DNA of 64,000 nucleotides from Betaproteobacteria bacterium (GCA_947474715.1 CANJJT010000004.1:33353-97352); one strand, 5' to 3'; numbered from the stretch's first letter, positions 1 to 64,000 are shown. Translations and numbers: made by a program. The notes: generated by a model from the sequence alone, not told the origin.

Positions 1-76
1 GCGCGCGCGACGCGGTGGACAGGGAGACCCCGGCACTCTGTGCAACGTCGGCAAGGCGTGCGGAAAATTTGTGCAT
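1..76 (-). CDS. LacI-family transcriptional regulator, N-terminus only (runs off window edge; probable HpsR)
   Basis: Manual minus-strand translation from ATG at 76 gives MHKFSARLADVAQSAGVSLSTASRA, a LacI helix-turn-helix. It is divergent from hpsN, with LacI-type operators between them. Confidence 0.85.
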   Translation of the reverse strand, partial: MHKFSARLADVAQSAGVSLSTASRA

Positions 77-105
77 GGTAGTGCCTAGCATAGCAGTACC
101 GGAAA

Positions 106-118
106 ATGAAAGCGCTCC
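106..118. promoter_or_regulatory. Imperfect second LacI-type operator
   Basis: ATGAAAGCGCTCC matches the left part of the palindrome at 173-188. Confidence 0.6.
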
Positions 119-140
119 TGCTAATTTGCTGCATTGCAGC

Positions 141-170
141 TTGACTACAGTATAAGTGCGAAGTTACTTT
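141..170 (+). promoter_or_regulatory. Putative sigma70 promoter for hpsN
   Basis: TTGACT-N18-TACTTT lies immediately upstream of the operator. Confidence 0.45.
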
Positions 171-172
171 GC

Positions 173-188
173 ATGAAAGCGCTTTCAT
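173..188. promoter_or_regulatory. LacI-family operator
   Basis: Perfect 16-bp palindrome ATGAAAGCGCTTTCAT with the central CG typical of LacI sites. Confidence 0.85.
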
Positions 189-206
189 TTTATTGGACGA
201 AGCTGA

Positions 207-1529
<1,323 letters not shown>

Positions 1530-1623
1530 TGGGTGCAGGGGGCCACGGGCCGGGACCGCAGCATCAACAGGAAAACGAATTCGACCAAACCATCCGGCCA
1601 TGCATGGCCGAGGAGACCACAAG

Positions 1624-2832
1624 ATGAGTTATGCCAACGGTCGCTTGATCCATGATGCGGACAGTCATCTGCAGGAACTGGATGACTGCCTGGACGCGTA
1701 CTTCCAGCCCTCGTTGCTGGAGTCGTTTCACGCGTCTCCCGGCTACCGGTTGAGGCTGCGGCGCTATGAGCAGCGGCCTGGCCGCTCGCGCGAGGCCCAT
1801 GCCGAGCCGTCCTTTCGCGCCGGCGTGGACGCGAGCATCATGCTGCGCAAGAGCTTCGAGGCGCATGGCGCCTTCATCGCCGAAGACCGGCCGCATGCGC
1901 TGGACCTGCTGGGCTTTGCCAGCCAGCTGGTGTTCACGTCGTTCTGCCTGGGCAACTTCGGCCTTGACCAGAGCGATGACATGCCGCTGTGTTACGCCGC
2001 CGCGGATGCGCACAACCGGATGATCACGGACTTCTGTTCCGTCGACGAACGCCTGCTTGCCGTGGCCTATGTGCCGCTGGAGGATTTCGCTCGCGCCAGC
2101 GCTACCGCGACGCTGGCCTTGAAACTGGGCGCCAAGGCGCTGATGGTGCCCTCGCGCTGCCCGAAGCTGCACGGGCCCAGCCATGTCGGGCTGGATGGGG
2201 TCTGGGCGCAGGCGCAGGAGGCTGGCGTGCCGATCGTGTTCCACGTCGGTGGCCAGGAGAAATTCAATACGGTCTACAAGATCAACGGCGGGCCGGCAGT
2301 GCCGGACTTCCGCGGCGGCGACGACAATTTCACCTCGCTCAGTTACCTGCCGATCCCGTACGCGGTCATGCAGACCCTGGCAGCGCTGATTTTCGACGGT
2401 GTTTTCGATCGTTTTGAGCGCCTGAAGTGGGGCGCGATCGAGCTTGGCGCCGAATGGGTGCCGGGCTGGATGCGGTCCCTGGACGCCGCCGCGCATGCCT
2501 TCAAGCGCAACGAGACGCGCTTGCAGAAGCTGTCGGCACGGCCGAGCGAGATCGTGCGCCGGCAACTGCGGGTGACCCCGTATCCCCACGAGGATGCCGG
2601 CTGGGTCGTGTCACAGGCAGGCCCGGAGATGGCCATGTTCTCGTCGGATTATGCGCATCCCGAGGGAGGCAGGGCGCCATTGAAGCGCTTCGACGAGACG
2701 CTGGAGCGCGTGGATGCCGATGCGCGCCGGTGGTTCTATGCGGACAACTTCATCGACCTGATGGGCGCGGGCCTGGCGCCGGCACTGCGCCGGCCCCAAC
2801 CGCGCGAGACGCTGGTGCCAACCGGTGCCTGA
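1624..2832 (+). CDS. Amidohydrolase_2-family metallo-hydrolase/decarboxylase
   Basis: Motifs IHDADSH, FHVG, IELGAEW and SSDYAHPEG. AGGAG RBS before ATG 1624. Confidence 0.8.
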   Translation: MSYANGRLIHDADSHLQELDDCLDAYFQPSLLESFHASPGYRLRLRRYEQRPGRSREAHAEPSFRAGVDASIMLRKSFEAHGAFIAEDRPHALDLLGFASQLVFTSFCLGNFGLDQSDDMPLCYAAADAHNRMITDFCSVDERLLAVAYVPLEDFARASATATLALKLGAKALMVPSRCPKLHGPSHVGLDGVWAQAQEAGVPIVFHVGGQEKFNTVYKINGGPAVPDFRGGDDNFTSLSYLPIPYAVMQTLAALIFDGVFDRFERLKWGAIELGAEWVPGWMRSLDAAAHAFKRNETRLQKLSARPSEIVRRQLRVTPYPHEDAGWVVSQAGPEMAMFSSDYAHPEGGRAPLKRFDETLERVDADARRWFYADNFIDLMGAGLAPALRRPQPRETLVPTGA

Positions 2833-2930
2833 CAGGCAGCGGCGGCGCTCTTGATTCACCTTCACCATTTCGAGCTTCGGCTCTTTCGCTCATCAACCCT
2901 TGCCGGCCCTGACCGGCGTATGGAGGCCAC

Positions 2931-3893
2931 ATGAAACGTCTGTCCCTGGCGGCGATTGCACTTTCGTTCGTCCTGTCCGGTCCGGTTGCAGCGCAGGAGT
3001 TCCCCAGTAGACCGATCACGCTCATGATGCCCTTTCAGGCCGGGGGCGTTGCCGATCTCTTTGGACGCCTCGTCTCAAGCAAAATGGGCAGTGTGCTCGG
3101 CACAAGCTTCATCGTCGTCAACAATGCCGGCGCCGGTGGAATCATCGGCGCCAAAATTGTTGCTGACGCGAAGCCCGACGGTTACACGATTCTCTACGCC
3201 ACGGATGCGGCGATGGTCAACCACCCGCTCGTGTCGAAGAATCCGCTGTATATCCCGGACAAGGCGTTTGCGCCTATCCATAGCCTGACGACCACACCGT
3301 GGATGTTCGCGGTTCGTCCCGATGCGCCATTCAAGACCTTCCGGGAGTTGGTCGAGTCCGCGCGAAAGAACCCCGGGAAGCTCACTTACTTCATCCTCGA
3401 CATCGGATCCTCGCATCATGTCATGGGGGAGCTTCTGCAGAAGGCGGCCGGCGTGAAGCTCACGCATGTTCCCTACAAGGGTGGGCCCCAGGGCTTTCAG
3501 GACTTCTTCGGTGGCCGGCTCGACCTGATGATGGACTATGCAAACACCTGGGCGCCGTTCGTGGCGGCCGGCAAGGCCATTCCGATCGGCGTGGCCTCGG
3601 CGGCGCGTCTGCCTGTCGCGCCGAACGTGCCGACCTTCGCGGAGCAGGGCTACGACGTCGCGTTCGGTCCGATCGGAGTGCTGGCTGCGCCGGTTGCGAC
3701 GCCCAAGGCCGTGATCGACAAACTCTCGGAGACGATGGCCCGGGTTCACAAGGATCCCGCGTTCGTGAAGTACTGCTTCGATCGAGGCTCGGTGCAGCTG
3801 ATGTATGGCCCTGCCGAGACGAAAGCATTCCTCGAGCAGCGGACCACAAGGATGAAGCAGCTGTTCGATGAGTTGGGCATCAAGCCGGAATGA
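2931..3893 (+). CDS. Bug/TctC tripartite tricarboxylate transporter solute-binding protein
   Basis: Signal peptide, FPSRPITLMMPFQAGG, PDGYT and HVPYKGG motifs. Confidence 0.92.
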   Translation: MKRLSLAAIALSFVLSGPVAAQEFPSRPITLMMPFQAGGVADLFGRLVSSKMGSVLGTSFIVVNNAGAGGIIGAKIVADAKPDGYTILYATDAAMVNHPLVSKNPLYIPDKAFAPIHSLTTTPWMFAVRPDAPFKTFRELVESARKNPGKLTYFILDIGSSHHVMGELLQKAAGVKLTHVPYKGGPQGFQDFFGGRLDLMMDYANTWAPFVAAGKAIPIGVASAARLPVAPNVPTFAEQGYDVAFGPIGVLAAPVATPKAVIDKLSETMARVHKDPAFVKYCFDRGSVQLMYGPAETKAFLEQRTTRMKQLFDELGIKPE

Positions 3894-3931
3894 AGTCGAC
3901 AGGAACCGGCGCGCACATCCAAGGAGAGATC

Positions 3932-4924
3932 ATGAAGTACACCCTGCGTGCCCTGACCGCCACTGCCTTGCTGGCGTCCACCCTCCTGCCATCCGCCGCG
4001 GCCTTCGCGCAAGGCAGCGCAGACGCCTGGCCCTCGCGGCCGGTCACCATGATTGTGGCGCTCGCCCCCGGTGCCGCGGTGGACATCGAGACACGCCTGT
4101 ATGCCAATGAGCTGTCGAAGAACATGAACCGCAGCTTCCTGGTGGATTACAAGCCTGGCGCGGGCAGCACCATCGGCCTCGCCCATGTCGCCAAGTCGGC
4201 GCCCGACGGCTATACGCTGTTGTCCATGACCGCCTCCGCTTCCATCGCGAAGATGGCTTATCCCAACTTGAGCGTCGATCCCCTCAAGGACCTCGCTCCC
4301 GTCTCGCTCATGTCCATGCGGCCCATCGTCTTCGTGGTGAACCCCGCGCTGCCGGTGAAATCGCTCAAGGAATTCATCGCCTACGCCAGGGCGAATCCCA
4401 TGAAGGTGAATGCCGGCACCGCCGGCGCGGGTGGTCTCGCCGAACTGGGCTGGGGCTGGTTCAACAGCCTCACCGACACCAAGGTGACCCTGGTGCACTA
4501 CAAGGGCGGCGGCCCGGCGCTCAAGGCGGTGCTGGCGGGCGAAGTGGACATCATTTTCGGCGGCCTCGCTGTCTCGATACCGCAGGTCAAGGCAGGCAAG
4601 CTGCGGGCGCTGGGCACCTCCATGCTGGAGCGCTCGAAACTTACGCCCGACCTGCCCACCGCAGCCGAGCAGGGACTTCCCGGCTTCAACTATTTCCAGT
4701 GGCTGGGCATCGCAGCGCCGGCCGCCACGCCGCAGCCGATCATCGTCCGCCTCAATGCTGAACTGGCCAAGGTGGCCAAGTCCGCGGAGGTGCAGCGCAA
4801 GCTCGAAGACGATGGCACCATCCTGGTGGGCACCAGCCCGGAGCGCTTCCGCCAGATTTACGAGGAAGAATCCGCCCGGCTGCGCAAGGTGGCCAAAGAC
4901 ATCAACATGAAGTTCACCGAGTAG
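3932..4924 (+). CDS. Bug/TctC solute-binding protein
   Basis: WPSRPVT, APDGYT and VHYKGG motifs. AAGGAG RBS before ATG 3932. Confidence 0.92.
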   Translation: MKYTLRALTATALLASTLLPSAAAFAQGSADAWPSRPVTMIVALAPGAAVDIETRLYANELSKNMNRSFLVDYKPGAGSTIGLAHVAKSAPDGYTLLSMTASASIAKMAYPNLSVDPLKDLAPVSLMSMRPIVFVVNPALPVKSLKEFIAYARANPMKVNAGTAGAGGLAELGWGWFNSLTDTKVTLVHYKGGGPALKAVLAGEVDIIFGGLAVSIPQVKAGKLRALGTSMLERSKLTPDLPTAAEQGLPGFNYFQWLGIAAPAATPQPIIVRLNAELAKVAKSAEVQRKLEDDGTILVGTSPERFRQIYEEESARLRKVAKDINMKFTE

Positions 4925-5040
4925 CCGCACCGGAAGGCCTCTCCCCGCGCAGGCCACCGTGAAGGCCGGGACTGCCTGCGTCGTGCATCCCTGTCCCCGT
5001 CAAGTTCCGGCAAGCCACCGCCCCTTACAATGACGGGCTC

Positions 5041-6213
5041 ATGCGCATTCATTTCGTTTTTGCCCTCAACGTTTTCAATACCTCGAGCACTTTTGCCAAT
5101 CGCGTGCTGCTGGCGCTGTTTGCGGTGAGGCTGGGCGCCTCGCCGGTGATGGTGGGGGTGCTGGGGGCGATGTTCGCGGTGTTCCCCTCGCTGCTGGCGG
5201 TGATGGCCGGGCGCCTGGCCGACCGCATTGGCTCGCGCTACCCGATGATCGTCGGCACCGTGGGCATGAGCCTGGGCATGCTGGTGCCTTACTTCTGGCC
5301 GACCCTGCCCGCCATCCTGTTTGCCGCGCTGATGTGCGGCTTTGCGCAGGTGTTCTTCAATGTCTCGACGCAGAACCTCACCGGCGTCCTCAGCACGCCG
5401 GAGACGCGTTCGCGCAATTTCGCCAACTACGCGCTGACCAATTCGACCGGGCAGTTTATCGGTCCGCTGATCGGCGGCTTCTCCATCGATCATCTTTCCA
5501 ACGCCAACGCCAGCCTGCTGCTGGCGGTGTTTGCCACCATCCCGCTGCTCATGCTGCTGTGGGAGCGCCGGCCGCTGGAGCCGGAGCACCTGCGCAACCG
5601 CAGCCAGGAGAAGAAGGCCGCCGCCGCCAAGGCCGGCGGCGCGCTGCAGATGCTGAAGAACCCGGCGGTGCGTCAGTCGCTCTACACCGGCAGCCTGCTC
5701 AACTCCGGGCTCAACCTGTACCAGTTCTACATGCCGGTGTATGCCACTTCGGTGGGGGCCTCGGCCTCGGTGGTGGGCATCATCATGGCCATGAATTCCA
5801 CCGCAGCCTTCTTCATCCGCGCGGTGCTGCCGGCGCTGATCAACCGCTGGAAGGAAGACCGGGTGCTGGTCATGGCCTTTGTCTGCGGCGCGGTCAGCCT
5901 GACCCTGGTGCCCTTTTTCGAGAACGCCTGGATGCTGGGCCTCCTGTCCTTTGTCTTCGGCCTGGGCATGGGCGTGGGCCAGCCCATCGTCAACATCCAG
6001 ATGTTCGCCAACTCGCCGGAGGGACGCTCGGGTGAAGGTATCGGCCTGAAGATGACCACTAACCAGCTCACCAAGCTGGTCAGCCCGATTGCCTTTGGTG
6101 CCGTGGCCTCCGCCGTGGGCCTGCTGCCGATGTTCTGGCTGAATGCGCTGCTGCTGGGGGCCGGCGGCTGGATGGCGCGGCCGAAAAAAGACAGGGTCCA
6201 GCGGACAGCTTGA
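5041..6213 (+). CDS. MFS transporter
   Basis: About 12 hydrophobic segments and MFS motif A-like GRLADRIGSR. Confidence 0.88.
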   Translation: MRIHFVFALNVFNTSSTFANRVLLALFAVRLGASPVMVGVLGAMFAVFPSLLAVMAGRLADRIGSRYPMIVGTVGMSLGMLVPYFWPTLPAILFAALMCGFAQVFFNVSTQNLTGVLSTPETRSRNFANYALTNSTGQFIGPLIGGFSIDHLSNANASLLLAVFATIPLLMLLWERRPLEPEHLRNRSQEKKAAAAKAGGALQMLKNPAVRQSLYTGSLLNSGLNLYQFYMPVYATSVGASASVVGIIMAMNSTAAFFIRAVLPALINRWKEDRVLVMAFVCGAVSLTLVPFFENAWMLGLLSFVFGLGMGVGQPIVNIQMFANSPEGRSGEGIGLKMTTNQLTKLVSPIAFGAVASAVGLLPMFWLNALLLGAGGWMARPKKDRVQRTA

Positions 6214-6295
6214 TCAGCAAGGTTTGAAGTGTCATGTGGCGAGGGCATCATTGTCCGATGATGGCCACAATGATCCTGGGGGTACCGGTCCGGCG

Positions 6296-7144
6296 ATGGC
6301 GGATGGCGCGCGGACTGTCACAAGGCAGTTGCCGGTGATGCCGGGGGTCTCACCCTTTGCGGCCTCCGGCCCGGGCCATCGGACCCTGATGGCCATGCTG
6401 GCGTTCATCAGCCTTGTGCTGGTTGCATCACTGCTGCTCGGGCAGGCGGCCATTGCGATCTACGTGCTGGGATTCTGGCACTACTACCTCTACGGGCTTG
6501 CCTATCGTTACGGCAAGGTGCCGCTGGCGCTATTCAAGCGCGATGCCGTGCTGATGAAGTCGGTCGCGCTGGCCGCCCTGGGGGTGGCCTATTTTTCCTG
6601 TCCGCCGGACTGGCTGTCCCTGGCCGTGATGGCTGCAGGCTTCGGCCTGAACGCGCTGGCTGCCCGGGTGCTGGGGGTGGACCGCACCTACTATGGTCAC
6701 GAGGTGGCCGGACTGCCGCACCGGCGCATCAGCGCATTTCCCTACTCGCAGGTCGGGCACCCCATGCTGGTGGGCAACATGGCCGCCTATGCCGGGACCA
6801 TGATCAATGACTCGTTCCGCGAGCAATGGTGGCCGCTCGCCAGCATGCATGTGGTTTTCAACCTGGCGCTGCTCGCGATGGAGATGCGCGTGAAGCCGCT
6901 GCACGGCGCCGGCGCCGCCCCCGCATCCGCGACGGGCACGCCTGCGGCGCTGGCCGGCCTGGGTGCTGCGGGGGCGATGGCAGGTGCGGCGGTGGCATTT
7001 GTCTACCTGGGCGATGACCGCAGGGCACTGGCCGGCGCCTTGCTGGGTGCAGGCATTGTCATATTTGCGCGGGTAATCTATGGCTTTTACTCTGGGGCGG
7101 TACCTGGCACCGGTGGCCGGCTTCAGGGCAGGGAGGCGCAATGA
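6296..7144 (+). CDS. Membrane protein with PEMT/PEM2-like phospholipid methyltransferase domain (start uncertain)
   Basis: LGVDRTYYG...AFPYS..HPMLVG resembles the PEMT/ICMT-clan signature. Multiple transmembrane helices. Confidence 0.6.
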   Translation: MADGARTVTRQLPVMPGVSPFAASGPGHRTLMAMLAFISLVLVASLLLGQAAIAIYVLGFWHYYLYGLAYRYGKVPLALFKRDAVLMKSVALAALGVAYFSCPPDWLSLAVMAAGFGLNALAARVLGVDRTYYGHEVAGLPHRRISAFPYSQVGHPMLVGNMAAYAGTMINDSFREQWWPLASMHVVFNLALLAMEMRVKPLHGAGAAPASATGTPAALAGLGAAGAMAGAAVAFVYLGDDRRALAGALLGAGIVIFARVIYGFYSGAVPGTGGRLQGREAQ

Positions 7145-7998
7145 GCGACGCAGCACAGCTGGGAACACAGGGCAAGGGCGGCATGCCGACCGGGCAGGGC
7201 CAACGCGCCACACGGCTGTTCCCCGTGCAGGTGGGGCGGTTTGACGATGCGGTCGCGCGCAGCCTCATCGACGAACTGGCGAACTGGGTCGTGGCGCGTT
7301 ACCGCGAGGACCTCACGCAGCGCCCTTCAAAGCATGTCTATATCCGCCTGTTGCCTGAAGAAGTGGTCCGCAAGATCGACCGCATCCGCGACAACGCCGT
7401 CATCTGCGAAGCCATGCTGCGGCACTTCGGCCCGGACCATGTCATCACCCCGATGAAGCACACCGACGAGCTTTACCTATCCCACTACAACAAGGACCGC
7501 GGCGGCGACCAGGGCCTGTTCGACAAGCACTACGATGGCAACCTGCGCTTCCTGTCCTTTGGCACCGTGGTGCGTTCGCTGATCTACCTGCAGTCCGATG
7601 CCACCTACAAGGTGGTGTTTGCCCACAGTGGTGTGGAGAAGGCCTTCGTCACCTATGACTTCGGGCTGCTCGACTTTCACCGGGAACTGCACTGGGTCGA
7701 GGGCGAATACAGCAGTGATGGCCAGCAGCGCATCCTGCTCAAGTGCAATTACCTCGTCGCTCCGCGCGACGCCGGCCTGATGAAGTCGCTCGTGATAGGG
7801 GCGAATACCGGGGTCTTTTACCTGGTCAAAGCGGCCATGGAATACTCCAAGAGCCCGCGGAACCCGGCGCAGCGTTTCGTGGGCCTGCTGTGCAACGTGT
7901 TTCGCCTGCTCAACAACATTCACCCCTTTGTGCCGCTGATTGTCACGGCGGCGGTGCTGGGCGGTGTCGGCTGGGGCCTGATTCATTGGCTTGGCTAG
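7141..7998 (+). CDS. Hypothetical protein, possible Fe-dependent double-stranded beta-helix oxygenase with C-terminal membrane anchor
   Basis: ATGA overlap with the upstream gene, H-Y-D motif plus distal H (DFHRELH), hydrophobic C-terminus. Confidence 0.55.
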   Translation: MSDAAQLGTQGKGGMPTGQGQRATRLFPVQVGRFDDAVARSLIDELANWVVARYREDLTQRPSKHVYIRLLPEEVVRKIDRIRDNAVICEAMLRHFGPDHVITPMKHTDELYLSHYNKDRGGDQGLFDKHYDGNLRFLSFGTVVRSLIYLQSDATYKVVFAHSGVEKAFVTYDFGLLDFHRELHWVEGEYSSDGQQRILLKCNYLVAPRDAGLMKSLVIGANTGVFYLVKAAMEYSKSPRNPAQRFVGLLCNVFRLLNNIHPFVPLIVTAAVLGGVGWGLIHWLG

Positions 7999-8314
7999 CA
8001 GGGTGTTGAAGATGGAGGGCACGCTCTGCCTCGCCCCCAACGGCCGGATTGGCGGAATCCTATCCCAGTACGTATGATCATAATATTATTGCAAGCCCAA
8101 TGAAGAAAACAGAGACCATCTGTAAATGATCATATCAATCCGGCCAGAGGCTTGCGCCCTGCCGCACCCGCCTTGCCTGCCGCTCCGGCTGGATTTTACT
8201 TTCGCTTAATATCCGCCTGTGGCTGCCATCGACGACCGTCAATGGCAGCCACGCGACCGGACCTGCCGCCCCGAGCGGACAGCAAGAATCCCGGCGAACC
8301 AACCAGGAGGCGAC

Positions 8315-9298
8315 ATGAACAAAGCCGTTCTGAACAGGCTGGCCGGTGGCGTATGGCTGCTGGCGCTGTGCGGTGGTCCGGCCCAAGCAGCCGACCAGGC
8401 GCCCGGCTATCCCTCGCGCAATGTGCGCATGGTGATTCCTTTCGTGCCCGGCGGCTCGTCCGATGTGATCGGCCGCATCGTGGCGCAAAAGCTCACCGAA
8501 GCCTGGGGCCAGCAGGTGATCGTGGACAACCGCGGCGGCGGCGGCACGGTCATCGGCACCGAGATCGTGGCCAGGGCCAATCCGGATGGCCACACCATCC
8601 TGCTCTCCACGCCGTCTTTCACCGTGAATGCGACTGGCGTGCGCAAGCTGCCCTACGACCCGGCCAAGGATTTCTCGCCCATCATCCTGTTCGGCTTCGC
8701 GCCGATGATGATCATCGCCACGCCATCTTTTCCGCCGCGGACCATCAAGGAACTGGTGGCCTATGCCAAGGCCAATGAAGGCAAGGTCACTTTCGGCTCG
8801 GCCGGCAACGGCAGCATCAACCAGATGGGCCTGGAGTTGATCAAGCTGCAGGGCGCGCCCATGACGCATGTGCCCTACAAGGGCGCCGCACCGGCCATGA
8901 CCGATGTGGCGGGCGGCCAGATCAACCTGCTGCTCACCGCCGCGGGTGCCGCGCTGCCGCTGGTGAAGGCGGGCAAGCTGAAGGCGATTGCCGTCACCAG
9001 CCTGCAGCGCATCCCGCTGGCGCCAGACATCCCGGCCGTCTCGGAAACCTTCCCCGGCTACGAAGTGGTGAACTGGTACGGCTTCCAGGCGCCCGGCGCT
9101 ACATCACCTGCCATCGTGGCGAAGATCAACACCGACATGATGCGCCTGCTCAAGGACGCCGACGTGCTGGACCGCATTGCTCGCGAGAGCAGCCTGCCCG
9201 GGGGCAGCACGCCCGAGCAGTTCCGCACTTTCCTGCAGAACGAGATCGTGAAGTGGACGCGGGTGATCAAGGAAACCGGCGCCACCGTGGACCAGTGA
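8315..9298 (+). CDS. Bug/TctC solute-binding protein
   Basis: YPSRNVRMVIPFVPGG and HVPYKGAA motifs. AGGAGG RBS. Confidence 0.92.
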   Translation: MNKAVLNRLAGGVWLLALCGGPAQAADQAPGYPSRNVRMVIPFVPGGSSDVIGRIVAQKLTEAWGQQVIVDNRGGGGTVIGTEIVARANPDGHTILLSTPSFTVNATGVRKLPYDPAKDFSPIILFGFAPMMIIATPSFPPRTIKELVAYAKANEGKVTFGSAGNGSINQMGLELIKLQGAPMTHVPYKGAAPAMTDVAGGQINLLLTAAGAALPLVKAGKLKAIAVTSLQRIPLAPDIPAVSETFPGYEVVNWYGFQAPGATSPAIVAKINTDMMRLLKDADVLDRIARESSLPGGSTPEQFRTFLQNEIVKWTRVIKETGATVDQ

Positions 9299-9428
9299 GG
9301 GCACGCAGTCGAGCGGAGAAGGCCAATGCTGATTCACACAGCTGCCCCACACGAAATGAGCCATTTTGATTCGACACACGCAGATTTGAGCGAAGCCACT
9401 TCGCCGAGAATCCATTGAAACCAATTAT

Positions 9429-9502
9429 CGTTATTCCCGCGAAGGCGGGAATCCATGGTTCGAAGGCAGCAAGAATGGATCCCCGCCTGCGCGGGAATGA
9501 CG
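9429..9502. repeat. REP-like palindromic doublet
   Basis: CGTTATTCCCGCGAAGGCGGGAATCCAT (9429-9456) and an inverted copy ATGGATCCCCGCCTGCGCGGGAATGACG (9475-9502). Each arm forms its own hairpin. Confidence 0.85.
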
Positions 9503-9559
9503 GCAGGGGCGTTTTCACCATGCATTCCATGAAGCCACCCACTCCCACGGAGGACTGAC

Positions 9560-11293
9560 ATGAACAACGACGGATACTTCGAAGCCTACTGGCCGCGCGC
9601 GCCGCGCCAGCAGAAACGCAAGGGGCTCGCGCCGCGCCTCGACACCCTGGAAGGCAAGACGGTGGCGCAGCTGTGGGACTTCCTCTTCAAGGGCGACCAG
9701 GTGTTCGCGCTGCTGGAGGAGGGCCTCAAGGCACGTTACCCCGGCATCAAGTTCGTCAGCTGGCAGACCTTCGGCAACACCCACCACAGCGACGAGAAGA
9801 AGCTGGTGGCCGAACTGCCCAAGCGCCTGCGCGAGCTGGGCGTGGACGCCGTCATCTCCGGGATGGCGTGTTGAGGCAGCTGCACGCCCGCCGTGTTGCG
9901 GGCGAGTGCAGCGTGCGAGGCAGCCGGGTTCCCCACGGCTTCCCTCACCTGTGAAGGGTTCATCAAACAGGGCAAGGCCACGTCCATCGGTCTGGGCTTT
10001 CCCGACATCCGCCTGGCGCTGGTGCCCGGCCACATCGGCAACAAGAACAATGACGTCCTGCGCCGCGACATCCTGGCGGTGACCCTGGATGCCGTGATCG
10101 ACAACCTCACCAGCAGCACCGGCACGGGCGAGAGCCTGTCCGACGAGCCGGCCGAGCGGGCCATCGTGGTGAAGGGCGGCTTCAACGAGGTGAACCGCTA
10201 CTTCACCGAGCATGAATACTCCGACGGCCTGCCGGTGGTGCCACCGACGAAGGAAGCGATCGACGCCTTCCTCGCCTACAGCGTACGCCCGTCCGAGGAG
10301 GTGCTGGGCGTGATGCTGCCCGACCGGCGCGCCGCCACCGTCTGGAGCGTGGCGGTGAATGGCGTCATGGCCGGCTGCCGGCCCGAGTACATGCCCGTCC
10401 TCGTCGCGCTGGTGGAAGCCATGTGCGACGAGCGCTACGGCGTGGAGCACAGCGGCAACACCCCCGGCGCCGACACCCTCATCATCCTCAACGGGCCGAT
10501 CGGCAAGCAACTGGGCTTCAACAACGGCCAGGGCGTGCTGCGCGACGGCTTTCTCGCCAACACCTCGGTGGGCCGCTTCTGGCGGCTGTATTCGCGCAAT
10601 GTCGCCGGCTTCCTGCCGGGCAAGACCGACAAGGCCACCTTCGGCAACACCTTCCGCGTGGTCATGCCCGAGAATGACGAGGTGCTGGCGGCCATCGGCT
10701 GGCCGACCATCGCCGAGGAAGTGGGCTTCAAGGCGGGCGACAACGTGGTCACCGTGGCGCGCTACACCGCCGGGGGCACCATGTCCTCGGTCACCGGCTC
10801 CACGCCCGAGGAAATGCTGCCCTACGTCGCCGATTCGGTGATGCGCTTCACCAACTGGCAGCTCATCTTCACCACCAGCCAGGGCGGCGGCACGCTGCGC
10901 CCGCTGGTGGTCATCACGCCCATCATCGCCGAGACCATCGCGCGCGCCGGCTGGAGCAAGGCGCGCGTGCAGCAGTACCTGTACGAGCATGCGCGCATGC
11001 CGGCACATGCCTTCGAGCGGCAATTGCGCGACTGGAACATCCGCCCGGTGTGGGAGCTGAAGGAGGAAGTGCGCCTGGGCAATCTGCCCAAGGCCTTCCA
11101 TGAGTCCGACGACCCCAACCGCCTGGTGCCCATCGTGGTCAACCCGGAGGACTTCATGATCGCCGTGAGCGGCGACCCCATGCGCAACAACGCCTACATC
11201 TTCGCCCACAACGGCTTCCTCGGTTACCCCACGGGGAAGCAGATCCAACTGCCCGCCGATTGGGACCAGCGGCTGGCTGAGCGTGTGGTGTAG
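9560..11293 (+). CDS. Putative selenoprotein: UGSC-type domain (Sec at codon 105, C-U-G-S-C) fused to an unknown C-terminal domain; 577 aa with readthrough
   Basis: ORFs 9560-9874 and 9893-11293 share a frame and are separated only by TGA 9872-9874. Readthrough gives VDAVISGMAC-U-GSCTPAVLRASAACEAAGFPT, followed by a SECIS-like hairpin. GGAGG RBS at the 9560 start. Confidence 0.85.
9875..9916 (+). promoter_or_regulatory. Bacterial SECIS-like stem-loop
   Basis: GCTGCAC (9879-85) pairs with GTGCAGC (9906-12) and GCCCGC (9886-91) with GCGGGC (9898-903). Loop CGUGUU starts 17 nt after the UGA with G-U at loop positions 2-3. Confidence 0.8.
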
Positions 11294-11295
11294 CG

Positions 11296-11346
11296 AGGAT
11301 CAGAAACGGCAATGTCGATGGCGCAGTCATTGTTGGATATCATTGA
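11296..11346 (+). pseudogene. Remnant 3' end of a HigB-type toxin gene
   Basis: Translates RIRNGNVDGAVIVGYH*, resembling the HigB C-terminal pattern (..DG.A.DVEIVDYH*), and ends 6 nt before the higA start. Confidence 0.5.
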
Positions 11347-11352
11347 CCAGTC

Positions 11353-11655
11353 ATGGTCATAATCAAGAACGGATTGCCTGCCATCCATCCCGGGGAATTC
11401 CTGCGCGAAATCCTCGAGGAGCAGTGTCTGTCGCAGGCGCAGTTTGCGCGCGCCATCGGCATGGCGCCGATGCGTATCTCGCATGTGGTCAAGGGGGCAC
11501 GGCCGGTGACGGCGGAACTGGCCCTTTTGTTTGGGCAGGCCTTTGGCCAGACTCCGCAGTACTGGCTCAACCTGCAGTCCACCTACGATCTGAAACTGGC
11601 GCAGAAGGCGATGGGCAAGCGTCTGCAGTCGGTGATGGCATTGCAGCCCGGATGA
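11353..11655 (+). CDS. higA: HigA-family antitoxin (Xre HTH)
   Basis: IHPGEFLREIL, RPVTAELAL and PQYWLNLQSTYDL motifs. Confidence 0.9.
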   Translation: MVIIKNGLPAIHPGEFLREILEEQCLSQAQFARAIGMAPMRISHVVKGARPVTAELALLFGQAFGQTPQYWLNLQSTYDLKLAQKAMGKRLQSVMALQPG

Positions 11656-11775
11656 ATTGAATCTCTACCCGGCATCGTCATCGGCGAACCGGGGTCTTGA
11701 CATAAAACACCAGCTGGATTGCGGCAGCAAACGACGCGATACCGGCATCAGGGACAGCAACAGGAGGAAGGCCGC

Positions 11776-14007
11776 ATGAGCAGTACTGCACTGGAGAACA
11801 TCCGCGTCATCGACTTTGGCCAGTACATGGCCGGCCCCATGGCGGGGATGTTTCTTGGCGATTTCGGCGCCGATGTCATCCGCGTGGAGCGCCCCGGCGG
11901 GCCGGTGTATGACACCCCGGCCAATGCCACCTGGAACCGCAACAAGCGCAGCATCACCCTGGACCTGAACCAAGCCGAAGACCTGGCCGTGGCGCGGGAT
12001 CTGGTGGCGCATGCCGATGTGGTGATCGAGAACTTCCGCCCCGACATGATGGCGAAGTGGGGTCTGGACTGGGAGACGGTGCGCAAGTCCAATCCGGGCC
12101 TCGTCTATTGTTCCATCAAGGGCTTTGCCGCCACCGACCCGCGTTACCGTTTGAAGGCCACCGAGGACATCGTCGCCGCCGCCGCCGGCATCCATGCGCC
12201 CACGCCGATCTCCGGCATCAAGCATCCGGTGTACACGGCGATTCCGCTGTGCTCCATGTACGGGGCGCACTGGGCGGCCGTGTCCATCAGCATGGCGCTG
12301 CATGCGCGCGAGCACTCCGGCACCGGCCAGTTCATCGAAGTGCCGCTCTTCGGCGTGGTGCTCACCGCCTTCAGCGGCAAGCTGATGCGCGTGGGCGATG
12401 CGCCCGAGCCCGAGCCGCGCGCCTCCGGCCGTTACGCCATGTGCCAGGACGGCCACTGGCTGATGTACTTCCCCAAGAGCATCGGCAACAAGCCCGCGCT
12501 CATCGAGGAGATGGGCATGCCCTGGTACAAGGACACCATGGAGGAGCCCGAGCGCGAGCGGCGCGCCGCCGTGGTGTTCGCCACACAGCCCGCCGAGTAC
12601 TGGTCCGACGCCTTCGCGCGCCACGGCATCGAGGGCGTGGTGTGCAACCACCCGCGGGACTGGGTGCGCCATCACCTCGCGCGCGACACGAAGGCGGTCG
12701 AGGAATTCAATGACCCGGTGCTGGGGCGCTTTGTCGGGCCGGGCATCAACCCGCGCCTGTCGGAAACCCCGGGCGCGGTGCGCTCACCGCGGCCGCTGCC
12801 CGATCAGCATGGCGCGGCCATACGCAGCGAGATGAAGGCCTGGGCGAAACCGAAGGCACGCCCGGTGCATCCCATCCTCGGTGCCCTGCAGGGCATCAAG
12901 GTGGTGGACATGGGCATCGTGCTGGCCAGCCCCAGTTGCGGGCGCACCCTGGCCGAGTTCGGCGCCAACCTCATCAAGGTGGACAGCCCGGCGCGCAACC
13001 CGGTGAGCTGGCACAACGACATCAACCGCGGCAAGCGCAGCATCCTGCTTGACCTGAAGCACCCGCGCGGCAAGGCCATCTTCTGGAAACTGCTGGAAGA
13101 CGCCGATGTGGTGCTGGAGAACTTCCGCGCCGGCGTGGCCGAGAAAATCGGCTTCGGCTACGAGGCCATCCGCGCGCGCAACCCCGGCATCATCTATTCC
13201 TCGGTGAATGCCTACGGCCAGGGCGGCACCTACACCATGCGCCCGGGGCGCGAGCCGCTGTCGCAGGCCATCAGCGGCATGCAGATGCGCTATGGCGGGG
13301 ACAGGCCTGCCATGAACAACTTCATCGCCGGTGACTACGCCACGGGCCTGGTGAACGCCTTCGGCATCGCCTGTGCACTGATGCACCGGAAGAAAACCGG
13401 CAAGGGGCAGAAGATCAGCGCGGGGCTCATCTACGCCTCCACTCTGCTGCAATCGGCCCTGCTGCAGGATTACGAAGGCAAGCAGTGGAATGAAGCCAGC
13501 GGCCTGGAAGTGCTGGGTACTGCACCCTGGTCACGCGCCTACCAGGCGAAGGACGGCTGGCTCTTCATCGACGGCAAGCGGGAACAGGCGATCCGCCTCG
13601 TTCAGGGCAGCAACGCCATGGATGAAAGCGCACTCGAAGCCGCTTTGGAAAAGCATTTCGCCGCACTGGACCTGGCCACCAGCCTGCAGCAGCTGGACAA
13701 GGCCGGCATCCCCGCGCACCGCATGGTCATGAACCTGCCCTCGCTCAACCTCGACCCCATCGTGCGCGCCGAAGGTTACTGCGTCACCCGCGAACACGAA
13801 GGCATGGGCCCGGTCACCACCATAGGCACTGTCGTCAAACTCAGCCAGACCCCCGTCACCCCCGGCACCCCCGCCTCCAAACCCGGCGCCGACGCGAGAA
13901 GCATCCTCGCCGACATCGGCATGGAAGCCGAGTTCGAGGACCTGCTGAAAGAATGCATCATCGTCAACGAAGGCGTGGTGCCTGGCGGGAGTTCGTTCGG
14001 GAATTAA
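11776..14007 (+). CDS. Tandem two-domain family III (CaiB/BaiF) CoA-transferase
   Basis: Two repeats of the NRxKRSIxLDL and ADVVxENFR motifs. AGGAGG RBS. Confidence 0.88.
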   Translation: MSSTALENIRVIDFGQYMAGPMAGMFLGDFGADVIRVERPGGPVYDTPANATWNRNKRSITLDLNQAEDLAVARDLVAHADVVIENFRPDMMAKWGLDWETVRKSNPGLVYCSIKGFAATDPRYRLKATEDIVAAAAGIHAPTPISGIKHPVYTAIPLCSMYGAHWAAVSISMALHAREHSGTGQFIEVPLFGVVLTAFSGKLMRVGDAPEPEPRASGRYAMCQDGHWLMYFPKSIGNKPALIEEMGMPWYKDTMEEPERERRAAVVFATQPAEYWSDAFARHGIEGVVCNHPRDWVRHHLARDTKAVEEFNDPVLGRFVGPGINPRLSETPGAVRSPRPLPDQHGAAIRSEMKAWAKPKARPVHPILGALQGIKVVDMGIVLASPSCGRTLAEFGANLIKVDSPARNPVSWHNDINRGKRSILLDLKHPRGKAIFWKLLEDADVVLENFRAGVAEKIGFGYEAIRARNPGIIYSSVNAYGQGGTYTMRPGREPLSQAISGMQMRYGGDRPAMNNFIAGDYATGLVNAFGIACALMHRKKTGKGQKISAGLIYASTLLQSALLQDYEGKQWNEASGLEVLGTAPWSRAYQAKDGWLFIDGKREQAIRLVQGSNAMDESALEAALEKHFAALDLATSLQQLDKAGIPAHRMVMNLPSLNLDPIVRAEGYCVTREHEGMGPVTTIGTVVKLSQTPVTPGTPASKPGADARSILADIGMEAEFEDLLKECIIVNEGVVPGGSSFGN

Positions 14008-14172
14008 CGGGGGGGGGGGGCGCAGTACCGGCATTGCCGTTTGGCGCGCACCCCATCCACTTGCGAAAGCCCTTGGCTGTCATCCGGGAGATGGCCTGCC
14101 GCAGGTGTCCATGCCCAGGCTATTCACCCATTTCCGGGGATGAAGTGGCAGCGAAATGACCCAGGCGATCGC

Positions 14173-15222
14173 TCAGGCTGGCGCCGCCAATTCGATTTTC
14201 CGCGTGATGGGATTGGACGCCACGAAGGGCGGACAGAAGGTGGCGTGCAGGCCGCCCTTGCCGCCCGCCACCACCAGGCGCAGGTGATCGGGGCTGGGAA
14301 AGACCTTGGCCGTATCGCCCGAATTTCGACCTTCCTTACGGATGAAGTCGCGTTCCCAGGGAGGCAAGCGCTCCAGCGGAAAGCGGCTGGTGCGCTCGTA
14401 CAGTGCCTGGCGCACTTCGTCCTTGCTCATGCGGGCCCGCACACCGAGGATTTCGGCATGATCCGGATTGAGCAGCAGCCAGCCGAAGCCCTGGCCGTAG
14501 CGCAGCGTCTGCACTCCCGACCACTCCATGGCGCCTGCAAGGGTAATGAGCAGATCATCGGCTGTCTTGCTGGCCGTGTCCGAGGTGGCGGTGGTGCCGG
14601 TGACCGCGCCCAGGGTCACGGTGCTGTCCTCGGCCGAGAACCCCTGATCCACATGGTAGGGCGGCCAGGGACTGCGTTCCTCGAACTCACCGAAGCACAG
14701 GGTAAAGCGACCGGGTGAACCCTGGGTGGACATGGTGGTGCGCCCGGGAATGGAGCCGGCAATGTTGAGTTGCACCAAGCGTAGCGCCCGGCCGATGGTT
14801 GCATTGGCGCGCCAGCCTGGCCCGAGCATGCCAAAGCTGCAATTGAGGTCGAGTTGCCCTCGAATCGGCCCATTGACGACGCACATCAGTGCAACCGGGT
14901 TGGTCGTGGTGTTGATGGCGAGCAGGGGGAAAGCCGGATCGCCCATGATGGCGACGGCCGTGACCACCACCGGGAAATATTCCGGCCGGCATCCTGCCAT
15001 CACCGCGTTGACGGCGATGCGCTCCAGCGTCGCCTCGCCGTAGCGCGGCGCCAGTGTGGCGATGACTTCGGATGGGTCGCGCGGCACCGTGGCCAGCATC
15101 CGTTCCACGCGCTTGGGTGTCGGCGGCACCACCGGCAGGCCGTCGGTCCAGCCGTTGCTGTCCATGAAATCGAGGAAGTTGTCGAAATCCTCGTCAACAA
15201 GGACACGGTCTGTCTTATTCAC
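14173..15222 (-). CDS. Uncharacterised partner protein of the UGSC selenoprotein (paralog of the C-terminal domain of 9560-11293)
   Basis: Shares DGLPVVPPT, AVNxVMAGCRPEY, NGPI and ANxxxGR with the fused gene. Its GTG start overlaps the upstream stop (GTGA) with a GGAGG RBS. Confidence 0.88.
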   Translation of the reverse strand: MNKTDRVLVDEDFDNFLDFMDSNGWTDGLPVVPPTPKRVERMLATVPRDPSEVIATLAPRYGEATLERIAVNAVMAGCRPEYFPVVVTAVAIMGDPAFPLLAINTTTNPVALMCVVNGPIRGQLDLNCSFGMLGPGWRANATIGRALRLVQLNIAGSIPGRTTMSTQGSPGRFTLCFGEFEERSPWPPYHVDQGFSAEDSTVTLGAVTGTTATSDTASKTADDLLITLAGAMEWSGVQTLRYGQGFGWLLLNPDHAEILGVRARMSKDEVRQALYERTSRFPLERLPPWERDFIRKEGRNSGDTAKVFPSPDHLRLVVAGGKGGLHATFCPPFVASNPITRKIELAAPA

Positions 15223-15782
15223 TCATCCTCCAGGGAAATGGGTCGAGCAGGGTCGCGGCGATCCGTTCCCAGCATTCGTGTAAGCAACTCGGGAAACTTG
15301 TCCCGGGCGAACTGGCTCACGACGTCGGGACCGAGCGTCTCGAATGGATGGGCGACCACCACCATGGGCAGGTCAGGAAAGCCGCGCGTCTTGGCCAGGC
15401 TTTTTGCGATGGAGACAAACGCTTCGGTGACGAAAACCACCACTGGAACGCCGCGCTTTTCCAGTTCGGTGCTGTGGGCGACAACTGCCGCCGTGCACCC
15501 CCCTCAGGCGCCCAACCCGACGATGGCTGTGTCGATTTCCGCTGCGAGTCTGTCCAGCGTCGCCTTCGGTAGCAGGCCGCGACGAGGGAGATTGGGCACA
15601 CGCCTGGTGGCGCCCACTTCATGTTGCTTGAGTTGTTGCTCGATGCCGTCCAGAAAAGTGTCGTAGCTGCTCCAGTCGTTGTCGAGCAGTCCGATCACCT
15701 TGTCCTGCAGGGTGGTGATGCGCTGTGACACTGGGGTTGCCCTGCCGCCATCAGGGGCCACCGGGACGATGATTTCGTACAT
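15219..15782 (-). CDS. Putative stand-alone UGSC-type selenoprotein (Sec at codon 93, U-G-G-C; 187 aa with readthrough)
   Basis: ORFs 15504-15782 and 15219-15443 share a frame. TGA readthrough gives IDTAIVGLGA-U-GGCTAAVVAHSTELEKRGVPVV, which aligns with the 9560 gene. Confidence 0.85.
15468..15503 (-). promoter_or_regulatory. Bacterial SECIS-like stem-loop
   Basis: Minus strand UGA-GGGG-GGUGC-AC-GGCGGC-AGUU-GUCGCC-CACA-GCACC. The loop starts 17 nt after the UGA with G-U at loop positions 2-3. Confidence 0.75.
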
Positions 15783-16000
15783 GGTTCATTTCTCCTCAAG
15801 TCGGGTCGAGCATGTCCAGCGAATAGAGACAAAGCATACGGTGTCACGTCACAGGCAGTAAGTGGAGAATGTGGATTTCTGATATTCAGATTATGGTTCA
15901 GTGGAAGTCTTGTGGTTGCGCGTGCAGCGTTTATGATGACAAGTCATGCTCTGGCGGCATCGCCATCGTCGTTTTGCCAGGAAGATAAGGAGGATCAACG

Positions 16001-16963
16001 ATGCGTTTCCTGTGTCGACTTGCCGTGCTTGTCCTTGCCGTGGCCTTTGCAGGCCCGATTCAGGCGCAAACCTTTCCGTCCAAGCCGGTTCGCTTCATCA
16101 TCGGATTTACACCGGGTACCATCGTGGATGCCGTGGCGCGTCTGCTGGCCAACGAGCTGGAAAAACGCTTCGAGCAGCCCATCGTCCTGGAGTTCAAGCC
16201 AGGTGCCAATGCCACTATCGCCGCCAAGTATGTGGTGGGTGCCCCCGCGGATGGTTACACACTGTTCTACGGCAATGTGATGAGCATCAATCCCCTTTTC
16301 ATGGCGAGCAATGCTGTGGATGCGGGCAAGGACCTGGCGTCGGTGTCGCGTATCGCAACGGCACCTTATTTCATGTATGCCAGCGGCCGTATCCCGGTGA
16401 AGACTCTGCAGGAACTGGTAAGCCATGCCCGGGCCAACCCCGATTCGCTCACCTACGGCACCACCTCGCAGACCTTCGACCTGTTCATGCAGATGCTCAA
16501 GGATCGCACCGGGATCACCGCGCGCGGCATACCCTACAAGGTGTCCACCCAGATCACCCAGGCCATGATGGCCGGGGAACTGGACCTGTCCATTACTTCC
16601 AATGTGCAGTCGAATCTGGCAGGTATACGGAACGGCCGCATCAAGCCGCTGTTCGTGACCGGCGCCAGGCGCTCCCCGCTGCTGCCCAATGTGCAAACGG
16701 CAGGCGAAGTGGGCATCAGTGATTTCGAGCTCTCCATCAATTTTGGCCTGTGGGCGCCGGTGGGCACACCGCGCCCGGTCATCGAGCGCCTGAGCCACAC
16801 CAGCGTGACTAGCCTGGCGCCGCCTGAAGTGGCAAATAACATCCTCGCCAAAGCTGCAGCCGAGGCGGTGGGCTCCACCCCCGAAGAGCAAATGAAGGTG
16901 TTCGAAGCCGAAGTGCGGCTGTGGTCGGATGCAGCGCGCCGGGGCAATTTCAAGCCGCAATGA
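16001..16963 (+). CDS. Bug/TctC solute-binding protein (divergent)
   Basis: FPSKPVRFIIGFTPG, PADGYT and IPYK motifs. AAGGAGG RBS. Confidence 0.88.
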   Translation: MRFLCRLAVLVLAVAFAGPIQAQTFPSKPVRFIIGFTPGTIVDAVARLLANELEKRFEQPIVLEFKPGANATIAAKYVVGAPADGYTLFYGNVMSINPLFMASNAVDAGKDLASVSRIATAPYFMYASGRIPVKTLQELVSHARANPDSLTYGTTSQTFDLFMQMLKDRTGITARGIPYKVSTQITQAMMAGELDLSITSNVQSNLAGIRNGRIKPLFVTGARRSPLLPNVQTAGEVGISDFELSINFGLWAPVGTPRPVIERLSHTSVTSLAPPEVANNILAKAAAEAVGSTPEEQMKVFEAEVRLWSDAARRGNFKPQ

Positions 16964-17128
16964 CACTACTCGGTAGGACGCCGATTTCCGCATGCGAGCA
17001 TCCGAAGTGGGCGTGGCGACCAAACTTCTGTTCGAGGGCCTGTGGTCTGTGGGCACGCCCTTGTTGGGTCCAGGTTGTTCAGATCGCCGCTCACGATTAC
17101 AGGGCCATGAGATGAAGGAATTTCAACC

Positions 17129-17821
17129 GTGAAGGGCCAGTCGATCATGATAGCCGTGCTCTTCGGACTGTCCATCCTCACCGCCCCAGCCCACCCCCAG
17201 GTCCCCCCATCCCCTGCCGAAAAAGCCGCCTACACCGGCCTGCACGGTGCCGCCGCCCGCGGTGACGCTGCACAGATCAAGGCGCTTGCCACCAAAGGCG
17301 CCCCCATCGACGCCCGTGATGCCCGCGGCCGCACGCCCCTGCACGTGGCTGCACACGGCGGCGCACACAACGCCCTGCGCGCACTCGCCGCCGCCGGTGC
17401 CAACCCCAACACCCTGGAGAACGACCGCTACGACATCGTCACCATCGCCGCCGTCGCCAACGACGTGCCCACCCTGCAACTCGCACTCGAACTGGGCTGC
17501 AGCGCGAAGAACATCACCAGCCGCTGGGACGGCACCGCCCTCATCGCGGCTGCGCACCTGGGCCACGCCGAGGTCGTGCGCACCCTCATCCAGGCCGGTG
17601 CACCGCTGGACCACGTCAACAACCTGGGCTGGACGGCCGTTATCGAATCCATCGTGCTGGGCGACGGCGGCGTACGCCACACTGAGACCTTGCGCGCCCT
17701 GGTGCAGGCCGGCGCGAACATCAATCTGGCTGACAGGAACCGGCAGACGCCGCTCGCGCTGGCGCGGGCAAAGGGCTATACCAATATGGTGAAGCTGCTG
17801 CAGGAGGCGGCGGCGAGGTAG
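17129..17821 (+). CDS. Exported ankyrin-repeat protein
   Basis: Signal peptide and repeats GRTPLHVAA, GTALIAAAHLGH, GWTAVIE and QTPLALA. Confidence 0.88.
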   Translation: MKGQSIMIAVLFGLSILTAPAHPQVPPSPAEKAAYTGLHGAAARGDAAQIKALATKGAPIDARDARGRTPLHVAAHGGAHNALRALAAAGANPNTLENDRYDIVTIAAVANDVPTLQLALELGCSAKNITSRWDGTALIAAAHLGHAEVVRTLIQAGAPLDHVNNLGWTAVIESIVLGDGGVRHTETLRALVQAGANINLADRNRQTPLALARAKGYTNMVKLLQEAAAR

Positions 17822-17954
17822 GCCGCTGACTGGGCGGGGTTCACTTTATTAATGATGTTCAGGAGGTGGGGGAGTTGTTAGAGTACGGGGGGCGGACGTT
17901 GGCAGATTAAAGGCTGAGCGGCGGAGGGAGCTGCTTCTCGGCCTCTATCCTCGA

Positions 17955-18269
17955 TCAGGCGTTGATCAGTCTTACCGAATACCCTTTGCCGGAAGCAATG
18001 ACCTCAAACAGGCGATCGATATTGGGATGCTTGCCGGGATGCGCGCGCGCGTCGGCGGTGTGTTCGGTGAAAATCTCGATGCCCTCTTGCGCCGCCGTCA
18101 CGGTGATGTCCCCGTGTTTCGCAGCAAGTGCGGCATAGACTGCGAGTGATCCGGCCTTGCCGGGCTTGTTCTCGATGGTGGCCACGACCACACCTGAAGC
18201 GTCGATCAGTTGCAGTTCAGCCAGGTGGCTGATGGCGGGAAGTTGCTTGAGGTTGTCGGCGAAAGCCAT
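17955..18269 (-). CDS. DUF2322-family protein
   Basis: FADNLKQLP, IENKPGKAGSL and HPGKHPNIDRL motifs. Confidence 0.8.
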   Translation of the reverse strand: MAFADNLKQLPAISHLAELQLIDASGVVVATIENKPGKAGSLAVYAALAAKHGDITVTAAQEGIEIFTEHTADARAHPGKHPNIDRLFEVIASGKGYSVRLINA

Positions 18270-18511
18270 GGTTGTATCCTGAGCAGTGTGTTGTAAGTCG
18301 AAGGGCGCAAGGGGCAGGCGCTATTTTGCCGAAGAACGACATCATCGAACAGGCGTCGGCTCGGCAGTCATTCATACGGACACCACCGCAGGATTGGCAT
18401 ACGCCCTCTCGTTCAGCGTCAGCCATCGTTGGAGTCAGGTGAGTGCATTTAACCAGGAACCCAGGTGGCGCCCCAGGAGGGCGCAACCGTCAGACAGGGA
18501 CAGGAGGCAGG

Positions 18512-20089
18512 ATGGGCACCGGATCGGCAGCAACACTCAACCAGTTCTTTTTCGGGGAAGGCCCTGCCAGTGGGGCTTCCATCCTTTATGAGGGCCAGGT
18601 CATTACCATGCAGGGTCTGGAGGAGGACAGTCAGCGCATGGCGGGTGCACTCGCGCGCCTGGGCGTGAAGCATGGTGACAGGGTGGCCGTATGGCTGCCC
18701 AATACGCCGGCCTGGCTGATCTGCCTGTTTGCCTGCGCCCGATTGGGAGCCATCGTTGTCTCCATCAATACGCGTTTTCGCAGCGCAGAACTCGAAGACA
18801 TTGTCGGGCGATCGGGGGCAAAGCTGCTGCTGTTCTGGCCGGGCTATCGCCATCTGGATTTCGTTGACATCCTCGAGGCCCTGAGCGAGCAGGCGGTGAG
18901 GGGGCTTGAGGCCATTATCGAATACGATGAATTGGAGCAATCTCCCGCCTTTGGCTCCATCCACGGCAAGCCGGTGCTTGCATGGCGAGATCTGCTGCAA
19001 AGCGAGGCGCTGGGTAAGGATGAGGCGAGCCTTGAGGATGGCTGCCTCATCTTCAGCACTTCCGGCACGACGCGGGCACCCAAGTTTGTCCTTCACAGCC
19101 AGCGTTCCATCGGCAGCCATGCACTCGATGCCGGGCAGGCATTCGGCATGCAGGCCCCGGATGTCTGCAGCCTGCTGGTGCCGCCGATGTGCGGGGTATT
19201 CGGCCTGTGCATGGCCCTGTCCACACTGGCAGCGGGGCGGCCCTTGATCATGACGCCGCACTTTCATGCGCAACAGGTGGCGGATCTGCTGCGCAGTCAT
19301 GCCGTTACGCACATGGCCGTGGTGGGGGATGTCGTGTCCCAACTGCTGGCCACGAGCAGCGAGACCCGTCCCTTTCCGGCGTTGCGCACCATCATTGGCG
19401 TACGTGCGGGGCAGGCAGCTCCGGCCGAAGCACGGGGGCTGCGCCTTGTGGGGACGTATGGCTCAAGCGAGTTGCAGGCCATGCTTTCGCGGCAGGATTT
19501 CGATGCGCCGACGGCCCAGCGCGAACTCGGTGGCGGTCGGCTGGTGGCGCGAGGCGGCCAGGTGCGGGCCAGGGACGAAGCGGGCGGCGCGTTTCTACCG
19601 CATGGTGTCCAGGGTGAACTGGAGTTCAAGCTGCCCAGCCAGATGCTGGGCTACTATGGAAATCCAGAGGCCACCCGCAAGGCTTTCACGGATGACGGTT
19701 TCTATCGCAGTGGTGACCTTGGCTATACCGTGGCAGACGATGCTTACGTGTTTCTTTCCAGGATGGGTGATGCATTGAGGTTGTCGGGCTTTCTCGTCAA
19801 TCCCGGGGAAATCGAGGCCTTCATGATGGACCATCCAGCAATCGCCGCCGTGCAGGTGGTGGGCCTGGAGGCGGCGGGGCAACTGGTGCCTGTGGCTTTC
19901 GTGAAACTGCGGCCCGGCATGACATTTGAAGAGGCGGCGATCCTCGAGTACTGCGCGCGGCAGATGGCGCGCTACAAGGTGCCCCGGCGGGTCTTCGCCC
20001 TGGATGAGTTCCCGGTGACGCAGGGGGCCAATGGCGACAAGGTTCAGAAGACCCGCTTGCGGGACATGGCCCGGGATCTCATGGCCTGA
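18512..20089 (+). CDS. AMP-binding acyl-CoA synthetase
   Basis: TSGTTRAPK, YGSSE, YRSGDLG and YKVPR motifs. AGGAGG RBS. Confidence 0.9.
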   Translation: MGTGSAATLNQFFFGEGPASGASILYEGQVITMQGLEEDSQRMAGALARLGVKHGDRVAVWLPNTPAWLICLFACARLGAIVVSINTRFRSAELEDIVGRSGAKLLLFWPGYRHLDFVDILEALSEQAVRGLEAIIEYDELEQSPAFGSIHGKPVLAWRDLLQSEALGKDEASLEDGCLIFSTSGTTRAPKFVLHSQRSIGSHALDAGQAFGMQAPDVCSLLVPPMCGVFGLCMALSTLAAGRPLIMTPHFHAQQVADLLRSHAVTHMAVVGDVVSQLLATSSETRPFPALRTIIGVRAGQAAPAEARGLRLVGTYGSSELQAMLSRQDFDAPTAQRELGGGRLVARGGQVRARDEAGGAFLPHGVQGELEFKLPSQMLGYYGNPEATRKAFTDDGFYRSGDLGYTVADDAYVFLSRMGDALRLSGFLVNPGEIEAFMMDHPAIAAVQVVGLEAAGQLVPVAFVKLRPGMTFEEAAILEYCARQMARYKVPRRVFALDEFPVTQGANGDKVQKTRLRDMARDLMA

Positions 20090-20153
20090 GTCCCTGCCTC
20101 GCAGGGGTGCCCGCCCCCCGGGTCTTGCTGACTAGCATGGTGATGACGGTGGA

Positions 20154-21122
20154 TCAGTCGTCCGCCCTGATGCCGTGGGCTTTGGTGATGGCGGCCCACT
20201 TGGCCACTTCCTTGCGAGTGGCTTCGGCAAACTGCTCCGGGGTGTTGGCCACGGGTATGGCACCGACTGCAGCCAGCCGTTCCACCGATTCCGGGGAGCG
20301 GATGATCTTTACCAGTTCCGCGTGCAGCCTGTCGATGATGGGCCGGGGTGTGGCAGCAGGGGCGAGCAGGCCGTAGAACGAACTCGACTCGAAACCTGAA
20401 AAGCCGGATTCATTGAACGTAGGCAGGTCGGGCAGCAGTGGCAGGCGGGTGGACCAGGCTACGCCGATGGGGCGCAGCTTTCCAGACCGGATCTGCGAGA
20501 GAAAGACGCCCGTATTGGCAAACAGCAGATGTGTCTCTCCGGCCAGCATGGCGGTCACGGCAGGCCCTGCGCCCTTGTAGGGGACGTGGGTCACCTTGGT
20601 GCCGACTTCCTGGGCAAACATCACCAGTGCCAGGTGGCCGCCGGAGCCATTGCCCGAAGAGGCCCAGCTGATTTTTCCGGGATTGGCCCTGGCGTAGGCG
20701 ACCAGTTCCTGGATGGTTCTGGGCGCAAACGATGGATGTGCAACCAGCACGTTGGGCACCGTCACGAAATTCGTCACCGGTGCGTAGTCCTTGACCGGAT
20801 CGTAGGGCAGCTTGTCGTACAGCAGGGTAGGGAAAAGGTGGGTGTTGGTGCTGCCCACCAGCATGGTGTATCCGTCCGCGGGAGATTTCGCCACGGCCTC
20901 GGCGGCCACCAGCCCGCCGCCACCGCCGCGATTCTCATAAAGGATCTGCTGGCCCAGTACATCGCCCAGCTTCTGGGCGATCGGCCGCGCGATCACGTCC
21001 GTTCCGCCGCCTGGGGCAAATGGAATGATCCAGCGTATGGGCTTGTTCGGATAAGCTCCCTGGGACAAGGCGACATTGTGAAGCGCCAACGACAGCAGTA
21101 CCACGGTGAGTCTGCGAAGCAT
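20154..21122 (-). CDS. Bug/TctC solute-binding protein
   Basis: YPNKPIRWIIPFAPGGGTD and HVPYKGAG motifs. Confidence 0.93.
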   Translation of the reverse strand: MLRRLTVVLLSLALHNVALSQGAYPNKPIRWIIPFAPGGGTDVIARPIAQKLGDVLGQQILYENRGGGGGLVAAEAVAKSPADGYTMLVGSTNTHLFPTLLYDKLPYDPVKDYAPVTNFVTVPNVLVAHPSFAPRTIQELVAYARANPGKISWASSGNGSGGHLALVMFAQEVGTKVTHVPYKGAGPAVTAMLAGETHLLFANTGVFLSQIRSGKLRPIGVAWSTRLPLLPDLPTFNESGFSGFESSSFYGLLAPAATPRPIIDRLHAELVKIIRSPESVERLAAVGAIPVANTPEQFAEATRKEVAKWAAITKAHGIRADD

Positions 21123-21243
21123 GTTTCTCTCCTCCTCTTCATATGATCCGCGCAGCGTGAATGGTGTCTTTCACCGCAGGGGCCTGTGCAGCATGTTTGT
21201 GCCTGCTGCTTTTCTGCTAATGTAATCTCGCAGTCAGGGGTGG

Positions 21244-21621
21244 TCAATGCTGGGAATGCTCACCCTCCCGCGCATTCACCAGGATGTGCAGCAGTTTTTT
21301 CATGCGTTCCGGATCGGCATCTGTCAGCACGGGGCTGCCGCTGACCTCCAGGTGCAGTTCTCCGCGAAAATAGGGCTTCAGGCGAAGTGCCATGGCTCGA
21401 ACGAAAGCGAGCATTTGCACGGGACTTGCAGGCTCCGGGGGGCCGTGCGTCGATGTTCTCATGCAGGTGCCCGAGCGTATTGCTGAGGCGTGGGCCGCCC
21501 TCAGGCTGGCCAGCGAATCAAAGGCGCCGATACGAACTTGCCGGAGAGCGTCCTGATGACTGCGTCGGTGGCGAAACAGCACCCACCGTGCCGGCAGGGT
21601 TGCCAGCACGGTCAATACCAT
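21244..21621 (-). pseudogene. Possible truncated histidine-kinase-like fragment
   Basis: The C-terminal DADPERMKKLLHILVNA resembles a HATPase N-box, but no G-boxes follow. Confidence 0.3.
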
Positions 21622-21748
21622 TACCGCATAGACGAACTCGGATAAGGCACCTCCGCATGTCAGGCCGCGAGGCGGCCTGATGCAGCTTGGAGCGGCGCCA
21701 GTTGCGCAAGTTCAAACCCTGTTCAGTCCTGGTGCAGCCTGCAACCAC

Positions 21749-22213
21749 TCAGGAGGCTGGGCGGCATTTCACCATGCGCAAGGGGCTGTACTCGATGGCT
21801 ACGCTGCCATCCTGTTTGCGGATCACGTTACGGGTCCGCACCAGCCCGCGGCCCGGACGGCTCTTGCTGGGACGTGCTTCGACCACTTCGCATTCGACGT
21901 GGATGGTGTCACCGGCAAACACCGGACCCTTGATGTCGAACTGCATGCCGAGAAATGCGTAGGCGGTGTGCTGCATGGTGGCCTGGATCAACAGCCCCTC
22001 GGCGAAGGCGTAGGCGAGCATGGCCGGAGCAAGGCGCCCCTTGATGTCGGATTCGTTCTTCATGAATTCGGCATTCGTGAACAGCACTTCGACCATGCCG
22101 GTGCAGTTGACGAAATTGACGATGTCGACCTCGGTGATGGTGCGGCCTATGGTCTTGAATTTCCTTCCGACCGGCAGATCTTCGAAATGCAGGCCCAGTC
22201 CGAGTGTTTCCAT
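21749..22213 (-). CDS. MaoC-family (R)-enoyl-CoA hydratase/dehydratase
   Basis: FEDLPVG, GRTITEVD and GPVFAGDTI hot-dog fold motifs. Confidence 0.88.
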   Translation of the reverse strand: METLGLGLHFEDLPVGRKFKTIGRTITEVDIVNFVNCTGMVEVLFTNAEFMKNESDIKGRLAPAMLAYAFAEGLLIQATMQHTAYAFLGMQFDIKGPVFAGDTIHVECEVVEARPSKSRPGRGLVRTRNVIRKQDGSVAIEYSPLRMVKCRPAS

Positions 22214-22489
22214 GCGGCTTCTCCCTCTATTGCTATGTCAATGTGGTTTTGTCCATGAGCACGGGTGGTCCGGCATGCCGGATTCGCGGCTGACAGGCAG
22301 TGGCGCGTAAAATCAACAGGGCAGGAGGATAGCATCCGGCTTCAGCCGTGCAAGGCTGGCCACCCTCATGCTGCGAAACCTTGAGGGGTGGGTTGCCGTC
22401 TGGTACAACGACCCCGCCACCAAGGTCGCAGAGGGATCGATGTCCGGACCAGCTGCGACACACAACAATCACGAACAAAGGAGAGCGAG

Positions 22490-23641
22490 TTGGGTCCTCT
22501 TGCAGGCATGAAAGTGATCGAGATGGCGGGCATCGGCCCTGGTCCCATGGCGGCAATGCTGCTGGCCGATCTGGGGGCCACGGTATTGCGTATCGACAGG
22601 ACTGTGCCCAGCGGTCTGGGGCGGCCACGTCCGCTGCGCTTCAATCTGGCCCTGCGCGGCCGCAAGGCGATTGCGGTTGATCTGAAAGATCCGAAGGCCA
22701 TGGCATTCGTACTGGACCTGATTGCCGATGCCGACGTGTTGATCGAAGGGTTCCGTCCCGGTGTCATGGAAAGGCTGGGACTGGGGCCGGATGTCTGTCT
22801 TGGGCGCAATGCCGGACTGGTCTACGGGCGGATGACGGGCTGGGGGCAGGAAGGACCTTTGAGCCAGGCAGCGGCGCATGATCTGAATTACATCGCCTTG
22901 ACGGGAGCGCTCAATGCCATCGGCCGGCGTGATGGTCCGCCAACGCCGCCGCTGAACCTGGTCGGTGATTTTGGCGGTGGTTCGTTGTACCTGGTGTTTG
23001 GCATCATGTGCGCACTGTTCGAGCGGCAGCGCTCGGGCAAGGGGCAGGTGGTGGATGCTGCCATCGTCGATGGTGCCGCCTCGCTGGTGACCAGCCATTT
23101 CGGCCTGCACGCCGCAGGTCTGATGAGGGAGCGCGGCTGCGGCCCCACGGATAGCGGTTCCCATTTCTACGACAACTACCAGTGCTCGGACGGCAAGTGG
23201 GTGTCCATTGGCGCCATCGAAGGCAAGTTCTACGATGAGTTGCTCGAGCGCATGGGCTTGACCCATGAGCAATTGGGCGAGCAATGGGACGAGGACAACT
23301 GGGTTCGTGCCAAGGAGATCATGGCGGCCCGAGTGAAGGAAAAGACACGTGACGAGTGGGTGGCGCTGCTGGAGGGGACGGATGTCTGCTTCGCGCCGGT
23401 CTTGTCATTTGACGAGGCGCCGTTGCATCCGCATGCCAGGGCCCGCAATGCCTTTGTCGAGATCGATGGCGTGCCGCAGCCGGCGCCGGCGCCACGCTTC
23501 AGCCGTACCCAGCCGGACACGCCTGCGCCACCCGAGGCGGCTGGTCCGGAGAATGTGGATGCCGCCCTCGCCGGATGGGTGAGCCCGGCGCGCGTGGCTG
23601 AACTGAGGGAGCAAGGCGTATTGCAGCGGCCGACGGCATGA
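22490..23641 (+). CDS. Family III CoA-transferase / alpha-methylacyl-CoA racemase-like
   Basis: EMAGIGPGP, HDLNYIA, PPLNLVGDFGGG and PAPAPRFSRT motifs. TTG start after AAGGAG. Confidence 0.88.
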   Translation: MGPLAGMKVIEMAGIGPGPMAAMLLADLGATVLRIDRTVPSGLGRPRPLRFNLALRGRKAIAVDLKDPKAMAFVLDLIADADVLIEGFRPGVMERLGLGPDVCLGRNAGLVYGRMTGWGQEGPLSQAAAHDLNYIALTGALNAIGRRDGPPTPPLNLVGDFGGGSLYLVFGIMCALFERQRSGKGQVVDAAIVDGAASLVTSHFGLHAAGLMRERGCGPTDSGSHFYDNYQCSDGKWVSIGAIEGKFYDELLERMGLTHEQLGEQWDEDNWVRAKEIMAARVKEKTRDEWVALLEGTDVCFAPVLSFDEAPLHPHARARNAFVEIDGVPQPAPAPRFSRTQPDTPAPPEAAGPENVDAALAGWVSPARVAELREQGVLQRPTA

Positions 23642-23681
23642 CAAGACGCACTCAATTGACAGACCAACCAGCAGGTGAAGC

Positions 23682-24881
23682 GTGAGCAATCAAGGCAGCC
23701 AGAGCGCGAAACAAGGAAAAGCAGCTCTCGGGGGCATTCGCGTCCTCGACATGACCCAGTTCATCCTGGGGCCGGTCGCCACCCAGATTCTTGGTGACAT
23801 GGGCGCGGAAATCATCAAGGTGGAGGCCCCCGGCGGCGACCAGAACCGTTATATCGGGCCCGGGCCGCACGAGGGCATGGCCGCACTGTTCCTCGGCATG
23901 AACCGCAACAAGCGCAGCGTCGTGCTGGACCTCAAGAAGCCATCGGCACGGGACATCCTGTTTCGCATGGTGGCGCAGGCCGATGTCTTCACCCACAGCC
24001 TGCGACCGGAAGCGGCCGAGCGCCTTGGTGTTCATTATGAAGGCATCAGGAAGCACAATCCGAAGATCATCTACGCCAGCGCCCCCGGATATCGCTCCGA
24101 CGGGCCGCAGAAGAACCGTCCGGCCTACGATGACGTGATCCAGGGAGAGAGCGGCATAGCGGATATGAATCTGCGTGCCAGTGGCGAGCCGCGCTACATG
24201 CCCACGGTCATTGCCGACAAGTTCTGTGGTTATGTGATGGCATCGGCCATCAGCATGGCATTGCTGCATCGGGAGAGAACCGGCGTTGGCCAGTCGGTCG
24301 AAGTGCCGATGCTGGAAACCATGCTCTCGTTCAACCTGATCGAGCATCTGTGGGAAAGGCAGTTCGATCCGAACGGCAAGATAGGCTACGACAGGGCGCT
24401 GATGGCGACGCGCAAGCCGTTTGCCACCAGCGACGGGCATGTCTGTCTCATGGTGACCACCGACCCGCAGTGGCAGCGACTGTTTGCCGCGATGAATCGG
24501 CCTGACATGGCAGCAGACCCGCGGTTCGCCACCGTCCAGTCAAGGTCGCGCTGCTTTGCCGAACTGTATGGCGCGGTGGCCGAGGAGCTGGCACGCAAGA
24601 CGACCCAGGAGTGGCGGGTTCTTTTCGATGCGGCGGACATTCCCAATTCCACGGCCAAGCGGCTGGCCGATCTGCCCACCGACCCTTATCTGGTCGAGAC
24701 CGGCTTTTTCCACCACTACAGCCATCCGGTGGCGGGTGACATGTTGACGCCATCCATCCCGGTCAAGTTTTCAGAGACTCCGGGTGTGATCAGGACGCCG
24801 CCGCCGCTGCTGGGCGAGCACACTGCCGAAGTGCTGGCGGAGCTGGGCTTTACCGCAGAGGAGATCGCCGGCGCATCCTGA
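23682..24881 (+). CDS. Family III (CaiB/BaiF) CoA-transferase
   Basis: NRNKRSVVLDLK, PAYDDVIQ, ADK and PPPLLGEHT motifs. Confidence 0.9.
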   Translation: MSNQGSQSAKQGKAALGGIRVLDMTQFILGPVATQILGDMGAEIIKVEAPGGDQNRYIGPGPHEGMAALFLGMNRNKRSVVLDLKKPSARDILFRMVAQADVFTHSLRPEAAERLGVHYEGIRKHNPKIIYASAPGYRSDGPQKNRPAYDDVIQGESGIADMNLRASGEPRYMPTVIADKFCGYVMASAISMALLHRERTGVGQSVEVPMLETMLSFNLIEHLWERQFDPNGKIGYDRALMATRKPFATSDGHVCLMVTTDPQWQRLFAAMNRPDMAADPRFATVQSRSRCFAELYGAVAEELARKTTQEWRVLFDAADIPNSTAKRLADLPTDPYLVETGFFHHYSHPVAGDMLTPSIPVKFSETPGVIRTPPPLLGEHTAEVLAELGFTAEEIAGAS

Positions 24882-24910
24882 TCTTGCGGCGCCGGCTCGC
24901 CCGGGCCGGC

Positions 24911-25762
24911 CTAGATCTGCGAGTAACCCGTTCCGGGGATCGTCACGCCCCGCCCCCTGGCTTCGGTGATCCAGCCGAATTCCTTGAGGATCTGCTGGCT
25001 GTAGGTGACGCGCCCGGTGATCTTCTCGATGGGCTGGCTGGCCAGTAGCAGTACTGCCTTGGCCATCATGCTCGGGTGTTCGGAGTTCGGGTCATCCATG
25101 CCGGTGACCAGCTTGTGGTGCACCGTTCCCGGGGTCGGCACCACCTGCGAGGGCGAGAGCGCCATCACGGCGATGTTGTGGCTTTCCACCTCCTGGGCCA
25201 GCCCCTGGGTGAAGCGCTCCAGCGCAGCCTTCGATGCGCCATACAAGGTCCCGCCGTAGCGATTGCCACGGCTGCCGTAGGGTCCGCGCCCCGGCCCGAT
25301 GGCGGCGCCCGAAGAAATGTTGATGATCGAGCCGCGACCCTTCTCGATCATCCCCGGGATGGCAAACTTCGCCAGCATGAAGGGGCCATGGACATTCACG
25401 GCAAAGGCCTTCATCCACTTGCGCACGTCGTACTCCGCCACCGGCACATACCAGTTCAGTGCGGCATTGTTGACCAGAATGTCCGCAGGACCGAAAGCAT
25501 CCCTGGCGGACTTGATGAGGTTCTGGCAATCGCCTTCCGCTGAGACGTCAGTGGCCACGGCCACGGCTTCGCCGCCGGCATCCTTGATGTTCTGCACGGT
25601 GCTGGAGAGGGAGCCTTCCAGCATGCGGTGATCACCTTCATTGATCGTGCGCGCGGCGCAGACCACCTTTGCGCCTTCGCTGGCCAGCAGCAGTGCAATG
25701 GATTTCCCGATGCCGCGACTGGCCCCAGTAACGATGGCAACTCGTCCGTCCAGCTTGCCCAT
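24911..25762 (-). CDS. SDR-family oxidoreductase
   Basis: TGASRGIG, NNA and YGASK motifs. Confidence 0.9.
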   Translation of the reverse strand: MGKLDGRVAIVTGASRGIGKSIALLLASEGAKVVCAARTINEGDHRMLEGSLSSTVQNIKDAGGEAVAVATDVSAEGDCQNLIKSARDAFGPADILVNNAALNWYVPVAEYDVRKWMKAFAVNVHGPFMLAKFAIPGMIEKGRGSIINISSGAAIGPGRGPYGSRGNRYGGTLYGASKAALERFTQGLAQEVESHNIAVMALSPSQVVPTPGTVHHKLVTGMDDPNSEHPSMMAKAVLLLASQPIEKITGRVTYSQQILKEFGWITEARGRGVTIPGTGYSQI

Positions 25763-25989
25763 TTTTCCCCCTTGGTCAGTGTTTTCATGGATGCCGTCCG
25801 TTGACAAATGCGGCGGCTCGATCAGGGGGGCAAGGGTAATTCAGCCGACCGGACGCTGCAACCGCCGCATGGTGAACCGATTTGTGACCACAGTCATCAC
25901 CGGGCTTGTCTCTCCAGGGAGCAGTTGAATGGCCGGTTATTTGATAATAAATTGCTTATAGGACTAATAATGAAAATAGGTACTACTCA

Positions 25990-26003
25990 AATATGATCAT
26001 ATT
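25990..26003. promoter_or_regulatory. Palindromic operator-like site in an AT-rich divergent promoter
   Basis: Perfect palindrome AATATGATCATATT between the SDR and phaC genes. Confidence 0.45.
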
Positions 26004-26140
26004 AAATGGTCATCATGGCATGATGAATCGGAGCGCACTTGTGCGTCCGTATGTCTGGTGCAGTGCAATAAACGGGTGTTAAACTGAACCCACAATCTTT
26101 CCTGAAATTCAACGCGATCCACTCTTTATTGATGGCTGGC

Positions 26141-27850
26141 ATGAATCCGATTCCTCCCTCGCCGTCAGCAATGTCCGCACAGGCACTCATGGAGAATTTC
26201 TTCAAGAGTCTTGCCGCGAGCGGGGATCCGAAGGTTCTGGAAGCCCTGCAGTCGGTCGGAAAGCCGTCCCCCGAAACGCTGAACAAGCTGGCGGAATTGC
26301 AATGGCAGTATTCCGCCGAGCACGTGAAGTTATGGGCGTCGCTGTTCGGCGGCGGCATGGTGCTTCCCGCTGGCGGCAGTCCGGAGGACCGGCGCTTTTC
26401 TGCGCCGGAATGGAAGCTGTCGCCGTTTCATGATTACGTGCGCCAAAGCTATCTGCTCAACGCCCGCTTCATCATCGATGCCATCGATGCGCTGGGCTTG
26501 AGTGAGCGCGACCGGGATCGCCTGCGTTTCGCTGCGCGTCAGATGACCGATGCGGTAAGTCCGGCGAATTTTGCCGCGACCAATCCCGAAGCGCTCAAGC
26601 TGGCTGTGGAAACACAGGGCGCCAGTCTGGTGGGCGGGATGCGCAACTTTCTGGAAGACGTGCAGAAGGGCCGCATATCGACCACGGACGATTCGGCATT
26701 CGAGGTGGGGCGGAATATCGCGACCACCGCGGGTGCCGTGGTCTATCGCAATGAGCTGATCGAGATCATCCAGTATCAGCCCCTCTCGGATGAGGTCCAT
26801 GCCAGGCCGCTGATCATCGTGCCGCCCTGCATCAACAAGTTCTACATCCTCGACCTGCAGCCGGATAACTCGCTGGTCCGTCATGCCGTGGAACAGGGCC
26901 ATCCCGTTTTCATGGTGTCCTGGCGCAACATCGGCCAGGAACAATCAGGCCTCACCTGGGATGATTACATCGACAAGGGCATCATCCAGGCGCTGGCGGC
27001 GGTACGGGATATCTCCGGGGCGAAGAAGATCAATGCACTGGGTTTCTGCATCGGTGGAACCTTGCTGGCATCCGCGCTTGCGGTGCTCTCCGCGCGCAAG
27101 CAGGAATGGGTCACGAGCCTGACCCTGCTGGCCTCCATGCTGGATTTTTCCGATACCGGCGAAATCGGGCTGTTCGTCGATGAGGCCGGTGTGGCGGCAC
27201 GAGAGGCGGCCATCGGGCAGGGCGGCATCATGCCGGGCAAGGAACTGGCGGTGGTGTTTTCCTCACTGCGCGCCAATGACCTGGTCTGGCCCTATGTGGT
27301 GAACAACTATCTCAAGGGTAACAGCCCCCCGGCCTTTGATCTGCTGTACTGGAACGCCGACTCCACCAATCTTCCCGGCCCCATGTATTGCACGTATATC
27401 CGCAACACCTATCTGCGCAATGCCCTGCGCGAACCCGGGCAACTGCAGATGCTCGGTGAGACGGTCGATCTCGGACGCCTGCGCATGCCGGCGTATCTGG
27501 TGGCGACGCGCGAAGACCACATCGTGCCCTGGGAGAGCGCCTATCTTTCCACCTCGCTGCTCAAGGGGCCCATGCGATTCGTGCTGGGTGCGAGCGGACA
27601 CATTGCCGGCATCATCAATCCGGCCTCCAGGAATCGCCGCAGCTATTGGACCGGGGAGGCCCTGCCTGCCGATCCCACGGCGTGGCTCAGTCAGGCCGTG
27701 GAGCATCCTGGTAGCTGGTGGACCGACTGGATCAACTGGCTTGCCACGCATGGCGGGCGCAAGGTCAAGGCGAAGAAGCAACTGGGTGGCGGGGGGCACA
27801 AGGCGATGGAGCCGGCACCTGGCTTGTATGTAAAGGAACAGGCGGCCTGA
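26141..27850 (+). CDS. phaC: Class I PHA synthase
   Basis: [12 protein letters not shown], lipase box GFCIGG, DLLYWN, EDHIVPW, SGHIAG and GSWW motifs. Confidence 0.96.
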
Positions 27851-27899
27851 CAGCTTTCCGCTCCGGGAAGCCGGCTGGCCGCATGAAAAGGAGAAGTAC

Positions 27900-29078
27900 A
27901 TGACGGATGTCGTGATCGTTGCCGCCGGCCGGACGGCCATCGGTAAATTTGGCGGGGCCCTGGCCCATGTGTCGGCAGCGGACCTGGGCGCGCACGTGAT
28001 CCGCAGCCTGATGGCGAAGACCGGCCTCAAGGGCGAGCAGGTGTCTGAAGTGATCATGGGCCAGGTGCTGGCTGCAGGCACCGGGCAGAACGGCGCCCGT
28101 CAGGCAGCCCTCAAGGCCGGTCTGCCCGACAGGGTGCCGGCCATGACCATCAACAAGGTCTGCGGCTCCGGGCTCAAGGCGACCCACCTCGCGGCCCAGG
28201 CCATCCAGTGTGGTGATGCGGAAATCATCATTGCCGGGGGGCAGGAGAGCATGAGCCTGGCACCCCATGTGTTGCCCAATTTCAGGGATGGTTTTCGCAT
28301 GGGCGATGCCAAGCTGGTGGATTCAATGGTTGTCGATGGCCTGTGGGACATTTTCAACAACTACCACATGGGTGTAACGGCGGAGAACGTCGCTCGGCAG
28401 TTCCAGATATCCCGGACCGAACAGGACGAGTTTGCGGCGGCCAGCCAGCAGAAGGCCGAGGCTGCGCAGAAAGCCGGGCGCTTCCAAAATGAAATCCTGC
28501 CGCTGGAGATTCCCCAGCGCAAAGGGCCGCCGAAAGTTTTTGATATGGATGAGTACCCCAAGCACGGCACCACTGCCGAAACGCTGTCGGGATTGCGGGC
28601 TGCCTTCGACAAGGCGGGCACAGTCACCGCCGGCAATGCATCCGGGATCAACGACGGCGCTGCCGCGGTCATCATGATGTCGGCAGCCAAGGCCGAAGAA
28701 CTGGGATTGAAACCGCTGGCGAAGGTCAAAGCCTACGCGTCGGCCGGACTGGATCCCAAGATCATGGGCATGGGCCCGGTCCCTGCCTCCCAGCGCTGCC
28801 TGGCGCGGGCTGGCTGGAAGCACTCGGACCTGGACCTCATGGAAATCAATGAGGCCTTTGCTGCCCAGGCGATCGCCGTCAACAAGCAGATGGGCTGGGA
28901 TACCGGGCGTATCAATGTCAACGGCGGCGCCATTGCGCTGGGCCACCCTATAGGCGCCTCCGGGTGCAGGGTACTGGTGACGCTGTTGCATGAAATGCAG
29001 CGGCGTGACGCCAGGCGCGGCCTCGCATCGCTGTGCATAGGCGGCGGCATGGGTGTGGCACTGGCAGTGGAGCGCTGA
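27900..29078 (+). CDS. phaA: Acetyl-CoA acetyltransferase (beta-ketothiolase)
   Basis: [19 protein letters not shown] and CIGGG motifs. Confidence 0.96.
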
Positions 29079-29144
29079 AGCCAGGCGGGAAGGGGGCGCC
29101 ACCGTTACCGGTGGCGAACGGTAACCAGCGTGAACGGATAAGCA

Positions 29145-29891
29145 ATGACACTGGCGGGACGAGTGGCTCTTGTGACCGGGGGTATGGGTGGAATCGGCAC
29201 GGCGATCTGCAGGAGACTGGCTCAATCGGGGCTGCGGGTGGCGGCGGGATGTCCGAGGGATTATCCGAAGCGCGAGGAGTGGCTGGCGGCGATGCGGGGG
29301 GAAGGTTTCGACATGCATGCAGCCGAAGGCAATGTGGATGAGTTCCAGTCCTGCGTGGACATGATCGCCGCCGTGCGAACCAGTCTTGGTGAAGTCGATG
29401 TGCTGGTCAACAATGCCGGAATCACGCGCGATGGCCTGCTCCGGCGCATGAGCGCGGAAGACTGGATGGCTGTGATCAATACCAACCTGAATTCGGTTTT
29501 CAATGTCAGTCGCCAGGTGGTGGAGGGCATGGGTAGCCGCGGCTGGGGGCGCATCATCAATATCTCCTCGGTCAATGCGCTTCGCGGGCAGTTCGGCCAG
29601 ACCAACTATTCGGCAGCCAAGGCGGGCATGCATGGATTTTCCAAGGCCCTGGCGCAGGAACTTGTGGCCAAGGGCGTTACGGTAAACACGGTCTCTCCCG
29701 GATATGTGGCGACCGATATGGTCAAGGCGATGCCGCCGCATGTTCTGGAGCAGGTTACACGGGAGATACCCATGGGCAGGCTGGCCCGGCCGGAGGAGAT
29801 TGCCGGCCTGGTGAACTACCTGGTTTCGGAGGAATCGGCATACATTACAGGCGCCAACATCACCATCAACGGTGGCCTGTACATGGCTTAG
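29145..29891 (+). CDS. phaB: Acetoacetyl-CoA reductase
   Basis: TGGMGGIG, NAGITRD and GQFGQTNYSAAKAG motifs. Confidence 0.93.
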   Translation: MTLAGRVALVTGGMGGIGTAICRRLAQSGLRVAAGCPRDYPKREEWLAAMRGEGFDMHAAEGNVDEFQSCVDMIAAVRTSLGEVDVLVNNAGITRDGLLRRMSAEDWMAVINTNLNSVFNVSRQVVEGMGSRGWGRIINISSVNALRGQFGQTNYSAAKAGMHGFSKALAQELVAKGVTVNTVSPGYVATDMVKAMPPHVLEQVTREIPMGRLARPEEIAGLVNYLVSEESAYITGANITINGGLYMA

Positions 29892-29916
29892 ATCAATTCA
29901 AGTCACGGGGAACATC

Positions 29917-30660
29917 ATGAACAGCAGACTGGCAGTAATCACGGGTGGCATGGGCGGCCTGGGGGAAACCATCAGCGCAAAGATGGCCGATGCGGGTTAT
30001 CGGGTGGCAGTCACTTATTCACCCTCGAACCAGGGCGCCGACAAGTGGTTGGCGGCCATGAAGCGACGCGGTTACAACTTTCACGCCTACTGCGTGGATG
30101 TTTCGGATTTCGATTCCTGCACCCAGTGCATGGACAAGGTGGTCGTCGATCTAGGGCCGGTGGACATCCTCGTCAACAATGCCGGGATCACGCGCGACAT
30201 GACATTTCGCAAGATGACCAAGGCCGACTGGGATGCTGTCATGCGCACCAACCTCGATTCGGTATTCAACATGACCAAACAGGTCTGTGATGGCATGGTC
30301 GAGCGTGGATGGGGGCGCATCATCAATGTGTCGTCGGTGAACGGATCGAAGGGCGCCTTCGGGCAGACCAATTACGCTGCAGCCAAGGCCGGCATGCACG
30401 GGTTCACCAAGTCGCTGTCGCTCGAGGTCGCGCGCAAGGGGGTCACGGTCAACACCATCTCCCCCGGCTACATCGGTACCAAGATGGTCACCGCCATCCC
30501 GAAGGACATCCTGGATACCAAGATCGTTCCGCAGATACCCAATGGCCGACTCGGCAAGCCCGAAGAGGTTGCCGGCCTCATCATTTACCTGTGCTCCGAG
30601 GAGGCGGCATTCGTCAATGGTGCGAATATCGCCATCAATGGCGGGCAGCACATGCAGTAG
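29917..30660 (+). CDS. phaB: Acetoacetyl-CoA reductase, second paralog
   Basis: TGGMGGLG, GAFGQTNYAAAKAG and INGGQHM motifs. Confidence 0.92.
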   Translation: MNSRLAVITGGMGGLGETISAKMADAGYRVAVTYSPSNQGADKWLAAMKRRGYNFHAYCVDVSDFDSCTQCMDKVVVDLGPVDILVNNAGITRDMTFRKMTKADWDAVMRTNLDSVFNMTKQVCDGMVERGWGRIINVSSVNGSKGAFGQTNYAAAKAGMHGFTKSLSLEVARKGVTVNTISPGYIGTKMVTAIPKDILDTKIVPQIPNGRLGKPEEVAGLIIYLCSEEAAFVNGANIAINGGQHMQ

Positions 30661-30802
30661 GACTTCGCGGCTGGCTGGCCCGTTCTGCCGGGCTCGCCAA
30701 CCCGCCTTGTTTTGGTGTATGGTGCCTCGCAGTAGCCCCGGTCCATGGTGTTCGACCCTGGCCGGAGGCCCGAAAAACTTCGAGACTTCAAATGGCGGCT
30801 CC

Positions 30803-31402
30803 ATGTCAGAAATCGTTCGCCTGATCAAGAAGTACCCCAACCGGCGTCTTTACGACACCAAGACCAGCAGCTACATCACGCTTGCAGACGTGAAGGAACT
30901 GGTGCTCAAGCAGGAGGTCTTCCAGATCCTGGATGCCAAGTCGGGGGAGGACCTGACCCGCAGCATCCTGTTGCAGATCATTCTCGATGAGGAGGCGGGT
31001 GGCGCTCCGATGTTCTCCTCGGATGTGCTGTCACAGTTCATCCGCTTCTATGGCAGTGCCATGCAGGGAATGGTCGGTTCATACCTGGAAAGCAATATCC
31101 AGCTTTTCAACGAAGTGCAGAAGCGCCTGCAGGACCAGTCGCAGTCGATGTACGGAGCGAACGCACCCGCAAACCAGGACATGTGGAAACAGTTCCTCTC
31201 CTTCCAGGGGCCGGCCATGCAAAGCGTGGTCTCAGCCTACATGGACCAGAGTCACAACATGTTCACCCAGATGCAGGAGCAGTTGCAGAGCCAGACGCGC
31301 AACATGTTTGGCGGCTTTTCGTTTCCCGGCTTCCCCGTCCCCCCGGCGGGCGGTTCCGCTGTCCAGCCACCTGGTGACAAAGCAACCGAAGACAAGAAGT
31401 AA
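30803..31402 (+). CDS. phaR: PHA synthesis repressor
   Basis: RLIKKYPNRRLYDT and GEDLTRSILLQII motifs. Confidence 0.95.
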   Translation: MSEIVRLIKKYPNRRLYDTKTSSYITLADVKELVLKQEVFQILDAKSGEDLTRSILLQIILDEEAGGAPMFSSDVLSQFIRFYGSAMQGMVGSYLESNIQLFNEVQKRLQDQSQSMYGANAPANQDMWKQFLSFQGPAMQSVVSAYMDQSHNMFTQMQEQLQSQTRNMFGGFSFPGFPVPPAGGSAVQPPGDKATEDKK

Positions 31403-31549
31403 GAGCGCCTGACAGAATTGCCGTTAGGCGCGCTGACTTAGGGGAGCGCGAGGGGATGTGTTCCCTCGCATTGTCAGGCACTCTAAGGCGTCGCGGAATT
31501 ACGGGTTGGCTGGCCTATAATCTCAGCCTTCCCCTCCGCGGCAGGCTTC

Positions 31550-32914
31550 ATGTCAGCATCCCCAAAAGTCGGATTCGTCTCCCTGGGTTGTCCCAAGGCG
31601 CTGGTTGACTCCGAACGCATCCTCACCCAGCTCCGAATCGAAGGCTATGCCATCTCGCCCAGCTATCAAGGGGCCGATCTGGTCGTGGTCAATACCTGTG
31701 GTTTCATCGATTCCGCGGTGGAGGAGTCGCTGGACGCCATAGGCGAGGCGCTGGCCCAGAATGGCAAGGTGATCGTCACGGGATGCCTGGGTGCCAAGGG
31801 GGACATCGTCCGGCAGGCGCATCCGAAGGTGCTGGCTGTGACCGGCCCGCATGCGGTCGAGGAAGTCATGTCCGCAGTGCATGAGCACCTGCCCCAGCCG
31901 CTGGCCGAAACGAACAATCCCTTCACCAGTCTGGTGCCGCCGCAGGGCATCAAGCTGACGCCCCGCCATTATGCTTACCTGAAGATATCCGAGGGCTGCA
32001 ATCATCGCTGCACCTTCTGCATCATTCCCTCAATGCGTGGCGATCTGGTGTCACGACCGGTCGGGGAGGTGATGCAGGAGGCGGAAAATCTCGTCAAGGC
32101 GGGCGTGCGCGAGTTGCTGGTGATCTCCCAGGACACCAGCGCCTATGGCGTGGATACCCGCTATCGCACGGGTTTCTGGGGCGGCAAGCCGCTCAAGACT
32201 CGCATGAAGGAACTGGCTACCGCATTGGGTGAGCTGGGCGGCACGGAGGGGCCCGACCGGGTCTGGGTACGCTTGCATTATGTCTATCCCTACCCGCATG
32301 TGGATGAGGTCATTCCATTGATGGCGGAGGGAAGGATCCTGCCTTATCTTGATGTGCCCTTCCAGCACGCCAACCGGCGCATCCTCAAGCTCATGAAGCG
32401 TCCTGCGCATGCGGAGGTCAACCTCGAGCGCATACGGGCCTGGCGGTCCATCTGTCCGGACCTGACCATACGCAGCACTTTCATTGCCGGATTTCCCGGG
32501 GAAACCGAGGCGGAGTTCCAGGAACTGCTCGATTTCCTCAAGGAGGCGGAACTGGATCGGGTTGGCTGCTTTGCCTATTCTCCGGTCGAGGGTGCGCTCG
32601 CAAACGATCTGCCCGACCCGGTGCCTGATGAAGTTCGGGAAGAGCGGCAGGCGCGACTGATGCTGCTCCAGGAATCCATCAGTGCCAAACGTCTCAAAGC
32701 CAGGGTGGGCAAGACCATCACGGTTCTGGTGGATGAAATCACCGAAGACGGACTGGCCATTGCACGGTCCAGCGCCGATGCCCCAGAGATCGACGGCGTT
32801 GTGGTGGTGGAGGACGGCAAGGCCTTGCGCGTCGGAGCGTTTGCCCAGGTGAAGGTGACCGGCGCCGACAAGCACGACCTGCGAGCGAAAGTCGTCAAAC
32901 ATAGCCGCGGCTGA
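31550..32914 (+). CDS. rimO: Ribosomal protein S12 methylthiotransferase
   Basis: [12 protein letters not shown], radical SAM CxxxCxxC (CNHRCTFC) and TRAM domain DAPEIDG. Confidence 0.96.
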
Positions 32915-33061
32915 AGTCAGTCGGCGTCTGCTGAACGGCAGGCCTTGATCGGGACTGTGGCATCTGCGAAGCTTGGGCATGCAGCTTCAGGGCCGAGTCA
33001 ATCCTGCATGGCCATACAAGGGGTGACTCGGCTCCCGTTCCGGCAGCAGCAGGAGGATGTG

Positions 33062-33832
33062 ATGAGCATGGCACTCGGAATGAAACCCTTGCACCAGCAC
33101 CTGGGCGTGGAGATCAGTGGCCTGCGGCTGGATGCGGCAATCGATGATGAGACTGTGGCATCGCTGTGGCAGGTCCTGGATGAACACAGCCTGCTGGTGA
33201 TCCGTGAGCATCCTCTCGCCGATGACGATCTGCTGGGCCTCAGCAGGCGCATGGGCAGGCCTGACGGTGGCGTGCGGCGATACCGGTCCCAGGGGCCCGC
33301 GGCTTCGGCTGCAACACCTTCACGCTGGCATTCCCACGGAGAAATCAAGGCCACCGGCCCGGCACTGTTGTGCGTGTCCTCGCTCAATGAGTGCCCGACC
33401 GAGGGCGGCGAGATCGAGTTCGCCGCGGTGCGGGCGGCCTACGACGAACTCGGTGCACAGCGCAAGGAGGCCCTGAATGGCCTGATGGCCGTGCATCGCT
33501 TCGGTGCCATTGCTCATGGCGGCGGGCCAGGCTCCAATGCCGCTGTGCGCCAGCCGCTGGTTCGTACCGACCCGGTGACCGGAAGGCGGGGACTCTTCGT
33601 CGGATATCATGCCGTGGAAGTCGAGGGGATGCCGGACGAGCAGGGGCGGCACCTCCTTGCCGAGCTGCATGCCCTGGCCACCGATACACGTTTTGTTTAT
33701 CGTCACCAGTGGCGTCCCGGCGATCTGCTGTTGTGGGACCTGTGTGCCCTGCTGCACCACACCTATCCCGTTCGATCCGCGTCGAATCGAAGCCTGCATG
33801 AAGTCATCGTGGCAAGCCGTCAGTCCGACTGA
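33062..33832 (+). CDS. TauD/TfdA-like protein with atypical active-site motifs
   Basis: Overall TauD pattern (GVEISGL, AAYDEL, PLVRTDPVTGRRGLF, YRHQWRPGDLLLWD), but WHSH replaces WHxD. Confidence 0.78.
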   Translation: MSMALGMKPLHQHLGVEISGLRLDAAIDDETVASLWQVLDEHSLLVIREHPLADDDLLGLSRRMGRPDGGVRRYRSQGPAASAATPSRWHSHGEIKATGPALLCVSSLNECPTEGGEIEFAAVRAAYDELGAQRKEALNGLMAVHRFGAIAHGGGPGSNAAVRQPLVRTDPVTGRRGLFVGYHAVEVEGMPDEQGRHLLAELHALATDTRFVYRHQWRPGDLLLWDLCALLHHTYPVRSASNRSLHEVIVASRQSD

Positions 33833-33904
33833 GCTCTCCAGCTATCTTTCACCCGTTCCGGCGCAGACCGGAGCGATTCGTATCACCCTGTCGAGAATGC
33901 GATC

Positions 33905-35233
33905 ATGAATTCGAATCCGCAAAAGACTCATCTTGACGGCTACTGGATGCCGTTTACGGCCAATCGTGCTTTCAAGGCCAATCCCAGGCTGATGGCCTCG
34001 GCTGCCGGTATGCACTATCGAACCGTGGATGGGCGCCAGATTCTGGATGGCACGTCAGGGCTGTGGTGCACGCCGCTGGGACACGCACACCCGGGTATCG
34101 TCGCCGCCGTGCAGCAGATGGTTGCCACGCTGGATTACTCGCCCGCCTTCCAGATCGGACACCCTGCGGCATTCCAGCTGGCCGATGAGTTGCTGGCATT
34201 TGCCGGTGGTCGGTTCAGCCAGGCTTTCTTTACCAATTCCGGCTCCGAAGCGGCCGACACCGCCCTGAAGATTGCACTCGCCTGGCACTCCGCCAAGGGC
34301 GACAGGCAGCGTATCCGGCTGGTGGGGCGTGAGCGCGCTTATCATGGCGTCGGATTTGGCGGCATGTCGGTGGGCGGCATTCCGGCAAACCGCACGATGT
34401 TCGGCCAATTGCTGCCGGCCGTCGACCATCTGCCGCATACCCACAATCTGGAACATAACGCCTTCACCCGCGGGCAGCCGGCATGGGGCGCACATCTTGC
34501 CGACGAACTGGAGGCCGTGATTGCCCGGCATGGCGCCCAGACCATCGCTGCGGTCATCGTCGAGCCAGTGGCCGGTTCCACCGGCCTGCTCATTCCGCCC
34601 AAGGGTTACCTGCAGCGTCTGCGTGCCATCTGTGACCAGCATGGCATCCTGCTGATCTTTGACGAAGTCATCACCGGATTCGGGCGCCTGGCCGAGCCCT
34701 TTGGCATGGACCGGTTTGGCGTGGTGCCTGACCTGATGTGTGTGGCCAAGGGACTGACCAATGGTGTCATCCCGATGGGCGCGGTGCTGGTGAAGCCGCA
34801 GATCCATGATGCCTTCATGCATGGACCGGACGGTGTGGAACTGTTCCACGGTTATACCTACTCGGGCCACCCGGTTGCCTGCGCTGCCGGTCTGGCTTCC
34901 CTGGCCGCTTTCAGGGATGAAGGCGTGCTCGACAATGCCCGCAGCCTGGCCTCTTACTGGGAAGACGCCGTACATTCCCTGCGGCAGGCGCCCCATGTCA
35001 TCGACATCCGTAATATGGGAATCGCCGCAGCGATAGAACTGGCCCCGTTGGAGGGGCGGCCGGGGGCCCGGGCCTTCGACATTTTCCGGCGGGCGTTCGA
35101 GGAGGGTGTGCTGATCCGTGTTACGGGCGACACCATTGCGTTGTCGCCCCCGCTGATCCTGCAGAAAGCCCACATCGACGAATTGATCGGCAAACTGGGT
35201 GGCCTGCTGAAATCGGCTGGTACGACAGCCTGA
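33905..35233 (+). CDS. Class III aminotransferase, omega-amino acid/beta-alanine-pyruvate type
   Basis: YWMPFTANR, YHG, FDEVITGFGR, AKGL and HGYTYSGHP motifs. Confidence 0.92.
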   Translation: MNSNPQKTHLDGYWMPFTANRAFKANPRLMASAAGMHYRTVDGRQILDGTSGLWCTPLGHAHPGIVAAVQQMVATLDYSPAFQIGHPAAFQLADELLAFAGGRFSQAFFTNSGSEAADTALKIALAWHSAKGDRQRIRLVGRERAYHGVGFGGMSVGGIPANRTMFGQLLPAVDHLPHTHNLEHNAFTRGQPAWGAHLADELEAVIARHGAQTIAAVIVEPVAGSTGLLIPPKGYLQRLRAICDQHGILLIFDEVITGFGRLAEPFGMDRFGVVPDLMCVAKGLTNGVIPMGAVLVKPQIHDAFMHGPDGVELFHGYTYSGHPVACAAGLASLAAFRDEGVLDNARSLASYWEDAVHSLRQAPHVIDIRNMGIAAAIELAPLEGRPGARAFDIFRRAFEEGVLIRVTGDTIALSPPLILQKAHIDELIGKLGGLLKSAGTTA

Positions 35234-35311
35234 ACGGGGAACTGCTGCGGGCGAGGGTGCCCATGGCGGTGGACGAATCAGGCAAGGCCCGATTCGTCCA
35301 GGGATGGCGGG

Positions 35312-36097
35312 CTAGCTGGCCGGCACGATCTCGCTGTTGACCACCCTGACACGGTCACCCATGCGCCACGCTGGCTCGCTGGCCTGTTGCAGGACGCGGG
35401 TGGTCCCATCCTCGAAGCGCACTGTCACTTCGTAGGCAGTCGATTTTTTCGTGGTCTTCTCGATCTGGTGGCCGGCTACGGCACCCCCCACTGCGCCAAC
35501 CACGGTCATGACGTCGCGGCCGCGGCCGCCGCCGGTCTGGTGCCCCAGCAGTCCGCCCAGCAGGCCACCGGCCACGGCACCCAGTCCGCTGCCTTCGCCT
35601 TTTTTCTCGACCTGACGCACCGATTCAATGGTGCCGCAATCGAAGCAGGGCGCGCGTTGGCGTACGGCATCGGATTCCGTCACGACCCCCGAGGGGGCGG
35701 GTGGCGGGTAAGCCGTTTCAAACCTGGGGGCTGATGCAAGTACCGGTGCGGGTGCTGCGGTGCCGGCTGCCTGAACCGGCGCAGCCGGCTTCGGTGCCTG
35801 TGCAGCCGGACTGTCCTTTCGTGCCTCGGTCCTGACCGGACGTTTTTCCGTGACAGGCCTGGCTGTTGGATTCGGTGTCGAGACGGTTGCCGCGGTGGGG
35901 GCTGGCGGTGCCGCAGGAGAGGCGGCCTGCGCCAGTGCCAGGGGTGCCGATTGCCTGGTCGCGCCGGCCTGTGATCCCGTGGGTCCTGGAATCCAGCCCA
36001 TGATTGCGGCCATGCCCGTCATGGCGAACAGGGTGACTGCAATGGCGGCGATGACCACCATGGGATGGGTGTTGCGGGTTGCGATGTCGGCAGTCAT
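35312..36097 (-). CDS. Glycine-zipper 2TM domain protein
   Basis: GLGAVAGGLLGGLLGHQTGGGRG zipper, N-terminal TM helix and Pro/Ala-rich linker. Confidence 0.85.
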   Translation of the reverse strand: MTADIATRNTHPMVVIAAIAVTLFAMTGMAAIMGWIPGPTGSQAGATRQSAPLALAQAASPAAPPAPTAATVSTPNPTARPVTEKRPVRTEARKDSPAAQAPKPAAPVQAAGTAAPAPVLASAPRFETAYPPPAPSGVVTESDAVRQRAPCFDCGTIESVRQVEKKGEGSGLGAVAGGLLGGLLGHQTGGGRGRDVMTVVGAVGGAVAGHQIEKTTKKSTAYEVTVRFEDGTTRVLQQASEPAWRMGDRVRVVNSEIVPAS

Positions 36098-36263
36098 TGG
36101 GGCTCTCCCGGTTGCGGATGAAGATACGGTTGGCAATTACACACACCAACGCAACCAGTATGTCGCTGTTGACAGGCATGGCTGTAACCGTTTGTGACAT
36201 CCCTGGCAGTGCTGTTACACGCAGCCTGGGTGGAGAGATGCAGCGCCGGGGCGGCGCCCGGCC

Positions 36264-37775
36264 TCAGCCGCCTTCCGGGCGCAGGTGCGGGAACAGCAGC
36301 ACGTCGCGGATGCTGGGCGAGTTGGTGAACAGCATCACCAGGCGGTCTATGCCTATACCTTCGCCTGCGGTGGGGGGCAGTCCGTGCTCGAGCGCCCGGA
36401 TGTAGTCGGCATCGAAGTACATGGCTTCCTCGTCTCCAGCATCCTTGGCTTTGGCCTGTTGCGCGAAACGGTCGGCCTGGTCCTCAGGATCATTCAGCTC
36501 CGAAAAACCATTGGCCATCTCGCGGCCGGTGATGAACAGCTCGAAGCGGTCAGTGATGTCCGGGTTCTGGTCATTGCGTCGCGCCAGGGGGGAAAGCTCG
36601 GCCGGATAATCGACGATGAAGGTCGGTTGTATCAGCTTTGCTTCGGCAGTTTCCTCGAACAGCATCAGTTGCAGTGCGCCAGTGCCGGGTTCGCCCTTCA
36701 CGTGGGCCCCGAGGCGGGCCAGTTCGTTGATCAGGAAGGCCCGGTCCTGCAACTGCGCCATGGCGTATTCAGGGCAGTACTCCAGGATGGCTTGCGCCGG
36801 GCTCAGGCGCGCAAACGGCTTGCCGATGTCGATCAGGTGCTCGCCGTATTGCAGCTGGGTCGTGCCGAGGACGCTCTGCGCAACGGTGCGCAGCATCTCT
36901 TCGGTGAAGCTCATCAGGTGTCGATAGTCGCGATAAGCCTCGTAGAACTCGATCATGGTGAATTCGGGGTTGTGCCGGGTCGAGATGCCCTCGTTGCGGA
37001 AATTGCGGTTGATCTCGAAGACCTTCTCGAACCCGCCCACCACCAGGCGCTTCAGGTACAGCTCCGGCGCGATGCGCAGGTACAGCTTCATGTCGAGCGC
37101 GTTGTGGTGCGTCTCGAAGGGCTTGGCGCTGGCGCCACCGGGAATCGGCTGCATCATCGGTGTTTCCACCTCGAGAAAGCCCTTGTTCACCATGAAGCCG
37201 CGGATCTCCTGGATGATGCGGCTGCGTGCCTGGAACACCCGGCGCGCGTCCTCGCTGGTGATGAGGTCCACATAGCGCTGCCGGTATCTGGCTTCCTGGT
37301 CGGTGAGCCCATGGAATTTTTCCGGCAGCGGGCGCAAGGCCTTGGTCAGCAGGCGCAGCGAACGAACCTGTATGGTCAGCTCGCCGGTACGTGTCCTGAA
37401 CAACTCGCCTTCCACGCCGAGAATGTCACCGATGTCCCAGTGCTTGAAATCGGCATGCACCTCGGCGCCGGTGCCGTCATTGGTGACGTAGATCTGCATG
37501 CGCCCGCTCATGTCCTGCAAGGTGGCGAAACTTGCCTTGCCCATGACGCGCTTGAGGAGCATGCGGCCTGCAATGCGGGCGGTGACCGGTGCTGCCTCCA
37601 GTTCTTCCTTGCTCTTGCCTGCGTGCGCAACATGCAGGTCACCGGCAAAGTGGGCGCGGTCGAAGTCATTGGGGAAGGCATTGCCCCTGCTGCGCAGCTC
37701 GGTCAGCTTCGCCCTTCGATCGGCGATGATCTGGTTCTCGTCGTGAAGCGGTTGAATTCCGGTGTCTTGCGCCAT
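36264..37775 (-). CDS. lysS: Lysine--tRNA ligase (class II)
   Basis: [26 protein letters not shown] and GIGIDRL motifs. Confidence 0.98.
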
Positions 37776-37791
37776 GAGTGCCGCTCCTGGA

Positions 37792-38896
37792 TTACACGCC
37801 CTGCTTCAAGCTGGCGTTGATGAATTCGTCGAGATTGCCGTCCAGCACGGATTGTGTGTTGCCGATCTCCACCCCGGTTCGCAGGTCCTTGATGCGGGAC
37901 TGGTCCAGCACGTAGGAGCGGATCTGGTGGCCCCAGCCGATGTCGGTCTTGGCATCTTCGGCAGCCTGCTTGGCTTCATTGCGCTTGCGCAGCTCGGCCT
38001 CGTACAGCTTGGACTTCAGCATGGACATGGCTTCGGCGCGGTTGCGGTGCTGGGATCGGTCGTTCTGGCACTGCACCACGATGTTGGTGGGCAGGTGGGT
38101 GATGCGCACTGCCGATTCGGTCTTGTTCACGTGCTGGCCGCCGGCACCCGAGGCGCGGTAGACATCGATGCGCAAATCCGCCGGGTTGATGTCGATATCG
38201 ATGCCGTCATCCACCTCCGGGTAGACAAACACGCTGGCAAACGATGTGTGGCGCCGTGCATTCGAGTCGAACGGTGACTTGCGCACCAGGCGATGAACGC
38301 CCACCTCGGTGCGCAGCTGGCCGTAGGCATAAGTGCCGGTCACCTTGATGGTGGCGCTCTTGATGCCGGCAACCTCGCCATCGGACTCTTCGAGCACATC
38401 GACGTGAAAGCCCTTGCGCTCGCAATAGCGCAGGTACATGCGCAGCAGCATGCGCGCCCAGTCCTGGGCTTCCGTGCCGCCGGACCCGGCCTGCACGTCA
38501 ATGAAGCAGTTGTTGGCGTCCAGCGGGTCGGAGAACATGCGCTGGAATTCCATGTCCTCCACCAGGCGCGTCGATCCGGTCAGGTCGACCTCGACTGCAA
38601 TCAGGGTGTCGTCATCATTGTCGTCCCGGGCGAGCTCGAACAACTCGCCCAGGTCACGCAGCTGCGTGGCCAGGGTCTCGAGGGTTCCGACAGTGACTTC
38701 AAGCTGTTTTTTTTCGCGTCCCAGTTCCTGGGCGCGCTTGGCGTCAGACCAGACGCCGGGATCTTCGAGCCGCGCGCTGACTTCGGTCAGGCGCTCTTTC
38801 TTGAGATCGAAGTCAAAGATACCTCCGGAGCTCGCCGGTCCTGCTGTTCAGGTCGGAGACCGTGTTGGCGATGGCGTTGATGCGTTCTGCTTCCAT
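37792..38896 (-). CDS. prfB: Peptide chain release factor 2, translated via programmed +1 frameshift (27 + 340 aa)
   Basis: SPF and GGQ motifs. The 5' part [27 protein letters not shown] ends at CTT-TGA-C and the +1 frame continues DFDLKKERL. Confidence 0.97.
38812..38827 (-). promoter_or_regulatory. prfB +1 frameshift cassette
   Basis: Minus strand CGGAGG-TAT-CTTTGAC: internal Shine-Dalgarno plus slippery CUU-UGA. Confidence 0.95.
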
Positions 38897-39028
38897 TTGC
38901 CTTGTTCCAGTGGGGAGGAGCCGCGCGAAAGGCGACGATTATACATGTGGGCAGCCCTCTGGCCGGCGGCGTTTGCGGTGGCGGCGCGGGTCGGATACCC
39001 TATCCGCTCCCAAGTCAGCAGTTCAATC

Positions 39029-39535
39029 GTGGCCATCAAATTCTCCTCCCGCGTTCCCCCGGGCATATTCACACTCATGTTCCTGGTTTGCCTGGCCCTG
39101 CTCGGCTTTGCGCTCTACCTGCAGCATCTGGAGAACCTCGATCCCTGTCCCTGGTGCATTGTCCAGCGCATCGGTTTCATGGTCGTCGGACTGGTCAGCC
39201 TTGTCGCCGCCCTGCATCGGCCGGGCCGGACGGGCACTACCCTGTACGGCGTGCTGGGAATGCTGGTTTCTGCGGGTGGCATCGCGGCGGCCGGTTACCA
39301 CCTGCATATTCAGAGTGACCACAAACGTGCCCTGGAGTGCATGGGTGGCTGGCTGGAACAATGGCTGGATGCCTCGAAGCTGGGCAAGATGGTGCCGCCG
39401 CTGCTGCAATACGAGGGAAGTTGCGTTCTGAAGCCGTGGGACTTTCTGGGACTGTCCATTCCCGGCTGGTCACTCATCTGGTTTGCCATCCTGCTGACGG
39501 CGTTCGTCGGTGTGGTGATTGTGTCAAGGCGCTGA
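39029..39535 (+). CDS. dsbB: Disulfide bond formation protein B
   Basis: PCPWCIVQR, a second Cys pair and FLGLSIPGWS. Four TM helices. Confidence 0.9.
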   Translation: MAIKFSSRVPPGIFTLMFLVCLALLGFALYLQHLENLDPCPWCIVQRIGFMVVGLVSLVAALHRPGRTGTTLYGVLGMLVSAGGIAAAGYHLHIQSDHKRALECMGGWLEQWLDASKLGKMVPPLLQYEGSCVLKPWDFLGLSIPGWSLIWFAILLTAFVGVVIVSRR

Positions 39536-39561
39536 CAGGTTCATTCAAGGGGAGACAGAAA

Positions 39562-40380
39562 ATGCAATTCACGGGGATGGCACGATGGATGTGTGTGGCG
39601 GCATTGGTTGCTGCTTCGGGGGCGGTGGCACAAACGCCCGGGTTCAAGCCGGAAGTGGGGCAGGCAGGCAAGGACGTGGTGTGGGTTCCGACTTCGGATA
39701 TCCTGGTCAACAAGATGCTCGACATGGCCAAGGTGACGCCTGCCGACATCCTGATCGACCTGGGCTCGGGTGACGGGCGCACCGTCATTGCCGCGGCCAA
39801 ACGTGGCGTCAAGTCGCATGGCATCGAGTACAACCCGGAGATGGTCAAACTGTCCCAGGAAAATGCCGGCAAGGCCGGTGTGGTGGACAAGGCGAGCTTT
39901 GCCCGTGCCGACATCTTCCAGAGTGATTTCTCGCACGCCACCGTCATTACCATGTTCCTGCTGCCGGAACTCAATCTGCGGCTGCGCCCGAAGATCCTCG
40001 ACCTCAAGCCCGGTACGCGCATCGTTTCCAATTCATTCACCATGGGTGACTGGGAAGACGACGACACCGCAACCGCCACCGAAAGCGGCGAGTGCAGCTA
40101 CTGGTGCATCGCCCACCTGTGGATCGTGCCGGCCAAGGTCGAGGGCACCTGGCAGTTCGGCGGCGGCAAACTCACGTTGAAGCAGAAATACCAGATGATC
40201 AGCGGATCACTGGAGGCCGGCGGCCAGACCATCGCCATCGGCGGCAAGATGCGTGGTGACCAGATCAGTTTCAATGCTGGTGGGACTGAATACAGTGGCA
40301 AGGTCAACGGCAATGCCATCGAAGGCACGGTCAAGACGGCCAGCCAGAGCACGACCTGGTCGGCCAAGCGCGGGCGCTGA
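39562..40380 (+). CDS. Class I SAM-dependent methyltransferase with signal-peptide-like N-terminus
   Basis: KDVVWVPT, DLGSGDGR and PGTRIVSNSF motifs. Confidence 0.85.
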   Translation: MQFTGMARWMCVAALVAASGAVAQTPGFKPEVGQAGKDVVWVPTSDILVNKMLDMAKVTPADILIDLGSGDGRTVIAAAKRGVKSHGIEYNPEMVKLSQENAGKAGVVDKASFARADIFQSDFSHATVITMFLLPELNLRLRPKILDLKPGTRIVSNSFTMGDWEDDDTATATESGECSYWCIAHLWIVPAKVEGTWQFGGGKLTLKQKYQMISGSLEAGGQTIAIGGKMRGDQISFNAGGTEYSGKVNGNAIEGTVKTASQSTTWSAKRGR

Positions 40381-40407
40381 TCCGCACCTCACCGGTCCTG
40401 CAGCCGG

Positions 40408-42159
40408 TCAGGGGGCCGGCTGCCAGTGCTCGATTACCAGTTGCACCATCTGGGCGCCGTTGAATTCGTTGATGGCGACCCGGTAGGCAGCGCGCACCCG
40501 TTCCGGTAGCACCTCGAGGGTGTTGAAGGCCATGGCCTCGATGACACGCTCATTGCGTTTCAGGCGCAGCTTCATGTGGGCATCCCCGACAATGCGCTGG
40601 TTTACCACCGAAAAATCATCGCAGAACAGCGGCTGCGGGAAACCCTGGCCCCAGATCTGGCTTTCCAGCAGGCGCACCGTTCCCAGTTCCAGATACCCCG
40701 GCTCCAGAGAGCCGTCCGTTTCCACGCGTCGTTCCAGCGCCTCCGGCGGGAGCATGTCGCGCACCGCTTGCTCGAAGGCCGGCACAAAGCGCGCATAGTC
40801 CCGTTCGAGGATGCTGACCCCGGCTGCGGCTGCGTGCCCGCCGAAGCGCAGCAACAGGCCTTCTTCGCGCTTGGCCACCAGGTCCAGGGCATCGCGCAGG
40901 TGCAGGCCCGGGATGGAGCGCCCGGATCCCTTCAGTTCCGCGCTGGCGCTGCCGCCATCGCCGGCACGGGCAAAGGCAATCGTCGGCCGGTGCCAGCGTT
41001 CCTTGACGCGACCGGCCAGAATGCCGACCACACCCTGATGCCAGCCCGGGTCGAACAGCGACAGCGAGGCGCTTTCGCCTATGTCCAGTTGTTCCAGCAT
41101 GCGCTCGGCCTCCAGGCGCATGCCGCCTTCGATGCTGCGCCGCTCGCGATTCAGTTCATCCAGCGTGCGAGCCAGTTCCAGCGCCTTGCCCTGGTTCTCG
41201 GTGATCAGGCATTCGATGCCGAGGGACATGTCGGTCAGGCGTCCGGCGGCATTGATGCGCGGCCCGAGCAGGAAGCCCAGGTCGAAACAGGTGGCGCGCG
41301 ACGCTTCGCGTCCGGCGACGGCGAACAGGGCCTTCAGGCCGGGCTGGGCACGACCTGCGCGCATGCGCTTCAAGCCCTGCGTCACCAGGATGCGGTTGTT
41401 ACGGTCCAGCGACACCACGTCGGCCACCGTTCCGAGTGCCACCAGGTCGAGTAGTTCCGCCAGGGCTGGTCCGCCTGCGCTGCCCTTGTCGCCATCAGTA
41501 TTCCCGAACAGCCCGCGCCGGCGCATTTCCGCGCGCAGTGCCAGCATCACGTAGAACATCACGCCCACTCCCGCAATCGACTTGCTGGGAAAGGTGCAAC
41601 CGGGCTGGTTGGGATTGACGATGGCCCTGGCTGCGGGCAGGGTCGGGCCGGGGAGGTGGTGATCAGTCACGATGACTTCGATGCCCAGCGCGTTGGCGGC
41701 GGCCACGCCATCGGTGCTGGCGATGCCGTTGTCGACGGTGACGATGACCTGTGGTTTGAGCGTCGCTGCGAGCGCCACGATTTCCGGTGTCAGTCCGTAG
41801 CCATAGCGGAAGCGGTCCGGCACGATGTAGCGCACATCGGCGCTGCGGCCATCGCTGGTGCGCATGGCGCGCAGGGCACGCATGCCGACCGCGCAGGCAG
41901 TGGCACCGTCGCAGTCGTAGTCCGCGACGATGACGATGCGCTGGCGCGCTTCGATGGCATCGGCCAGGCGCGAGGCGGCGGCTTCCATGCCCAGCAGCAA
42001 CGATGGTGGCAGCAGCCCCCCGAGGGCGTCATCGAGCTCGCTGCGCGCGGTGACGCCGCGCGCAGCAAACAGGCGGGCCAGCACCGGGTGCAGGCCCTCG
42101 CGTGCCAGCCGGTCTTCGCAACGCAGCGGCACCTTGCGGGTGGACAGGACCGGATTCAT
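40408..42159 (-). CDS. recJ: ssDNA exonuclease RecJ
   Basis: DYDCDG, TVDNG, TDHH, GTVAD, PRINAAGR and GGHAAAAG motifs. Confidence 0.97.
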   Translation of the reverse strand: MNPVLSTRKVPLRCEDRLAREGLHPVLARLFAARGVTARSELDDALGGLLPPSLLLGMEAAASRLADAIEARQRIVIVADYDCDGATACAVGMRALRAMRTSDGRSADVRYIVPDRFRYGYGLTPEIVALAATLKPQVIVTVDNGIASTDGVAAANALGIEVIVTDHHLPGPTLPAARAIVNPNQPGCTFPSKSIAGVGVMFYVMLALRAEMRRRGLFGNTDGDKGSAGGPALAELLDLVALGTVADVVSLDRNNRILVTQGLKRMRAGRAQPGLKALFAVAGREASRATCFDLGFLLGPRINAAGRLTDMSLGIECLITENQGKALELARTLDELNRERRSIEGGMRLEAERMLEQLDIGESASLSLFDPGWHQGVVGILAGRVKERWHRPTIAFARAGDGGSASAELKGSGRSIPGLHLRDALDLVAKREEGLLLRFGGHAAAAGVSILERDYARFVPAFEQAVRDMLPPEALERRVETDGSLEPGYLELGTVRLLESQIWGQGFPQPLFCDDFSVVNQRIVGDAHMKLRLKRNERVIEAMAFNTLEVLPERVRAAYRVAINEFNGAQMVQLVIEHWQPAP

Positions 42160-43208
42160 GTGGATTGGCTTCCTGCATCGGAGCTTTGCGCGTGCCGTTG
42201 CAGCGGTTTTGCACGGCGCCAGAAGCGCTGCAGATCGATGCGTGTCGCTTCCACGGTGCTGCCCCAGCCGGGCGCGCAGGCATGCAGGCTCAGCATGCCC
42301 AGTTTGCCGGCGCGCAATGCGGCCAGCAGGGGCACGAACCACGCCCGTTCGAGCCGGCCGGCTTCCTGCGACCACGCTGGGGCATCCGCGTAGGCCGCCA
42401 GGGGGCGCAGTGCATCGAGCACGATGAGCACCCGGCCGCTGAGTGGCAATGCCTGGTGATCCAGCCAGTTCGAGGCATCGGAGGGCAGCCCCGCAGCCCT
42501 GGCGTTGGTGGAAGCCGCGAGTCCGCGCGCCAGGGGATCATCGGCCAGCACCAGGTCAAAGGGCATGCCTTCGGGCGTCTGGTGGGTGCCGGGGCCCCAG
42601 AACCACAGGCTGTTGACTGGCAACTTCCCCAGGGATTCACGGGCTTCGTTGACCGGATGCTCGTGGAGCGCCATCTGAACTTCATTCATCAGGGCCCGCC
42701 AGTGTGACGAGTCTTCGCCTTCGGGCATGCAGTCCTGGATCGAGCCGCCGCGCACTTCGGGCAGCGCATGCGTTTGCAGCGCGGGCGGGCTGCCCGTTCT
42801 CACGTACCAGCGATGCGGGTCGGCGGCGACCAGGGGCATCCTGTCGCCGAAATGGGCATTCAGATGTCCTGCAAGTGCCTCGGCTTCTGCCGGGTCCAGC
42901 GCACACAGGCTGCTGTCGGCCAGCATCATGGAGTCCATGCCGACCTTGAGGTGAACCGGGTCGGCGCGTAGCCAGGCATCGGGGCCTGGGGGCAAACCCT
43001 CCCCCAGCAGACTGAAGGTCGCCAAGCCTGCGTCGCCCGGTGAGTCCAGGCCATAACGGGTCTTCAACCAGCTTTCCATGGAAACGTCTGCCCGGTTGCG
43101 CCGACCACGCGCAAACAGCAGTTCGGCGCCGGGCAGGCGCAGTTCACCGGGCGGTGTGCTGGAAGTGAGCGGGCCCAGCAGATCCGGGACAAGCAGGTGA
43201 ACGTGCAT
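42156..43208 (-). CDS. Conserved phosphoglycerate-mutase-like / RpfE-type protein upstream of recJ
   Basis: LRADPVHL, NEVQMALHEHPVN and PVNSLWFWG motifs. ATGA overlap with recJ. Confidence 0.75.
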   Translation of the reverse strand: MHVHLLVPDLLGPLTSSTPPGELRLPGAELLFARGRRNRADVSMESWLKTRYGLDSPGDAGLATFSLLGEGLPPGPDAWLRADPVHLKVGMDSMMLADSSLCALDPAEAEALAGHLNAHFGDRMPLVAADPHRWYVRTGSPPALQTHALPEVRGGSIQDCMPEGEDSSHWRALMNEVQMALHEHPVNEARESLGKLPVNSLWFWGPGTHQTPEGMPFDLVLADDPLARGLAASTNARAAGLPSDASNWLDHQALPLSGRVLIVLDALRPLAAYADAPAWSQEAGRLERAWFVPLLAALRAGKLGMLSLHACAPGWGSTVEATRIDLQRFWRRAKPLQRHAQSSDAGSQST

Positions 43209-43269
43209 AGGGGGCGCAGTCTAGCAGGCAGACAGCCTGCCGGCGGCCTATCTGCCGAACCGCGGGATT

Positions 43270-44193
43270 TCAGGGAAACAAGGTCTTCAGGGACTGGCGC
43301 AACACCTCTGCCGAATGCGCCAGCCCGGCGGATTCGGTGGCATCCATGGGCGGCTGAAGCACCTGCTGTGCACCGTCCGCGCCGACGATGCAGGGCAGCG
43401 ACAGCGCAATGTCCTGCAGGGAGGGATCGCCGAACTGGACTCTCGACACGGTCAGTATGCGCCGTTCATCCCTCAGCACCGACTGCAGCAGTGTGGCCGT
43501 CACCAGGCCGATGGCATGGTTGGTGGCGCCCTTGCGTCGGATGATCTCGTAGGCCGCCCGGCGAACCTGGTCGGCCACCCGGGTCTCTACGGACCGGTCC
43601 CACCCGGGCCACTGGCGCAAGGGGAGGCCGCCGGCCTGCGCCGAGGACCACAGCGTAACCTCGGAGTCCCCATGTTCGCCCACCACCTGCGCATGGATGG
43701 ATATCGGGTTCAGTTGCAGGTGGGCGCCCAGCACCTGGCGCAGCCGCGCCGTGTCCAGCATGGTTCCGGTGCCTATCACCCGCTCCGGTGGCAGACCCGA
43801 GTAGCGGGTAAAGGCACAGGTCAGGACATCCACCGGGTTGGTGACCATGATGACGATGCCGGCGTAGCCCCGCAGTGCCCCGGCCAGTTCCCGGGCGAGT
43901 GCGGCATTGTCACGCAGCAGTTCCAGGCGTGACTGGCCGGGGCCGCCATTGCGGCCGGCGGCAATGACGATGGCGTCGGTGTCCAGCATGTCCTCTACTC
44001 GTGCATTGCGCACGCTGGCGGCCGGATAGAAGGGCGAGCCGTGCTGCAAGTCCATGGCTTCGCCCTCGGCCAGCTCGGTCTTGTGATCTGCCAGCAGCAA
44101 TTCATTGGTGATGCCCTTGTGCAGACAGGAGATGGCGACACTGGAACCCACCCAGCCCGTGCCGATGATGCCGATGGACGTATGACGGGACAT
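43270..44193 (-). CDS. ldh: L-lactate dehydrogenase
   Basis: GTGWVG, GEAMDL, TNPVD, GTMLDTAR, GEHGDS and KGAT motifs. Confidence 0.92.
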   Translation of the reverse strand: MSRHTSIGIIGTGWVGSSVAISCLHKGITNELLLADHKTELAEGEAMDLQHGSPFYPAASVRNARVEDMLDTDAIVIAAGRNGGPGQSRLELLRDNAALARELAGALRGYAGIVIMVTNPVDVLTCAFTRYSGLPPERVIGTGTMLDTARLRQVLGAHLQLNPISIHAQVVGEHGDSEVTLWSSAQAGGLPLRQWPGWDRSVETRVADQVRRAAYEIIRRKGATNHAIGLVTATLLQSVLRDERRILTVSRVQFGDPSLQDIALSLPCIVGADGAQQVLQPPMDATESAGLAHSAEVLRQSLKTLFP

Positions 44194-44253
44194 GTCGGTA
44201 ACTCCTTGGGTGAATGAAAAAAAGTGCGGCCGGGGTGACCCCGGGACCCGCGC

Positions 44254-44267
44254 TTGATGCAGATCAA
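44254..44267. promoter_or_regulatory. FNR box (consensus)
   Basis: TTGAT-GCAG-ATCAA between the divergent ldh and ccoI genes. Confidence 0.9.
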
Positions 44268-44337
44268 CAAGCGCAGGCCGCGAGTTGAAACAATGGTTTG
44301 CATTCCCGGAGCCCGATCAAAAGCACCGCAACAAACA

Positions 44338-46863
44338 ATGCACCAAAGCGCAGACACTCCGCAAGCTGATCCGCAGCCAGCCATGGAATCCTGTTTCCAT
44401 TGCGGCCTGCCTGTCGCCGCTGCGGATAAAGGGCGCTATACGGCCTGCATAGACGGAAGCCCGCGACTGATGTGCTGCCCCGGTTGTGCCCTGGTGGCCG
44501 AAACCATAGCCGGGCGGGGCCTGTCGGCCTATTACCAGTGGCGTGAGACCGCTGCGCCAGCCTTGCCGTCTGGTGGCGCAGCCATCGAGGATCTGTCCAT
44601 CTACGATGACCCCCTGATGCAGTCGCGCTTCGTGCGCGAACTGGCTGACGGTAATCGTGAAGCCACACTGCTGCTGGAGGACATACGCTGCTCTGCCTGC
44701 GCCTGGCTGATCGAGCAGACCCTCAACGGCATTGCCGGGCTGGTACGGGTATCGGTCAACTACGCAGACCATCGTGCCACGGTGGCATGGAGCCCCGACG
44801 TGGTCAGGTTGAGCGCCGTGCTCCGCGCGGTGCGCCAGGTCGGCTACCGTGTCTCGCCCTTCGATGCCGGTCGCCAGGCCCAGGCTCAGGATGAGGCGCG
44901 CCGCGCCTCACTGTGGCGCCTGTTCGTCGCCGGCTTCGGAATGATGCAGGTCATGATGTACGCGATCCCGACCTACATCGCCGACGAGGGCACGATGACG
45001 GCCGACGTCGAGCAGCTGATGCGCTGGGCCGGGCTCATCCTGACCTTGCCGGTGCTGCTGTATTCCGCAGCGCCTTTCTTCAAGGGGGCCTGGGCCGACC
45101 TGCGCCGTCGCCGCGCCGGAATGGATGTTCCGGTGGCTCTGGGTGTCGCGGTGGCTTTCTTCGCCAGCACCTGGTCGACCCTGGTCGGTGGTGGTTCGGT
45201 GTATTTCGATTCCGTTTCCATGTTCATGTTCCTGCTCCTGGGCGGGCGCCACCTGGAGCTGCTGGCACGCCAGCGTGCGGCGCGGCCCTTGCAGCACCTT
45301 GCGCGGGTGATGCCCGAAGTGGCGCACCGGGTGCGCGACCTGGAGAGCCTGAAAACCGAATCGGTGGCCGTGGCACGGCTGCAACCGGGCGAACTGGTCC
45401 TGGTCCGCCCCGGGGAAACCATTCCGGCCGATGGCAGCGGCCTGAGCGCCGCCCAGGTCAGTGAAGCGGTGATCACCGGAGAAAGCCGGCCGGTGCACAA
45501 ACAGGCCGGCGGCCGGCTGATTGCCGGTGCCGTCAATCTGGGCAGTGCCTTCGTCATGCGTGTCACCGGGGTTGGCGCCGAGACGGTGCTGTCCTCCATT
45601 GTGGCCCTGGTGGACCGGGCGGTGGCCGAGCGTCCGCCGCTCGCCGAACTGGCGCAGCGTGCCGCGGGCGTGTTTGTGGCCGGGGTGCTGGTGACGGCGG
45701 TGTTGGCTGCGCTGGTCTGGTTGAGGATCGATCCGGATCGCGCCCTCTGGATTGCCGTCTCCCTGCTCATCATCACCTGTCCCTGTGCGCTGTCGCTGGC
45801 CACCCCTGCGGCATTGAGCGTCGCCACCGGGGAGCTGGCGGCCAGCGGAGTGATTGCGGCGCGGGGACATACCATCGAGTCGCTCGGGGCAGCCACCGAT
45901 TTCATCCTGGACAAGACCGGCACACTGACGTTCGGGCGCATGCAATTGCTGGAGATACTCACGTTCGGCCCGTGGGGCGCCGCCGATTGCACCCGCATCG
46001 CTGCCGCCCTCGAGCGCAGCTCCGAACACCCCCTGGCAAGCGCCTTCTGTTCAGTGGCAACGGCGCAGGCTGCAACGGGCAAGTCGGGCAACAGCGGCGA
46101 AACTGCCGCCGGCCTCGGCGTGAGTGCCATCCGCAACGAGCCGGGGCAGGGCATCCAGGCCCTGATCGATGGGCGCACTCATCGCATCGGGCGGGCCGCC
46201 TATGTTTCAGGATTGCATGGCAGGCCGGCGCCCGTGGCCTGGCTGCACAGCCAGCATACCGTGGTCTGGCTGGGGGACGAGCAGGGCTGGCTGGCGGCGT
46301 TCCGCCTGGGTGATGGGTTGCGCGAGGGCGCCCAGGCCCTGGTCGCCGATCTGGGCAGGCTCGGCCGCAAGGTCCATCTGCTCTCCGGGGACGATGCGGG
46401 TGCAGTGGAAGACGTGGCGCGCCAGCTTGGCATTGTCCATGTCAAGGGTGGCGTGGATCCCGCGGGCAAGCTCGCCTATGTGCGCCATCTGCAAAAGGGC
46501 GGTGCCCGGGTGGCCATGGTGGGCGACGGCATCAACGATGCCCCGGTGCTGGCGCAGGCCGATGTATCGGTGGCCATGGGTGGTGGCTGCAACCTCGCAC
46601 AGTTGCAGTCCGATGCCGTGCTGCTGTCGGAATCACTGCTGCCCCTGGCCAGGGCGGTGCGACTGGCGCTGCGCACCCGGCGCGTGCTGCGGCAGAACCT
46701 GGCCTGGGCCCTGGCCTACAACCTGGTGGCAGTCCCGCTCGCATTTGCCGGCCTGGTGACGCCGCTGGTGGCCGGCATCGGCATGTCGGCCAGTTCGCTC
46801 ATCGTGGTGCTCAATGCCCAGCGCCTGCGGCTGCAACAGCCGTCCCTGGAAGGGAAGGTCTGA
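44338..46863 (+). CDS. ccoI: Cu-type P1B ATPase for cbb3 assembly (start approximate)
   Basis: CFHC/CCPGC N-terminus, TGES, CPCAL, DKTGT and GDGINDAP motifs. Confidence 0.93.
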   Translation: MHQSADTPQADPQPAMESCFHCGLPVAAADKGRYTACIDGSPRLMCCPGCALVAETIAGRGLSAYYQWRETAAPALPSGGAAIEDLSIYDDPLMQSRFVRELADGNREATLLLEDIRCSACAWLIEQTLNGIAGLVRVSVNYADHRATVAWSPDVVRLSAVLRAVRQVGYRVSPFDAGRQAQAQDEARRASLWRLFVAGFGMMQVMMYAIPTYIADEGTMTADVEQLMRWAGLILTLPVLLYSAAPFFKGAWADLRRRRAGMDVPVALGVAVAFFASTWSTLVGGGSVYFDSVSMFMFLLLGGRHLELLARQRAARPLQHLARVMPEVAHRVRDLESLKTESVAVARLQPGELVLVRPGETIPADGSGLSAAQVSEAVITGESRPVHKQAGGRLIAGAVNLGSAFVMRVTGVGAETVLSSIVALVDRAVAERPPLAELAQRAAGVFVAGVLVTAVLAALVWLRIDPDRALWIAVSLLIITCPCALSLATPAALSVATGELAASGVIAARGHTIESLGAATDFILDKTGTLTFGRMQLLEILTFGPWGAADCTRIAAALERSSEHPLASAFCSVATAQAATGKSGNSGETAAGLGVSAIRNEPGQGIQALIDGRTHRIGRAAYVSGLHGRPAPVAWLHSQHTVVWLGDEQGWLAAFRLGDGLREGAQALVADLGRLGRKVHLLSGDDAGAVEDVARQLGIVHVKGGVDPAGKLAYVRHLQKGGARVAMVGDGINDAPVLAQADVSVAMGGGCNLAQLQSDAVLLSESLLPLARAVRLALRTRRVLRQNLAWALAYNLVAVPLAFAGLVTPLVAGIGMSASSLIVVLNAQRLRLQQPSLEGKV

Positions 46864-46866
46864 CTC

Positions 46867-47046
46867 ATGGATGTCCTGTTCCTGCTCATCCCGCTCAGCG
46901 TGCTGCTGGTGCTGGTCATCGGGGTGATTTTCTGGATGGCCCTGCGCGGAGGGCAGTTCGACGACCTGGAAGGACCCGGCCTGAAGGTGCTGATGGACGA
47001 TGACACGCCTGCGTCTGCAGCCCCGCCTGACAAGCAAGCGGTTTGA
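46867..47046 (+). CDS. ccoS: cbb3 oxidase maturation protein (59 aa; absent from the ORF track)
   Basis: Manual translation MDVLFLLIPLSVLLVLVIGVIFWMALRGGQFDDLEGPG... carries the GQFDDLE signature. Confidence 0.92.
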   Translation: MDVLFLLIPLSVLLVLVIGVIFWMALRGGQFDDLEGPGLKVLMDDDTPASAAPPDKQAV

Positions 47047-47056
47047 CCTTGATCAA
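47043..47056. promoter_or_regulatory. FNR box
   Basis: TTGAC-CTTG-ATCAA overlaps the ccoS stop codon, upstream of ompW-ccoN. Confidence 0.8.
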
Positions 47057-47125
47057 ACGGGGGGGAGACGTCCCGCCGGATACTTCAGACACCAAGATTT
47101 TTTCCATAAGAGAGAGATACCCGTC

Positions 47126-47764
47126 ATGCCAACATTCAACACCAAACTCATCGTGGCAGCAGTCGCACTGGCAGCCAGCGCCGGCGCTTTCGCCCAGCAG
47201 AAGGAGGGCCCATGGATGGTGCGCGTGCGCGCAGTGCATCTGGGCATGGACAACAGCAGCAGCGCCGGTGTGGGCGCGCTGACCGGCGTCCTGCCGGCCA
47301 ATACCATCACCGCCAGCGACAAGACCATCCCGGAAGTGGACATCAGCTACTTCTTCACCAAGAACATCGCCGCAGAACTGATCCTGACCTATCCGCAAAA
47401 GCACAATGTCCACGTGAACGCGCTGGGCCTGAACAATGTCGGGTCCTTCAAGCACCTGCCCCCCACGCTGACCATTCAATACCACTTCAATCCTGAAGGC
47501 ACCGTCCGTCCCTATGTCGGCGCCGGTATCAACTACACCAAGATCAGCAGCGTCCAGCTGAGCACCGGCCTGGGCCTGGAGAACGACAGCACCGGCGGCG
47601 CCCTGCAGGCCGGCCTCGACTACAAGCTGTCCAACAACCTGTTCCTCAACCTGGACATCAAGAAGATCTACCTCCAGACCGACGTGTTCCTCAACGGCGG
47701 CAAGGTCAGCACGCTCAAGCTTGATCCCCTGGCCATTGGTGTGGGCCTGGGCTGGAAGTTCTGA
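47126..47764 (+). CDS. ompW: OmpW-family outer membrane protein
   Basis: PEVDISYFFT, HLPPTLTIQYHF and RPYVGAGINYT motifs, with a terminal aromatic residue. Confidence 0.92.
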   Translation: MPTFNTKLIVAAVALAASAGAFAQQKEGPWMVRVRAVHLGMDNSSSAGVGALTGVLPANTITASDKTIPEVDISYFFTKNIAAELILTYPQKHNVHVNALGLNNVGSFKHLPPTLTIQYHFNPEGTVRPYVGAGINYTKISSVQLSTGLGLENDSTGGALQAGLDYKLSNNLFLNLDIKKIYLQTDVFLNGGKVSTLKLDPLAIGVGLGWKF

Positions 47765-47904
47765 GTAGCCGGACTGTTTCCCCGGAGCAGACGGTAATCC
47801 ATGCCAGCGCACCCGCCGCTTTCCAGGCTGCCACAAGCGGCCCCGGAGGCGGCGTTTGCGTTTGCGGGTTGAGTGAGCCAGCAAGAGCAAGCTAAGGAAT
47901 AACC

Positions 47905-49332
47905 ATGAATCGTGAAGAGAGCTACAACTACGGCGTCATCCGCCAGTTTTCGGTGATGACCGTCGTATGGGGCATCGTCGGCATGCTGGTCGGCGTCATC
48001 ATCGCCGCGCAGCTGATCTGGCCTGACTTGACCTTTGGCATGCCCTGGCTGAGCTACGGGCGACTGCGACCCCTGCATACCAATGCGGTGATCTTCGCTT
48101 TTGGCGGCAGCGCGCTGTTTGCAACCTCCTACTACATCGTTCAGCGCACCTGCCATGCGAGGCTGTTTGCCCCGGCCCTGGCATCCTTCACGTTCTGGGG
48201 GTGGCAGGCCATTATCGTTGCTGCCGCCATCACGCTGCCGCTGGGCATTACCTCCGGCAAGGAATACGCAGAACTGGAGTGGCCCATCGACATCCTGATC
48301 ACGCTGGTGTGGGTGTCCTACGCCATCGTGTTCTTCGGCACGCTGGTCAAGCGGAAGACATCCCACATCTACGTGGCCAACTGGTTCCTCGGCGCCTTCA
48401 TCCTCACGGTGGCCATCCTGCACCTGGTGAACAGCGCAGCGCTGCCGGTCGGGCTGTGGAAGTCCTACTCGGCCTATGCCGGAGTCCAGGACGCCATGAT
48501 CCAGTGGTGGTACGGGCACAACGCGGTGGGCTTCTTCCTGACCGCCGGCTTCCTCGGCATGATGTATTACTTCATCCCCAAGCAGGCCGGTCGCCCGGTC
48601 TACTCCTACCGCCTGTCGGTGGTGCACTTCTGGGCCCTGATCTTCACCTACATGTGGGCCGGCCCCCACCACCTGCACTACACGGCGTTGCCTGACTGGG
48701 CCCAGTCCATCGGCATGCTGTTCTCGCTGATCCTGCTGGCGCCTTCGTGGGGCGGCATGATCAACGGCATGATGACCCTGTCGGGGGCCTGGCACAAACT
48801 GCGCACCGATCCCATCCTGAAGTTCCTCATCGTCTCGCTGTCTTTCTACGGCATGTCGACCTTCGAGGGCCCGATGATGTCGATCAAGACGGTGAATGCG
48901 CTGTCGCATTACACGGACTGGACCATCGGCCATGTGCACTCCGGTGCCCTGGGCTGGGTCGGCCTGGTGAGCATGGGCAGCATGTACTACCTGATCCCGC
49001 GCCTGTTCGGACGCATCGAGATGTACAGCGTCAAGCTGATCACCACGCACTTCTGGGTGGCGACCATCGGCATCGTGCTCTACATCGCCGCGATGTGGAT
49101 CGCCGGGGTGATGCAGGGCCTGATGTGGCGCGCCGTCAGCGAGGATGGCACGCTGACCTACACTTTCGTCGAGAGCGTCAAGGCCACCTATCCGTTCTAT
49201 GTGATCCGGCTGCTGGGCGGCGTCCTGTACTTCTCCGGCATGCTCATCATGGGCTACAACGTCTGGAAGACCATTGCGTCTGGTCGCTCGGTGGATGCCG
49301 TGATTCCGATGCCTGCTGCGGCACACGCCTGA
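47905..49332 (+). CDS. ccoN: cbb3-type cytochrome c oxidase subunit I
   Basis: [22 protein letters not shown] and GHVHSG motifs. Confidence 0.98.
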
Positions 49333-49342
49333 AGGGGAAAAC

Positions 49343-49957
49343 ATGAAATTCACACATGACATGATCGAGAAGAACAGCGCGCTGCTCATCGTGCTGATCA
49401 TCCTGGTGGTCGCCGTCGGTGGTCTGGTCGAGATCGTTCCGCTGTACTTCCAGCGCTCCACCACCGAACCGGTGCAGGGCCTCAAGCCATACACCCCGGT
49501 GGAACTGGTCGGGCGCAACATCTACGTCCGTGAAGGCTGCTACAACTGCCACTCGCAGATGATCCGGCCGTTCCGGGCCGAGACCGAGCGCTATGGCCAC
49601 TATTCAGTGGCGGGCGAGTTCGTCTACGACCGGCCCTTCCAGTGGGGCAGCAAGCGCACCGGGCCGGATCTGGCGCGCGTTGGCGGCCGCTACAGCGATG
49701 ACTGGCATCGCATCCACCTCAACAACCCGCGCGAACTGGTACCGGAATCCAACATGCCTGCCTACCCCTGGCTTGCCAAGTCGCCTGCGGCTGGCGGCGA
49801 CATCGAGGATCACCTGAAGGCGTTGCGTACCCTGGGCCACCCCTACAGCGATGCCGATATCGCCGGCGCCAAGAAACAGCTCGAGGGCAAGACGGAGCAG
49901 GATGCGCTCATTGCCTACCTGCAGGTCCTCGGCACGTCAATCAAGACCAAGAGGTAA
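49343..49957 (+). CDS. ccoO: cbb3 oxidase subunit II
   Basis: [13 protein letters not shown] and [10 protein letters not shown] motifs. Confidence 0.98.
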
Positions 49958-49961
49958 GAAC

Positions 49962-50126
49962 ATGGACATCAATACTGTGCGCGAAGTCGTCACCGTGGTG
50001 AGCTTTGCGACGTTCGTGGGAATCGTCATCTGGGCCTGGAGCAGTTCCAACCAGAAGCGTTTCGAGGAGGCTGCACAACTGCCCTTCGATGAAGAGGACC
50101 GGATTGGCGAAAGGGGGCGGCAATGA
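49962..50126 (+). CDS. ccoQ: cbb3 oxidase subunit CcoQ
   Basis: MDINTVRE...FEEAAQLPF, positioned between ccoO and ccoP. Confidence 0.92.
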   Translation: MDINTVREVVTVVSFATFVGIVIWAWSSSNQKRFEEAAQLPFDEEDRIGERGRQ

Positions 50127-51064
50127 GCGAATTCACTTCAGGCTTCTGGGACTATTACATCGGCGTGCTGACCGTGGTCAGCATGCTGGCCTGCGCGGTG
50201 CTGCTGAAAATGCAGAGCAGCCGCAAGGTGGCGAGCGATCCGGACAAGACTCCGCACGTCTGGGATGAGGACCTTCAGGAATTCAACAATCCGCTGCCGG
50301 CCTGGTGGATCATGATGTTCTACCTGACCATCGTGTTCAGCCTGGTCTATCTGGTCTTTTACCCGGGCCTGGGCAGCTGGAAGGGCCAGTTGAACTGGAG
50401 TTCTTCAGGCCAGTACACCGAAGAGGTGAAGAAGGCCGAAGCCGAGGTGGCGCCACTGTATGAGAAGTTCGCCAAGCTCGACCTGGCGCAGCTGGCTGCC
50501 GATCCGCAGGCCAAGGCGCTGGGACAGAGGCTGTTCCTCAATTACTGCGCCCAGTGCCATTCCTCGGATGGTGGCGGCAGCAAGGGCTTTCCCAACCTGA
50601 CCGACAAGGACTGGCTGTACGGTGGTGATGAGGCTGCCATCAAGGCCACGATATTGAACGGTCGCAACGGCATCATGCCGCCCTTCGGTCCCGCGCTGGG
50701 TGCGGAAGGCGCCAAGGACGTCGCCAATTACGTGCGTTCCTTGTCCGGTCTGGCCGCAGATACCCTGCGCGTGACACGTGGCAAGGACGTTTTTACCGCC
50801 AACTGCGTCGCCTGCCACGGTGCCGACGGCAAGGGCAACCAGCAGCTTGGGGCGCCCAATCTCACCGACCAGACCTGGCTGTACGGTTCGCTCGAGCCGG
50901 TCATCATCGAAACCGTGGTCAAGGGGCGCAACAATGCCATGCCGGCCCACAAGGACTTCCTCGGCGAGGCACGCGTGCATGTGCTCGCCGGATATGTGCA
51001 CGGACTCTCCAATACCGGTGGCGCCGCACCGCCCAGGCCCGGTGGGCAGGCCGCTGCTAAATGA
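50123..51064 (+). CDS. ccoP: cbb3 oxidase subunit III (diheme)
   Basis: HVWD, NNPLPAWW, CAQCH and CVACH motifs. Confidence 0.97.
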   Translation: MSEFTSGFWDYYIGVLTVVSMLACAVLLKMQSSRKVASDPDKTPHVWDEDLQEFNNPLPAWWIMMFYLTIVFSLVYLVFYPGLGSWKGQLNWSSSGQYTEEVKKAEAEVAPLYEKFAKLDLAQLAADPQAKALGQRLFLNYCAQCHSSDGGGSKGFPNLTDKDWLYGGDEAAIKATILNGRNGIMPPFGPALGAEGAKDVANYVRSLSGLAADTLRVTRGKDVFTANCVACHGADGKGNQQLGAPNLTDQTWLYGSLEPVIIETVVKGRNNAMPAHKDFLGEARVHVLAGYVHGLSNTGGAAPPRPGGQAAAK

Positions 51065-52575
51065 GTGGAGGAGTCAAGCCAGTTCACTTCGATCGCAATG
51101 CGGTTCCAGGAGGGAAGGGCGGAGAAGTAGAGGAATCACTGTACGAGGTCCGGCGCAAGATCTATTCGCGCGCCGTGACCGGCTGGTTCGCGGGATGGCG
51201 CATGAGCCTGGTCATCCTGACGCAGCTGGCGTTCTATGGCACCGCCTGGCTCCAGTGGAACGGACGCCAGGCGGTTCTTTTTGACCTGGTCGGCCGCAAG
51301 TTCTACATCTTCGGGCTGGTCCTTTGGCCCCAGGACTTCATCTACCTGACCGCGCTGCTGGTGATGTCGGCGCTGTCGCTGTTCCTCTTCACCGCGATCG
51401 CCGGACGCCTGTGGTGCGGCTATGCCTGTCCGCAGACCGTCTACACCGAACTGTTCATGTGGATAGAGCGCAAGGTCGAAGGCGATCGCCAGGCGCGCAT
51501 GCGCCTTGACCAGGCGGCAGCCAGCCCCCGCAAGGTCATGCTCAAGGCGACCAAGCATGCGCTGTGGGTGGCACTGGCACTATGGACCGGATTCACCTTC
51601 GTCGGCTACTTCAGTCCCATCCGCGAACTGGCCGGCGGGATCGCCCGCTTCGGACTGGGCCCCTGGGAAACCTTCTGGCTGTTGTTCTATTCATTCGCTA
51701 CCTATGGCAACGCCGGCTGGATGCGCGAGCAGGTGTGCAAGTACATGTGCCCCTATGCGCGCTTCCAGAGCGCCATGTTCGACCCCGATACCATGATCAT
51801 CACCTACGACGCGCAGCGCGGCGAGCAGCGGGGCAGCCGCAGCCGCAGCGCCGATGCGCACTCGCTTGGTCTGGGCGACTGTGTCGACTGCGGCATCTGC
51901 GTGCAGGTCTGCCCCACCGGCATCGACATCCGCAACGGGCTGCAATATGAATGCATAGGCTGCGCCGCCTGCATCGATGCCTGCGACCAGGTGATGACGA
52001 AGATGAAGTACCCCACTGGCCTGATCCGCTATTCCACGGAGAATGCCATCAAGAACCGCTGGGATGGCGCGCGGATCCTGCGCCGCATGTTTCGCCCGCG
52101 GGTGCTGGTCTATACCTCGATACTCGTCCTGGTGGTGGTCGCCACCACGGCTGCGCTGATGATGCGGGTGCCGCTCAAGGTTGATGTGATTCGTGACCGC
52201 GCCAGCCTGGCGCGTGACATCGGCGAAGGTCGTATCGAGAACATCTACCGGCTGCAGATCATGAACACCACGGAACACCCCATGCGGGTGGAGGTTTCGG
52301 TGTCCGGTCATGAAGCGCTTCGCGACCTCAAGGTCAGGTCGGAGAGGGAATCGTTCGAAGGGGAGCGCGACAGTCATGGGCGCTCCGGTGTGCAGACCCT
52401 GACGGTGCCGCCCGTCTCGACCACCATGGTGCCGGTGCGGCTCAGGGCGGAGCCCGGGCAGGATGCCGGGCGCAGCCAGCACATCCACTTCCTGGTACGG
52501 GGTACGCCCGATGACGGCGCCGGGAACACCTTCGAGTCCCGGGAGCAATCCAGCTTCCTGATTCCATCCCGATGA
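51061..52575 (+). CDS. ccoG: cbb3 accessory ferredoxin-type membrane protein
   Basis: GRLWCGYACPQT, CKYMCPY and two 4Fe-4S motifs. Confidence 0.96.
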   Translation: MSGGVKPVHFDRNAVPGGKGGEVEESLYEVRRKIYSRAVTGWFAGWRMSLVILTQLAFYGTAWLQWNGRQAVLFDLVGRKFYIFGLVLWPQDFIYLTALLVMSALSLFLFTAIAGRLWCGYACPQTVYTELFMWIERKVEGDRQARMRLDQAAASPRKVMLKATKHALWVALALWTGFTFVGYFSPIRELAGGIARFGLGPWETFWLLFYSFATYGNAGWMREQVCKYMCPYARFQSAMFDPDTMIITYDAQRGEQRGSRSRSADAHSLGLGDCVDCGICVQVCPTGIDIRNGLQYECIGCAACIDACDQVMTKMKYPTGLIRYSTENAIKNRWDGARILRRMFRPRVLVYTSILVLVVVATTAALMMRVPLKVDVIRDRASLARDIGEGRIENIYRLQIMNTTEHPMRVEVSVSGHEALRDLKVRSERESFEGERDSHGRSGVQTLTVPPVSTTMVPVRLRAEPGQDAGRSQHIHFLVRGTPDDGAGNTFESREQSSFLIPSR

Positions 52576-52612
52576 ATCCATGCGACACAACCATGCACAA
52601 AAGGAGCAGGCC

Positions 52613-53119
52613 ATGAACTCTGCAAGCGCAACGCCCTGGTATCGCCATCGCTGGCCCTGGTTGCTGATGCTGGGCCCCGCGGTGGTGGTGGTGGCCGGCA
52701 TCTACACCACCGTACTGGCATTCAGCAGCAATGACGGGCTGGTATCCGATGATTACTACAAGGAAGGCCTCGCCATCAACCGCACGCTCAAGCGCGACCA
52801 GCAGGCTGTGGCCCTGGGCATCAGCGCCAATGTGCAGTTCTCGCCTTCGCGCGACGCGGTATGGGTCCTCCTGGCAGGTTCCGGAGACCAACCGGCGCAA
52901 CTGCGGCTGGTGATGGCGCACCCGACCCGCGCCGGACTGGACCGCACCGTGTTGCTATCGCGCACCGGACCGGGCACCTACGAGGCCAGGGTCGACATCG
53001 CACGCGGCCCTTATCTGCTGCAACTGGAGGAGCCAGGCGGTCCGTGGCGCGTCACTGGCGAATGGCATGAGCCCATGGCCTCGGTCACGCTCAGGCCCAG
53101 GGAAGAGGGGCGCACATGA
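52613..53119 (+). CDS. ccoH: FixH/CcoH-family protein
   Basis: PWYRHRWPW, LVSDDYYKEGLAIN and HPT motifs. Confidence 0.88.
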   Translation: MNSASATPWYRHRWPWLLMLGPAVVVVAGIYTTVLAFSSNDGLVSDDYYKEGLAINRTLKRDQQAVALGISANVQFSPSRDAVWVLLAGSGDQPAQLRLVMAHPTRAGLDRTVLLSRTGPGTYEARVDIARGPYLLQLEEPGGPWRVTGEWHEPMASVTLRPREEGRT

Positions 53120-53406
53120 AGGAACGCCTGATGTGGGTACTGTGGCCCGCCTTTGTGGTGGCCATCCCCGCAGTGGGTCTGGTGTTCTCGGTGCTGGACC
53201 CGGAGAACATGGTGATCGCCGGCATCGACATCAGCCGTCACGGCGCCTACTCCATCGGGTTCCTGTTTTTCTGGCTGGTCGGCGCCTGCTGCAGCGCGCT
53301 CACCGGCCTGCTCCAGCGTTCACCGTATGAAGTGAACCGCTGCACGCTGCCAGCCGAGGGCCGCCCGCCCGGGTGCCCCAAAGCGCACCATTCCGGACAA
53401 TGCTAA
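53116..53406 (+). CDS. Small membrane protein associated with cco clusters
   Basis: MWVLWPAF...YSIGFLFFW, two TM helices, ATGA-coupled to ccoH. Confidence 0.75.
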   Translation: MKERLMWVLWPAFVVAIPAVGLVFSVLDPENMVIAGIDISRHGAYSIGFLFFWLVGACCSALTGLLQRSPYEVNRCTLPAEGRPPGCPKAHHSGQC

Positions 53407-53448
53407 TCTGCAAAACCGATACGGCAACCAGAACAACAGGAGAGAGCC

Positions 53449-53892
53449 ATGTTTGAACACATACTTGTGCCGACTGATGGATCCCGGCTCGGCAACAAGG
53501 CCGTGAAGGCGGCCGTCAAGTTCGCCTCCGGCCTCAACGCCAGAATCACCTTCTACCAGGCGATCGAGAACAGCGCCATGCTGTACGGCGCCGACGGGTT
53601 TTCCGTGCCTGCCGAAACCATCGAAAGCATGGATCGCGCAATGCGCAAGACCGCCCAGACCAATCTTGATGCCGCCGTCAAGCAGGCCTCGGCCAAGGGC
53701 ATTGCCTGTGACGCGGTCATCGGCAAGCAGTTCGTGCCCTGGGAGGGCATCATCGAGACGGCGCGCAAGAAAAAGTGCGATGTCATCTTCATGGCTTCGC
53801 ATGGCCGCCGCGGCATCGCCGGCATCGTGCTGGGCAGCGTGACCCATCAGGTACTCACGCACTCCAAGATACCGGTCCTTGTATTCCGCTAG
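53449..53892 (+). CDS. Universal stress protein
   Basis: HILVPTDGS and MASHGRRG..LGSVT motifs. Confidence 0.93.
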   Translation: MFEHILVPTDGSRLGNKAVKAAVKFASGLNARITFYQAIENSAMLYGADGFSVPAETIESMDRAMRKTAQTNLDAAVKQASAKGIACDAVIGKQFVPWEGIIETARKKKCDVIFMASHGRRGIAGIVLGSVTHQVLTHSKIPVLVFR

Positions 53893-53901
53893 TCGCGTCG
53901 G

Positions 53902-53915
53902 TTGATCCAGCGCAG
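53902..53915. promoter_or_regulatory. Degenerate FNR-like box
   Basis: TTGAT-CCAG-CGCAG upstream of the ligase/GNAT gene. Only the left half matches consensus. Confidence 0.4.
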
Positions 53916-53992
53916 CGTGCCCGCATGCAGGCCCCGCCAGGGAGCAGGTGGTATGGCTGCGGCCCCCTGAGTAGCACGCCGGGGTCGTTGCC

Positions 53993-56710
53993 GTGAGATC
54001 CCTGCATGCCCCCGACTATGGTCGGCACTATCTCGCCCGCCTGTTCGAGCCCGCCTCGGTGGCCATCATTGGCGCCACCGAGTCGAGTGGCAAGATCGGC
54101 GAAGTGCTGGTGGCCAACATGCTGGAGGCCGGCTTCTCCGGGCCGATCTATTGCGTCAATCCGAAGTATCGGGCGGTCAAGGGCATTCCCTGCTTCGCCT
54201 CCGTGGGTGATTTGCCTCAGGCGGTGGATCTTGCCGTCATCGCCACGCCCGCACCGGGCATACCGCGCATCCTCGAGTCCTGCGGTCGCAGGGGAATCCG
54301 GGCGGCCGTGGTCATCACTGCGGGTTTCGGCGAGACCGGCGAGGCGGGCCGGCAACTCGAGCGGCTGGTGCACGAAAGTGCGCGCAAGGCCGGCGTGCGC
54401 ATGCTGGGACCCAATTGCCTGGGACTGGCCCGTCCCCGCGGCGGCCTGAACGCGACCTTTGCCCGGGGACATGCCCGGCCCGGAAGCCTGGGATTGATCT
54501 CGCAGTCCGGCGCCGTGTGCACGGCGATGATGGACTGGGCAGCCTGCAACGATGTGGGCTTTTCCAGCATCGTGTCGCTGGGCGGTTCGGTGGACATCGA
54601 TTTTGGCGAGCTGATCGACTTCCTGGCCGTCGACCATTGCACCGAACATATCCTGCTCTATGTCGAGGGTGTGCGTGATGCGCGTCGCTTCATCGGCAGC
54701 CTGCGGGCGGCGGCGCGCCTGAAGCCGGTGATCCTCATGAAGGTGGGCCGTCATCCGGACGGCACGCGTGCCGCGGTTTCCCATACCGGCGCCATCGTCG
54801 GCGCCGACGATGTCTTCGATGCGGCGGTGAGGCGCACCGGCGCCGTGCGGGTGGGCAGCATCGGCCAGCTGGTGGCTGCCGCCCAGGCCTTGTCCGAGCA
54901 TGTGCGCCCGCGCGGCAACCGGCTGGCGGTAATCACCAATGGCGGCGGGCCGGGCGTGATGGCCGCGGACCGGGCCGCCGATCTGGGCCTGCCGCTGGCG
55001 GCACTGTCCGCCATCACGCTGGAGCGGTTGCGCCCGGAGCTGCCCGCCAACTGGTCACAGGGCAATCCGCTCGACCTCATCGGCGATGCCGGCAGCGCGC
55101 GCTATCGCGCCGCAGTAGCCGCCTGCCTGGACGATCCCGGCGTGGACGGCCTCCTGGTCATCCTCACCCCGCAGGCCATGACCGACGCCGGGGCGGTGGC
55201 CCATGCCGTGATCGAGGCACGGCAGGCGAATCCCAAGCCCATTGTCGCCTGCTGGATGGGCGAGCAAAGCGTCACCGGCGGGCGCGATATCCTGCGTGCG
55301 GCGGGCATCCCGGTGTTCCGCACCCCCGATCCGGCCGTCGAGGTGTTTTCGCACCTGGCGGCCTGGCACCAGAACCAGCAGGCCATGTTGCAGGTGCCCG
55401 GGCCGCTGGCCCATGCGCAACGACCCGATATCGCGGCAGCCAGGGCCATCGTCTTGGCGGCACTGGCGCGGGGTGAAAGCGTGCTCGGCTCGGAAGCGTC
55501 CAAGGACCTCCTGGCGGCCTTTCACATTCCCATGGCACGCGGCCGCTTTGCCGCAACCGCGGCCGATGCGGTGAAGCTTGCCGCCGACATGGCCTGCCCG
55601 GTGGCGCTGAAGATTGTCTCGCCCGACATCACCCACAAGAGCGATGTTGGCGGCGTGCGACTCAACCTGGCCAGCCCCGCTGAGGTCGAACCGGCTTTCC
55701 ACGCCATGCTCGATGAAGTTCGGCAGCGCCGACCGCAGGCGCGCCTCGATGGCGTCATGGTCGAGCCCATGGTGGTCCGGCCACAGGGCCGTGAACTGAT
55801 GATCGGCCTGCTGCGTGACCCGGTGTTCGGTCCCGCCATCACCTTTGGCGCCGGGGGCACTGCAGTCGAACTGCTGCGTGATCGTAGCGTGGCCCTGCCG
55901 CCCCTCAACGCCACACTGGCCGCGGACATGATCGCCGGAACGCGCGTGGCGAAACTGCTGGGCAACTTCCGCGGCATGCCGGCAGCCGATCTGGATGCGC
56001 TTGCCTCGGTGCTGGTGCGTGTCTCGGAACTGGCCTGCGAGTTTCCAGAAGTCCATGAACTCGACATCAATCCGCTGGTGGCCGATGCCGGTGGCGTCAC
56101 GGCCCTGGATGCGCGCGTGGTCCTGAAGGCGGGGCCGGCACTCCTGCATGGCGCCGCGCCGCTGGCTTTCGGCCACCTGGCCATCCACCCCTATCCGGAA
56201 CACCTTGCCTGCAAGGTGACATTGATCGATGGCACCCCGGTGAGCCTGCGCCCGATCCGCCCTGAGGATGCGCAGATGGAGCAGGCTTTCGTCACCGCAC
56301 TGTCGCCGGCGACACGGCGCTTTCGCTTCATGAACAGCATGCGGGAACTGACCCGCGAAATGCTGGTGCGCTTCACCCAGATCGACTACGACCGCGAACT
56401 GGCCTTCGTGGCGCTGGATGAGCGCGCCGACCCGGTGATGGAAGTGGGCGTGGCGCGCTATGTCTGCTACCCCGACGGCGAGAGCTGCGAGTTCGCCATC
56501 GTGCTGGCCGATGCCTGGCAGGGCCGGGGGCTGGGTTCACTCATGCTCAGGCGCCTGGGTGATGCGGCGCGCGAGAAGGGACTGAAGCGCATGATCGGCC
56601 ACGTGCTCAGCGACAATGCCGGCATGCTGGCCATGTGCCGCAGGCTGGGCGGGGTGGAATCCCCCATGCCGTCCGAGCATGACATCCGCCAGGTGACCTT
56701 CCCGCTCTGA
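53993..56710 (+). CDS. Acyl-CoA ligase (NDP-forming)-like / GNAT fusion (Pat/YfiQ-type)
   Basis: GPNCLG, SQSGA, SHTGA, HKSDVGGV and DINP motifs, then a C-terminal GNAT domain (RPIRPED, WQGRGLG). Confidence 0.92.
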   Translation: MRSLHAPDYGRHYLARLFEPASVAIIGATESSGKIGEVLVANMLEAGFSGPIYCVNPKYRAVKGIPCFASVGDLPQAVDLAVIATPAPGIPRILESCGRRGIRAAVVITAGFGETGEAGRQLERLVHESARKAGVRMLGPNCLGLARPRGGLNATFARGHARPGSLGLISQSGAVCTAMMDWAACNDVGFSSIVSLGGSVDIDFGELIDFLAVDHCTEHILLYVEGVRDARRFIGSLRAAARLKPVILMKVGRHPDGTRAAVSHTGAIVGADDVFDAAVRRTGAVRVGSIGQLVAAAQALSEHVRPRGNRLAVITNGGGPGVMAADRAADLGLPLAALSAITLERLRPELPANWSQGNPLDLIGDAGSARYRAAVAACLDDPGVDGLLVILTPQAMTDAGAVAHAVIEARQANPKPIVACWMGEQSVTGGRDILRAAGIPVFRTPDPAVEVFSHLAAWHQNQQAMLQVPGPLAHAQRPDIAAARAIVLAALARGESVLGSEASKDLLAAFHIPMARGRFAATAADAVKLAADMACPVALKIVSPDITHKSDVGGVRLNLASPAEVEPAFHAMLDEVRQRRPQARLDGVMVEPMVVRPQGRELMIGLLRDPVFGPAITFGAGGTAVELLRDRSVALPPLNATLAADMIAGTRVAKLLGNFRGMPAADLDALASVLVRVSELACEFPEVHELDINPLVADAGGVTALDARVVLKAGPALLHGAAPLAFGHLAIHPYPEHLACKVTLIDGTPVSLRPIRPEDAQMEQAFVTALSPATRRFRFMNSMRELTREMLVRFTQIDYDRELAFVALDERADPVMEVGVARYVCYPDGESCEFAIVLADAWQGRGLGSLMLRRLGDAAREKGLKRMIGHVLSDNAGMLAMCRRLGGVESPMPSEHDIRQVTFPL

Positions 56711-56835
56711 TGCCCCGACCCGGCACCAGGCTGCTTCATGGCATGGTCCGCACGCGCCATGCAGGTCGCAGGCAGAGGCACAGCCAGCCGGTGATTGCCG
56801 GTGTTGCAATGCAGGTGGATGGTGGCAGGCGACAG

Positions 56836-56849
56836 TTGACCTGCGTCAA
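56836..56849. promoter_or_regulatory. FNR-type box
   Basis: Palindromic TTGAC-CTGC-GTCAA upstream of the USP gene. Confidence 0.75.
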
Positions 56850-56972
56850 GGCCTGACCCGGGCGGGCGATTAAGCTGGCAGCCATCACATTGACGGCAAT
56901 GCCTCTGGATTGTTCTGCCGGCGCCATGGTCTCCTCCGGAGGCACAACTGAAACGCAAGGAAAGGAAGCGAC

Positions 56973-57425
56973 ATGTTCAAGAACATACTGGTTGCCATCG
57001 ATGGCAGCGGCACTGCCGCTAAGGGATTCCAGACCGCGCTTGGCCTGGCACGCGAGCAGTCCGCCCGGTTGAATGTGCTCCACGTGGTGGATGAGCGCGG
57101 CCCGGTGATGTATCCGGAGGGTGGCGCTTTCGTCAGCGAGATGATCTATCTGCTGCGCGAGAGCGGCAAGAAGATCCTGGCCCAGGCGGAGCAGGAAGCG
57201 GCGCAGGCCGGCGTGGAATGCAAGACCCTGTTGGTCGAGACGCTGGGTCTGCCGGTGGCCGAAGTCATCCTCGGCCAGGTCAAGGCTACTTCTGCAGACC
57301 TGATCGTGCTGGGCACGCATGGACGCCGCGGCCTCAAGCGCATCGTCATGGGTAGCGATGCCGAGGGCGTGTTGCGCGAGTCGACGGTGCCGGTGCTGCT
57401 GGTGCGCGCACCTGAGGCGGACTAG
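56973..57425 (+). CDS. Universal stress protein
   Basis: NILVAIDGS and [14 protein letters not shown] motifs. Confidence 0.93.
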
Positions 57426-57535
57426 GGACATTGCAGGGCAGATCATGATCAGCCCTGACCAGTTCAGCCTGGTTCAAGAAAACCTGAACTGCCTGGACGG
57501 CCTGCCGGCGATTCGTCAGCAGATCTGAATTCGCC

Positions 57536-58795
57536 ATGTCCATCCTGACCGACTTTCCCCTGGCCAACCTGCTGGTTGCACTCGGCATCGGCCTGCTGGT
57601 GGGCGGAGAGCGCGAACGCAACAAGGGTGAAGGTCCGGACCGCGCCATGGCCGGCGTGCGCACCTTTGCCATCACGGCGCTGCTGGGCGCTGTCTGCCTG
57701 CGTGCCGGGGGAGAACTGCTGCTGGCTGTGACCGTGGCTGCCGTGGCAACCCTGTGCGTATTCAGCCTGCGCAGCCGCGACAGCCGGCTGGGCGGCAATG
57801 GCGGTGACCCCGGCCTGACCACCGAAGTGGCGCTCATCCTCACCCTGCTGCTGGGCGCGCTGGCCGTGGCCGAGCCGGGCGTAGCCTCGGCGCTGGGCGT
57901 GACCCTTGCCGTGTTGCTGGCTTCCAAGAGCTGGTTGCATCATTTCGTCAAATCGGTGGTGACCGAGCAGGAGATGTGGGATGCCCTCATCATCTCTGCG
58001 GCCAGCCTGGTGATCCTCCCGTTGCTGCCGGATCGCTACATGGGCCCCTTCGATGCCATCAACCCCCGGACCACCGGCACGCTGGTGGTGCTGATCATGG
58101 CGGTGAGCGCGGCCGGACATGTGGCCTCGCGCGCCCTCGGCGCACGGCTGGGGCTGCCGGCAGCCGGCTTTGCCTCGGGCTTCGTGTCCAGCACCGCCAC
58201 GGTGGCCGCCATGGGCACGCGCTTTGTCTCGCATCCGGAGATACAGGCGCCGGCGGCGGCCGCAGCCATATTGTCCAGCGTGTCCACCATCATCCAGTTG
58301 TTCGTGGTGCTGGGCGCCACCAATCCTGCGGTGATGGCCGAACTCATGCTGCCGCTGTCATTTTCAGGTGCTGCGGCGCTGGCTTATGCCGCATTGTTTG
58401 CAATGCGCGGCCTGAAGTCATCGCAGGCCCTCAATGGCGAGCCTGGCTCGGCCTTCAGCATCAGGACGGTGCTGCTGCTGGCCCTCACCCTGTCAGGCAT
58501 CGTCATGCTGTCTGCCGGCATGGAGCAATGGCTGGGGCGTCCGGGTGTGCTGGTGGCCGCGCTGCTGTCCGGCTTTGGAGATGTGCACTCCACCTCGGTA
58601 TCCATGGCCTCGCTGGCCTCTTCCGGGCGCATGAGCCCCGCCGAATCGGTGCTGCCCATACTCATTGCGCTCAGCGCCAACACGGTGGGAAAGGCGGTGG
58701 TCGGTGGCATCACCGGTGGGCCGGCCTACCTGCGCAGCATCGCGCCCGGCCTGGCGTTGATGCTGGCAGCCGCCTGGGCGGGCTATCTGCTCTGA
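57536..58795 (+). CDS. MgtC/SapB + DUF4010 membrane protein
   Basis: GLLVGGERE, AGVRTF, GLTTE and GFVSSTAT motifs. Confidence 0.85.
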   Translation: MSILTDFPLANLLVALGIGLLVGGERERNKGEGPDRAMAGVRTFAITALLGAVCLRAGGELLLAVTVAAVATLCVFSLRSRDSRLGGNGGDPGLTTEVALILTLLLGALAVAEPGVASALGVTLAVLLASKSWLHHFVKSVVTEQEMWDALIISAASLVILPLLPDRYMGPFDAINPRTTGTLVVLIMAVSAAGHVASRALGARLGLPAAGFASGFVSSTATVAAMGTRFVSHPEIQAPAAAAAILSSVSTIIQLFVVLGATNPAVMAELMLPLSFSGAAALAYAALFAMRGLKSSQALNGEPGSAFSIRTVLLLALTLSGIVMLSAGMEQWLGRPGVLVAALLSGFGDVHSTSVSMASLASSGRMSPAESVLPILIALSANTVGKAVVGGITGGPAYLRSIAPGLALMLAAAWAGYLL

Positions 58796-58822
58796 GCCCG
58801 GCCTGGCTTGCCGCAGGGAGCA

Positions 58823-59458
58823 TCAGCGCGGACGAGCCTGCTGCTTTTCGAGCCGGGCAATCAGCCCCTCCATGCCGGCCTCACGGCCGATCTGCTCGAA
58901 TTCGCTGCGATAGTTGAGCACCAGGCTGATGCCTTCGACGGAGATGTCGTAGATCTTCCAGCCGCTGTCGATCAAGTGCATGCTGTAGGCCACCACCACT
59001 GGTTGTGTGCCTGGCCGGATGTAGCGGTTGCGCACCATCGCTTCCTTCGCGCCTGCAGCCATCTGCACCGGCATCACCTCCATGGTCTGCCCGCGATAGG
59101 CATCCACGGCCGCCGAATAGGTGCGGACCAGCATGGCGCGGAAGGCCTCCACCAGGCGTTCGCGCTGCTCGGGCGTGGCTGTGCGCCAGCTGCGGCCGGC
59201 GGCCAGTCGAGTGGCTTCGGCAAAATCGATGTGCGGCAGGATCTTCGATTCCGCCAGGGCCATGGCCTTGGCGCGATCACCGGCTTTCAGGGCTGGATCC
59301 TGCTTGATGGCCGTCATCACCTGATGGGTGATCTCGCGGATCAACTGCTCCGGTCCGGGGCTGTCGGCCGCGCCAGCCGTCAGCGGTGACAGGGTGAACA
59401 GGAGCGCTGCAAGGCAGGCAAACAAGGGGTTGCGGGAAGTCGTGAGCAGGTTTTTCAT
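58823..59458 (-). CDS. MlaC/Ttg2D-family periplasmic lipid-binding protein
   Basis: ILPHIDF, LVRTYS and WKIYDISVEGISLVLNYR motifs. Confidence 0.88.
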   Translation of the reverse strand: MKNLLTTSRNPLFACLAALLFTLSPLTAGAADSPGPEQLIREITHQVMTAIKQDPALKAGDRAKAMALAESKILPHIDFAEATRLAAGRSWRTATPEQRERLVEAFRAMLVRTYSAAVDAYRGQTMEVMPVQMAAGAKEAMVRNRYIRPGTQPVVVAYSMHLIDSGWKIYDISVEGISLVLNYRSEFEQIGREAGMEGLIARLEKQQARPR

Positions 59459-59815
59459 GGCTGGGAGGATACCAGCCTCCGGGGCAATCCACGCGCAGCC
59501 CGGTTGTGGGCATTGGTAACAGTTTGTTGCCGTCAGTTATTGGCTGGATCCTGTTTAAGGAAATGATCACAATAAATCAATATGATTAATAAGAGCGGTA
59601 CATGCTGTATAAAATTGATAATAATTAGCCGGTTGATCAGCTTTTTCCGGCCGTGGGATGGCCACGCGTTCAGGCAAGGTTGGGGTTCTGGTCGGTGGTG
59701 AAGCCGGTTGCCTGTTCGGCGGCAACTGCAGCCTGCAGTGCACGCGCCGCGCTGGCGGGCCCGTGGGCGGATCGTTGCAGCCGTGAATAGAGCTCCCGGC
59801 GCAACCGAGATGGGC

Positions 59816-59837
59816 GGGGTAGGACGATTCCTACCCC
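59816..59837. promoter_or_regulatory. Inverted repeat, candidate response-regulator operator
   Basis: GGGGTAGGA-CGAT-TCCTACCCC about 100 bp upstream of the receiver-domain gene. Confidence 0.45.
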
Positions 59838-59940
59838 CTGAGTTCCGCCAGACTGACAGTCCTGCTCAGTCGCGGTCCCACCCATGCGTTCAGACCGCGG
59901 CCAATGGCGGCTCGATCCGGTGCCGACCATACTTCGCTCC

Positions 59941-60387
59941 ATGGATACGATCTCAGCCGCAAACACACAGCACCAGTTCCAGGCGCCCGGTTCGCAAGCC
60001 AGGGCCGAAGCCCTGAAGGTATTTCTGGTGGACGATTCAGCGGCGCTGCGCAGCCGCATCGCCGGCATGGTCCGTGAGATCGAAGGCGTGGACATTGTCG
60101 GCGAGGCAGAAATCCCGGACCAGGCCACCAGCGGCATCCTGGAAAGCGCGCCGGATGCCGTGTTGCTCGACCTCAAGCTCACCGGTGGCACCGGCATCGA
60201 CGTGTTGAAGGCGGTGCATCCGGCGCATCCGGGCATCGTCTTCATTATCCTGACCAACCATGCCGGCCGGCATTACCAGCGCGCCTGCATGGCCTCGGGC
60301 GCTAGCTACTTCCTGGACAAGAGCCACGATTTCAAACAGATCGCCACGATTCTGGGCGCGCTGCGTTCCATCCGTTGCAGGCATTGA
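59941..60387 (+). CDS. Single-domain response regulator (receiver only)
   Basis: LVDDS, VLLD and LT..., FLDK motifs, with no output domain. Confidence 0.85.
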   Translation: MDTISAANTQHQFQAPGSQARAEALKVFLVDDSAALRSRIAGMVREIEGVDIVGEAEIPDQATSGILESAPDAVLLDLKLTGGTGIDVLKAVHPAHPGIVFIILTNHAGRHYQRACMASGASYFLDKSHDFKQIATILGALRSIRCRH

Positions 60388-60415
60388 GAACAACAACCGA
60401 GAAGCGAGACTTCCC

Positions 60416-61201
60416 ATGTCAGCCGTCGCAGTCCGAACCATCACGTCCATCCGCAAAGAGCCCATGAACCAGAGCGCCAGTGCAGAGCTTGCCAAGTGTC
60501 CGACCCGGTGTTCCACCTGCGGCCTGCGCGAAGTGTGCCTGCCCTGCGGGCTCACCGGCACCGAGCTGGACCGGCTGGACCAGCTCATCTACACCCGCAA
60601 GCGCGTCAAGCGCGGCGAAACCCTGTATCAGTCGGGCGATACCTTCAAGTCCCTGTACGCCATCCGCAGCGGCTTCTTCAAGAGCTGTGTGCTGCTCGAG
60701 GACGGCCGCGACCAGGTGACCGCATTCCATATGCCCGGTGAGCTGATGGGCATGGACGGCATCGGCAATGACCGTCACAACGTCAATGCCGTGGCGCTCG
60801 AGGACAGCGAAGTGTGCATCATCGTCTTCTCCAGCCTGGAACAGGCGGCCTCGGAAGTGCGTGGTCTTCAGCGACAGTTCCACAAGGTGATGAGCCGCGA
60901 GCTGGTGCGTGACCAGGGCGTGATGATGCTGCTGGGCACCATGCGCGCCGAGGAGCGACTGGCCACCTTCCTGCTCAACCTGTCTCAGCGTTTCCTGGCG
61001 CGTGGTTACTCACAGACCGAATTCAATCTGCGTATGACACGCGAGGAAATCGGCAGCTTCATCGGCCTGAAGCTGGAGACGGTCAGCCGCATCTTCTCGC
61101 GCTTCGATGATGAAGGCCTGATCAGCGTGCAGCAGAAGAAGGTCCGCATCCTCGATGTGATCGGCCTCAAGCGCCTGCTGGGGCAGCACCTGGGCGCCTG
61201 A
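60416..61201 (+). CDS. fnr: FNR-family oxygen-sensing regulator
   Basis: N-terminal Cys cluster CSTCGLREVC, central EVC and HTH motif ETVSR. Confidence 0.95.
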   Translation: MSAVAVRTITSIRKEPMNQSASAELAKCPTRCSTCGLREVCLPCGLTGTELDRLDQLIYTRKRVKRGETLYQSGDTFKSLYAIRSGFFKSCVLLEDGRDQVTAFHMPGELMGMDGIGNDRHNVNAVALEDSEVCIIVFSSLEQAASEVRGLQRQFHKVMSRELVRDQGVMMLLGTMRAEERLATFLLNLSQRFLARGYSQTEFNLRMTREEIGSFIGLKLETVSRIFSRFDDEGLISVQQKKVRILDVIGLKRLLGQHLGA

Positions 61202-61232
61202 GCCGCAGATCCGTACCGGATTCCGTCCGAAC

Positions 61233-61265
61233 CGCCGGCCCGCTGAATAGCGGCCGGCGTTTTTT
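61233..61265 (+). terminator. Rho-independent terminator after fnr
   Basis: CGCCGGCC-C-GCT-GAAT-AGC-GGCCGGCG followed by TTTTTT. Confidence 0.85.
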
Positions 61266-61270
61266 ATGGG

Positions 61271-61649
61271 GTTCTTGGTCAATTTCCGGGGACGGCATTG
61301 GCAGCAAGCTTGGCCGGCTCGGGTTAACCCCCTTGTCAAAGGGGGCCGACTGGCCGCAGGCCAGCGGGGGGATTTTGACCCGCCAGGCCGATCTACCTGC
61401 CTTCGCAAGCGATAGCCGCGAACCCTGTTGATGGTCATTGGCTTGCAGGCTTGCAGGCTTGCAGGGATGCGCCGGATCACATCCCCGACATCAATCAGGC
61501 ACTCGTGGTGCGCTGCAAGCGCAACGGGAGAAAATCCCCCCGCTCGTTCGCTGCGCTCACGAGTCGGCCCCCTTTGACAAGGGGGGTGAACCGCGCCGCA
61601 GCCACGTCTCCCCGGAAATCACCGAAGAACCTTTGACAAGGGGTTAACC
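61271..61649. repeat. Long inverted-repeat element (REPIN/MITE-like)
   Basis: Arms at 61271-61376 and 61531-61630 (about 100 bp) are imperfect inverted copies containing CCCCCTTGTCAAAGGGGGCCGACT...GCGGGGGGATTTT. A third partial copy lies at 61630-61649, and (GGCTTGCA)x3 at 61440-61463. Confidence 0.75.
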
Positions 61650-61663
61650 AGCGAGGCTGGACC

Positions 61664-62059
61664 TCAGAGACTGCGGTGGCTATGCTCGCCACGCGCACGT
61701 TCGGCCTGCTCCTGGCAGCCAATGCAGCGGGCCGCCGCCGGGGAAGCCTGCAGGCGGGCCAGGGCGACCGCGTGTCCGCAGGCGATGCAGGTGCCATAGC
61801 TGTCATCGCGCAGGCGCTTCAGCGCCGCCTCGGCTTCACGCAGTTCCTGGATGTCGCGCTGCACCGATGCCAGGTCCAGGCTGGTCTGCAGGTCGGCCAG
61901 TGCCGCGTCGTCGACATCCTCGTTGTGGTTGGCCAGCCCGATCACGTCCGGTGTGCCGTTGGCTTTCATGGCATCGGCGATCTCGTTGCGCAGGCGTGCT
62001 GCCAGTTGGCGCAATTGTGTTTCCAGTCCGGCAGATTGGGCCTTGGTGATTCTGGTCAT
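61664..62059 (-). CDS. TraR/DksA C4 zinc-finger protein
   Basis: Coiled coil with DVDDAA tip and YGTCIACG...RL..P...CIGCQ zinc finger. Confidence 0.9.
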   Translation of the reverse strand: MTRITKAQSAGLETQLRQLAARLRNEIADAMKANGTPDVIGLANHNEDVDDAALADLQTSLDLASVQRDIQELREAEAALKRLRDDSYGTCIACGHAVALARLQASPAAARCIGCQEQAERARGEHSHRSL

Positions 62060-62242
62060 GAGTGATCCTCGCTGCAGTGAGTGTAGGGGGGCATACAGGC
62101 GGCGCGTAGGGTGCTGACGGACAGGGTGTGCCGTGGTCCGCGCTGCACAGGGATCATCGACGCGATCCCGGCATGAAGCGCAGTACTGGAACTGCCGGGG
62201 CCCTCTTCAGAGGCAAGAATAGTGGCATACATGGGAATAACA

Positions 62243-62256
62243 TTGACCAGGATCAA
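62243..62256. promoter_or_regulatory. FNR box
   Basis: TTGAC-CAGG-ATCAA between the divergent dksA-like and ferric-reductase-like genes. Confidence 0.8.
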
Positions 62257-62340
62257 GCAGGTCAGCCGGGCCACGCGGGATGCTGCAGGTGACATCCACA
62301 TTCATCCCTCCAGGCCGGCCACGATCTCCGGAAAGCGCTC

Positions 62341-63714
62341 ATGCAGGACGCAACACGCAGCAATCGTCCACGTCTCCCAGGCGCGCCTGCGCCATGGGTG
62401 CTGGCATGCCTCTATGGCCTGATCGCACTGGCGCCCCTGGCGCTGGCAGCCGCCACGGGAGCGCGCCAGCGCAGCGTGGCCGGTGAATTCGCTGTCGGCA
62501 TGGGGCTGGTGGCGCTGGCCATGCTGCTCATGCAGTTCATCTCCTCCGGGCGTTATGAGCGCGTGTCCGGGCGTGCCGGCATGGACCGCACGCTGCGCTT
62601 CCACCAGCTCACCGCTTACGGGCTGTTGCTGTTCTGCCTGTTGCATCCGCTGCTGTTCGGGCTGCATGCAGCGCTGGCCGACTGGGCAAGCCTGGGAGAA
62701 TGGCCGGAACGACTGGGTTTCATGCTGGCCGCACCTCATCTGCGCTCGGGCGTGATTGCCCTGGTGCTGCTGGTGCTCCTGGTGCCGCTGGGTGTGCTGC
62801 GATCCAGGCTACCCATGCCGTATGAACTCTGGCGCAGCTTGCATGTACTGCTGGCAGTGGGCGCTGTATCGGCCGGCCTGCACCATGCCCTGGCCGTCGG
62901 CGCTTACAGCCAGTCGCCAATGCTGGCAGGCTTCTGGATCGTGCTGGGGGTGATCGCCATAGGCTCGCTCGCCTATGCCTGGCTGGTGCGGCCGCTGCTG
63001 CTGGCCCGTGCGCCCTACCGTGTCCTGGCCAACCAGCGCCTGGGGCCGGAAGTGTGCGAACTGCAACTGGCGCCGGTCCGCGGGCGTGCCATCCATTACC
63101 AGGCTGGCCAGTTTGTCTGGGTGAGTTTCGGTCAATGGGCGGTCACCGTGCTCGACCATCCCTATTCGCTGGCCTCCAGCCCGCTGGAGGGCGATGTGCT
63201 GAAGCTGATGATCAAGGCGCGCGGTGATTTTTCCGCCAGGGCGGGAGACATTCCTGTGGGCAGTCTGGCCCATGTCGACGGGCCACACGGCAGCTTCGTG
63301 CTGGCAGGGCGGAGGGGCGGCACCGTGGCCCTGTTCGCAGGCGGCATCGGCATTGCGCCCATCCTCGGCATCCTGCGTGATCTGGAACTGTCGGGCGACC
63401 GACGGCCCGTGCGTCTGGTCTATGGCGCGCGCAATGCGTCACGGCTGGTCGGGCGTGAGCACATCGAGGCCGCCGGCAAGCGTCTCGACCTGCGCGTGGA
63501 CTACCTGCTCGAAGAGGCCGATGCCGATTGGCAGGGGGGCAGGGGCGCTCTGTCCGCCGAAGTGTTTGCGCGCACCCTGGCGGGCTGGGATGCGCGGCAT
63601 TGTCTGTGCATGCTCTGCGGACCCACCGGCATGATGCTGGCTGGGGAGCGCGATCTGAGGGCACTGGGCGTGCCCTCAGCCAACATTGTCTATGAACGCT
63701 TCGACTATGACTGA
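62341..63714 (+). CDS. Ferric-reductase-like membrane flavocytochrome (TM heme + FAD/NAD domains)
   Basis: His pairs in TM helices, HPYS, DGPHG, AGGIGIAP, CGP and YERF motifs. Confidence 0.88.
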   Translation: MQDATRSNRPRLPGAPAPWVLACLYGLIALAPLALAAATGARQRSVAGEFAVGMGLVALAMLLMQFISSGRYERVSGRAGMDRTLRFHQLTAYGLLLFCLLHPLLFGLHAALADWASLGEWPERLGFMLAAPHLRSGVIALVLLVLLVPLGVLRSRLPMPYELWRSLHVLLAVGAVSAGLHHALAVGAYSQSPMLAGFWIVLGVIAIGSLAYAWLVRPLLLARAPYRVLANQRLGPEVCELQLAPVRGRAIHYQAGQFVWVSFGQWAVTVLDHPYSLASSPLEGDVLKLMIKARGDFSARAGDIPVGSLAHVDGPHGSFVLAGRRGGTVALFAGGIGIAPILGILRDLELSGDRRPVRLVYGARNASRLVGREHIEAAGKRLDLRVDYLLEEADADWQGGRGALSAEVFARTLAGWDARHCLCMLCGPTGMMLAGERDLRALGVPSANIVYERFDYD

Positions 63715-63829
63715 GCCTGCGCGCAAGCTCGGGTGCGGCGGCATCACGCAGGCCGCAGCGCTGCTGGCAGCGGTGCTCGCGGTGCATGCCCTGCTGCTGA
63801 TCGCCTTGCTGGCTTTCGCGCTGCGCTGA
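63707..63829 (+). CDS. Small single-TM protein (40 aa; absent from the ORF track)
   Basis: The ATG overlaps the end of the upstream gene (ATGACTGA). Translation MTEPARKLGCGGITQAAALLAAVLAVHALLLIALLAFALR. Confidence 0.5.
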   Translation: MTEPARKLGCGGITQAAALLAAVLAVHALLLIALLAFALR

Positions 63830-63846
63830 CTGAATCCAGCCGCGCT

Positions 63847-64000
63847 TCAGTTGCCGGCCTGCTTGAGCAGCCAGGCCACCAGTGCCGCACGGTCTTCCCT
63901 GGGCGGGGGGTAATGCCGCTCGAGATAGCGCAGCAATTCCGCTTCGCGCGTGGCGGCAGCATCCTTGCGGATTTCGGCCGTGAGTTTTGGCACCGTGTGG
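63847..64000 (-). CDS. C-terminal part of a protein entering from the right edge, possibly a small c-type cytochrome
   Basis: Open frame HTVPKLTAEIRKD...ALVAWLLKQAGN*. The His at the edge could close a CxxCH motif, but the Cys residues are outside the window. Confidence 0.4.
   Translation of the reverse strand, partial: HTVPKLTAEIRKDAAATREAELLRYLERHYPPPREDRAALVAWLLKQAGN

Follow-up and report, generated by a model that had tools for sequence, protein, structure and literature searches.

Proteins containing a UGSC motif were counted by Zhang and Gladyshev in 2008 (PMC2398784) among the commonest aquatic selenoproteins, with 255 selenocysteine (Sec) forms against 21 Cys forms. That paper also mentions a 'UGSC/Unknown_1 fusion' and guesses at a thioredoxin-like fold for the UGSC protein, and its Table 2 gives the motif of PrdB as UxxC. 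In a 2016 survey of more than 5200 genomes the entry for UGSC gives 26 and 33, presumably organisms and genes, and reviews of 2022 and 2026 describe the function of the family as uncharacterised. Within the literature covered here, whose scope excludes most subscription journals, there was no report of a UGSC function, of a TctC link or of a betaproteobacterial expansion.

Two further systems invite comparison. The GrdB, GrdF and GrdH subunits of glycine, sarcosine and betaine reductase, and PrdB of D-proline reductase, carry Sec in a U-x-x-C motif and act with a second, larger polypeptide partner. Mammalian thioredoxin reductase has a vicinal Cys-Sec redox centre, Gly-Cys-Sec-Gly.

Here we analysed a locus in a 64,000-nucleotide stretch of DNA from a Betaproteobacteria bacterium (GCA_947474715.1, CANJJT010000004.1:33353-97352), referred to below as the window. 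Translated with TGA as Sec (U), positions 9560-11293 of the plus strand form a frame of 577 codons closed by a TAG stop at 11291-11293, before which the TGA at 9872-9874 is the sole in-frame stop. Codon 104 is TGT (Cys, 9869-9871), codon 105 is the TGA, and GGC AGC TGC (Gly-Ser-Cys108) follows. The features of the locus are these:

8219-9298, plus strand: TctC/Bug-family solute receptor gene, ending 261 nt 5' of the ATG (Pfam TctC, E 1.3e-61)
9549-9553, plus strand: ribosome-binding site GGAGG, 6 nt 5' of the ATG, read from the sequence
9560-9562, plus strand: ATG start of the selenoprotein gene, from the sequence
9560-11293, plus strand: predicted selenoprotein gene, UGSC domain and partner domain in fusion (translation with TGA as U, Pfam, AF2 model)
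9587-10111, plus strand: UGSC domain, residues 10-184 (Pfam), with a predicted Rossmann/flavodoxin-like alpha/beta fold
9869-9883, plus strand: redox motif Cys104-Sec105-Gly-Ser-Cys108 (TGT TGA GGC AGC TGC), Sec codon at 9872-9874
9876-9916, plus strand: SECIS-like hairpin, core stem 9880-9911, apical loop CGUGUU at 9892-9897
10145-11290, plus strand: partner domain, residues 196-577, without a Pfam family, Cys273 codon at 10376-10378
14173-15782, minus strand: second copy in the window, unfused, with its UGSC gene running from 15782 to 15219 and its partner gene from 15222 to 14173

Our best explanation of the whole, to which we give a probability of about 0.9, is that this is one gene for a two-domain selenoprotein of 577 residues with a presumed enzymatic role. 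Ordinary table-11 calling breaks it at the TGA into 9560-9874 (104 aa) and 9893-11293 (466 aa, GTG start). An earlier note on this DNA had described that split, had pointed out that the frame continues to 11293 and that the downstream piece lacks an obvious ribosome-binding site, and had read the motif as GMAC-U-GSC, with one Cys directly before the Sec and another at +3; the sequence agrees on each point, and no GGAG-like motif lies in the 18 nt 5' of GTG 9893. An open frame is by itself weak evidence, because GC-rich DNA gives a 577-aa frame on the antisense strand too. That frame (9515-11248, minus strand), which lies directly opposite the selenoprotein gene, found no match in Pfam and is most likely a by-product of the high GC content. 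What lifts the observation above chance is that homology spans the TGA and that the same TGA column recurs in 41/41 paralogous domains of the genome.

The Pfam UGSC domain (PF24696) crosses the TGA with an E-value of 8e-28 and a score of 98.1 bits, the cut-off being 25, and residues 10-184 align to profile positions 3-171 of 172. Because one domain runs through the codon, the two halves are not separate proteins; separate initiation of the halves was one of the outcomes that the earlier note had named as speaking against its claim. All eight full-length database homologues have Cys at the Sec column. From a library of 1.84 billion proteins we drew 150 family representatives, 34 of which span that column, and 29 of these carry Cys; the other five (G, gap, R, S and T) have lost the +3 Cys as well. 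A further sign is that 42 of the 150 have their first residue immediately downstream of the UGA, where a gene call interrupted at a Sec codon would be expected to resume. In the organism's own genome, a tblastn search with the readthrough protein found 32 loci covering the column, every one with TGA, and an iterated HMM search of the six-frame translation raised the number of UGSC domains to 41, again with TGA at the motif in each. The seven external loci examined all have TGA there too, and matches in relatives carry '1 TGA'.

The genome also encodes the machinery for Sec insertion, namely tRNA-Sec, selB (394 bits), selA (579 bits) and selD (411 bits), the three protein families all scoring above their cut-offs. 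The selD gene (contig C26, 2950-3873) itself has one in-frame TGA and probably encodes a Sec-containing SelD. UGA has not been reassigned, since TGA is the ordinary stop of 10/17 Pfam-confirmed genes in the window. On these comparisons we take the gene to be a single unit with a predicted Sec codon, which ordinary calling splits. The central claim of the earlier note therefore stands, and so does its expectation for residue 105 in homologues. Its description of the gene as hidden holds for naive calling, which misses it; the family itself is known (PF24696, NF041046, PMC2398784), and NCBI names close homologues 'UGSC family (seleno)protein'.

A hairpin starts 4 nt 3' of the UGA. Over the 45 nt from the UGA it has a minimum free energy of -27.5 kcal/mol (z -2.76; 4 of 200 shuffled sequences fold as well), and it is the most stable of 1698 windows of 36 nt in the gene. 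We compared it across 23 sequences of the gene's own clade and its sister clade, 16 from this genome and seven from other genomes. Twelve pairs are retained in 18-23 of the 23, and the stem shows next to no variation at third codon positions, though the proteins share only 40-74% identity. Two of the sequences show a compensatory double change from G-C to A-U, counted as one event because the two are probably orthologues. In a second clade, whose motif is D-U-G-S-C-T-S-W, the hairpin stands equally far from the UGA but differs in sequence, with eight pairs kept in 13/13 members. GUGU occurs in the loops of both clades, some 22-26 nt from the U of UGA. An Rfam scan of 9000-12000 at E<=10 returned no SECIS family, its two chance matches being a miRNA and PtaRNA1. 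The GUGU loop presumably resembles the element of E. coli fdhF.

The Cys directly before the Sec sets this protein apart from most of its family. A tree built from all 41 UGSC domains in the genome groups the gene with 11 others in one clade (support 98/97); 11 of the 12 members read C-U-G-S-C and one S-U. The motif has A-U in the sister clade of four, and D-U, N-U or A-U in the remaining 25 domains. External loci at 59-74% identity divide into five with C-U and two with A-U. Across the family at large, Cys at -1 occurs in one of the 34 representatives and in one of the eight full-length homologues (C-C-G-A-C). The earlier note had called the vicinal Cys unusual, which is right for the family; within the gene's own clade it is the usual state. 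Its observation that a paralogue has Ala before the Sec agrees with the second copy in the window, which reads GLGA-U-GGC with TGA at 15504-15506. From the alignments, then, C-U-G-S-C is a conserved trait of a clade and no one-off, and Cys104 is probably functional because it is conserved within that clade (11/12 in the genome and 5/7 outside it).

The adjacent Cys-Sec pair recalls mammalian thioredoxin reductase, a resemblance that we treat as a lead only. The motif here is internal (residues 104-105 of 577) rather than C-terminal, the protein has no Pyr_redox or other flavoprotein domain, and the third Cys, at +3, belongs to the usual U-x-x-C pair of the UGSC family. Most paralogues of the clade read G-C-U-G, whereas this copy reads A-C-U-G.

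An AF2 model of both domains, built from 86 aligned homologues, reached a pLDDT of 94.7 and a pTM of 0.94, and replaced an earlier model from nine sequences that was poor (pLDDT 52.5). In the model, C104-U105-G-S-C108 lies between a strand (97-103) and a helix (108-121). The N-terminal ~190 residues are predicted to adopt a Rossmann-like alpha/beta fold, not the thioredoxin-like fold guessed in 2008 (PMC2398784). Foldseek found no match to the model in the PDB at E<=0.001, and its weak rows for class I fumarate hydratase, FtsZ and MetH were given no weight (TM 0.15-0.19, rmsd 17-23 A). VIA-align, in a wide search and a second look, found only generic alpha/beta folds over residues ~27-190. The lists from these fold searches were filled by the N-terminal domain, so that they barely probe the fold of the partner domain.

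The gene belongs to a known family, which a 2008 paper (PMC2398784) had already described together with the fusion to an unnamed domain. It shares with that family the Pfam match, a U-G-S-C motif with Sec at the family column, the fusion itself and the great excess of Sec over Cys forms reported there. It differs in having Cys directly before the Sec and in scoring 39.4 bits against the NCBIfam equivalog NF041046, whose cut-off is 125; because of that score we treat it as part of a divergent fused subfamily and file it under the Pfam family instead.

Among 86 family members, 62 match the NCBIfam UGSC_fam model at E<=0.01. The other recurrent NCBIfam matches are to PrdB (nine), GrdB (three), various_sel_PB (three), GrdH (two) and GrdF (one), the best of the selenoprotein-B matches having an E-value of 3.4e-7. 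The readthrough protein itself matches PrdB at E 8.6e-4, with 18.8 bits, which is far below the cut-off of 300. These matches suggest that the UGSC domain is a remote relative, and a remote one only, of the selenoprotein-B subunits of glycine and D-proline reductase (GrdB/PrdB). In both, Sec sits in U-x-x-C and the protein has a larger polypeptide partner. The differences are considerable, for the partner domain here, to be compared with a pyruvoyl-forming partner of PrdA/GrdE type, matches no Pfam family by sequence, the genomic context consists of TctC receptors rather than grd or prd operons, and the organism can probably respire oxygen and is no Stickland fermenter.

The partner domain (residues 196-577) presumably corresponds to the Unknown_1 of PMC2398784. 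Its near-invariant features include SDGLPxxPPT and Cys273, the latter within the motif AVNGVMAGCRPEY and retained in 82 of 85 aligned members; in the AF2 model Cys273 stands at the start of a helix (275-289). At E<=10, Pfam gave nothing for this domain but a chance match of 9.7 bits, and a sequence-profile search of the PDB gave none. The few degenerate members showed no clear tendency to lose Cys273 together with the U/C motif.

What surrounds these genes is dominated by TctC. Of the 41 UGSC units, 17 have a same-strand TctC gene no more than 150 bp away, 24 have one within 300 bp and 27 within 500 bp; random intervals give 1.7, 3.2 and 5.4%, respectively. The statistic is overstated, because the paralogues are not independent of one another. 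Mere nearness to TctC is to be expected, because 542 TctC loci fill 10.8% of the bases of the genome; examples in the window lie at 2931-3893, 3890-4924, 8219-9298, 16001-16963 and 20154-21122. All 15 other members of the gene's own clade and the sister clade have TctC in their neighbourhoods. By these counts the gene is one of 41 paralogues that usually stand beside TctC. The densest cluster seen is on contig C75, which in 20.2 kb holds five UGSC units and at least seven TctC genes.

Other neighbours vary, and include CoA-transferase III, MmgE/PrpD, amidohydrolase, 2-hydroxyacid dehydrogenase, LysR and a single TctA/TctB pair. Downstream of our gene, at 11719-14007 on the plus strand, is a 762-aa frame in which CoA-transferase family III is matched twice, apparently through tandem fusion; the genome has 98 such loci. 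CoA-transferase III was nevertheless rejected as a regular neighbour, being found within 1.5 kb of 3/41 units against 8% at random. A thioredoxin-reductase-like flavoprotein was rejected in the same way for this genome (1/41 units). The one case is on contig C27, at 6272-7225 (plus strand) of locus L024, where a gene for a 317-aa flavoprotein of this type shares 17 nt with the 3' end of a C-U-G-S-C paralogue.

The window holds other features of note. Between tctC and the selenoprotein gene, at 9430-9500, are REP-like palindromes, and a 20-mer from this stretch occurs 33 times in the genome. An ankyrin-repeat protein, of a kind uncommon in free-living bacteria, is encoded at 17129-17821 on the plus strand (Ank_2, E 8e-32). 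Genes for a PhaC-type PHA synthase, a thiolase and a short-chain reductase stand in a row at 26129-29891 on the plus strand and form a polyhydroxyalkanoate synthesis cluster.

How the protein may work can be sketched as follows. SelB and tRNA-Sec would read the UGA at 9872-9874 as Sec with the aid of the hairpin just downstream, and the product would be a cytoplasmic selenoprotein of 577 residues in which the UGSC domain is joined to a partner domain bearing Cys273. U105 and C108 would cycle through a selenenylsulfide, recharged by cellular thiol reductants, while the clade-specific C104 may act as a further resolving residue or as a ligand; the earlier note had suggested for it an additional selenenylsulfide option or a metal site. 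It is tempting to speculate that the protein is a selenol- or thiol-dependent reductase, or a similar enzyme, acting on an organic acid imported through a tripartite tricarboxylate transport system, with the U105/C108 cycle at its centre and an additional role for C104. We hold this assignment of function to be possible, although the odds are against it in this specific form.

A different view of the same protein is that it turns over no substrate at all and is a redox sensor, a chaperone or a carrier of selenium or sulfur, its place beside TctC being a product of TctC density. The lack of any catalytic family match in the partner domain would fit such a role, as would the share of the genome that TctC genes occupy. 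So would the arrangement at contig C54, 3257-6832, where one fused paralogue immediately precedes selB in the same orientation, the two being ~90 bp apart. Yet same-strand TctC genes within 300 bp are about 18 times as frequent as at random (24/41 against 3.2%). Moreover, the 41 paralogues are well separated (in the tree, terminal branches have a median length of 0.48 changes per site), as is typical of substrate-specific enzymes, and the only kin that can be detected are catalytic, the selenoprotein-B subunits. We therefore consider a role without catalysis unlikely.

The way in which the two domains are joined bears on another possibility, that translation stops at UGA 9872 and restarts to give separate proteins of 104 and 466 aa. 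A partner domain lies within 600 bp of all 41 UGSC domains, fused in frame in 25 and in another frame in 16, and the two domains thus form an obligate pair. The second copy in the window is of the unfused kind. Its UGSC gene encodes 187 residues (Pfam UGSC, E 4.4e-38; motif A-U-G-G-C, Sec TGA 15504-15506; hairpin after the UGA with z -1.8) and its stop overlaps the start of the partner gene (GTGA), whose product matches residues 202-517 of the 577-residue protein. That the two domains are truly separate genes in 16/41 units might seem to favour a restart, and table-11 calling does find GTG 9893, while public gene calls list pieces of ~465 aa. But where separation is real, as in the second copy, it falls at the domain boundary near residue 190, whereas a break at residue 105 would cut through the middle of the UGSC domain (10-184). 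GTG 9893 also lacks the upstream motif expected of a start, and the Cys-type homologues are continuous over 573-592 aa. A restart thus seems very improbable, and one continuous selenoprotein is the reading that we retain. A pseudogene reading, with the TGA arising in a Cys-type gene by nonsense mutation or faulty assembly, has a negligible chance of being right, for although the genome is an incomplete draft and Cys forms of the family exist, TGA occupies the same column in 41/41 paralogous domains and 7/7 external loci, a conserved hairpin follows it, and no other defect of frame appears over 577 codons.

The organism in which this selenoprotein gene has multiplied appears, from its genome, to be Burkholderiales-like. 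The assembly is a 4.72-Mb draft in 190 contigs and is ~82% complete. The genome has two haem-copper oxidase (COX1) genes, and since these are present the organism can probably respire oxygen. The source names of homologues are those of Burkholderiales or Betaproteobacteria MAGs. Within the same genus, UGSC with many TGA-bearing copies was present in 10/10 sampled genomes, at 1-37 matches each. In the same taxonomic family, none of the eight other genera sampled had UGSC, and among other families of the order it was found in one of 12 sampled, with 20 matches. For comparison, the largest whole bacterial selenoproteomes given in the reviews are those of Syntrophobacter fumaroxidans (39), an Olavius symbiont (at least 57) and a Methylomirabilota MAG (63), and the same accounts place selenoproteome richness mainly in anaerobes.

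This distribution leads us to a broader, and tentative, proposal. A genus of oxygen-respiring Burkholderiales-like bacteria may have multiplied a selenoenzyme of UGSC domain plus partner to about 40 diverged copies per genome, most with a TctC of their own, as a substrate-diversified set for imported organic acids. In such a set, the three-chalcogen centre of the C-U-G-S-C clade (Cys104, Sec105 and Cys108) would have a chemistry absent from the other members. We regard this picture as somewhat less probable than not.

A single further locus adds little to what was described for the family in 2008. What is added here is threefold: a Cys-Sec pair characteristic of one clade, a family grown to 41 copies in a single genome, and the linkage with TctC. 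The presence of a TctC receptor gene beside most copies offers a route, by way of the ligand of the receptor, to the substrate of a family for which none is known. If our proposal is true, these bacteria would possess one of the largest bacterial selenoproteomes known, built from one family and lying outside the anaerobes in which such richness is expected.
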